This document shows, in pieces, positions 1-51,412 of a stretch of DNA of 51,412 nucleotides. The notes beneath the pieces are model-generated. The model saw only the letters and a list, made by a program, of their open reading frames with translations. It did no database searches and was not told where the DNA came from. This DNA is from Octopus bimaculoides (Eukaryota), in contig NC_068981.1 in assembly GCF_001194135.2 (NCBI RefSeq), positions 39,221,806 to 39,273,217 of the forward strand, given 5' to 3'. The first letter of the stretch is position 1. Every line of letters begins with the position of its first letter. The position numbers and the translations under genes were made by a program.

Positions 1-24
1 ATATGTACAAACACACACATACAT

Positions 25-71
<47 letters not shown>

Positions 72-175
72 TGTAGATATATTACACATGTATATAGCAT
101 AAACATATAGTTATTACACACACACACACACATACACACATATACAAGCATAAAAATAAAAGGATGTGTGTGTTT

Positions 176-208
<33 letters not shown>
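1..208. repeat. Compound (TA)n/(CA)n/(TACA)n and (TG)n microsatellites
   Basis: Directly visible dinucleotide runs at 1-140 and 165-208. Confidence 0.95.
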
Positions 209-379
209 AATATTGAAAAACTTAATTTAGTAATTCATATTTAGATTTCATCTATACTTTTTTTTACATACATATTTATACCTGTCAAAACAAAACTTGA
301 ATTGTCGTTTATGTTATGTAACTTGCCTGTTTAACTAGTAGAGTACAATAATATAAATACTGAATAGAAATAAATAATT

Positions 380-500
380 TGAGTTGATTCTCTTCTCTTT
401 ATCCTTCTCTTATTTTCATATCAAACAACTCTTGAAGGTAGTGCCCTAGCAGGACTTCACACCAATTATTGAAACCAGTAAAAATAAATTTAAAAATAAA
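380..500 (+). mobile_element. Degenerate SINE 3' fragment
   Basis: cttgaaggtagtgccctagcagg...attgaaaccagtaaaaataaa resembles the 3' ends of the SINE copies at 9180-9235 and 50440-50497. Confidence 0.5.
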
Positions 501-779
501 GAAATTAAAGCAAAAAATGAAATGAGTTTCTGTTTGTTTATTAGACAATAGAATTTGAATAAAGGCTGTAATCTAAAAAGCTAATGTATGTAGTTCATTA
601 TTTATATAATTTTATTTTTTACATATTTACTAATAACTCAACTCATTAGATTTCAATTATGTATGTAATGACTTATTTTTTAATATATCTGCTCTCATCA
701 ATGAACGACATTTGACAACATTATTCATAGCAGTTGAACTTTTCCAGTAACACTACATACATAACATATGAAATTTCAA

Positions 780-1220
780 ACTGTTTCTCAAACTGATTTG
801 TTTCCCCAATGCAATAAAAATTCTTAAGCCTTGATTAGTTCCTTTTAACAAAGCTCAAGTTAGACCCATAACTGTTCAACATCTGGGGTGGCACCATAGC
901 TATTCATAGAAACATCATGAACCAGATTCAAAAGAATGCTCTTTGAGTAATTAGCAAAGACATGACAATTTCCGGTCTCACAGATATGCTTCCTCACTAT
1001 GTTTATTACTTAGGATCTGAACTGGCTTGTCACACCCCATTCTCCTCCCATTATGCTCACCACCAGGCTATAGATATGGACATATGGGTGTTCTAACTGA
1101 ACATCAATTGTAACAATAGTATTAGAGGATTTGTGAACATCATAAGAATTGCTTTGTCTCTCTCCTAAGTCAGCCTCTGTGTATCACACATTTGATACGA
1201 GGATATTTCTGAGCTCATGC
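780..1220 (+). mobile_element. Possible very old Tc1/mariner transposase relic
   Basis: Slightly GC-richer block with stops in all frames. The segment near 1040-1100 (...gctatagatatggacatatgggtg) loosely recalls the WPPNSPDLNPLD..IW region. Weak recall only. Confidence 0.2.
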
Positions 1221-2199
1221 TAGATTATTTATCTGTGATTATTAATGATTAATTCACAAGGTTTTATTAATGATTTGCTTAACTAAAAATATTTTATTAT
1301 TGAATGCAGATAACTAAGCAATTATCCAAATGGGTAAAGATAACCTTTCTATGAACAAAAGAGTCTCTTGCAATTTCCGTTCCTACTGGTACAAACAGCC
1401 TCTTCTCGAATTACATCTTGTTGCCATAAAGAAGCAATGATGTATTGGGTGAGTAATGTAGTCACTGGCATACAAAACATGGATGATCATGGCTGGCAGG
1501 CTTGTCCTGGGGGTTGAACAACTTCTAATAAGTTTTGATTAATCTAAAGAACACAAAGAATAACATAATATTTGTATTATATACATAACTTTTAATTAAC
1601 GATAAATGATAAATGCTTATCAATGTGTCTTTACAAGGTCTTTTAAGATGTATGCAAATATTGTAGAATTAAGAATTCAAATCTAATCAAAACTTTGTCT
1701 TGAGAAAATTTGAAACAATATCTTAGCAACCAGCTCTAGTTTAGTAATATATATGCAGTATAAGAGAATGTAATAACATTCTCTAAAGACCAGTCTGACC
1801 TGTTTCAATGATTATTCTATGACTTAATATTCACAGAGAACCAGACTGAGCACTTATAATTTAGGTTAAATACTTAATAAGAAAACAATAGAGTAATATA
1901 AAATAGAAAGGTATTAATATTGTGTCAAGAAATGTAGGTAGGCGGTATTACCTTTAATTACTTATTTCAGTATTTTAGTATTTAACTTATTCTCGCTATT
2001 TAAAATACCTTTACACTTTTGTTTTGTTATTTTTACTTTGATTTTTCATAATCTATGTAAAATATTTATGTTTGTATCATCTTAGAAAGCATTTATCTTA
2101 ATCATTCACATTTTCATTTAATGCTCATGCCCTGTCTGTTACATTCGCCGATTAAATATATTTTTGCATTTTGCAGATATTCTTTAGAATAATTATCAA

Positions 2200-2643
2200 C
2201 ATTGATGCAATCATTTTCATTAACATTGATGAGCTTGACAATGATAATGATAGTTTTCACCAACAATACCAACATCATTATTGCCATAATTTTCCATATT
2301 GTTACCATTGTAGTTTTCACAATAACAATCAACAACAAGATAGTTGTTGTTATCATCATCATCATCATTAGTTATTTTTCAATTCTGTGTTCTAATCATC
2401 ATCATCATTACTATAATAGTTGTAGATACTCTCTTCCTTTTCTTTCTCGACTTTCTCTTCCCACTCCAAACCTTCATCATTGTTCTCATCCTCACATCAT
2501 CATCATCATCTTCACCACCACACCACACTATACCACACCACACTATACCACACCACACCACCACCACCACCACCACCACCACCACCACCACTGCTGCAAC
2601 CACCTCTGTCCCCACTGCCACCACTACCACCACCACAATCACC

Positions 2644-2675
<32 letters not shown>

Positions 2676-2690
2676 CATAATCACAAGAAC
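2200..2690. repeat. Compound trinucleotide microsatellite (CAT)n/(CAC)n/(CAA)n
   Basis: Visible runs; explains the poly-His/Thr/Pro/Met/Val ORFs in the track. Confidence 0.95.
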
Positions 2691-3024
2691 ATTTCAATTT
2701 TTTTTAATTCACATAAAAGAAGTTCATTAAAATTACTTGTCCTGATTAAGATAATGAGATCTCAAACAAAGTATCAAAAATCTCGTGAATCGTTCTCCTT
2801 GAGAGATTAGTTTTGATTTAATGCACTTTGAGTTCAAAACTGGACAGGCCGGTAACTAATAAAAAGACAGTTCAAGCTAAAAAGGCCAGATGTCATAGTA
2901 TCTGAAATGAAATCTGTTAATTTTCTATGAAGCTAGTTTAAAATGGCTTCACTTCAAACAAAGGTTAAATGCTGGTGAAGAGAAAATCTGAACTTGAAGG
3001 TCATACATTTAGTAAGACTGTTTG

Positions 3025-3300
3025 ATGAGAGAGAGATAGAGAGAAAGAGAGAGAGAGAGGTGGGGAGAGGGAGAGGAGGAAAGAGCATGCTCACAATGGA
3101 AAATTCTATAACTGTTTCTTCAGACTCTCACAGAATTAACAGTTACTTACATGGCCATAATGATGATTATGATGTTGATCATCTTGATAAAGATCGCAGC
3201 AATGATGATATCAATGAGTATAATGATGATTTGGATGATGATAATAAAAATGATAAGGATAATGGTGACAAAAATGATAATGATAATGATTGTGAAAAGC
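3025..3300. repeat. (GA)n plus degenerate (GAT/AAT)n low-complexity tract
   Basis: Visible runs; source of the 2994..3434 Asp/Asn-rich ORF. Confidence 0.85.
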
Positions 3301-3848
3301 TAGAAAATATTCATTATATTATTGATTTCTTCTATAGACACAACATCTCACTCAGATTTATATGGCTAGGGAAAGTGAGATTGTCTGTTTGGAATATTCT
3401 TAAGTGTATTAGCAATATGAAGGAAATAAAATAGTTACAACAGTCTTAAATATAGACTGCAAACTCAGTTCAAAAAACGATACCATTCATAGTGCTTTTT
3501 CAAAAAACAATAGTGAGAAATCTCATCAACCAATTAAATAAATGCATCAGCAAGGACTTTGTCTTACTGCAATATATCAGAAGGAAGCCAACTATATGAA
3601 GCCCATTCTTTCTCAGGCTATATTAGAAAGACAAGGTGAACTTAGCTCTTTAAGCAAAAAGAAGATAATTGTTAGATTTCAGCATAGTTCTTGAGAATTT
3701 AAAAGTTATGTGTTTATTATGGCTCAATGATGAATTATTAAAATTATGTTAACTACTAACAAAAAATATTGTAGTTTCACACACTCTAAACTTGGTTAGT
3801 TATGGCCCCTTATTCTTAAGAAAAACTAATACAAATAATTATTTTAAT

Positions 3849-3893
<45 letters not shown>

Positions 3894-3899
3894 CATAAT

Positions 3900-4700
3900 C
3901 ACTACAATATTTGTTTCTAACACTGCAACAAAGCTAGAAATGCAGGGAGGGAATTAGATGATTTATTCAACAGCAGCATATGACTTGAAGGTACTTAATA
4001 TCATTGACATGAGAAGGATGAAAGGCAAAATTGATCCCAGCAGGATTTGAACACAGAATGTAAGGAACTCTAATCAAATACTGCAAAGCCATTTTTTTAA
4101 CATTCTAAACATTCAGCCAATCCACCCAGCTTGATAGCTGTAATAACAAATTACTACATAGGTACAAAGCCACCAATTTCAGGGTGATTGGTACTGTATT
4201 TTATTGAACTTCAGGAGGATGAAAGACAAAGTTGACCCCAACCAGACTTGAAGTCAAGATTCAATCAGTTACAAGTAAATACAGCAATGTATTCTTTCTA
4301 ATGCTGTAATGGGCTACCAGTCTACCAAGCTTGATGACTGTAAGAATGAGTTCTAACATAGGTTTAAGATCTCATATTTAAGGGAAGCAAGAGAATGATT
4401 TTATTGACTGCAGTACTTTATTGGTTTTTATTTATGAAGCTGATTCACAGAGCCAACTCAGGGGAAATTTGAACTTGGAATGTAAAGAGATGAAAGTAAA
4501 TATCACATTGCATTTTGTGCCAATCCATCACCCCATGACAACTCGAATAAGGATAGTTTCTTTTGACAAAGTTTAAGGCCAGCTTTCACATGGTAGGATT
4601 TATAGCTGATTGAATTAAAATAATACATTATAGATATCTATTTTATTAACCCCTGCAAGATGAATATGCAATTTGATTCTTTAACTTTTGAAAAGTCAAA
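3900..4700 (-). mobile_element. Four head-to-tail degenerate copies of a tRNA-derived SINE
   Basis: Units at ~3905-4135, 4150-4335, 4350-4530 and 4555-4690 resemble the better-preserved copy at 50811-51025 (ggatgaaaggcaaa.ttga...atttgaac); the third and fourth units are strongly decayed. Confidence 0.65.
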
Positions 4701-5589
4701 TTTGAAGTAGATCATTTGAAGTTAACAACATGAATATCTATATGAAGCATATACAACTGGGCTCTAAGAGCATCTCTTGATGGTTTCCTCTTAATGTAGG
4801 TTATCTAGTGGAAGGTAGCCAGATGGAACTTATAGGGGATAATCATAGGAGAATAAATTCCTTCTTGAACTTTACAACACTCTTCAGTTATATAATCCTT
4901 CTGTTTGCCAAACAATGGACTTTCTTTTATAGAACTTCTTGTAGTGAGTTATTTGAGCAGTAAGCATATTGGCTACGTGCACAGTCTTCTCTAGAAATAA
5001 GATTTTGCTGTTTAGTTGGCAGAGTCAGAGCCCTCATTGACCTGTATAACAGTACTCATGGACACTGTATTTTGTATCAACCCCCTCCTTATTTTCTCTT
5101 TCTTCCTTTTCTTTTTCTCCTTCCCTCTCTCTTCCTCATCCCCCTCTCTCTCTGTCTTTCTAAGGCCATTCAGCTCTCTGGCAACTATTTTTATCTAGCC
5201 AAGGACAAACTGCTATACAATTCATTTATCCTTAAGAAGAAAGCACTTGGCAGTTCCCATGCCTTGTTGTGTACTGAGAAAGCATTAGGTTGATAAATGG
5301 GTTATTTGAATGATTCAATCTATATGGCAATTTCTTAAAACATTATTATATACGTATTTATTCTATCATAGCCTTGTACTAAATTTACCACGATGTTCAT
5401 TAAATTAACTCAGTTCTCACACCATACAAAGAACAATATTGAATCAGAAGCAAATGGTTTGTGAATGAAAATTGAACAGATATAAGAGCAGAAAACATTG
5501 AAGCACTTTGCTCACTCCTCTCAACATATATTGACAAATTATTCAATTTCTGGTTTAGGCATTTAACAAGCACACTTAAAATACTTATA

Positions 5590-6135
5590 GGGGCATGACT
5601 TTATAGTTAAGACTGCTTGATTTCCAGCTCAGTCACACTGTGTGACACCTTGGGCAAGTGTCTTTCCCCATAGTTCTGAAACAACCAAAGATTTATGAGT
5701 AGATTTGATAGACAGAAACTAAAAGAAGCCTATTGTATGTGCATGTGTTTGTGTGTGTGCTTGTGTGTGTGTATGTGAATGTGTGTGTGTGTTTGCTTAT
5801 GTGTGTGTACGTGTGTGTATGTGTGTGAGTGTAGTTACACACACATATATATAGACACATATACATGTATGTAAATATGTATGTACATATGTGTGTGTGT
5901 ATGCATGTGTGTATGTAAGTGTGTACATGTTTCTATCTCCTTGTTGTGATAGTCGTAAATGTTAGTCAATGTCATTCATTCCCAATTATCTCTGAGACCA
6001 TACCTGGCATGGGAAAATATTACTTTGCTTGGAAATAGGTAAAAATTGGTAACAGGAAAAACATCTGGCTGTAGAAAATCTGCCTCAGTAAACTCCATCT
6101 GATTTATGCAGGCATGAAAAAGTAGGTATTAAAAT
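5590..6135 (+). mobile_element. CORE-type SINE with internal (TG)n, followed by an RTE-like tail
   Basis: gtgacaccttgggcaagtgtctt CORE-like motif at ~5642-5665, same family as 50121-50497 and 51229-51412. The tail ...ggctgtagaaaatctgcc...gcatgaaaaagtaggtattaaaatggtgatg matches the RTE tails elsewhere. Confidence 0.75.
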
Positions 6136-6280
6136 GGTGATGGTGGTGGCGGTGGTGGTGGCAGCGTCGGTGGTGGCATCGGTGGCGGTGGCGGCGGCGT
6201 CGGTGGCGGTGGCGGTGGCGGCGGTGGCGGTGGTGGTTGTGATGCCAGTAGTGGTGGTTGGGTTGATGTTAGTGGTGCCA
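6135..6280. repeat. (GGT/GGC)n microsatellite
   Basis: Visible run. Confidence 0.95.
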
Positions 6281-6623
6281 TCATTAGAGAATCTGAAACA
6301 GCCCTTTCTGCTTACCAACTCACACTCATAGACTCTCAACATTCTCACTATGTGTCTGTATGTTCATGTGTATGTGTGCATTCTAACAAACGATACAAAT
6401 CACCATCACAGGAATGTTGATAACAACAACAATAATTATAACATCTGGAATTTAGAAAAGACTTGCATGTTTATTGTTCCATTTATTAACTACATTAGCA
6501 GAGAGCATGTTAGCCAGTCCCTTTCTTTGCCTGAAAGTCTTAGCTTTTCCATATTGTCACTTAGACATTTACTAACATAAGCATGTGTCCAAATCATTAT
6601 TGGTATAATTCTGAATTTACCAG

Positions 6624-6719
6624 GGTGGACGAGCTGCAAGTTTTGAAACTATTGTCCATATATGCTCTCCTTTTTGCTGATTTTGGAAGAGATATTTACA
6701 TCTGTAGGGCAGCTAAACG
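6624..6719 (+). CDS. Candidate internal exon (phase 2-2) VDELQVLKLLSIYALLFADFGRDIYICRAAK(R), unknown protein
   Basis: Acceptor aatttaccag|G; weak donor CG|gtacaa; 96 nt open. The antisense strand also gives a plausible 81-nt exon (6704-6624), so the strand is ambiguous. Confidence 0.3.
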
Positions 6720-7278
6720 GTACAACTCTACAATATTTTTCTTTTCTGTCCCAAATATCTATATCAGGCATATTATGTTTACATTTAGTATAAGTTTTGA
6801 TGAGAATGTGCCAATAATATCCCCTGTCCTGATATGTATAAATTCAATAACAAAGGCATTGTTTATATTTATCCCAGAGCTGTTTTTCTGCAGATGACAT
6901 TGTATATTGTTTCCGCAATAACATCATATCACTGTGAGCAATAGTACGTTGATGACAGCTGTTAATTACATGTGGTGTATCCTGCACAGAAGAGTGACAT
7001 AATAGACATTTACAGTTGCATCTTGGAAGTCTAAGGGCATTCCTGTCATGATTGTTCATTAATATTAGATATTTTGTAGGCATTTTTTGTTCTTGGACTG
7101 CAAAAGCATAACCTATGAGAAGTGACATGTGAAGCAGTATCAAATCCAAGAGAGGCTACACTTCAATGTTATTGTCTTTCTCAAGTTTACAGGAAATAAC
7201 ACATGCATCACATTTTTGAGGTTTGTAAAATGTTTCTTTTTCAGTCTCTAGTGACATGTGCTAGTCCTCCATTTCTAG

Positions 7279-7402
7279 GTTCACAAGGGAGGTCATCAGA
7301 AAGAGAAGGCTTCTTGGGGAGTTCATTGCCGGCCTACAAGATGTTATTCATTACACTTTTGGGCACTTGGCTGTTATATCTATTATTATTGCACTTGTTT
7401 AA
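7279..7402 (+). CDS. Candidate terminal exon FTREVIRKRRLLGEFIAGLQDVIHYTFGHLAVISIIIALV* with a hydrophobic C-terminus
   Basis: Acceptor ctccatttctag|G; phase matches the 6624-6719 exon; ends in tandem stops TAA TAG. No homolog recognised. Confidence 0.3.
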
Positions 7403-8944
7403 TAGATACAGTGTGAGTAAAACCATAAAGCAGTCAAAGCCTGTTTGCACTAACCTTAAACTTTTTCTTCCCTTTTCTTTTTATATAGAGTCTGTTAATA
7501 TCGCTGTTTCTGTGGAAATTGGTAACTGATGTTAGGATCTTGAGGGCTTTAATACTTATTGAGCAGATTTCCTCTACAAACCAGTCAAAAATCCTAAATG
7601 TTGATATCAGTATTGGTACTGAAAATGCAATTTGAGATATTGTCTTGTTGTAGGAGAAAAATTCTGACTGCCATATCATTTTAAGTCTGATATTTTATTC
7701 ATTGGTCTCTCTGTCTCTATTCAATGCACATTCGTAGGATGTATTTTCACCAATACTTAGGTATCTGTAGCACTCATTGTGTGAGACAAGGAAGATAGAG
7801 AAAAACCTTAAATGTAAAGATTTTGAGTTTGCAGCATAGTATCCTTGTGTTTAATTGTGACATACAAAGATACGCTCTCACCATATTATGTACATATACT
7901 TAGATTCACCCACCTACCATCCTTGGTAAAAGTAGCTACTATCTTCTCTTTGAAAATGACCTGGATATCTGAGAGAGTCTATTTTGTATGTGCTCTTAGT
8001 AGTTATTATCCCCATGCTCCTGCCACATGTAAAGTTTTTCATCTCTGTTAGTCATCCTATGATTCCACTGCACCTCTCTTTTCAACACCCAAAACTTGGT
8101 CTTTTCCTTGATGGTAGCAGAGTCCTGGGTTCTCTCCTACCAACTTTAGTTTTTGCTAAGTTTATTTCAAGGCATCTCACTTCTAGATTTTTGCTGTTAT
8201 ATCTGGAATTTCATTTTTAATTTTACTGCAGATTCAGTCATTCCATTTCTATCATCTCACATTTGCTTTCCTCCACCAGCTATATTGAGTCTTCTTATTT
8301 CATTGCTGTCGTTTTTATTCACTTTTCTATTCACAAAGCTTTGAGTGAATGATTGCATTATAGAGTAGTGAGGTCTCCCTACTCTTACAAAGAACAGTTA
8401 ACTTTCTGTAAAATGGTTTGTCAATGAGAAATGTAGGCTCAAGAGGAGCCTTTTAGTTTTGTTGAAGACATGGCAACCTTACACATGTTGGTGCCACAAT
8501 AAAATGTCCCCAATATAATGTGTAAAATCAAGGATTGAGTGAGTGGGTTCTTCATGTTGAGAGCATGACAACCTTACTAGTATTGTTGCTACAATAAAAT
8601 ACACCCAGCACCCTCTATAAATTAACCATGGTATTTTGAAAGGCCTTAAGCAATAGAAATCAAGCCAAAAATAAATAAAACGTTCACACAAAACATGACA
8701 CCTGACACTTTTAGGAGGACAGTGACCTCAAATAAAACTGATTTGGAGTGTGATGACTGGTCAAATGTCCATGCTTGCATGAAAGTGAGCATGAAATGAT
8801 AATACTGAGGAGGAGCAGGGGATGAGTATGTCTTTGATTTCAGTTCATAACTAATACTGTTTAATTCTAGATGTACAGATAAAAATGATATCAACTCCCA
8901 AAGTAGAAAAAGTGGCAGGCTTTAACAACCAATAAAGTTTTCAA

Positions 8945-8991
8945 AGATATTCTCTCAAAAAGCTGGTAGACAGAAACTGAAAGAAACCCAT

Positions 8992-9045
<54 letters not shown>

Positions 9046-9235
9046 AGCCCCACCACTGGTGTTGGAGTGTCTATATCACAGTAACTTAGTGGTTTGACAA
9101 AAGAGACCTATAGAATAAGTACCAGGCTTTACACAAAAAGTTAAGTTCTGGGTTTCATTCATTTGACTAAAATTCTTCAAGGCAGTGCCCCAGCTTGGCC
9201 ACAGTCTAATGACTGAAACAAATAAAAGATAAAAA
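8945..9235 (+). mobile_element. CORE-family SINE, 3' half with (TG)n
   Basis: ggtagacagaaactgaaagaaacccatc-(TG)n-...gaataagtaccaggcttac...gactgaaacaaataaaag, matching 50121-50497. Confidence 0.8.
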
Positions 9236-9439
9236 CTTCTGACAATCTTATTGTTTCCAAAATAATAATTTGATTCCTGTGACAATTGTTATGTAAGTAA
9301 CCTGCCATACTACAATGCTTAATAGTAACGATGTAATCAATTACTAAATGTATATGGACAACTGCAAACTCTTCCATTAGTGATGAGTTGGGTTCTTTAA
9401 TCATGTTTCTAAAGAATTTTCAGTAAAGATATTAGAATG

Positions 9440-10715
9440 CATTCTTCTAATAAAGGAAGACAAAATATAAAATCTGAGGGAATCAAATTATGAAGAGAGG
9501 AGGGGCATAAATATTTGGTTATGTTGCAGGAGATAGAGTGAAACAGAACAAAATGGCAATATTTGGAATGAATTTAATATCAGAATCAGAAAGAAATAAA
9601 ATAAAGTGGAAGATAGCCTTTAATTATAGGGATCAAAATGAGTTCCATACCAATTCTGAAATATTCTGTAGCTGGATGGAAAAAAATGAACTGAGGGTAA
9701 CTGAAAGAAGCATTAGAAAGTTTTTAACAATGTATGATGCATTTAACAATGCTTTTAACAAAGCTTTTAACATTGCATATCCATGAAGCAATGCTAGCAG
9801 AGTGTATATATCAAGAAAAGCGAAAAGCAGAGGATTACTTAGTGTAACAGACACAGCACTCTTGCCAATGGTAGGACAAGAGAAATATGTTGTGTAAAGT
9901 GAAGATGTACATCCAGTGAAGTCAATGGCAAATATAGAAACATGGAAACAGTAATGGATTATAAATAAATGACAGATGGGAAAAGGAAAGAAAACCAGAA
10001 AAGAAAAAGTGTTATATAACAAAATGTATTAACAAAGCGAAGACATAGTACAAAAAAATAGAAATTAATGTAAGTAAACATAAAATTGTTCATAGCCTTA
10101 CAAGAAAAAAGCAATTAGAGTAAACCTTGTTAAAGTAAAAATATAGAGTAGTCAGCAAGTTAGTGGGTGTTGGATGCATAGTGAAGAAGAGAGAACTGTG
10201 AATTAATATGGTGTATGAATGTAACAAAATGATGCCAGAAAATATATTAAGGAATACACAACAGACAAATGAGAAAATGTACAATGGAAGGTTAGTAGGT
10301 GCATTAGATTCAAAGTAAATAGAGAATGGTGCCTTTACCAACTTGAAATTACTACTGATAATTATTAAGATAAAATTCTCTTGGTTTTCTCATTACAAGC
10401 TGAATAAGTAATAGAGGCAATGAGAACAAATATTATCATTATAAAGTAAAAAGGCAAAGAAGGCAAACTTATACATTTTGCTATAACATACAAGAGTAAA
10501 GTTGAACTAAAAAAAGGGAAAGTTATGAGAGAAAGGCTCAGGGACATACTGATGAAAGCTACCCTTGTTGTCATAAGACCACTGAAAAGAAGAACAACAA
10601 AACATCTCCTGAAGTTGTTGAGCAGCTTCAGAAATTGAAACAGAGAGGTGCAGAAAACTCATTTCTGCTTGAGAAAAAAAATAATTCTGAAAGTCCCTGA
10701 GAGATGAGGGCACAT
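9440..10715 (+). mobile_element. Decayed R4/Dong-clade non-LTR retrotransposon, post-RT to C-terminal part
   Basis: Broken frames give RVYISRKAKSRGLLSVTD (cf. the RLY.PRK.GGRGL motif), HKYL..LQ, and a C-terminal remnant near 10600-10700. Confidence 0.65.
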
Positions 10716-10771
10716 GTCATAACATATCAAAACATTTATCCATCAATATAATGAGTGTGGAACTCTGATAA

Positions 10772-10774
<3 letters not shown>

Positions 10775-10805
<31 letters not shown>

Positions 10806-10918
10806 CGATGACGACAACGATGATGATGATGATGATGGTGGTGGTGATGATGATTATGATGATGATGATGATGACGACGACGATGACGATGATGATGATA
10901 ATGATGATGATGATGATG
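10775..10918. repeat. (GAT)n microsatellite
   Basis: Visible run of about 48 units with GAC/GGT variants. Confidence 0.97.
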
Positions 10919-11700
10919 CTCCCACAGTTTGAAGAGAAACCTCTGTATGCCAATTTTGGAGAGCTACTGAAGACATATGTGGCAGAAAATCCTGGGACTG
11001 TTTAAAAAAGGAGCAATTAAAAAAAAGAAACAGAGAACCTTATTGTAGCAGTCCAAGATCAAGCGATAAAAACAAACAACTTGAGAAAAAATATATATGG
11101 AGAGAATGTGTCAGAAAAATGTAGAGCCTGTGGGACTTGGAAAAAGACAGTGGCACATATTGTGGCAGGATGTCCCAAGTTGGCACAGGAAGAATATAAA
11201 AATGGAGGCATGGCCAAGTGGTAAAAGTTTTACACTGGAAGATTTACCAGAAATGAGGATTTGAAGATGGAAACACATGGTACAGTAATTGGGTTGAAAG
11301 AGCTTAAAGTTGGAGAAATGTAAGATTTTGTGGTACTTTCCTATTCAAATGGACAAGAAATTAGAAAATAATAGAATAGATGTAATGATTGATCAGGAAA
11401 ATTGAAGCGGCTTACTAATCGACCCATCAAACCCATTTGAGTCTAAGATCATAAAGGAAGAGGATGAAAAACAAAACAAATACAATCCCTTAAAATTTCA
11501 AATAGGAGAAATTTGGAATATGAGAACTCTAAAGGTCATACCTATAATAATTGGTGCACTGGGAACAGTAAGCAAAGATATAGACAAATGGCTGAAGGGG
11601 ATTGACTAGAATGCCCTGTAGAGCTTCTACAGAAAGTTTGTCTCTTAGGGACAACAAGGATTATCAGGAGGGTTCTAAGCACTTGAAAAACTGCTGGAAA
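10919..11700 (+). mobile_element. 5'-truncated R4/Dong-clade retrotransposon: CCHC zinc knuckle and restriction-like endonuclease domain
   Basis: With frameshifts it reads ETENLIVAVQDQAIKTNNLRKNIYGENVSEKCRACGTWKKTVAHIVAGCPKLAQEEYK (C-x2-C-x8-H-x4-C) and ...KVIPIIIGALGTVSKDIDKWLKGI*LECPVELLQKVCLLGTTRIIRRVLST*. Confidence 0.9.
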
Positions 11701-11750
11701 CTTGTGGATGCCTAAGGGTACCTGCATAAATCCTATCAGGAATAAGACCA

Positions 11751-11809
11751 AACCTGCACTTATATCTTAACCCTTTACCAAACTGCAGTTATATCTTAAC
11801 CCTTTACCA
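11751..11809. repeat. ~29-bp tandem duplication (aaactgcacttatatcttaaccctttacc-like unit x2)
   Basis: Two near-identical adjacent copies visible. Confidence 0.85.
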
Positions 11810-12934
11810 TCCATATTCTGTCAAATGTAATACTTATTTAGAATATCTTTCATAATATATCTGTTTGTTCAGTGCTGAGCTGGAGTTAAATGATTCAGTA
11901 ATGGCAGTAGATGAAAAACTAAAACCTATTCTATAGAAAGTAGTGTATGTTCAACGTGGATCCTTTTTCTCCAAATTAATACCCGCAAAAGTGTTAACAA
12001 AACTAAAACATCTTTCTCTGTACACATGGGCAGAATTTAAATATATTTTGCACGGCTATTGTAGCCATCAACACATGAAATAAATTGTGTTGCTACATAC
12101 CTATATTTTAGAAGAAATTTCTATTGCATTTCCCTCTTTGTATGACCCATAGCTTTTCTAGTATATGATATATTGAACATAGCTGGGCCATGTGTACAGA
12201 GACTAAATGACTTGTTGAGAAAAAATCGCTCAAGCAAAAGAAATAAATTTCTTTTTGTTTAGCAATCCTTATCTTCTACAGTTTCTGAAATAGTGGAGCA
12301 GATATTTAAGAAAGCAATTAATCAAGTAACAAAATGAATGTAATGAAATGGCAGCACCTAATTGCTTGGTATATTGTATATTGTTGTTGTTTAATACCAG
12401 GTCATCCTTGATTGAGTAAACCCATGACTGAAGACATTTCAACAGTGATCAGACTGTCTATTTTTCCTGACAGAGCATCTTGGACTATAGTATCTAATAT
12501 GTCCACAAGGGCCAATGTTAAACATAAGCTAAATGAAACGATCTCCTCAGGAACCACATAGATTCTGAACAACTTTGATAAAATTTCTTTGTCCAACTAA
12601 ATCTACAAAAATTACTAATAGAGTCAGCAGTAATAAATGTGTGGGTGCCAAGAGGGTTGTGTTACATTATGACATGCTAAATTATTTGGCATGAATCATT
12701 TCAAATTTTTCCAGAAAACAGATTTACTTAAAAATGTGTGATGACAAAACTGTAGATTTCTCAATTGCAAGAAATGTCATCATAAATGTTTGATTGCAAT
12801 TTCCAGCTCTTGATAAGAAGGTATAACTGGAAGAAGTGATAGAAAAAGGAAGAAAAAGAACAAAAGCTAGAATTGGGAGAAACATCTGGTTTAAGGCACT
12901 GAATATTCTGATTCTACCTGGTATTCTTTTTTAT

Positions 12935-13230
12935 CATTTATCTTTTACTTGTTTCAGTCATGTGGTCATGCCTTGAAGAATTTTAGTCAAACAATTTCAC
13001 CCCAGTATTTTATTTTTCTAAGCCTGGTACTTATTCTATCAGTCTCTTTTGCTGAACCACTAAGTTACAGGGATGTAAATACACACATATCTATATATAC
13101 AAGGGGTTTCTCAGGCTTTGGTTGGCCCAAGATTGTAGCAGAAGACACCGGCCTAAGGTACCACACAATGGAACTGGATCTGGAACTATGTGAATAGCAA
13201 CCAAACTTCTTACCACATAATCATGCCGGC
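12935..13230 (-). mobile_element. Near full-length CORE-family SINE
   Basis: Reverse complement of the 50121-50497 family (cttttacttgtttcagtca...gtacttattctatc...agaagacac...ccacataatcatgcc). Confidence 0.8.
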
Positions 13231-14154
13231 AACTTACATTTTATGACAAAATGGAAAATCACGTTGTACATTTGGATGTTATGTCTAACAGGTTTAGTGA
13301 GGAATTGGTAGCTGCTCCTTAGATATACTGAATAGTGAGATTAGTGGTATAGATGTACAGTGCTTCAAGATAACTGAATTATTTCCAGATTAGGCAGATT
13401 GGGATATTTGCTTTTATTGATGTAGCATGCAAATTCCTATTTCTTAATAATCTGTTTATGAAATGTAGAGGAGATTAAAGTAAAATAAAAGACTGGATTC
13501 TTCCCTATGTCTTTTTCAGTTTCAGTGGTCCACTGCAAATTTCATTCCCTCATGCCTTCTCTTTTCTTTGCTTTTATTCGGTGTCAGTACATTGTTTTAA
13601 TCCCATAACAAATACATATATTAGATCTACAGTATATATTTAATTTCCTTAAATCATTAACTTTATTCTCAATATCTGCCACTGTAAATTATTTTTGATA
13701 AGTTGTATGCAGTAAATTGAGTTCTCAGAAAAATACACAGCAATTTCATTCCTCCCTCTCCTTTTTTACTTCAGTTTTAATCCTGTTAGGTTCTTCAAAA
13801 ACAAAAGTTTGAATAAGAATTCTTACATAGTTTAGATTTGTTGGTCTGAAAATGTGATTATTTTACTTCTTTTCAAAACCAAATTCAATAAAATAAAAAT
13901 ATAGCTTTAAAATAATCCAAACAAGAGGTAAAACTTAATGATTCTTCAGAACATACATGTTGGATTTATTTTATGTTCTATATGCTGGAATATTTCCTAA
14001 CTTTCAAATTCAACAAATTTCATAGCCAACAAAGCTCTTTTCATTTCTTTCATCCATTTAATGATGGCTTCTGACACTCAGTTTGATATGTTCCTGTTTG
14101 ATGACGATAATGCCAGTGTGTGAAGATTACTATAATGTTTGAGTCATTTTACAG

Positions 14155-14229
14155 AAGCAGCTCTTATCTCTTGTCTGTGGTGCTAATACTGAAGGCATCC
14201 TTTTAAGGAAATTACTCTTCAACTGTCCT
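14155..14229 (+). CDS. Candidate exon (phase 0-0) KQLLSLVCGANTEGILLRKLLFNCP
   Basis: Acceptor gtcattttacag|, donor CCT|gtgagt, 75 nt, only one frame open. No homolog recognised. Confidence 0.3.
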
Positions 14230-14774
14230 GTGAGTTTTAATGTCATGGCAATGTTAGTGTCATTAATGCAATAAAATATTTTTATGGAAATTTTAGTTCC
14301 ACTTCACACAAATTGACATAAAACAAATAATTGAAGTTATTCACTACATTATAAACTTGGGCATATTAACACCTGATAATTATAACATAACATCAAAGTT
14401 GGCATTTTTTGCTAAAAATCTTTGCATTCCTTCATATATTTGGAAGCACACAACCCTTCTGATGAATTTTGAAAAAATATATGTTTCACCAAGTCATGAC
14501 AGAATCTCAATTTTAAGTAATATTTTTCCTTCTTTGTATAAATTTTATTTTATTTCTGGTGTTTTTCTTAAATAGTTTTAGTTCCCCTTTTTTGGTTTCT
14601 CCCCAACATCAGCTTAAACTTTGGCCAAGTTTTAATAAAATCTCTCAATCTTTCTTTATCAGACAGAAAAACACAATGTATTCTGAAAGTAATAAAATAA
14701 AGCTACATTTTCACATAGCTGTCTCTGACTTCCAACAGAGTTCCCAGAATTAAATCTTGATATTTTCTTCACAG

Positions 14775-14810
14775 AGATGGCTAAAAGCAATTGCTATCTG
14801 TTAATACCAT
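14775..14810 (+). CDS. Candidate 36-nt exon (phase 1-1) (E)MAKSNCYLLIP
   Basis: Strong acceptor tattttcttcacag| and consensus donor |gtaagt. Confidence 0.35.
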
Positions 14811-15137
14811 GTAAGTAACTTCTTCAGAATAAGTAAAATTCTATTTTTGGTTAAAGCTGTGCTTCTAGGAATCATGTATTATACTGATTATAGTGTCTTT
14901 TTATGGCTAGGATTTAGTAGCAGCTTTTTGATTTATCAATCCATAGAAAGAATTTAATGGAGTTTCTTACGATATAGTAGAGTAGGCAATATGTAAATTA
15001 GGACAGAAAGCTAGTTCATATATTTATTTATGGAAAATATGAACAGTCAAGACAGGATTATTAAATATGAAGTGAGAAGTTTCAGACAAAAGTGACCACT
15101 CAAGTCTATAATGCATTGCTTCTTTTTTCTTTTACAG

Positions 15138-15211
15138 TTTTACATCTATTTTCTTTGAGTGGAATGGTTTCTGAAAATTTGGCTAGTATTGAGGCAACTG
15201 GATACACTTGA
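15138..15211 (+). CDS. Candidate terminal exon (phase 1) LHLFSLSGMVSENLASIEATGYT*
   Basis: Very strong acceptor tcttttttcttttacag|; the longest open frame matches the phase of 14775-14810. Confidence 0.25.
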
Positions 15212-17234
15212 TTTTGGCAACCACCATTTAACCATGAAACAAAATACAAACTAGTTATCTAGACAGACTGTACATTTTATATCTAAGATTCTAATACACT
15301 AGCTGAAGCAAGATCTAACCCTAATAGTCCAGCATTATTTCAGTCATTTCAGTCTATCATTATTCTTTATAACAATTTAGAGTTTCAGAATTTTATCCAT
15401 TTTGGTTATAAAATCAGAGATAATTCTGGTACTTATGAACCTGATAGGAATCTACAAACCCATGAAAAAAAAATGAAATTTACTTGAAGGTATTCAAAAT
15501 GACTGTCTAGAGATTCTGCTGCCATGTCATTTAGTGTTTAACAAAATATTGTTGTGTTCACATCTCATCCTTTACATTCTGATATTTATATCAACACAAA
15601 GGTCAAGCAGCTTATTGAACTAATTGCTACCTTAAATACACCTAACACATGCAACCATACAATAAGCATAAAACAATATCAACATATCAATGACATATTT
15701 ATAATGGACAGTATTTACTATATACTATATTCACAGTACACAGTATCTACAATATTCTTAGTAGTTTAGAACTTTATATTATCACTGACATATCTACATT
15801 ACCCTGAAATGTAAGTGCTTTGTATTCCAGATTGCCAAGTACTCTTCCTAAGGAATACCCCACTGCAAATTTGATCCTGTTGTTCCATTTGTTATTTTAT
15901 GACACTATCACAGGTGCTTCTCATAGCAGAAGTACCACTATCATCACTAGTGTTAGCCTTTGAATGTTTCATGTGGTTCACGTTTTGAATTGATCTTGGT
16001 CTTCAAGAGCAAAAATACTAATCCTATCTTTGCAATAATAGCATTGTTGCTTCCAGCTCCCATTACAAAATTTGTCACTGCTGTGGTTAAATCATTGTGC
16101 TTTTTATATTACATCTGCTGATCTGTGGAATAGGACACAGTCAAGAGTTCATAAATCTTATATTTCAATAAAGTAGAAGACATTTTTAACCTGTCCATAT
16201 GAGGAATTATACAATAATTGAGTAAGAGACTTGGTAAATGGGACTCAAAATTTTCTCTATAGGAAATAAACACTATTAATCGTATTTAAATCGTTTGAAC
16301 CATCTGCTCAGCAATTCCATTAGGTTGCAACTGATACAGCAGTGTTTTGTATGAAATTCAGACAATTACTGTAGCCAAGAGCTGAGATTATTGTCATAGA
16401 ATTCGAGTATGTTGATCAAAAATAAAACTCTGCATATACCATTCTATGAAAAAACTATTCATAACTCTTGAATTATGGCTGAGCTCTTCCTATCAAGAAT
16501 CTAAATACCCTCTGACCACCCTGTACAAGAATATATTGGGAAAAGCACCAATTTGATATGATTAACATGGATACAATCCTTATATACATAAATTTATGGA
16601 CCTAACTCCTTGAGTCAGGAATGAAACCTAATGTTTTGAAAATTCTTTATCTTTACACATTCAGGACACCTGTGTATGTTATGTTTGACATCATGCGAAT
16701 AGCCAGGTTACAAGCTTCGAGTGATTCCATTATGGCATTACTACCATGTGCTGCTATGCTGCAATGGATATCAAATATGATAAGCACTTTTCATAATTTG
16801 TTCTCTAGATATTTCTGGTGGAACAATAGGATCATAATTGCAAGGATACTGTTTACCAAAGCTAATCAATGCTTGTAGGATCTTTTAGCATTGGATCAGT
16901 TATTCTAGACAATCTTTTTTAACTTTTTACAATTGAAAGAATTTCATACAGTATCAGATTGCACAGTGTTTCAGATACTAGTCAATTTAGATGCAACATG
17001 TCACTTTCTATGCAATAAATGAATTTATCATCACCGTTTAAACAAATGTTCTTCGGTTGTGATCCAAAATGTGACCATGAGAGTGTGTTAATGTAAGGTA
17101 TAGTATCTCCTTTAATATGTCAGTAACAAAATCAAATACTATATCATTCGGCCTATATCAGCGTCCTTGAAACCTCTTATAATCCGCAGAATTTCTAAAA
17201 CCTCTTTCTTTCTTTTCCCTTATTCTCTTTTTCC

Positions 17235-17237
17235 CTC

Positions 17238-17268
<31 letters not shown>

Positions 17269-17280
17269 ACTTCTTCCTCT
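17235..17280. repeat. (CT)n microsatellite
   Basis: Visible run. Confidence 0.95.
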
Positions 17281-17324
17281 CTGTTGATAGCTAAATAATT
17301 AAGCACAGAGGAAGTTAACATCTT

Positions 17325-17495
17325 GCATCGAGTATAGTGAAGAATTCCAAGTAGAAGTAGGGGTCCACCAAGGATCAGTCCTCAGCCCCCTTCTTACTCA
17401 TCATAGTCCTCCAGGCAATAACAGAGGAATTGAAGACAAGATGATCATGGGAGCTTCTCTATGCTGATGACCTTGATCTAATAGCTGAGTTAATA
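17325..17495 (+). mobile_element. RTE-clade LINE reverse transcriptase fragment
   Basis: EFQVEVGVHQGSVLSPLL(fs)IIVLQAITEELKTR*SWELLYADDLDLIAE, containing the QG..LSP and YADD motifs. Confidence 0.92.
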
Positions 17496-18959
17496 CCAGA
17501 TTCACGCAGTTTGGGTTGACTAGTGTGTATCCAGAAGTTTCTTGGGATTATGCTCATCTTGCTACTAGAACTGATTTGCATATTTAAATTGATATTGTTC
17601 AGTTTAACTTAAAGTAAGATACTTTTTTGCCTTGTTATATAAATACATTCGTTGCCGTTTTAGAGTATTTATCCACAATTGTTTTAACATGTTCTACCCT
17701 ATTTTTATATATGTTTACAAATTGCTGAAAAATTATTATTTCTGTTCCATAATTTGCATTTAATCTCAAATACTGCACATTTCCCATAAACATATTGCAT
17801 GTTCATAACCACAGAATTTGCACCAAGAAAATTTCTTGATTTTCAAGCAAGTGATAAATATCAGAAACTCTTGGCTTTTCTTCATGAGAAATGTTAGCTC
17901 TTCTAAAACCTAATATAATTTTTTTGTTGTATGAAATTCACACAAGTACTATGTAACATATCTCCCAACTGTAACTCTTAAATCTGCAGGATGTGTGATT
18001 TCTACTCTGAATGAGTTTCATCTGTATCAATTCCCCTTCAATTGGTTACCTTGACCAAACTTATTAAATTCAGACTCACAAGTAGATTCATCAAGATGTT
18101 TATAGGTTTAAAGGATTCCTAATGCAGATACATAAATCTGGTTTGTTCTTCAATAACTTGGCTTCATTTAGGATTTCATATTATATGTTTTCATTTCTCA
18201 TATTTCACTGAAATATTCTTCATATGGGAAATTTTCAATAAAGCTTTAATTCTAGCCCTTCATAAAAAATGATTCTGTTTCTTATGAACCACTATAGTTA
18301 TCATCATTATCTCTCCTTCTCCATCAACATTTTTCCAGCGGTGGGTGTGTAACATCATAGTCATACTTCAGCATGAGCTATTGTTATGTTCACACATGAA
18401 TATGATCCTTTATATTCTGAAAACTCAATTGTAACTTAAACATTAACTTGATTTTGAAAAAAGGCAAAACACAGACTTTAAGAAACTTTTAAGTATAAGA
18501 AATATATACTAATCCCCAGTAATGTAATCATATGTGAAATATATGCTAAAATCTAGACTGTACAAAAATGGTTTGTTGCTATTTCTGTAGTAGGGTTAAT
18601 GACTGTAAAAAGTGCATTGTTGTTTACGTGTTAGGAATACAGGTAAATTTTAGACCAGCACAAGCATATTCATAACATTTGAGGCACAACAGATATTCAA
18701 GTATAATACCTGCTATGTTGTCATAATTTTATCGATTTGTTATGAACGTTTTTTAACTTTTAATGTGCTTTTTGCAAATCCTTTAATTATGCATACAACT
18801 TTAGCAGAAACAAATTAACTTAAAACACTTTATTATAAAGAGTAAAAGCAATAACTGGAGATTGTTTTCTTAAAGAATATTATTCGTTACAGTGTTTTTA
18901 AACATTTAGGTGAATTATGACTGTAAGCAATACTCAGTATGTAAAGGATTCTTTAGTTA

Positions 18960-19180
18960 GAATCTATATCTTTTATCTCTTATTTGTTTCAGTCAATAGA
19001 CTACAGCCATGCTGGCACCACTTTGAAAGGTTTTAGTTGAGCAAATCAATCTCAGTACTTTTTTTTTATAGTCTGCTATTTCCTTTGTTATTCTCTACTG
19101 CTGAACTGCTTAGTTACAGGTTTTCAAGCAAATCAGCACTGGTTGTCGAGTGGTATGGATATAGACATGCAAAAATACAA
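18960..19180 (-). mobile_element. SINE 3' portion (CORE family tail)
   Basis: tcttatttgtttcagtcaatagactacagccatgctggcacc...gaactgcttagttac, the reverse of the 50340-50497 tail. Confidence 0.7.
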
Positions 19181-19489
19181 AGATGCACACAAATATATAT
19201 CTATACATGTATGTACAACAGGCTTCTACATAGTTTTTATCAAACAAATTCACTCTCAGAGCATTTGTTGGGCCATGGCTATATTAGAAGACACTTGTCC
19301 AAGGTGCTGTACAGTTGGACAGAACCCAAAACCCTGTTCAATCCCATTTCAAAATTTCTATAAATTAAACAAAATCCAGATTAGATAAATAATTCAAATG
19401 AGCAAATGACACAGGTGAAGATAAACCAAATAGGCATTTGGATACTGAATGACAAGCACAAAAATATTTTTAAAGAATTGAAATTTTCC

Positions 19490-19790
19490 CTCTTAGTTGG
19501 AGAAAGAAAACAAAAGTCTTGCAGTAATTGTTAGTGACTCAAGCTGTAAAAACCATACCAAAACTGACCTCACCTCTTCTGGGGCCATGTAAAATGCACT
19601 CAGTCCACTCTGTGGGGGTGGTTGGTACTTAGGAAGGACATTCAGCTGTAAAAAACATGCCAAAACAGACACTGAAGCCTGGTGCAATCTTCTGCCTAGC
19701 CAGCTCCTGTCAAACCATCCAAATCAAGCCAATATGGAAGTGGACGTTAAATGATGAGGGGGAAGACGATGTTAAAGGCAATTTTATCTG
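19490..19790 (+). mobile_element. RTE LINE 3' tail or RTE-tail SINE
   Basis: ...ggttggtacttaggaaggacattcagctgtaaaaaac...tggaagtggacgttaaatgatga; same family as 21990-22155, and the reverse of 38285-38540. Confidence 0.8.
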
Positions 19791-20760
19791 TTCACTTCAC
19801 AGCATTTCTGCATTCCTTCATTTTTTGCGCCAAATTCTCAATATTTACAGAATGCTTAAAAGTTTTCAAGATACTTCAGTACCTCTGGTATGAGACAATT
19901 TTCAAAACTTAACCATGTATCCTTTTTCATATACAGGCTTTTACATAGGATACAGCATCCAGTTTCTACATATATATAATCAGTTAGCTGGATCATAAAC
20001 ATAATATTAACTACTTCTTTGTGCTATAACGTTCATTTAACTGTTTAAATATTACTGTCATTAATAAGGATTTTGAAGAATGAAAGGCAAACCACTGTGG
20101 TTTTCTTCAACCATAGAATAGAAAGGTGTTAATTTAATTTGATTGCTGTACAATATCCTGATATGTTATTATTGTACAATATAATAATATATGGAAATAG
20201 AATATTATATCATCGTCGTCGTCGTCGTCGTCATCGTTGTCATCATCATCATCTCATCGTCATTTAGCATACATATTTCCTGCTGGTACAGTTAGGATAA
20301 TTTGACAGAATCAAACTAGCAAGAGGACTGTGTTAGTTTCCAATGTCTGCTTTGGTAAGCGTTCTATGGTCAGATGCCCTTCCTGACATCAACCACATTA
20401 CAGAATGAACAGGGTGCTTCTTTTTGTGATGCCAGTGCTAGTCAGGTCACCAAGTTACTCACAAAACAAGATGCCTTGACAGATTTGGGTTTAAATGTTG
20501 AAGACGATGTCTTTGTACCAGATGTTGAGAGGCTAAATCATAGAAGTAGTATAGGAAAAGATGTCTTGCAGTGGAGTAAATACATGGCTAACTCGACAAG
20601 AAAAGGGAGAAAGATGGTGGAGATGAATCATCAGGGTATAGCCTCAAGATACAAGAGGATGGATAAAAAGAGGGATGGAGTATCGAGGATGGCTGGTTGG
20701 GTAGGTTCATGAGAGTGTGAAGAGAGAATGACAAGTGGTACTACAGATAAGGTTGGAAGC

Positions 20761-20975
20761 AAATGGAGTGAATAGGAACATGGATAAAGGCATGGGACAG
20801 TGGTGAATGGGAANNNNNNNNNNNNNNNNNNNNNNNNNNNNNNNNNNNNNNNNNNNNNNNNNNNNNNNNNNNNNNNNNNNNNNNNNNNAAATGGAGTGAA
20901 TAGGAACATGGATAAAGGCATGGGACAGTGGTGAATGGGAACATGGATAAAAGCATGAGTCAGTAGTGACAGTTT
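20761..20975. repeat. 35-bp minisatellite spanning an assembly gap (N 20814-20888)
   Basis: 53 identical nt on both sides of the gap; unit tgaataggaacatggataaaggcatgggacagtgg repeats with variation. Confidence 0.75.
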
Positions 20976-21460
20976 GGGGGAATGTAAGGAAAATAGAAGA
21001 AGGTCATGGGAAAGGAGATGATAGGTGGTGATACACAAAAAGTAGGTAGAAACAGAGAACAACAGTATAATATAACGATAGATACATGAGAAATAGGAAG
21101 ATAAAATGAAGTGTAGGAGGTAGGGAAGATGCACAGTGATGAAGATAGAGGTCAGAAACACAGAGATAGAACACAAAAAGGGATACCAATGGCAGATATG
21201 AGAGGATGTTTAGGGGAAAGGGGTGTTCAATGAACATATAGCAGTAAAGGATGACTTTAGGAATGCAGAACAAGTGGCCAAGAAATTGGTCCCAAGAAGA
21301 GGATTTTAGTGATAGCACAGAAAGTGAGTAGGAATATATGCAGATCTGCACTCATATATAGCTTCTGGAAATGGAAAACAGTGTTGTAGTTACAGAGGTA
21401 GGTGTTATGAAGATGTGTTGTTGGGAAGGCTTGACAGGTACAGATTGCCTGGCAGGGGTG

Positions 21461-21505
21461 CATTAATGATATACCTTTGGGACATTAATGATATACCCTT
21501 GGGAC
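21461..21505. repeat. 22-bp tandem duplication cattaatgatatacc(t/c)ttggga
   Basis: Two adjacent copies with one mismatch. Confidence 0.85.
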
Positions 21506-21734
21506 CTCATTTTTGCTCTGAGACATATGTATCTTCTGCAGCACAGTCAATCACCATTCATCTGCATCCTTTGTCATCTCCCCTGTGAGGCTCAACAACC
21601 CGAGGTCAGATTGCACTACTTCATTCCATATCTTTCTGAGTTTTCCTCCATGCATTCCATTCACATTTAGTGATTCTCATTTCTTTTTGCAGCTGTCTTC
21701 AGCTATATGCATCACATGACCCATATTTGCACAA

Positions 21735-22155
21735 TCCAAACATGGTCGATGCTAGTGCCCCCTGACGACTGTCTCCCATGCTGGTGGCACGTAAATTGCA
21801 CCATCCGAGCGTGGTTGATACCAGTGCCCTCTGACTTGCTTCCATGCGAGTGGCACATAAAAAGTACCATCCGAACATGGTTGATGCCAATTGTACCTGA
21901 CTGGCTCCCATGCTAGTGGCATGTAAAGAGAGCCATCCAAACGTGGTCGATGCCAGTGACCCCCTGACTGGCTCCCGTGTCAGTGATATGTAAAAAGCAC
22001 ACACTACACTCTCAGAGTGGCTGACATTAGGAAGGGCATCCAACTGTAGAAACATTGTCAGATCAGATTGGAGCCTGGTGCAGCTGCTGGCTTTCCAGAC
22101 CTCAGTCAAACCGTCAAACCCATGCTAGCATGGAAAACGGATGTTAAACGATGGT
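21735..22155 (+). mobile_element. RTE-tail element with four ~66-bp tandem units and a (GAT)n tail
   Basis: Units ccatccgaacgtggtcgatgccagtg..ctgactggctcccatgc..gtggcacgtaaaaagca (x4), then actacactctcagagtgg...gcatggaaaacggatgttaaacgatg(gat)n. Confidence 0.85.
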
Positions 22156-22754
22156 GATGATGATGATGATGATGTATACAACAAAATATATTGTAAATCA
22201 AGATTTGCTTTGATTTTGGCTGTGAGACCTTAAAAAATAGCTAAATGGATTATTACACTTTTTTGAATTGCATTTAAACAATGACATTCAAGTTCTCATG
22301 ATTTGGTTTTCTTGAACCAATACAAGTTGCTGATATTCGTACCTTTGCCTTTTAATCTTTTACCTTTGTTCATTAGCTTCAGATCAATTCTAGTGAAACA
22401 AGGTAAGATTTGATTACCATATGAAGTGAGCAATCCAACATTTCAAACATTTGTCCTTTGGAGAGTGAAAATATAGGGGTGAACATGGTACAATGGTCAC
22501 TAAAAAGCAATGAAAATGTAGCAGCTACCATATTGGCCTCTGTATATTTCTCTCTAAAGGAGGACACGTGTCTGAACACTGGTCTATCACTTGTCACAGA
22601 AAATCAATCCACTCCATTGTTTTATTATTTCAAATATGCAACAAAAATTACTCTTCTGTATCAATTCTAATCATTGACCAATTGAATAAAAAGTAAAAAA
22701 AAATGAAGTTAGCATAGCTTTAGGTGACAATGAATATCAAATGTGAGATTTTTA

Positions 22755-23080
22755 TGCAGACAGCATTTCTACATGATAGTGAGACATGGGCCCTGAATGC
22801 AGAGGACATGTGAAGGTTAGAAAGGTAGGAGGCTAGTATGTTCTACTGGATGTGTAATGTAGTGTACATGTTTGACAGTGTGACAGTGCTCTGAGAGTGA
22901 AGTTAGGCTTTGGTTGTGTGCAAGAGAGAAGACTGTTCATTTGGTCATGTAATGCAGATGGATGCTAACAGCTCCATAAAGAAATACTGATCTCTCAAAG
23001 TGGATGGAACATGTAAAAGTGGGAAACCCAAGAAGACATGGAATAATGGTACTGAAGAACAACCTCAAGAAGTGCATCTC
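22755..23080 (+). mobile_element. RTE LINE C-terminal fragment
   Basis: TAFLHDSETWALNAEDM*RLER*EASMFYWMCNV...FGHVMQMD...SGKPKKTWNN. Confidence 0.85.
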
Positions 23081-26000
23081 AGTAACTATTCTGTAGTTTG
23101 TGGTTCCATATCACTCTGACACAAGATATCATTGGAGGAGCTGTATTTCTATTTTTTGGCAGTTACTTGGACTCTGCAAATGCTAGTCCTCAATTCATTA
23201 ACGTATTTCTATTTTACCCAGTTTGGATCTACACCAGTCAGTTTCTGTTCAATTTTCATCATTTCCATTGATATAGAGGCTGAAATTGTCATTGTATCAC
23301 TTTCTCAATAACTTTATTGTAACTTAATTTGTTCTGGTGGTAGATGTAAAGAGTGTGATTCATTAAAGGAAGCTTTCCCTTGACTTCTTGCAATTCTGGT
23401 ATGATGTTTAGCAAAGCAATGTATACCATGCATCTATGTGTTACTGTTACTAATGTTCTTTTATACTGGTTGCACTATATTGAAATAAAAATGGGAATAG
23501 TCATGGTTGAAATGTCTTCACTCATAGATCTGTTTGGTAAAGGCTGATTTCAATAACAAAGTAAATTTCTTTGAAGTTCATTGTAAATCATGAAAATCAT
23601 GAAAATTGGTCAGTGTCTTTTTACTGAAACATAATTATAAACAAAATGTCTTGCCAAAATGTTTTACTTCTTTTATTTTTCCACAATCTGTATTAAGTAA
23701 TATTCTAATGCCTTTGAGTGATAGGGCTTACAATAACATTATGTTACATTCAATCAAATCTATTCTAAAGTTATTTTATTGTTTTTATTAGAAGCTTTTC
23801 ATAAATCATTCATAATGTCATTCAAGAGAGCATAAATTGGGAAATTTATTGCAAACATGACTTATACACAAAGAAATAAAGGCTTGCTATGCTCTTGGTG
23901 TAAGACTAAATCCTTCATTTATTTATTTAACACAAGAATAGCTCTGAAGATAGTATTTTATTTCTGTTCAGCACTTAAAGGTTAAGAGTTAAGGAATACT
24001 ATTTTGGAAGGAAAGATTTCTCTAGAGGAAAACTTGTTTTATTTCAAGTTTAACTCAAAAGAAATATTTTTATGAAGTATATTTTTTTATCAAGAAGAAA
24101 GTCATGATTAATCTAAGTTTTATTTTGCTGGGAACCTTTAAAACAATTAATAAAAATCCTTTGATCTAACAAATATCTTATTTGTGATATATAACTTTCT
24201 TTTCTTCCTTAATCTGTAATTTGGTTTTAAGCTTAGTCATTTCTCTATGTTATCTGAAAATAAAGAAAAATACATAAATATATTGAAGGAATAAAATAAA
24301 ATGGTAATTTATTGATCAATTGTTTTGTTTCTACTTTGGTGCTACAGTGTAATTTAAGATGCAGAGACATAAAAAGATGTATTCAAATTTATAAACTAGA
24401 ACAAATTTAATAACAGTAAAAACGCTTGGAATATTTTCTACTTTGTTTATTTTAAAATTAGCTTTAATTATATTTGGTCTGGCACCTATTTACTAGGCTC
24501 AGTATTCTTTCCTCGGCTATATTTCATTTTACTGCTCCTAACATATGGAAAGGGATTCAATGTTAGTTGAAGTTATGGCATACTAGCCAACTTATTTTTA
24601 ATATTTTTAGGTGGGATGAAATATGCATAATCTTTGCAGTTCTTTCAGACTGGGAAAGTCAATGAATTCAATGTTCTGCGAGAGTGAACAAGTTCCAGGT
24701 AATTCATTTTAAAAGACAAAGAATTGGATAAGTATTTACATTTGAATTTTGTAGAATGAGATATGGTAAAGATGAAAGACGAGGGAGAACAATGCTTTGA
24801 GAACATTTGGATTTTGGAATATCAGATTTGATAGTAGTGATAATGGAAACACAGGCAGAGAATACAGCATATTAATGAGTGAATTTGCCTATTAGTTGGA
24901 CTACTTTTTCTTTAATATTAACAATTAAAAAAAAAAAATAGCACTCTTGCTTAGGTACATGTTCATATCTTCACTCTAACAACCATAGATGCATTATTGA
25001 TGGGTGACATTAAATTCAAACTATTCCCTGGAACTTGGCAATGCAAAACAAGTCAAAATATAGTATTTAGTAAGATCCCTGTATTCAGAAATGGAAGCCA
25101 AACTTATCTTGAGTCTCTACTAGAGAATAAAATTTGCTGAGGTCCATTTAATTCAACAAAGTATTATAGATTGATTTATCATTATATATAATTGAACAAT
25201 TTAGACAAAGCAGGAAAAAATTTAAGCAAAAATATAGTCTGAATAGCCATGTGTCTAAAGAATTTAGAAAGACATTGATTTCTATGTTCTAATTATAATT
25301 TTATTAATCTTAAAAGTTTTCTTATAGTTGTAACTGTTTTCCCTTCATTGTAAACTGAAGCGTTATTCCCAACATCATATTGATGTGGGATATATTCATG
25401 ATCAGTCTTTGAAGTTTTACACTAACAATCTAACAACAAGCAATCAATAATCATATTCATGATGGAATATATCTATAGTCAGTATAGCAGTAAATTCATT
25501 ATACCAAATTCATTTCATTAGCTATTTCTATATTATTCAATTTCAATCAATGATATCCAATGAATTTTCATTTTTCTGCATCACAATGGTAACCAATTGT
25601 TTCTTGAATACAGGCAGAATTCATTAATTTCCAATTTCTTCATAAACTATTTAGAGTTTACAATAAACAATACAAAAGGCATACTGAGTATATATTGTTT
25701 GAAATTACAACTAAATATAGTTGGGCTTTAGATATGCTGAAACTATAATACATTATATATTTAGATAGTTTTGTTCATAGAAACTGACATACGTCAACAT
25801 AATTGATTTTTGAGAAAGACATGAATTTTTAGATTTACAGGGGCAAAAATGAAATAGATTGATGCTCATAACTTTCTTAAAGGTATTTGAGAATAAAGTG
25901 AAATGACTGCAACAGAAAATGAAAACCATGTTGTGAATTCAAATTGTCAGAAACTTGCCATAATTATATGTTTACACAATCAACTCCATTTAATATCACT

Positions 26001-26529
26001 GCATTGATGCCTATCAGTTTAGTACCCATGTACATGGTTCTGTTGTTGGATTTATGGATATGCAGGCTTATTATTCACAAAAAAGCCCTTAGCTTTACAA
26101 AGAGGATTCAAAAGATATGCAGGAAAGGATTTTAGTGCCAGGTTCACATTAGGAGATATCCAAAGAAATACAACTGTTCACAAATCTAATATGCTATTTT
26201 ACAATCGCTATACTTGAAATATATTAATTTCATACCATTGAACTCATATGAAATCCATATCCACATCATTATAGGTTTAACAGCAACATTTTTATACTTG
26301 CATTGCTAAGATAGAATTCTCTGCGACAGTTTTTTCTATAGCTGGATACTCTTTCTGTTACCTACCCTCACCTTTCTCCAGGCAAGGCTTATTTTCTCTC
26401 GTCCTTCATACATGAAAAACACAATGACTGAACATACTTTCATGGAAGAATGCAGATGACTGCAACCACTTTTATGATGGTAACCATTTATTTATAATTT
26501 GTGCAAGATGTTAAGACAAGGGAACATGA

Positions 26530-26694
26530 ATTGTCATACATACTCCCTGCTCCTACATATATGTATATGCACATGCATATATTTATGTATACATTCATAT
26601 ATACATACACACATGCACATACATATATATAGACTTGTATGTGTATATTGCACTATTTCTCTCCTATTGTGTTCCTCAGTGACCTTAGCATATA

Positions 26695-26732
<38 letters not shown>

Positions 26733-27085
26733 GGTTTTTAACTTTTAAATTTTCATATTCAAAAGAGACAGAGACTTCAAATTCGATATATCGATTTATT
26801 CACCACTCTATGTTAACATTTCTGTGCCAAACTTATCCAGTGACTGGTTCACTGGATTTAGACATTTGGCACTTCTTCAGGAGTGGTTACCATTCGAACA
26901 AAACACGAAAAAACACATACATAACTATCATTAGATCCTTAGAATCTCGTTAGATTTCATAAATATACATATAAATATACATACACATATATATATATAT
27001 GCACACATATATATGTGTGTGAGTGTGTGTATGTTTGCTTGTGCATGTGTGCATGCATGTGTGCATGCATGTGTGTGTGTGTGAA
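26530..27085. repeat. (TA)n/(CA)n/(TG)n microsatellite blocks flanking a ~220-bp unique segment
   Basis: Visible runs at 26535-26730 and 26960-27085. Confidence 0.85.
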
Positions 27086-27707
27086 TGTAACAAGGAAAAG
27101 ATTGACTGTGACAGTGGCACACCTTCATCAGAATATCTGATGGTGAACAAACCAAAGCCTTAAAGTTACCATCAAAATGTTAATAAATATGCCCTCTACA
27201 TAAAAGTAGTGAATAATCTTTCAGTTTAATGCTAAGTTTTTATACAACTTAGCATAAACATACATGCATACATGCATATACATCAGGCATGTGCCATCAA
27301 TAGTTACTCAGAATAGGCAGTTGGTGATATTTATGTAGTAAAAAATACAAAAAATAAGTGAAACACAGCCACATGACTGAGTTGAAGGCAGATTTACTTC
27401 TGCCTTTATAGCACGTAAGGAAAAGGTTGTTGGAAGAATGTATGCAACACGTATACTACATTAGTACTATGTATAGCTTAAATACTGAGATTGAAAGGCG
27501 GGGGCAAATTATGTCTATTTAATCTACAAAAAATAAAATACTTTGCATTTTATGCATAATAATCAGAGTAACGTTTATAATTTTCTGGAACTAGGTGCAT
27601 ATTTTTCCATAAAAAGAAAATGTTGTTATCAATCTATTTTATTCAAGGTAGGCACTGCCTACCTTGCCAACCTAGGCGGTATGTCCCTGATATATATATG
27701 TATATAT

Positions 27708-27971
27708 NNNNNNNNNNNNNNNNNNNNNNNNNNNNNNNNNNNNNNNNNNNNNNNNNNNNNNNNNNNNNNNNNNNNNNNNNNNNNNNNNNNNNNNNNNNNN
27801 NNNNNNNNNNNNNNNNNNNNNNNNNNNNNNNNNNNNNNNNNNNNNNNNNNNNNNNNNNNNNNNNNNNNNNNNNNNNNNNNNNNNNNNNNNNNNNNNNNNN
27901 NNNNNNNNNNNNNNNNNNNNNNNNNNNNNNNNNNNNNNNNNNNNNNNNNNNNNNNNNNNNNNNNNNNNNNN
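27708..27971. other. Assembly gap (N) flanked by (TA)n and followed by (TG)n at 28015-28170
   Basis: N run. Confidence 1.
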
Positions 27972-28129
27972 TATTCATCATCATTGATTTGCATCTGATT
28001 TTCAATGATGGTATAGTGTGTGTGCATGTGTGTGTGTGTGTATGGTTGTGTGTGTTTGTATGTGTGTGTGTGTGTGCGCGCACGCATGCATGTGTGTATG
28101 TTTGTGCAGGTGTGTGTGTTCGTATGTGT

Positions 28130-28166
<37 letters not shown>

Positions 28167-28194
28167 CTTGTGTCTGAAAGTTGTAATTTCCATT

Positions 28195-28246
28195 TCTTGC
28201 AGAAGATTGTTCAAGTCAATTTTCACTTGAACAATCTTCTGCAAGA
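28195..28246. other. Perfect 22-bp inverted repeat with an 8-nt loop
   Basis: tcttgcagaagattgttcaagt-caattttc-acttgaacaatcttctgcaaga; the arms are exact reverse complements. Confidence 0.95.
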
Positions 28247-28496
28247 TTGTGTCTCCTGATTTTTCACGCTTGAAGCAGTGGAAATAAAAACTCCCTTAAC
28301 ATTGTAAAACATGAAAAGGCTGACAAAATGAAGAGCATCTGTCTTTAAATATACTGCATCAAATCAATATCTAATTAAATTATGCCACCATAAAAAAAAT
28401 ATTTCTAAAACAATTGACCAAACTGATAAATTTTGTTTGAAACTGAATAAAGAATTAAAGACATAGAAGTCATATAAAAACACGTAAATATGAGAA

Positions 28497-28502
28497 TTTA
28501 TT
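28497..28502 (-). terminator. Candidate polyadenylation signal AATAAA of the small secreted-protein gene
   Basis: Lies 27 nt past the TAA stop at 28529 on the minus strand. Confidence 0.4.
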
Positions 28503-28528
28503 CTTAACTTACCTTCTTGATATAAGAC

Positions 28529-28755
28529 TTAATAGTGTACGAAAGGATAATTTTCTGCAGGATAATTTCCATAAGTATAATCTGCACCAGAATAGTGTGG
28601 GTATTGATCATTAGAATTATAGACGAAATTCATATGTGGAATGTGGTAGGCAGTAATACCTGGATTTTCCGTATGTACAAGTGTATCTACATAGGGTCTG
28701 ATATTAAGCAAGATGTCAGAGAGGCCAATTGGATGATTATAACCGCCATGGTATC
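28529..28755 (-). CDS. Terminal coding exon of a small secreted Tyr/His/Gly/Asn/Pro-rich protein: (G)YHGGYNHPIGLSDILLNIRPYVDTLVHTENPGITAYHIPHMNFVYNSNDQYPHYSGADYTYGNYPAENYPFVHY*
   Basis: Acceptor aaacaaatagcag|GA (NAGNAG, alternative start 28758); phase 1 matches the exon at 30116; open to TAA; non-repetitive DNA with a strongly biased amino-acid composition. Confidence 0.7.
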
Positions 28756-28857
28756 CTGCTATTTGTTTTAAAGAATAATATATTTATTATTTGTATGTTT
28801 TAAAGTCAATAATAAATTTAGAAAATTCATATATGTAAATTCTACACAATTCATTTT

Positions 28858-29053
28858 TTGGTGTCACAAAAATTGATGAACAAGGGAGAAGCACTACAAA
28901 TCAAAGATGCACCATGTGGCTGTACAACCTCAGTGGATGATACCAGTCAGCAGACTGATGCCTGAGAGTCGCATCAAGTGGCTTCTAATGGCAGCAGCTC
29001 AAACTACAATGGGTTTGTCTCACAAAGAACATTTCCGATTACTTTTGGGCACT

Positions 29054-29057
<4 letters not shown>
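28858..29057. mobile_element. Possible ~200-bp Tc1/mariner-like MITE in the intron
   Basis: Imperfect terminal inverted repeats ggtgtcacaaaaattga and rc(ttacttttgggcactcc), ending at a (TA)n run. Confidence 0.25.
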
Positions 29058-29142
<85 letters not shown>

Positions 29143-29413
29143 NNNNNNNNNNNNNNNNNNNNNNNNNNNNNNNNNNNNNNNNNNNNNNNNNNNNNNNNNN
29201 NNNNNNNNNNNNNNNNNNNNNNNNNNNNNNNNNNNNNNNNNNNNNNNNNNNNNNNNNNNNNNNNNNNNNNNNNNNNNNNNNNNNNNNNNNNNNNNNNNNN
29301 NNNNNNNNTTTAAATTTTAAAAAGGGTGTGTGTCGATCAAAAGGGATTGTAGGAAGGAAAAACGGGGGGAGTTCGATCAAAAGGGATCGAAAAAAAAAAA
29401 GGAGCGATCAAGC

Positions 29414-29465
<52 letters not shown>
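29057..29465. repeat. (TA)n-(GATA)n repeat spanning an N gap (29143-29308)
   Basis: Visible runs on both sides of the gap. Confidence 0.95.
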
Positions 29466-30115
29466 TCACATCATTAATTAAGGTTTCTTGTTTGGATATA
29501 CATACTATGATGGCAAAAATTCTTTTCTTCATCACCTGAATGAATGCACACAGGTTGACATGAAAATCAGAGCAGTATAGGAGTAAATCTTCTGATTCAA
29601 AGAAATAAGGAAAATATACTACATATTTTTAGTACATTTCCCTCATTGGGACACTCCAGACATGTGTTAATGCACTCATACACACATATGTATAAACATA
29701 TACTCAGCTAACACACACATAAATACATACACATACATACAGACAGATATATGTGTGTATGAATGAAGATTGAGTTGAGCTACTTGTTGCAAATTAGTGA
29801 GCTTGCAAATATCTTTTTTTTTTTTCACATTAATAAATTGCTTAATTACTTTTTAAAATGACATTAATAATAACAGGACTTATATTTGAAGATTAATTAA
29901 TTATGTCTGAAGATTAATTAGATATGTCTAATGTTTGATGTATAATGTTTAACCATTAATGCATAATGATTAATCTAAATATTATGACTACTGATAATGC
30001 CAGGTTACAATCTAAATATACTTTAAAGTACTTTGTATTAGATTTTGTTTTGTAAACAACATTTTTAATAATTTAAATTGATTTACTTTTGAAGAAAAAA
30101 TATAAAAATATTTAC

Positions 30116-30206
30116 CTCCAGCTATCCAGTTAGCATTAGCTGTTGTAGGAGTGGCAAGCAATCCAACGAACACTGAAATTGTTACAAAATTGATAGTAAA
30201 TCTCAT
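30116..30206 (-). CDS. First coding exon with signal peptide MRFTINFVTISVFVGLLATPTTANA|NWIAG (phase 1)
   Basis: ATG directly after an in-frame TAA; basic n-region, hydrophobic h-region, A-N-A cleavage motif; donor GGAG|gtaaat. Confidence 0.7.
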
Positions 30207-30566
30207 TTATAACTTTTTGCGATAATATATTCACTTCTTAATTCATAACTAATGCATTATTTATTAAATGTTTTATTAATCTCTTTATCTAATTCATTAA
30301 CTTTTTACTTGGGTGGTCACCTATTATTAGTGTTTACATTATATTTACATTCAAAATTCGATATTTTTCAAAAGTTGTAATCTGTTCGATTTCTACGAAA
30401 ACTAAAGACAGTTTCTGTTATAGAACTACTCAAGATTGAAACTAAATACATTGCTGATGTTGTTCCAACATGACAATGGATTTCAAATCTTAGCTCTTAT
30501 TAGGAGTTGTGTGATAGCAGTCAATTGCATATTACATTCAACTTTTCATCCTTCTATACTGACAAT

Positions 30567-30586
30567 TTTTATATGACATTACGCAA
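30567..30586 (-). promoter_or_regulatory. Candidate TATA box (TATAAAA, 30573-30567) next to a C/EBP/PAR-like TTGCGTAAT (30586-30578)
   Basis: Motif match only, about 360 nt upstream of the ATG, with upstream ATGs in between. Confidence 0.2.
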
Positions 30587-31235
30587 ATTTGAACTGAAAA
30601 GTAATTTGTCAATTATAAGCCACAAATGAAAGGAAAATAGTCTTCGCATTACAAAAATCGTTTTTCTAAACATATATAGTTTTTGGTGACTATAGATAAC
30701 AGTTTTCATTTATAAACTTAAAATAATATTAAGATGTATACATGCAAATTGGCACATTTGGACGTTATAAAAGTATGTTAATAAAGAAATATAACATTCT
30801 CTTTCTATTGGAAAAGGTTCCAGGACTTGACGTGAATCCAGCATCCAAATAAAATCTCTTCGTTACCAAAAAGTTAAACTTATGGATAGAAATGACTAAG
30901 GACTCTTGTCTATGTTATCTGTAGGATTTTGCATGGTAAGTCTTAGACTATCAACACACTTAGGGTATTTGTTGAAGTAGTGCTTAGTTTTTCTGTTACG
31001 TGGCAGCTGAATCCATGGAGGTTATCCTGAAAAATATATCTGCAAATCAACTACTTTTCCATCATTTGTTTCTCTTAATTATAAATCAAATTATTCAGGA
31101 TACTTGTAGCAAGAGGTTTATGAATTTCAAGTATCTGTTGTTTTAAGTGCACTGCTCAGCACACAAATGTGATATATGATAATATATTATGTGTGCATTT
31201 GCAGAAGTAATTAGGAGTTCATTTATAAATCTTAC

Positions 31236-31297
31236 CTGTAACAAACAGGCAAACCAGGAGAGAAGTTGAAGCCATTGTCATGTTTTTGAAAATAAAG
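31236..31297 (-). CDS. Internal exon with a start codon and a signal-peptide-like ORF MTMASTSLLVCLFVT(G/A), phase 1
   Basis: Strong acceptor ttattttacttttgacag|, aaaaacATG at 31281, consensus donor CAG|gtaaga. Confidence 0.5.
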
Positions 31298-32039
31298 CTG
31301 TCAAAAGTAAAATAATTTATTTTTAATGTGAATATGCCAAATCATTTTGATAAGGAAATGCATGTTGAAAAGCAAATCGTTTTGACATAATAGAAAATAT
31401 AATTTTGCAAAGGGGAAATGTGTGTAATGTGTTAGACTATTAATAAATATAAAATATATAGAATTTATTCTGGAAAGTTATAAAGTATTAACTACTTAAG
31501 CTTATTTAGTATAAGTATTTACATAAAAATAACGTCGGGAAATATAATGTTTTAGAAGTAAAAGATAACCAATTTACTGAATAACTACAACTTAATAAAA
31601 AATGTATTAAGTTTTAATGGAAAAAAATCTAGTAATCAGACATCTGGATTAGATTTAGCCATTTACCAGATATACATTGGTATGGCTGTGTACTTCATAA
31701 ATGATTTCTTCTAAACTTTCAGTTGACAAATAATTTTGTGAGGGAAATTTGGTAGATTGAAATAGTGTGGTTATAATGTTGCACACTTAATTGCAAGCTT
31801 GTGGTTTCAGTTCTCGGATTAGGATGAGTTGAGTTCTTGAGCAAAACATTTATTTCACATTGCTCTATGATCATTTGAACATCTAATGTATAGCACATCA
31901 TGCACCTTAGGCAATGTCGGTTTGATGAAGGGAAAGAGCTAATGTAGAGAACATACATTCGATCTCTGTAAACAAATAATCTGTGCAGGTTCAGCAAGAA
32001 ATTTCAGAAGCCTCATCTGTTGTCTCTGGCAGGGAAGTC

Positions 32040-32215
32040 TACGAGTCTATGACATACATATGTATGTACATATGTACATACATGCATGCATACAAATGTA
32101 CATACATATACATACACACATACATGCATACACAAATACATATGTACACACACATACATACATACACACACATACATACACACACACATATATACATACA
32201 TACATACATACATAT
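32040..32215. repeat. (CATA)n/(CA)n microsatellite
   Basis: Visible run. Confidence 0.95.
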
Positions 32216-32604
32216 GTTGTTGTTGGCACTCTGTCGCTTACGACGTCGAGGGTTCCAGTTGATCCGATCAACGGAACAGCCTGCTCGTGAAATTAATGTG
32301 CAAGTGGCTGAGCACTCCACAGACACGTGTACCCTTAACATAGTTCTCGGGGATATTCAGCGTGACACAGTGTGACAAGGCTGGCCCTTTGAAATACGGG
32401 TCAACAGAAACAGGAAGAAAGAGTGAGAGAAAGTTGTGGTGGAAGAGTACAGCAGGGTTTGCCACAACCCCGCTGCCGGAGCTTCATGGAGCTTTAGGTG
32501 TTTTCGCTCAATAAACACTCACAACGCCCGGTCTGGGAATCGAAACCGCTATCCTAAAGTGGAGGCACAATGGCCCAGTGGTTAGGGCAGTGATCTCGCG
32601 GTCA
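32215..32604 (-). mobile_element. Well-preserved tRNA-derived SINE whose 5'-most 48 bp (32557-32604) are inverted
   Basis: The body on minus carries the B-box region (rc of gggaatcgaaacc). The A-box head gtggaggcacaatggcccagtggttagggcag appears on plus immediately after. Many CpGs are retained. Confidence 0.85.
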
Positions 32605-32943
32605 CATACATACATACACATACACATACCAACAAATTTGGCCAAAAACTTAGAAATACTCAGTGTCACAGGAAAAGAGCAAGAGAAACTGGCATGGATT
32701 CTTCAAATTCAATCTGTCAGTGTCACAGTGAAGATTCATAAGACATTCCAACTCAACCATATATTTACAAACACCAGAAACTCTCTTAACTCAAAAGTTA
32801 CTTTGTTAGCATGTTAACAACCAGCTTGAACTCTCTCAAAAACTTAAATTAAATGCAAAGAAAAATCATACATCCATAGATATATATATACATACATATT
32901 TATTACCAGTTCACCAGCCATAAGTTTTAAAAAAAAGCATGCT

Positions 32944-33102
32944 CAGGAGTTGTCTTAAGGCATAGGCAAACTGGGCAGTTGCCCAGGGGCCTCACAATTA
33001 TGATCTATGTATAATGTGGTTTGCTGTCAATAAGAAATACTATAGGGCCCAGTATATTGAATTTCCCAGTGCAGTCAATAAAGCTATAAAGAGACGATCC
33101 TG
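32944..33102. mobile_element. Possible non-autonomous DNA transposon (CAGG...CCTG ends)
   Basis: caggagttgtctta...agagacgatcctg imperfect TIRs; no TSD found. Confidence 0.35.
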
Positions 33103-33265
33103 CACTCAAAATAAGAAATAGAAATAGAGGGGTTATATTTTTATATATCATCAAGCAGTATATTATTATGGCATATAACTTGTCAGAATATTATCGTTGA
33201 TTTCACACTTAGTATTGCACTTGAGAATATGGATAACTCTTCAGAAGTAGTGATAATATTAAAAT

Positions 33266-33297
<32 letters not shown>

Positions 33298-33619
33298 TAA
33301 TACATATGTGTGTGTAATCTTAATAAACAAGATCTGAATAATGATACCTTGTAGTATTTAGGTCTGAGGCAAGTTTTTCATTTACACGAAGGTGGCCCTG
33401 CCAAGGGTCAGACAACTTACTAGGATCTGATGTACTTGACTAAAAGTCCTTGAAGGTGATGCCCCAACGTAGCCACATTCCAAGGGTTGAAAGCAGGGAA
33501 AGTATACAAATTAGGCTAATACATCACTCTGTGTTTAAGAGATGATTTACTCAAGTACTAAGGTTTGATAAATCATGAATTTATATTTGTATCTATGTTA
33601 CAGAGAAGATCTATTGTCA

Positions 33620-33850
33620 TTAGGCAACCTAAGAGAATGTGAGTCAAAGGGGTAATATTTTTTGTGATTGTTGAATCACCAAGAAATAGCAGACAAACCT
33701 CCCTGAAATCAAACTCTCCTGTTTTAAATAATCAAGGATACAGTGGACAATGAAGTCTGAAATGAAAACTAAGACAGGTTGACCACAGATGGAATACCTT
33801 CAGTCAGAGGTCCCTTCAATCTACATAAACCTGAGGCTAAATAAAAGTAA
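33620..33850. mobile_element. Unclassified interspersed repeat; related copies at ~12380-12480, 23485-23560, 34470-34640 and 49440-49670
   Basis: Shared degenerate motifs (gaaatagcag.caaa.ctccct.aaatca; ttgttgttta...ggtca..ctga) in both orientations. Confidence 0.5.
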
Positions 33851-34974
33851 AAACAATAAATATAACAATGACAACAACATTACAGAAGACCTATCAGTTT
33901 CAGAGTAGAGTGAGAATAAACATAGAAATATATGTTAGAATTGACCCTTACCGAATAAACATGAGATGAAAGAACATCTGTTTGTGTTGCAAAGTATACG
34001 TTCAGAATGGAAATATAGGATAACAGACGATTTGTGATTAAAGAGTTTTATTTATGTCATCTGAGAGTTATTTTGATCAGTAGTATTTATTGATTTTATT
34101 TGCTTAATAATAATATATTTGAAAGAAATCCTACAGAAATACATTCCCATTTCATCTTTTCCTCCACCCGTCTGTTCATCATCATCATCATCATCATATT
34201 ATCATCATCATCAGCAGCAGCAGCATCAACAACAACAACATATAATTTTCAATGAATTGAATGATAGAGTATGATCTCTAAGATTTACAGTTTATATCTT
34301 AATTCTGTGTTCTGTCTATGGCCAAAAACACTTAAATCTTCTTAACTAGTCTAGTCCATATAGCTATAATTGCATATCATAATAAAGCACTATCAATTGC
34401 TGCAAAGGATGAAATTATTGTATAATTGAAGCTTATGTAAGTAACAGTTGTTTTGTTATTGTTGTTCTTGTTGTTTAGACCAAGGTAATTTTTTATTGAG
34501 CAAGACTTTATTTGTAACCATTCTATAATGTAGCTGCGATAACATTATCAAATGTGTTCTTCCCCTGACATCGGGAGGTGTGTGACATCAAAGATTTGAC
34601 AGCTATTTCTAGCAGTTTCACATGGTTGCTGTGGTGCTATGGTGCACCATAAGACATGTCTAGGGTTTGCTGTAGACTTTAAAAAATATGTCCAAGTCTT
34701 TAGAAAATCCATACCAACGGTTGATCTGGTTGGAAAACATTGTCCATTCATAGTCTTATTGTATGTAAGTGTCATTTAAAACATAATTAGTGATACTTTT
34801 GTATATCGTCCTAAATTCTTGGGATAAAAGCAGTTTTTTTCTTTTAAACTTTCTACCCAAAGAGTATCAGTTATATTTTATAACCATATGAAAAACATTA
34901 AGTCAAAAGGCTTGTGTGGTGGTGTAGAAGCTTCCCTCATAACATTATAAGTGACACTTGTATGACTATCTTGT

Positions 34975-35209
34975 AGCTTTTCTCTTTTATCTTTTATTTA
35001 TTTCAGTCATTAGACTGCAGCCATGCTGGGGCATTTACCTGAAGACTTTTAGCCAATTGAATCGCCCTTAGAACTCATTTTTATAAGCCTAGGTACATCT
35101 TATATCAGTCACTTGTACCAAATTACTAAGTTATGGAGACCTAAACAAACCAACAACAGTTTTCAAGCAGTGGTGGGGTACAAAAACACACATGTGCATT
35201 CTTGTGCAT

Positions 35210-35285
<76 letters not shown>

Positions 35286-35400
35286 GCATAATACACATAT
35301 CTATCTATCTATCTGTCTAACTCTCTATATCTCTATATCTGTATATACTTATATCCATATATGTGTGTCTGTCTGTCCGTGACTGTGTGTGATCTATGTA
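34975..35400 (-). mobile_element. SINE 3' portion followed by (CA)n/(TA)n/(TATC)n repeats
   Basis: tttcagtcattagactgcagccatgctggggca...aagcctaggtac...actaagtta. Confidence 0.75.
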
Positions 35401-35599
35401 TGTATGTATAAAATCAGTTTTATTAGAGACTTATAGAGATGCATACTTATTGTATTAGATAAACCTTACTAGAAATATTATGAAATTTTAAAATTTATTA
35501 TAAATCAGTGACAAATTTGATGGCAAATTTAATGCAGAAGGAGAATTTTGTGATATGAAATTGCAGTTTAAATGTCAATTAAATTGATCAACTACTTAC

Positions 35600-35680
35600 C
35601 AGATGGCGTATGTTGGTAGCAGAATTTTAGTATTACCTACGAAGATTCTCAGTGAAATTTGGTATTTATACTGTTCCCAC
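35600..35680 (-). other. Exon-like segment: either an 81-nt phase 2-2 exon (WEQYKYQISLRIFVGNTKILLPTYAI) or a TATA box (TATAAATA 35670-35663) plus a short non-coding first exon
   Basis: Strong acceptor tttacttcttcttttttcccaatgcacag| and consensus donor CTG|gtaagt. Confidence 0.45.
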
Positions 35681-36544
35681 CTGTGCATTGGGAAAAAAGA
35701 AGAAGTAAAACAATAGAAATTCATCCATACGTGTGTGTATGTATGATTCCAATATATATACACATATACAGAAGATACCCATATAATGAATAATTAATTT
35801 GCAAATTATGGGAATATTTCATGATATATATAACCATGATGGTAATAATTATAAATGCAAGGTCAATATTTTAGAACAAAAAACTCACCTCGTTTAGTTA
35901 TAATACTAATGAGAGAAAAACAAAAGGCCTGTGAAGAGTTTCAAGGATTTATTCAGATTGTAAACTCCATTTTCTCACAGCTTATTTCAACAAAAGATAG
36001 GAGCAAAAATAACTAGCTGAAAATTCCCACTTGGTCGTAAAGTATTACAATTTCATTGTAAAATTGATGACTAAAAGAAGGAACTCTCACAAACAAGTAT
36101 TTTAGATTAATTACAAAGTTGTTGCAAAAGTGGTGGTGGTGGTGATGTTTTTCTTACAGTATATAATTTAATTTGTTTTGAGTTCAAATACTTCATTAGT
36201 TGATGTATCTTCCATGTATGAGTGACAAATAGAATAGATGTCAGTTGTTGTTTTACACCAGAGGTGGACCTGATTGAGAAAAAGGTATCACCAAAGTCAT
36301 TCAAGCCATTATCATCCAGTCTTTTGTTTAAGAATAGATTAACCCACAAAACATTCTAAAATGTATCCTTTTCTTGCAGTAATGATGACGATGATGGTGG
36401 TGGTGGTGGTGGTGGTGACAATGACGATTCTTCTTCTTCTTGCTATAGGCACAAGGCTTGCAATTTTGTGGGGAAGGAGCTAGTCAATTACACGACCCCT
36501 TAGATATTTTATCAACCAATAATAATGATAATGATAATATTTGG

Positions 36545-37065
36545 CCTGGTGCACCAGGTTCTCATGGCTTCTGATCTTAACTCTTTGGAAGTGTTATCAT
36601 GTACATTGTTTTGTCTTGATGTAAAAGATGGGCTGCAGTATATATTCCACTCAATACCACAGATTTGTTTGTCAGTTGTTTGACCTTAACCAGTTGAGCA
36701 TGTCTCTTGGTGGCTGATGATATGTGCATCTCCAATCATGAGCAGAAGTAGTGGGGGAGCATCATAGCTATGTGTTGAGAAGAATTCTTTGGGGCTTGAA
36801 TAATGCTCCTCTGGAAACATGGGTGTTTCATTCAATATCCTTAAATAACCCTTATTCAGGGATCTTTTGAGTGAGATGGACTACACGACCTGAAGAAAAT
36901 TCTAACTGGGCCTTACTTGCAAGGTAATGTGCTATTTATCCTGATATGAGATCACCATGTCATGCGCATATGTGATGCATGTGCCTGGTGTACCCTTATC
37001 AGATGGGTAGTCATGATAAGTATACTGGGCTTCATGGGTATACGGGTAGTCATGATGGGTGTCTC
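36545..37065. mobile_element. Interspersed repeat, probably a retroelement UTR; family not determined
   Basis: GC-richer block that I recall as a recurrent octopus repeat; internal duplication of gggtagtcatgat near 37005-37056. Confidence 0.35.
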
Positions 37066-37119
37066 TGATCAAACAATAGTTGAAACATGATGTTATTAAA
37101 GGAAATAAATATCAAAAAT

Positions 37120-38060
37120 TACTAGCAGGGTTGGGCTAGAAAATCCCATATCTCTGCCTGTCATTGATCATATTGTCTTGTACACCCAAAAGCTCTGGTC
37201 AAAAATCTTTGAGTTGGTTGGCATTGAGAAACACCAACATCTTCAAGTAATATGTTAAAAGTTTAGTATTGTGTTTTATTTTGTTTTTATTAGTTATCAA
37301 TCGTTTGCATGTTGCCTATATACCAAACCTAGCTGCACCTGTATTATTTTTAGTCAATAAGAATATCAATTACACCACAGATGTGTGAGTTTATCTTTAA
37401 GTTTCCTGGTTTTTGATGAACAGTGAAGTTCAGTTCTTCACCCTGCACTTCATTGTTTTCATAATTTTTTTGAAAGAAGCATCATTGTTGCTTTTAGGAA
37501 GCTGCTTCTCCTCATCCATATTAGTTTTCTTATATTTTTTTTGTGTGAATGTTTTTTTTGTTTGCCTCCTCCTTTTGTACTTTATTTCACTGTTTGTTCA
37601 CTTTCCTCAACAACCATTATTTATTCTTCATCTCATGACAAAGGAGAAGTGCTATGGATTGTTATTGTTAAGGAACAAAATGTTTTCTCACATGTTTCCA
37701 AGGCTGGGCATAAAGCAATTTCTCTTGTTCTTTCTAAAGCATTGATTGATGGTGCTCTGGAAACTGAGTCTTGTTGTTCTTATTGCTATCTCAGCTGGTT
37801 TCCATTACTTCTATTTCTGATCTTCTTGCCTGTGCTTTCTAGTTCTTCAGAACAAGAAGCTCTAAAGGGATTCCTACTGTAATAAATATAGTAACTATGC
37901 TTTTTGTCCTATATCATCAATTCCCCCAAGACACCTTATGAAGGCTGGAGGGTAAATCAGCCAAAACGTTGATGTTAGCAACAAAAAAGATGAGGACAAA
38001 TATCCATCAAATGTAATGTAAATAATGTACATAATTCCTCATCTCTTAAATATAGAACTG
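37120..38060. mobile_element. Probable Penelope-like element relic with a characteristic terminal segment
   Basis: Tail caccttatgaaggctggagggtaaatcagccaaaacgttg...tctcttaaatatagaactg recalls PLE termini. The adjacent block reads as a stop-riddled ORF on minus. Confidence 0.4.
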
Positions 38061-38282
38061 TGAAATCTTTCATTATCTATTTAATAATTTGGCACTAACT
38101 ACTTATAAATATGACTTTATACATCATGCATTCTTCGTCATCATATATCATAAACATTCAGATATTTAACACGTTTGTTTATTTTTACTGAGTCAATAAC
38201 AATATTATAGCAGTGACTCGATCAATTTCCATCAATATCTGAAGAAGGAATTTTTATATTCCATTCCGAAATATATCATACT

Positions 38283-38535
38283 ATCATCATCATCATCATC
38301 ATCGTTTAACGTCCGCTTTCCATGCTAGCATGGGTTGGACGATTTGACTGAGGACTGGTGAAACCGGATGGCAACACCAGGCTCCAGTCTGATTTGGCAG
38401 AGTTTCTACAGCTGGATGCCCTTCCTAACGCCAACCACTCAGAGAGTGTAGTGGGTGCTTTTACGTGTCACCCGCACGAAAACGGCCACGCTCGAAATGG
38501 TGTCTTTTATGTGCCACCCGCACAAGCCAGTCCTA
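38283..38535 (-). mobile_element. Well-preserved RTE 3' tail element with a (CAT)n tail
   Basis: (cat)n-cgtttaacgtccgctttccatgctagcatggg...gatgcccttcctaacgccaaccactcagagagtgtagtggg; reverse of 21990-22155. Confidence 0.9.
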
Positions 38536-38959
38536 TGAATAATTAAATTATAAGAGTTATTATAGTCCACATTGCATTGTTGTGCTATTCAAGACATGTT
38601 ATATTTCACATACAATATTTCAATTTTTGAGATCACATTGGTTATTAATTCTAAAAGTGATACTATGCACACAATCAAAAAATTATTGTCATAATTTATT
38701 AAAAACAAGAAATTACAAATTAAAACCCTCAACTAGTTTTTACAAATTCTAGTTAATCTTTGAAGTTGCATGCATTCAGGCTTCTGCAAGATTTTCAGTA
38801 TTCTATTTTCATATGTTTGAGTACGAACAGGATTAAAGTAGTTTCAATCTATTTCATGATCTTCTATGACTACATCATTCATTACTTCATTTACGACTTG
38901 GTGAATGTGGCTTGATTTTGATGTCTGTTCACTAAGTGTTTGATCTCTTACAGAACGTA

Positions 38960-40850
38960 CATCATCATCATCATCAGCATCATCATCATCATCATCAACA
39001 TCATCACCATCATTTAGCAACCGTTTTCCATGCTGACATGGATTAAATGGTTTGACTGAAACTGGTAAACCAGATAGCTGCACCAGGCTCCAGTCTGTTT
39101 TGGTCTGGTTTCTATGGCTGGATGCCCTTCCTAAAGCCAACCACTTCACAGAGTGAACCTGGCACCTTTAACGTGTCACAAGCACAGGTACCTTTTATGT
39201 ATCAATGGCACTGGTCATGACTATGATTTCACTTAGCCTGATGTTTCTTCTCAAGTGCAGCTAATCACCAAAAGTGTCACTCACTTGTCATCGCCTCTGT
39301 GATCACATTTCCAAAGATATCATTTCACAACTTTGGCCTACTTTTCCTGGATCTACCTCTTCCACAGGTTCGCTCCAGTTAGAGACTGGCACTTCTTTAA
39401 GCAGCTGTCCTCGTCCATATGCATCACATGTCCATATCATTCTTCGCTTGTGCACATTCATCTGATGCCTCTTACACCCAATTTTTCTCATAAGGCACTC
39501 ACACATTGTTGTACATGTACATTGTCATTGCCCATCCTGCAGAGCATACTAGCTTCATTTCTTTCAAGCCATTGCATGTCCTCTACAGTCACAGCCCATA
39601 TTTCACTGTCAGGTAGCTTGGCTGTTCACACAATCTGCCTTTTACTCATAGGAAGAGGCCCTTTGTTACCAACAAAGATAGCAGTTCTCTGAACTTCACC
39701 CAGCCAGTTCTTATTCTAGCAGCTGCATTCTCAGAGCATCCTCCTGCACTGCTGATTTGGTCTATGACTCTCATTAAGTTGTCTTGCAGGAAGTTCCAGT
39801 TATCTTCTATGTTATATGTCTGTAACTCTTCTTCTTTCTCATTACATGCTTCAGTTACGATGTCCCTAAATCTCTATGTATTCAAAGGATCCTTAAGCTC
39901 CCAGATCTTTCTTTTCCAGACTGGCCTTCTTATTGAAATCCTTATAGCCTGTAGTCTGAAGTTACTAATGACTAGCCTATGCTGAGGAATACATTCTCCA
40001 CCGGGGAAAGTCTTTACATTTTTGATCAAACATATATCTCAATTTCTGGTGAGAATGTAATCAATCTGGCTAGCTTGGTCACCAGATTGATAAGTTATCA
40101 GATGACTGGCAGGCTTCTTGAAGTTGGTGTTGTACATCGTTATGTTATCTGCATCACAGAACTTCAGAAACCTTGTTCCCTCCTCATTATAGAAACCAAT
40201 TACAAGGCCTCCATGCACACTGCACTAAACACCCAGTTGCTGCCCAAACGTGTCCATTGAAGTCACCAGCCATGAAGAGAAGGTCACTGTCATTTGTTTT
40301 TAATGTAATCTGCAAAATAATATCATAAAACAATCCTTTTGTTTATTTTGCAAACTCATTTGAAGGGCATAGGCAGAGATAATTGTCACTATACTATTTT
40401 GTAAAACTAGTCTAAGTTTAAGTAATTTAGAGTACACTCTTATTACTTCAGTCACTTTATCCACCCATTTCTCAGCTAGGAGTATGCCCACACCACCTAT
40501 CCTATCACTCCTCCATTCAAGAATCTCAACAATCTCACCAGACCTACCTTTCATTGTGCTTACAGTGCCATCTCTAAGGATATGAAGGGGAGGAGGGAGG
40601 GAGCAAGGGGAAGGGGGACAGCATTCCACTTCTGAAAGGAAGGTTTCAAAAAACGTTTGTCAACAGACATCTCATAATAGTTGTCCTCGCATTTAATCTA
40701 TCATTGTTCATTTGTGTTTCACAGTTGCATGTAGCTGAAGTGAGTGCTATACAAACATAGTTAATACAAAGATGGGCAAATAAGGTTAGTAGAAATAGTC
40801 AAGTGCTATGCAAGCATTGTTAATACAAAGATAGATAAATGAAAATAAAA
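38960..40850 (-). mobile_element. RTE LINE with an APE endonuclease start, the RT domain deleted, and C-terminus plus tail retained
   Basis: ORF 40629-40300 GTVSTMKGRSGEIVEILE...GGVGILLAEKWVDKV..ISAYALQ; linker WNFLQDNLMRVIDQI fused in frame to SSAGGCSENAAARIRTGWVKFRELLSLLVTKG; tail at 38960-39300. The 5' limit is approximate. Confidence 0.9.
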
Positions 40851-41009
40851 ATAGTTAATTAATTAATTAATTAGTTGATAGAAACTTTTCAATCACATTT
40901 TGGTGCAAAGAATACAAACTGCAGTGTGTATATTACAGTAATGTGGAGGAAAGACTACTGAGGAAGGAGGATCAGTTTCCAAAAGAGGTTGAGAGAGTTT
41001 CTGGTACAA

Positions 41010-41013
41010 GGGA

Positions 41014-41075
<62 letters not shown>
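41010..41075. repeat. (GA)n microsatellite
   Basis: Visible run. Confidence 0.97.
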
Positions 41076-41078
<3 letters not shown>

Positions 41079-41340
41079 CCAGAGTAGGTGATGGGGTAGG
41101 AAAGGGTGAGGCAGAATGCACATCATAAGAAAATGTCTAAACTACTACTGGGTCTGCTAACTGAGAGACGAAATTATGATTATAATAGGTTAAATTAGAT
41201 TGGATTAAATCAAATTAAATTAAAGGCAGGTTAGCATTAACAGGGTAGAAATGTAATTAGATGAATGATGTACAATTACAGGCAAAGGTTCAAGACAACT
41301 TAGATGGTCATTTCATCGTACATAATTCATTTCAATGTAC

Positions 41341-41420
41341 AAGAAGAAGAAGAAGAAGAAGAAGAAGAAGAAGAAGAAGAAGAAGAAGAAGAAGAAGAAG
41401 AAGAAGAAGAAGAAGAAGAA
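41341..41420. repeat. (AAG)n microsatellite
   Basis: Visible pure run of about 27 units. Confidence 0.97.
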
Positions 41421-42305
41421 GCAGTAGCAGCATAGAGGCAGTAATTATCAAAGGGACAGTAATGATGAAACAAGTAAACGAGGTATTAAAGGTAAAAATT
41501 ACGATCTGGTAACATAATCTGCCAATGTGAAATATTTAATTTTTATATATTCAAAGTATAGTTAAATATGGTTCTATATAATCCTCTTATATCTTTTACA
41601 TTTTGAGTTCCCTAAAGAATTATATAGGATCCTGTGGTCTGTAGAAAGACCGTGACTATTAAGGAACTATTACAGATTGGTAGACATGAAAAAGAGCCCC
41701 AGTTCATTCTGAATGAATAGCATAAATAATGGCATAACAAAAATAGACAAGAGATTATTTAAGTTTGTAATAATTGTATAAGCATTTGCAACATAGAATT
41801 ATACAAATGAGAATAGAAAAGGGGAAAATTCATCAGTTGTAAGTATATATTCAAATTATTAGAACAAAGAAGAGATCCTTCGAAGTTTATTGACAAACAC
41901 TGAAATGGACACATTTTTTACATAAGAATGTGAACTTTTGAATAATAAAAGTTATGTTTCATTTCATTTCATACATGTCACTTGGTACAAACATGACGTA
42001 CTTCTTCACTAAAAAAGCATGAGTGCATGTTTTATTATAAAATGAAGTATTTTTCTTAAACCAGAGTGTACTTAGTGATTATGTATAATTCTAACTATGT
42101 ACATGTCAAAGAGGCATTACAAGTACAAGCTAGGCAATCAATGTTTTATTGTCAAGAATGAATGAAACAAATGTTTTGTTTTGCACTGAATTAAAATTTT
42201 TCGTGAGGAAATGTTTTCATTTTTTTTCACAGCTTCTTGTATCTAACCACATAAGCTTCAGTTTTGTCAACCGAATAAGCAGTTTTCTTCTTTGCAATTA
42301 CACAG

Positions 42306-42453
42306 GGACCTTGGGAGGAGTGTCATAGATTTGCCATCTTACAGTAATGCTGCAACAACAGTTTCATCTGCAGTGCCTCTGCATATACCTTACATTCTTT
42401 ATGATCCAAGTTCTTTATTCAGTACATTAAAGTACCATAATGTACTTTATCAA
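42306..42453 (+). CDS. Candidate exon (phase 2-0) DLGRSVIDLPSYSNAATTVSSAVPLHIPYILYDPSSLFSTLKYHNVLYQ
   Basis: Acceptor ttttcttctttgcaattacacag|, donor CAA|gtatgt, 49 open codons. No homolog recognised. Confidence 0.3.
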
Positions 42454-42534
42454 GTATGTTATGATATTTAATCCATTTTTTTTATTTTGATTTATTTTGA
42501 CAGTTGACAATTACAAACAATATTATACATTTCA

Positions 42535-42708
42535 AATGTTAGCACACATTTCATCTGTCTTTACATTCTGCGTTCAAATTCTGCCAAGGTTGACTTTGCC
42601 TTTCATCCTCTCAGGGTCGATAAATTAGGTACCAGTTGCATACTGGATCAATCTAATTGACTGGCCCCTTCCCCTAAAATTTCAGGCCTTGTGCCTAGAG
42701 TAGAAAAG
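42535..42708 (+). mobile_element. tRNA-derived SINE with a 16-bp target-site duplication
   Basis: aatattatacatttca at 42519-42534 and 42709-42724; B-box-like gttcaaattc; reverse of the 50811-51025 family. Confidence 0.92.
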
Positions 42709-43589
42709 AATATTATACATTTCAGCTTTTGAGGTCACATTGGCTATTAATTATAAAAGTGATATTATGCACTCAGTCAGCTTATAGTTACAACTTATTA
42801 AATTAAAATTTGCAAATTTAAATACTTAACCAGTTTTGACAAATTCTTGTTAATCTACAAAGTTGTGCACATTCATGATTCTCTACTGCATGGTTAAATT
42901 ATTAAATGAATGGGTATTCACAGGAATAAAGTAGTAAAATTCAAATCGTTATTGATAGCAGCCACCCTTGTGCTACCAATTTGATATCATTTTTGATAGA
43001 ATTGGTACACTTTTATAGCATCCTCAGAAAGAAAGAAATTGGTTCTAGCAGATTAATTTTTGAAAAGTGGAAATGGATCCATTTGACAAAGTACACGAGG
43101 GCTTCCAAATATGAGTTTTAATTCTTTATTATTTTGAGATATTGATAGTTCAGGATCATAGTATAGTTTTAAAAAAACAACCTCTTACAAGCTTTTCATT
43201 ACAGAAATTGCCAGTAACAACTGAAACTTGTACCCACTATGATGAATTAATAAGTTCTACATTAAAAGACTTAAAATTTCTGATTCTGTAAATTCTTTAT
43301 CTTCCACACTGTATCAGCAAGATTTTGTTGCATTCAGTTTTAGAGTGAAAGTTTCAAAATGTTTAGCCTGTCCCTCAGCCATTTTTATTTGACTAAGATT
43401 AGAATTTTTAAACAGATCCAGGTTCATGGTAAATCACTTCAATTTCTTTTTATAATTTCCAAGAGATATTCAAAGTTGATATTCAATTCAAAGTTGTAGA
43501 AGAGTAAAACCTACATTTTTATATAATGTCTCTAATAAAAAATATGACCATTTTCTTCAACTTTTATAGTTAAAAAATCACATTCATGG

Positions 43590-43856
43590 GGTAAAGATCC
43601 CCATCGGTCATGAATGACCATGGAATTGCACCTAGAAAGTTCCCCTCCAAGGTACAAGTCTGGGCAAGATTGTTTGTGAAAAACAAGCAGTCACCCATGC
43701 ATACCAGCCTCCTCTCTCCATGCCATTGATGTTATCCAAAGGAAAGGAAAAGGCTGATATAGCTTCGTACCAGTGACATTGTAACTCATTTCAACAGCTG
43801 AGTGAACTGGAGCAATGTGAAATAAAGTGTCTTATTCAAGAACACAAAACACAGCT
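43590..43856 (-). mobile_element. 5'-truncated SINE (central domain with ttga.taagacactttatttcac..tgctccagttcactcagctg)
   Basis: Resembles V/Meta-type SINE central domains; no tRNA head is visible. Confidence 0.65.
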
Positions 43857-45199
43857 CCAAGTTCTTTATTCCAAGTTCTTTATTCAGTACATTAAAGTAC
43901 CATAATATACTTTATCAAGTATGTAAGAAATGCCATTAAGCATGCTATTGATTCTGCCAGCTTGCCACTCAATGATAACTTTTAAATTAGTAAAATATTT
44001 AATGATGAAATGAATACCAAATATCATACTTTCATCCATTTAGAAATATAAAATGTCAGTAATGATAGCATGTGTTACAGCAGAATAAATTGTAAGGGAC
44101 ATTACTGTTTTTATAAATAAGCAGCCTTTATCATAACTGTTCGTGGAAACTGTACAGATTGGGCATGAGGTTTTTAGATTGCATTGAAGGATGTCTATAT
44201 GCAGAACGCTTAGATGTACTGAAGAGTAGTATCTTCTGCATAGGAGACTATTGTTAAATGATAACAAGTACTACTCTGTAACCATCACTCTAACAAAACC
44301 AAGTTCTATAACTTAACCACTATTCAAGTCAATCGAAGTACTTTTACATAAGCATTATTCTAATGAGCCCCTGTACAGACCACTATGTAAGTGTGTTGTG
44401 CAGTTCCACTGATGTTTTCATCTTCATAAAATGTATCTGGAGAATATCAGCTTGTCAAGGCCCATTCTGGGAATTGAACTCAACATATCAAACAGACTAA
44501 GTACTTACTACTTGTACATAACTGCCACTTCTTACAGCAGTGAACATCTATTCTGTCATCTATTAAATGAAGATCTACTACTGAATCACTATTGGATTTC
44601 TTTATATTATTCTAATATCTTCACCTTGAAGTATTATTCATCAAAGCTAATATGTCTGTTTAATCATATACTAACCACCGTCATGCAACAGAAATTCTAA
44701 ACATTAAATAATGTTTCTTGTTGTAACTGTTCATTGTAATGGCAGCCATTTGATTATCTAATTTTCCTGTTGCTGGACTGAAGTAGGTGAATGCACCAAA
44801 GATACAACTTAATACTTAAAACTTGTGATCTGTGGACGGTCATTTTATCAACTGTGGTACCAAAGAACCAACTGTGATCATAGAATAGATTGAACTAATT
44901 AGCAAAGGCCGTAAATGGTCTTTAGAGTTGTACTTGTTTGTCTGTCATCAAACAATCTAGTCTTTTGATAACTATTTACTCAAGTACAATGTAATCTTGA
45001 ATATATATATGAACCCCACTTTTGACCCCACTTTTGCAGCTAAAAATCAGTAATACAGCAGTAAACTCATCTACTCCAGATCATGCTGACTGAGTTTAGC
45101 AGTAGCCCTCGAAATAAACTGAACAAAAATAAAGCACATGTGATCCACAAGAGTAGAACAAGATAGAATATGCAGTGGGAAGCAATGAATGTGAGAAGG

Positions 45200-45680
45200 T
45201 GAAGGAAAATGTCGATGTGGGTAGACAACAATTTTTATTTTTTGAATCATCCAACACCAATTGGTGACACTATGAGGTTCTTCCATGTTTTGCAATCTTG
45301 CATCCCATTCATCAGGACACTGCTGGGTAATCCAACAGCTTCCTCAATAATTTTCATGAGGGTTAGGGTTGGATGACCACATCTATGAGTGACATCAGAG
45401 GACCATAACAGAACTCTCACAGCAATTTCACTGTGTCTCATTACATGTCCAGCAAGAGCTAGACAATACTTTTTTATGACAATTGAAATCTTTGGAAGAC
45501 ACCCCTATAAGATCTTGTTAATTGTGTGCAACTGCAAAGAGATATTAAGAGTGATGCACAAGAAAAAGATGAAGTTGCTATTTAACTTCCTTGTCAGTGT
45601 TGATGTCAGGTCCATGAGTTTGAGCCATAAAGATGGATTGATTCCACAGTGACTTTGAAATCCCTGATTTTGGCAGATCA
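45200..45680 (-). mobile_element. LINE (RTE-like) C-terminal fragment
   Basis: LTSTLTRKLNSNF...LNISLQLHTINKILYGCLPKIS...LAGHVMRHSEIAVRVLLW..MQDCKTWKNL. Confidence 0.8.
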
Positions 45681-45689
45681 GTTGATTGA

Positions 45690-46210
45690 ACTCCTCAAAA
45701 AACGAAAACTACAGTAATGTACACAGAGATGTGAAAGCTGAGGTCTTACACAATACAAGGAAAGGATGGGAAGTGTCTGTCTCAATTAAAGATGTGCTCA
45801 AAACTCAGTTTCTCATGACCCTTCTTGTCAATCTTTTCAACACCATTCTGTCTGCGATTTTATATGCAAGTGAGACATGTGACATAGGCTACTAATGAAA
45901 AGGAAGACTAGCAACTGACTTATGACACAGAAAGACATGGAAAGATCCATACTGGGAATATTGCAGGAGCATATCCAAAATGAATGGAGTGGTTTGAACA
46001 ATTTGATCATGGAATATCAGAAGCGCAAGTTTTACTGGACTCACAGACAACAGGTGGACCTGTGCAGTTGTTGAGTGGTGTCTATGAGATCAAAAGAGCC
46101 TATTCAGAAGACCTCCAACATAATGGGAAAATGACAGAGTCAAGAAACCCAGGTCCAAATGGAATAGAAGAGGATATTCAAAGAAGAATGGAGGTACATT
46201 GTGAGCAGTA
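45690..46210 (+). mobile_element. RTE-1/BovB-like LINE C-terminal fragment
   Basis: RKGWEVSVSIKDVLKT...LVNLFNTILSAILYASET...TQKDMERSILGI..EHIQNE...DNRWT.AVVEW. Confidence 0.8.
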
Positions 46211-48257
46211 ATATATAAGGGAATCTCTGATAGTTTGATCAACTGAATGATAAAGTGGTTTTCTTTTTGCACTCAAACATAATGCTATCCCCAGCAGTAT
46301 TGAACTTGGTGTTCTAATATTTCTTTGCACTTCTTAAGTATTAATTAATTGCTTTGTTTCCAAATATGAATGAATTTATTTAAAGTGAACATATCAAAGT
46401 AATATAAACAAATTAAATAGTTATAATACCATAAACACAAATGAGTTTTAACTTACTTTGTTTTCTTTACAGGGAAAAATCTGTTAATAGATATTATTGT
46501 GTAACCAGAGCCATTTAATCTTTCATGATATTTTTGATAAAATACACTGCAAATATGTTTCAGTTAGTTTTGAAAATAACAAAAATTTCATGGGACTTAG
46601 TGAGTTCGAATCTTACCAAGCTCAACTTTGCTTTTCATCCAAAAGGATGATAGGCAATGTAACAATCGAATACTGGGGTCAATGTAATCATCAACTAACA
46701 CCTCTTCTCAAATTTCCGGTATCATGCTATGTTAGAAACAGTTATTGAGCTGATATTTAGAACATCACTTAACAAAGGGTTCTTCTATAAAATCATGATG
46801 GAAGGTTTTAATTTCAATATGAATACTTTAAAATATGAAATTTTGTAACATAGAGGAACAAGAGGAAATCTCAGGCAAGTCAATATTGAAAGGGTTAATG
46901 GCATTTTTATAAAGCTTTGATACAGCAATGTAAATTCTGCTTAGAAATTCTGTTGAGAATTGCTTACGATAACTTTAAGGTTTCAATCTTTACACTGTTT
47001 GAAATATTAATTCTATTCAAGACAATGATTGATGTACTTTGGACATGAAACAATTTACCTAACACAGCATGACATCCACCTCTTATAAGTATTAACGGAA
47101 ACATATTTTTATTGATGATGCTATTTTAACAATGATACATTTCAGTTAACAAAAGAGTGTAAACAATTTTAATTAAAGATGATTTTCAAATATATTATCA
47201 ATAACCTATTTATATTTATCAAATTATAAGTATTGAATGTAAATATTTTAAAATTATAGTTCATTTCTGGCTGCAATAATACATCATAATACTTCAAAGC
47301 AGCAAAATATCAATAAATTCCTTGTGAGTAATCAAAGACTTTGGGTCACAGTCATAGAACCAAATAGTTAAGATATCCGTGTCTATCCTCCCCTACCAGT
47401 TCTCTTTCTCTAGATATGATTATTAAGAAGAAGAATTTCATTAAATCTCATTTTCCTCTCTTATCGTTATAGCAATAAATCACATGTGGTAGGAATAAAC
47501 TTTCTTTTGAAACATGTCAGCCATTGAGACAAGGGTTAACACAGAGGTGCAGAAACAGCTTTTCATTTGCTCCTCTTATTCCTGTCTAAATTACTTTGAT
47601 CATATTTACTTTAATATCAGAAAAATCATATTGATGAAGGTAATAAAAGAAAATATTCAATAAAATTGGTAATCAAAGGCAGTTAGTAGTGAAGAAATTA
47701 AAGCTGGCCGGAAAGAAAAAGCAAAAGAAAGAAAGAAAAGAAAAGAAATCTATTTCTTAGAATATCAATAATCATGATTTGAAAGTACTAGCCACTAGAT
47801 GAAAGATGTTCATGGTATTAATTTTGCCTCAATTGCAAAGAAAATACTCAAGTTATTTATCACTTTCCCTTGTATAATGAGTAAGATGATTCTCTAGTAG
47901 ATACATTTCTGGAAGAAGAAAGGCATGCAGAATGCTGTCCATTGACTTTCTTATATCCATTACCACATTATGGAGAAAGAGACCCAGAGACCCTGATAGT
48001 TTTTATTAATAGAAAAATAAATGTTTCTCAGTAAGAATAAAAGATTGTTGGAACATAAATAAAATGGGTATTTGTCACTCTTCCTTGTTTCACACTTCTT
48101 TTAATGCACACATATATATTCACACATATATACACATACATACACATACATTTACACATACATACACACATATATACACACAGTCTTCATCGGAGAAGGA
48201 AATTCAAACTGACATTTTACATCCATCAAATCTTGGGTGGTAAACTTAAACCCTTAC

Positions 48258-48385
48258 CTGATTTAACACTACTACTTGTCTCTTAAGTGCTTTAACAGAG
48301 GGTCCACTCTGTTGCAAGCATTCAGGCTCAGGCGACTCCAGTCTGAGGACAGCTTCCTCCCTTCCTTCCACTAGTTTTGGAGGCC
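48258..48385 (-). CDS. Candidate GC-rich exon (phase 1-0) PPKLVEGREEAVLRLESPEPECLQQSGPSVKALKRQVVVLNQ
   Basis: Acceptor gactttcttcag|, donor CAG|gtaagg, about 50% GC in an AT-rich context. A stronger upstream acceptor (48422) adds in-frame stops, and a plus-strand reading is also open. Confidence 0.3.
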
Positions 48386-48639
48386 CTGAAGAAAGTCATG
48401 AGCACTACTTTTCTTCCTTGAACTAAAACAGAAAAAATAATAATTAAATACTCCCACCTTCATCAACTGAAAATATCCTCATTGTTTCATTTTACTTTGG
48501 TCTTTTGCTCACAATCATATCAATCTTAATGGAGTATCAAAAGTAAAAATAATCCTCATAGGACTTAAAATTAGGACCTTAAAATGCCAAAGTGTACACA
48601 ACAAAGCTTTTAACTGTATTCTGAATCATCTCTATTGAT

Positions 48640-48790
48640 TTATAGCTTAGACACAAGGGCACACCATTTAGAGAAAGCTGGATAATATATCAAACCTGTA
48701 TGCAAGACTAGTACTTTACTTTGTTGATCCTTAGGCTGAAAGGTAAAAGTTGAATTGGGTAGGAGTTGATCTTGAATGTAAAGAGACACA
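48640..48790 (-). mobile_element. Degenerate SINE
   Basis: gacacaagggc...tagtactttac..ttgatccttaggctgaaaggtaaaagttga, similar to 50811-51025. Confidence 0.55.
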
Positions 48791-48804
48791 ATTCAATTAA
48801 TTCA

Positions 48805-48815
48805 CCAAGTAGTAA

Positions 48816-48846
<31 letters not shown>

Positions 48847-48915
48847 GGTGGTGGCAGCGATAGTAGCAGCAGTATTAACAGCAGCAACAGTAGTGGCAGT
48901 GGAAACAGTGGCAGC
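48805..48915. repeat. (AGT)n/(GGT)n/(AGC)n compound microsatellite
   Basis: Visible run. Confidence 0.92.
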
Positions 48916-49220
48916 AGAAGGATCCCTAATAGAAGTTTAATATTTTAGTTTCAAAATGACAGTTTTAGTGTTCTGCAGTGAGGTATTTCAAGACATTCCA
49001 TGTAATTTAACCTGGTGGCTTACAAACCATGTTTGACATGTAATTTTAAATGAAAGAAGAACTACATTAATGAAGAACTTTTTAATTAAGACTGCTATAT
49101 TCATATGTGATATATTTTTTAGTATATTGTTTAATTTGTGAAATTGTATAAAAATAATTAACCTCACTTTTGCGAGGCATGGCATTCTGAGAATTAGTGA
49201 AAGCATCTGAGAATCTAGCG

Positions 49221-49277
49221 AGAATAAACCTATATACCAAAGCATTCAGAATAAACCTATATACCAAAGCATTCAGA
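49221..49277. repeat. Perfect 27-bp tandem duplication agaataaacctatataccaaagcattc
   Basis: Two exact adjacent copies plus aga. Confidence 0.95.
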
Positions 49278-50120
49278 CTTCATCATTTGTCTGAGAATAA
49301 CTTTTTCCCCATCCTTACAGCAAGCCCTAGAAGCCCCCTAAAAGGCTCATGGGCACTACTCTACGAAACTTATGCATTAGACATATCCATGGAAACTTTG
49401 AATTATAGTCTTACAGATTGGTATCCTTCCTAACACTAATCACTTAACCATAGAGGAAGATCAGTCAATGAGAGAGCTTCTATTCAGTTACACTCCTTGC
49501 TAGAAATAATTGCTAAATCTCTTTAGAATCACATCTTAGTGCTTTTAATAAAGAAGGGCTCATTAAATAATGTAATCCAGTACTGGAAAAATAAAGCAAT
49601 TGTGGGTGGTCACTGCTTGAATACATTCATTCATAAGTCTCCTTCAATAAAGCTGATGAGTGATTAAACAGCATAGAAAATAAAAACCTTAAATAAGTAG
49701 TAACAGTCACTACATGAAACTCACAGTCAATTTCTTAGCATTTTTGTTGTCAGTTCAATGTAATTATTTACTAGAGCAATTTTATTCAACACCACAAAAA
49801 TAGTTTCTCGACTCAGTAAAATGGTATTCTCTCCCTCAATGTCTCTCTGTTTATCAGACCCTCTCTCCCTTTCTCTTCTTTTAATTTCTGTTTCATACAG
49901 AGAAAGAGAAATACAAATATAGAGAGTAAGGAGTGTGACAAAGAGAGAGTAAAAGAAAGAGAGAAAGACCCTTTAATTTCAGTTTACCTTGTAACTACTT
50001 AAATATTGCATTCTGACAATTTTTTGTAATGAATGTAATTTAGTACCTTGATTTTTTTTTTTTTACTGTTTCTTACTGTGTTACAAATATAATAAAATAA
50101 CAGATTTAATATAAAATGTA

Positions 50121-50497
50121 AGGTGCAGGTTGTGGCTATGTGGTAAGAAGCTTGCTTCCCAACCTCATGGTTCCAGGTTCAGTCCCACAGTGTGGCACCT
50201 TGGGCAAATGTCTACTACTATAGCCTTGGGCCGACCAAAGCCTTGTGTGTGGATTTGGCAGACGAAAGCCCGTCATATATGTGTGTGTGTGTGTGTGTGT
50301 GTTTGTGTGCTTGTCCCCCCACTGTCACTTAACAACAGGTGTTGGTGAGTTTACATCCCCATAACTTAGTGGTTCAGCAAAAGAGACCAATAGAATAAGT
50401 ACTAAGCTTACACAGAATAAGACCTGGGGTCGATTAGCGTGACTAAAGGTGGTGCCCCAGCATGACTGCAGTCAAATGATTGAATGAATAAAAGAAT
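50121..50497 (+). mobile_element. Full-length tRNA-derived CORE-type SINE (OR2-like, by recall) with internal (TG)n
   Basis: A box tggctatgtgg, B box ggttcagtccc, CORE caccttgggcaaatgtct, AT-rich tail. Confidence 0.88.
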
Positions 50498-50774
50498 AGG
50501 TACAAGACCAGGTGTAAGACAGATTGTAGATGATTTAATCAACCTCTGTTTCAGATGATTTCTCCACCCAGAAGGACTAAAAGCAAAGCTGACTTCAGCA
50601 AGATTTGAACTTAGAATGTTAAAAATCCGTAACGAAATGCTACCAAATATATTGCTCTCTCCTTTAGGGATTCTGCCAGTCTGTCATCTCTCAGTTAGTT
50701 TAATTTATTGAAAAAGTCCATGCTTTATTCTAAGAAGAGTAATGATATAAACTCTACAGCTGATATAGCTAAAA

Positions 50775-50779
<5 letters not shown>

Positions 50780-50810
<31 letters not shown>

Positions 50811-51025
50811 CCTTTCTGCTGCAAGCACAAGGCCTGAAATTTTGAGGGAAGGGAATAGCAGATTACATCGACCCCAGTGTTTCACTGGTACTTAATTTAT
50901 ATACCACGAAAGGATAAAAGGCAAATTCAACCTCGGCAGAATTTGAACTCAGAACATAGCGACAGACAAAATAGTGCTAAGCATTTTGCCTCGTGTGCTA
51001 ACAATTCTGCCAGATGGCCACCTTT
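50780..51025 (-). mobile_element. tRNA-derived SINE with an (ATT)n tail
   Basis: (aat)n-cctttctgctgcaagcacaaggcctgaaattt...gaatttgaactcagaac (B box on minus)...gctaacaattctgccag. Confidence 0.88.
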
Positions 51026-51029
51026 ATAT

Positions 51030-51200
51030 ATCATCATCATCATTATCATCATCATCATTTAACGTCCGTTTTCTACGCTGGCATGGGGTGGACGGTTTGA
51101 CTGGGCTGACAAATTGGAAGGCTGCACCAGACTTCAGTCTGATTTGGCATGGTTTTCTATGGCTAGATGCCCTTCCTAATGCCAACCACAGATACCTTTT
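51030..51200 (-). mobile_element. RTE 3' tail element
   Basis: (cat)n-ttaacgtccgttttctacgctggcatgggg...gatgcccttcctaatgccaaccac. Confidence 0.85.
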
Positions 51201-51228
51201 ACAAGAAGAATTAACACATAGTTAATTA

Positions 51229-51412
51229 GGCGCAGGAGTGGCTGTGTGGTAAGTAGCTTGCTTACCAACCACATGGTTCCGGGTTCAGTCCCACTGCGTG
51301 GCACCTTGGGCAAGTGTCTTCTACTATAGCCTCGGGCCAACCAAAGCCTTGAGTGGATTTGGTAGACAGAAACTCAATGAAACCCATCGTATATATGTAT
51401 ATATATATATAT
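51229..51412 (+). mobile_element. CORE-type SINE, 5' half (runs off the window)
   Basis: ggcgcaggagtggctgtgtggtaag...ggttcagtcccactgcgtggcaccttgggcaagtgtctt. Confidence 0.9.

Follow-up and report, generated by a model that had tools for sequence, protein, structure and literature searches.

Exon structure of LOC106877637

The window, which is the whole 51,412-nt stretch of Octopus bimaculoides DNA that was analysed, contains on its minus strand the RefSeq gene LOC106877637, whose product is recorded as an 'uncharacterized protein'. A word-indexed protein search returned XP_014782070.2 as its single candidate and best match (97% identity), and the window agrees with GCA_001194135.2 (CM046601.1, 39,240,334-39,267,493) with 0 mismatches in 27,160 nt, gaps included. 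Three public proteins are available for the locus: XP_014782070.2 (145 aa), XP_014782070.1 (110 aa) and the UniProt entry A0A0L8GCW4 (157 aa), and these are the only database entries in the 90% cluster of XP_014782070.2. The initial annotation had described an unannotated-looking, two-exon gene at this position. What it had found is the 3′ two-thirds of this already catalogued gene, which is present in both RefSeq and UniProt, and the public model comprises four coding exons. Thus, the analysis corrects a gene model and does not add a new gene: two upstream exons had been missed and the start codon probably was misassigned. Exact look-up of the 145-aa protein in an assembly collection returned the NCBI chromosome alone, the 110-aa form had no record there, and the collection held no transcript-derived open reading frame for LOC106877637. 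A literature search with LOC106877637, XP_014782070 and A0A0L8GCW4 found no paper, and publications on octopus sucker and beak proteomes supplied only background. The window was also scanned in full for Rfam families and tRNAs, and its other long open reading frames were searched against Pfam, with no matches.

The 145-aa coding sequence of XP_014782070.2 was reproduced exactly by joining four minus-strand exons of the window (35688..35600, 31297..31236, 30172..30116 and 28758..28529), referred to here as A to D. Splice sites were ranked within the window only, using crude generic matrices; by this measure the acceptors annotated for exons C and D rank low (1693 and 3272 of 5966), and the acceptor ranking was not relied on. 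Exon A (35600..35688) provides codons 1-29 plus 2 nt of XP_014782070.2, matches residues 1-29 at 100% in tblastn, and ends at a donor, CTG/GTAAGT (G at 35599; the slash marks the junction), that is ninth among 5473 GT sites in the window. Exon B (31236..31297) matches residues 31-50 at 100%, includes ATG codons at 31281 and 31275, and encodes MTMASTSLLVCLFVT, the first half of the signal peptide; its donor, CAG/GTAAGA, ranks sixth of 5473 and its acceptor 124th of 5966. Exon C (30116..30172), which is common to the initial annotation and all of the public models, is bounded by the acceptor caatttcag/TG and the donor GAG/GTAAAT (G at 30115; rank 92 of 5473). Its product, (V)FVGLLATPTTANA/NWIAG, completes the signal peptide, contains the predicted cleavage site and continues into the mature N-terminus. 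The coding part of exon D (28529..28758) extends from (A)GYHGG to NYPFVHY followed by a TAA stop codon (28531-28529), and matches residues 70-145 at 100%. An AATAAA polyadenylation-type hexamer (28497..28502) on the same strand begins 29 nt past the first base of the stop codon, which is weak evidence by itself given a frequency of 1.74 such hexamers per kb of each strand of the window. The joins between exons B, C and D are identical in two independent annotation pipelines (JGI and NCBI). Taken with the splice and start signals, the public gene models suggest that at least four minus-strand exons contribute to the transcript.

The last intron (28759..30115, minus strand) is in phase 1. The two segments joined in the initial annotation, 30206..30116 (91 nt) and 28755..28529 (227 nt) of the minus strand, do form 318 nt in frame and specify exactly the 105 aa that had been quoted, and the phase-1 GT-AG intron between them was verified (GT at 30115-30114, AG at 28757-28756). 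The acceptor of exon D is a tandem, TAG/CAG/, at which RefSeq places the first exon base at 28758 and the initial annotation at 28755. Both choices are in frame, with the RefSeq site adding one Ala (IAGAGYHGG). The intron contains an assembly gap (29143-29308) and (TATC)n arrays: the gap adjoins an (ATAG)n tract at 29056-29142, and a second array occupies 29414-29463. The same gap is present in GCA_001194135.2, lies within the last intron under the initial and RefSeq models alike, and cannot alter the reading frame because the frame is set by the splice junction and not by gap length. None of the three public models places a hidden exon there.

Translation start and predicted precursor

Each of the three public models starts the protein at a different position: 35688 in XP_014782070.2, 31281 in XP_014782070.1 and 35724 in A0A0L8GCW4. 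A weak context (ttcccaATGc) surrounds the ATG at 35688, which falls within a sequence resembling a strong acceptor, ttttttcccaatgcacag/G, that would make 35680 the first exon base (rank 23 of 5966); TATAAATA is found at 35670 in the exon A region. This ATG probably is not the true start, and exon A probably is 5′ UTR instead of coding sequence. The paired ATG codons of exon B, in which XP_014782070.1 begins, have the contexts aaaaacATGa and acaATGg, with A at -3 and G at +4. This Kozak-optimal pair (31281/31275) is the most likely site of translation initiation, in preference to the ATG at 30206 that was proposed in the initial annotation. As the sequence signals favor the shortest model (110 aa), the N-termini of the current RefSeq and UniProt entries probably are over-extended.

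The 110-aa precursor is predicted to begin with a signal peptide of 29 aa to which exons B and C both contribute, MTMASTSLLVCLFVT/VFVGLLATPTTANA. Its hydrophobic core, VCLFVTVFVGLL, has a best 12-residue Kyte-Doolittle mean of 2.93 compared to 2.52 for the N-terminus proposed previously, and precedes TPTTANA/N in which small residues occupy positions -3 and -1 as is classical for secretory proteins. The assignment is heuristic, being based on hydropathy and the -3/-1 rule only. By these rules the precursor would enter the endoplasmic reticulum, be cleaved after Ala-Asn-Ala, and release a secreted protein of 80 or 81 aa (9.2-9.3 kDa), the length depending on the AG of the tandem acceptor at which splicing occurs. 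The proposed 105-aa product stands in part: exons C and D and the mature region are as in the public models, whereas its start codon probably is wrong and the Ala at the tandem acceptor differs. Since the differences are confined to the 5′ extension and this acceptor, the mature protein is the same in both cases, plus or minus one Ala.

The residue counts given originally for the 80-aa mature region are exact (12 Tyr, 9 Asn, 8 Gly, 7 His and 7 Pro, with no Cys and no Lys). Tyr accounts for 15% of the mature protein, His for 9% and aromatic residues for 19%; there is a single Arg and neither an N-glycosylation sequon nor a dibasic processing site. The pI is 5.64, with a calculated net charge of +2.2 at pH 5 and -5.8 at pH 8. 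An AlphaFold2 model of exon D had a mean pLDDT of 49 and a pTM of 0.15, with a single short helix in its center and otherwise no regular structure. This low-confidence model is read here as indicating that the mature protein is mostly disordered.

Coding character and database relatives

An open frame alone is uninformative at this locus because 80 open stretches of at least 76 codons occur in the window. In exon D, Gly, Pro and His together make up 22 of 81 residues, whereas base composition predicts 7.4 (P = 2.7e-6); the lack of Lys is itself improbable (P = 0.009). GC content declines through the codon positions (0.51/0.34/0.26 for GC1, GC2 and GC3), G occupies only 4% of third positions, and codon periodicity is the highest among all non-microsatellite open stretches of the window. 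An ATG followed within 18-45 codons by a hydrophobic 12-mer and a donor, each at least as good, was found at only four loci when both strands of the 51 kb were considered; among them are two microsatellites and one site within exon D that is not in its frame. This rarity of a signal-like exon with a donor argues that the pairing of exons C and D is not due to chance. The earlier description of a gene for a small protein, with a hydrophobic, signal-like N-terminus ending T-T-A-N-A/N ahead of a compositionally biased mature part, looks real.

Homology searches placed the protein in no described family. There was no match in Pfam at E values up to 10 or among PDB sequences at E values up to 1, and phmmer (full HMMER) against 1.84 billion representatives recovered only the protein itself and one translated tandem repeat. 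The latter, P0004 (E = 4e-7), is built of units of ~60 aa and was rejected as having no real relation to the query. An apparent paralog at 37069-36998 (tblastn, 25 bits, E about 0.02-0.04) was attributed to chance, as 55 of 300 shuffled queries reached its score; this segment has no similarity to the gene at the DNA level. No tandem paralogs were found within the 51-kb window. As a control on the library, a LINE endonuclease fragment of the window matched an O. vulgaris protein as well as Logan/ENA open reading frames, from which it follows that other octopod proteins are present in the collection. The protein had been proposed to be lineage-specific, and the lack of a homolog in very large protein libraries is consistent with that proposal. 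As far as protein databases show, LOC106877637 is a taxonomically restricted (orphan) gene. It offers a clean example of a gene for a putatively secreted, low-complexity octopus protein with no relatives among billions of sequences.

Alternative readings and possible function

The two segments joined originally belong to LOC106877637, and it is rather probable overall that this gene has at least four exons, that its translation starts in exon B and that its product is a secreted, mostly disordered orphan. The differing starts of the public models, the low-scoring acceptors of exons C and D and the lack of an ortholog in which purifying selection could show count against this reading. It is improbable that the two-exon transcript proposed originally exists, whether as the predominant form or through use of an alternative first exon, with transcription starting just 5′ of 30206 and MRFTINFVTISVFVGLLATPTTANA as the signal peptide. 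The extension of exon C that defines this form (30173..30206, minus strand; MRFTINFVTIS) does keep the reading frame intact, places an Arg at position 2 as in a classical positive n-region, attains the 12-residue mean of 2.52 and leads into the same Ala-Asn-Ala cleavage site. In addition, the annotated acceptor at 30172 scores poorly on the generic matrix and the public models already differ at their 5′ ends, so that the extension possibly is an alternative first exon. However, no public protein includes these residues or uses the ATG at 30206, which lies upstream of the annotated internal acceptor (tttcag/TG) in a weak context (ttataaATGa) with T at -3 and an in-frame TAA immediately 5′. The sole nearby TATAAA (30211) overlaps this ATG and would put the start of transcription downstream of it. 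The 11 extra codons are T-rich and finish in tttcag in the manner of an intron 3′ end, and exons A and B each end precisely at one of the ten top-ranked donors of the window, with the frame kept. The extension therefore probably is intron, forming the T-rich tract ahead of the exon C acceptor.

A transcribed locus with a functionless or untranslated open reading frame, either a young de novo frame or an over-predicted model in AT- and repeat-rich DNA, is unlikely without being negligible. It would account for the lack of a homolog in a library that includes O. vulgaris proteins and for the absence of the gene from the literature found and from the transcript-derived frames of the assembly collection; the abundance of long open stretches in the window and the low-confidence structural model also fit. 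However, the composition of exon D deviates far from local expectation in its Gly, Pro and His content, its lack of Lys and its scarcity of third-position G, and its periodicity exceeds that of the other non-microsatellite frames. The locus also combines a signal peptide that obeys the -3/-1 rule with an optimal Kozak ATG and introns of compatible phase, and the JGI and NCBI pipelines agree on the joins of exons B to D. It is quite doubtful that the protein is a secreted bioactive peptide instead of a material protein, whether a Gly/His/Tyr-rich host-defense peptide, a salivary or venom component, or a signaling peptide. The product is small with a predicted signal peptide, and it is lineage-restricted and may evolve quickly, a pattern often seen in immune and venom genes. 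Its N-terminal GYHGGYNH may also be similar to Gly/His-rich defense peptides. Nevertheless, a net charge of about -6 at pH 8 and a pI of 5.6 are unlike those of cationic antimicrobial peptides, the Cys framework of most venom peptides and the dibasic sites and amidation signal of neuropeptide precursors are lacking, and no described family was matched.

The favored reading, a secreted and mostly disordered orphan, was compared with the material proteins of cephalopods. According to the initial annotation, the repeat patterns of His-rich beak proteins (HBPs), suckerins and reflectins are all missing from the protein, and motif counts and the lack of sequence similarity agree: apart from the pI and signal peptide, every testable defining feature of these groups is absent. 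Like the squid HBPs (Dosidicus gigas HBP-1/2/3 and the Doryteuthis and Euprymna clusters), the protein is small, predicted to be secreted and disordered, and contains His, Gly and Tyr, with a His-titratable charge and a pI of 5.64 that is near the value of around 6 reported for HBPs (PMC11931252). In HBPs, Gly, Ala and His exceed 50% of residues, and tandem C-terminal pentapeptides of the form GHGXaXb (GHGPY/GHGLY) are present with or without GFA/GAGFA (PMC11931252). In contrast, Gly, Ala and His total 24.7% of the 81-aa mature protein, there are no matches to GHG.., GHG.Y, GAGFA or GFA, and the mass is about 9 kDa instead of 15-18 kDa. HBP genes form a tandem cluster expressed in the buccal mass (PMC9068888); no paralog of LOC106877637 was found within the 51-kb window. 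Its product has no phmmer similarity to HBPs. The suckerins of squid and cuttlefish sucker ring teeth likewise are secreted and share Gly, Tyr and His, as well as one GGY, with the octopus protein, which does not possess alternating Ala/His-rich and Gly/Tyr-rich modules or GGLY and gave no HMMER match to them.

Reflectins, which are rich in Met and Arg and lack a signal peptide, resemble the protein in being cephalopod-restricted, Tyr-rich and disordered; it differs from them in having a signal-like N-terminus, a Met plus Arg content of only 2.5% in the mature part, no [M/F]D(X)5MD motifs and no sequence similarity. Neuropeptide and prohormone precursors are distinguished by KR, RR or KK dibasic sites and an amidation signal, neither of which is present. 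Mussel foot proteins 3 and 5 and the shematrin or Gly/Tyr-rich shell-matrix proteins are, like the octopus protein, short, secreted, of low complexity, and rich in Tyr, Gly and Asn, and mussel foot protein 5 likewise contains a stretch of the GYHGGY type. These proteins are strongly basic (Lys/Arg-rich) or highly repetitive, whereas the octopus protein has no Lys, one Arg, a pI of 5.6 and no tandem repeat, and exhibits no sequence similarity to them.

A role as an extracellular matrix or material protein may be suggested tentatively from composition alone, and falls short of being probable. Tyr, His and Pro side chains would then be the groups through which a chitinous or secreted structure coheres or is oxidatively cross-linked; the initial annotation had likewise proposed a structural or adhesive protein, possibly with Tyr/DOPA-His cross-links. 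Two observations count against a material role: the protein carries a net negative charge at the pH of seawater, and it has none of the tandem repeats by which established cephalopod material proteins coacervate (PMC11931252). HBPs have been reported as not found in O. bimaculoides, and suckerins as confined to decapodiforms and absent from this species (PMC9068888). Proteins of the LOC106877637 type may therefore be reasonable candidates for hardening octopus beaks or lining suckers. That this particular protein is an octopod-specific material protein, which performs the job of squid HBPs in the octopus beak, radula or sucker lining through dispersed Tyr, His and Pro side chains and a charge that switches with pH, in place of GHGXY repeats, is very doubtful; were it so, the protein would represent a new, non-repetitive class of sclerotization or cohesion protein.

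Coding structure of LOC106877637

On the minus strand, a 91-nt stretch from the ATG at 30206 ends in ...GCTGGAG followed by GTAAAT (G at 30115), and the acceptor side reads ...aaacaaatagcag with AG at 28757-28756 and then 227 nt to the TAA at 28531-28529. Joined, the stretches from 30206 and 28755 form 318 nt in frame which reproduce exactly the 105-aa sequence that the initial annotation had derived from a GT-AG join. The residue counts quoted for the 80-aa part after ...TTANA also matched exactly on recount; arithmetically, the observation was right. However, the gene described as unannotated-looking is not new, but is catalogued as LOC106877637 in RefSeq and as A0A0L8GCW4 in UniProt. A search of 5.8 billion proteins returned a single cluster, XP_014782070.2 ('uncharacterized protein LOC106877637 [Octopus bimaculoides]', 145 aa), whose other members are XP_014782070.1 (110 aa) and UniProt A0A0L8GCW4 (157 aa). 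Exact look-up placed the gene on chromosome CM046601.1 (39.24-39.27 Mb) of assembly GCA_001194135.2 (PMC9068888). As 27,160 nt of CM046601.1 are base-for-base identical to the window, the latter derives from this assembly. The 145-aa protein gave four minus-strand tblastn matches in the window at 100% identity, and its coding sequence was rebuilt exactly from four minus-strand exons, designated A (35688..35600), B (31297..31236), C (30172..30116) and D (28758..28529), rather than from the two proposed. The start codon and exon count suggested initially are probably wrong. The exon D acceptor is a tandem TAG|CAG| in which the upstream AG (first exon base 28758) keeps the frame and adds one Ala.

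The public models use an acceptor within the 91-nt stretch, caatttcag|TG, to open exon C at 30172, and treat the first 11 codons of the two-exon model (30206..30173, MRFTINFVTIS) as intron. This segment is T-rich and ends in tttcag like the 3′ end of an intron. The two strands of the window have 5473 GT sites, among which the donors of exon A (CTG|GTAAGT) and exon B (CAG|GTAAGA) rank ninth and sixth, respectively; both are placed exactly where the frame requires. The ATG contexts in exon B are good to optimal (aaaaacATGa and acaATGg), whereas the ATG at 30206 (ttataaATGa) directly follows an in-frame TAA. With MTMASTSLLVCLFVT, encoded by exon B, the hydrophobic core is also extended: the highest Kyte-Doolittle mean over 12 residues is 2.93, versus 2.52 in the two-exon version. 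Donor ranks, ATG contexts and the longer core favor the public structure at the sequence level. The acceptors of exons C and D rank low with a generic acceptor matrix, which leaves some room for the 30206 segment as a real alternative first exon. Nevertheless, set against the strong in-frame donors, the better exon B ATGs and the intron-like tract, this is quite improbable. Under either start, signal-peptide cleavage would leave the same protein, give or take one Ala.

An open frame by itself is no evidence for coding, as 80 open stretches of at least 76 codons and free of N occur in the window. Gly, Pro and His occupy 22 of 81 positions in exon D versus 7.4 expected from local base composition (P = 2.7e-6), Lys is absent (P = 0.009) and Tyr occurs 12 times versus 4.9 expected. 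The GC content is 0.51 at first, 0.34 at second and 0.26 at third codon positions, only 4% of the last being G. In a base-by-codon-position chi-square, exon D ranked 13th of the 80 open stretches; the higher-ranked stretches that were inspected are low-complexity runs or trinucleotide microsatellites (poly-Met, poly-His/Thr, poly-Asp, poly-Arg, poly-Leu/Pro). As a control on the approach of the initial annotation, both strands were searched for loci that unite an ATG with a hydrophobic 12-mer and, within 18-45 codons, a donor no weaker than GAG|GTAAAT. No more than four loci emerged: the exon at 30206, two microsatellites and a site within exon D that is out of frame. By composition, periodicity rank and this control, the core formed by exons C and D is a genuine signal that is independent of annotation. 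It is considered unlikely that the ORF is non-functional or very young. A 78-aa ORF antisense to exon D (28535-28771, plus) has a codon periodicity that mirrors that of exon D, and is most simply explained by codon usage on the sense strand rather than as a gene.

Ends of the gene and the last intron

The start is placed at 31281 in the 110-aa public model, at 35688 in the 145-aa model and at 35724 in the 157-aa model. Read in frame, the upstream sequence gives LFIIWVSSVYVYIYWNHTYTHVW..., from TA/CA-rich simple sequence. The ATG at 35688 has a weak context and falls within a sequence resembling a strong acceptor, ttttttcccaatgcacag|G (rank 23/5966; first exon base 35680); the window's second-best donor, GAG|GTGAGT at 35888 (minus), is ~200 nt upstream of this site. 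The combination of this donor with the top-0.4% acceptor points to an additional 5′ exon and to 145- and 157-aa N-termini that read through intronic or promoter sequence. A TATA element, TATAAATA, at 35670 is a signal that competes with this splice reading. Either an exon start at 35680 or transcription from ~30 nt past the TATA element would place the upstream ATGs outside the mRNA and leave the first ATG in exon B. The 110-aa form is most likely the product, as judged solely from sequence signals.

A very strong donor-like site, AAG|GTAAGT, is present at 28512 (minus), 17 nt past the stop, and is fifth among the GT sites. It is immediately followed by AATAAA at 28502-28497 (minus). Here, either the transcript terminates or its 3′ UTR is joined to another exon by splicing; neither outcome affects the protein.

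The intron between exons C and D contains an assembly gap (29143-29308) which adjoins an (ATAG)n array at 29056-29142; a second array of this unit is located at 29414-29463. The gap looks like an unresolved microsatellite stretch. The public chromosome assembly has the same three gaps with lengths equal to those in the window. Gap length cannot alter the reading frame because the frame is set by the splice junction, and no public protein model includes a hidden exon within this intron. Just upstream of the gap, 29310-29412 (minus strand) has three TTGATCG-containing motif copies amid T- and C-runs, an unusual sequence whose assembly may be poor. Short plus-strand ORFs at 28858-29095 in the same intron have ends adjoining CCGATTACTTTTGGGCACTCC. 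They gave no Pfam match, and together with CCGATTACTTTTGGGCACTCC may represent the C-terminus of a mariner-type transposon and its inverted repeat.

The predicted secreted product and known cephalopod material proteins

By general rules, a 29-aa signal peptide would target the protein to the ER and be cut after Ala-Asn-Ala, and a largely disordered polypeptide of 9 kDa would be secreted. Cleavage at the predicted site, TTANA|NW, yields a product of 80-81 aa (9.2-9.3 kDa) with a pI of 5.64, a GRAVY of about -0.55, 19% aromatic residues and a calculated charge of +2.2 at pH 5 and -5.8 at pH 8. It has one Arg, and lacks Cys, Lys, N-glycosylation sequons and dibasic sites; three (N/Q)YP motifs and one GGY are present without tandem repeats. 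AlphaFold2 run without an alignment gave a mean pLDDT of 49, with a single helix over LSDILLNIRPYVDTLVH and no regular structure in the remainder. A role in an extracellular matrix or material, through contacts made by Tyr, His and Pro side chains or through oxidative Tyr/His cross-linking, is a tentative guess from these sequence properties. A secreted bioactive peptide is distinctly less probable, as the product is negatively charged at seawater pH and is devoid of Cys and processing sites.

The LOC106877637 protein gave no match in Pfam or among PDB sequences. A word-indexed search produced one candidate only, and exhaustive phmmer against 1.84 billion cluster representatives recovered the protein itself and a translated tandem repeat which is not a relative; these negatives extend no further than annotated or called proteins. 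Other octopod proteins are present in the library, as a positive-control query with a LINE endonuclease fragment of the window retrieved an Octopus vulgaris protein plus Logan and ENA ORFs. The 51-kb window contains no paralog.

His-rich beak proteins (HBPs) of squid are defined by G+A+H >50%, a pI near 6 and, at the C-terminus, GHGXY pentapeptides in tandem, to which GFA/GAGFA may be added (PMC11931252). In contrast, G+A+H is 24.7% here and HBP-type pentapeptides are absent, pI being the sole feature in agreement. The modular architecture of suckerins and the motifs of reflectins also are absent. As proposed at the outset, the protein matches none of these patterns and belongs to none of the three families. 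PMC9068888 (section 11) reports suckerins and HBPs from squids and bobtail squid and none found in O. bimaculoides, which raises the question of which proteins fill their roles in octopus. This absence is the only route by which LOC106877637 could gain interest.

Other signals in the window

Tri- and dinucleotide microsatellites are located at 2190-2810, 6090-6420, 10720-11000, 27980-28300, 38850-39170, 41260-41510 and 48710-48945. Their stop-free runs (poly-His/Thr, poly-Met, poly-Asp, poly-Arg, poly-Leu/Pro, Cys/Val) account for the majority of long 'ORFs' in the window; none is gene-like. A 109-aa ORF at 40303-40629 (minus) is a LINE-type endonuclease fragment. The fragment itself had no Pfam match, but its relatives carry PF03372, and one is the O. 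vulgaris 'craniofacial development protein 2-like'. Seven of the nine best donors in the window are on the minus strand (48257, 35888, 26371, 19573, 28512, 31235 and 35599), and three of these (48257, 26371 and 19573) are far outside the annotated coding sequence. As scored solely with a generic matrix, they may point to additional UTR exons or to a minus-strand transcription unit of greater length.
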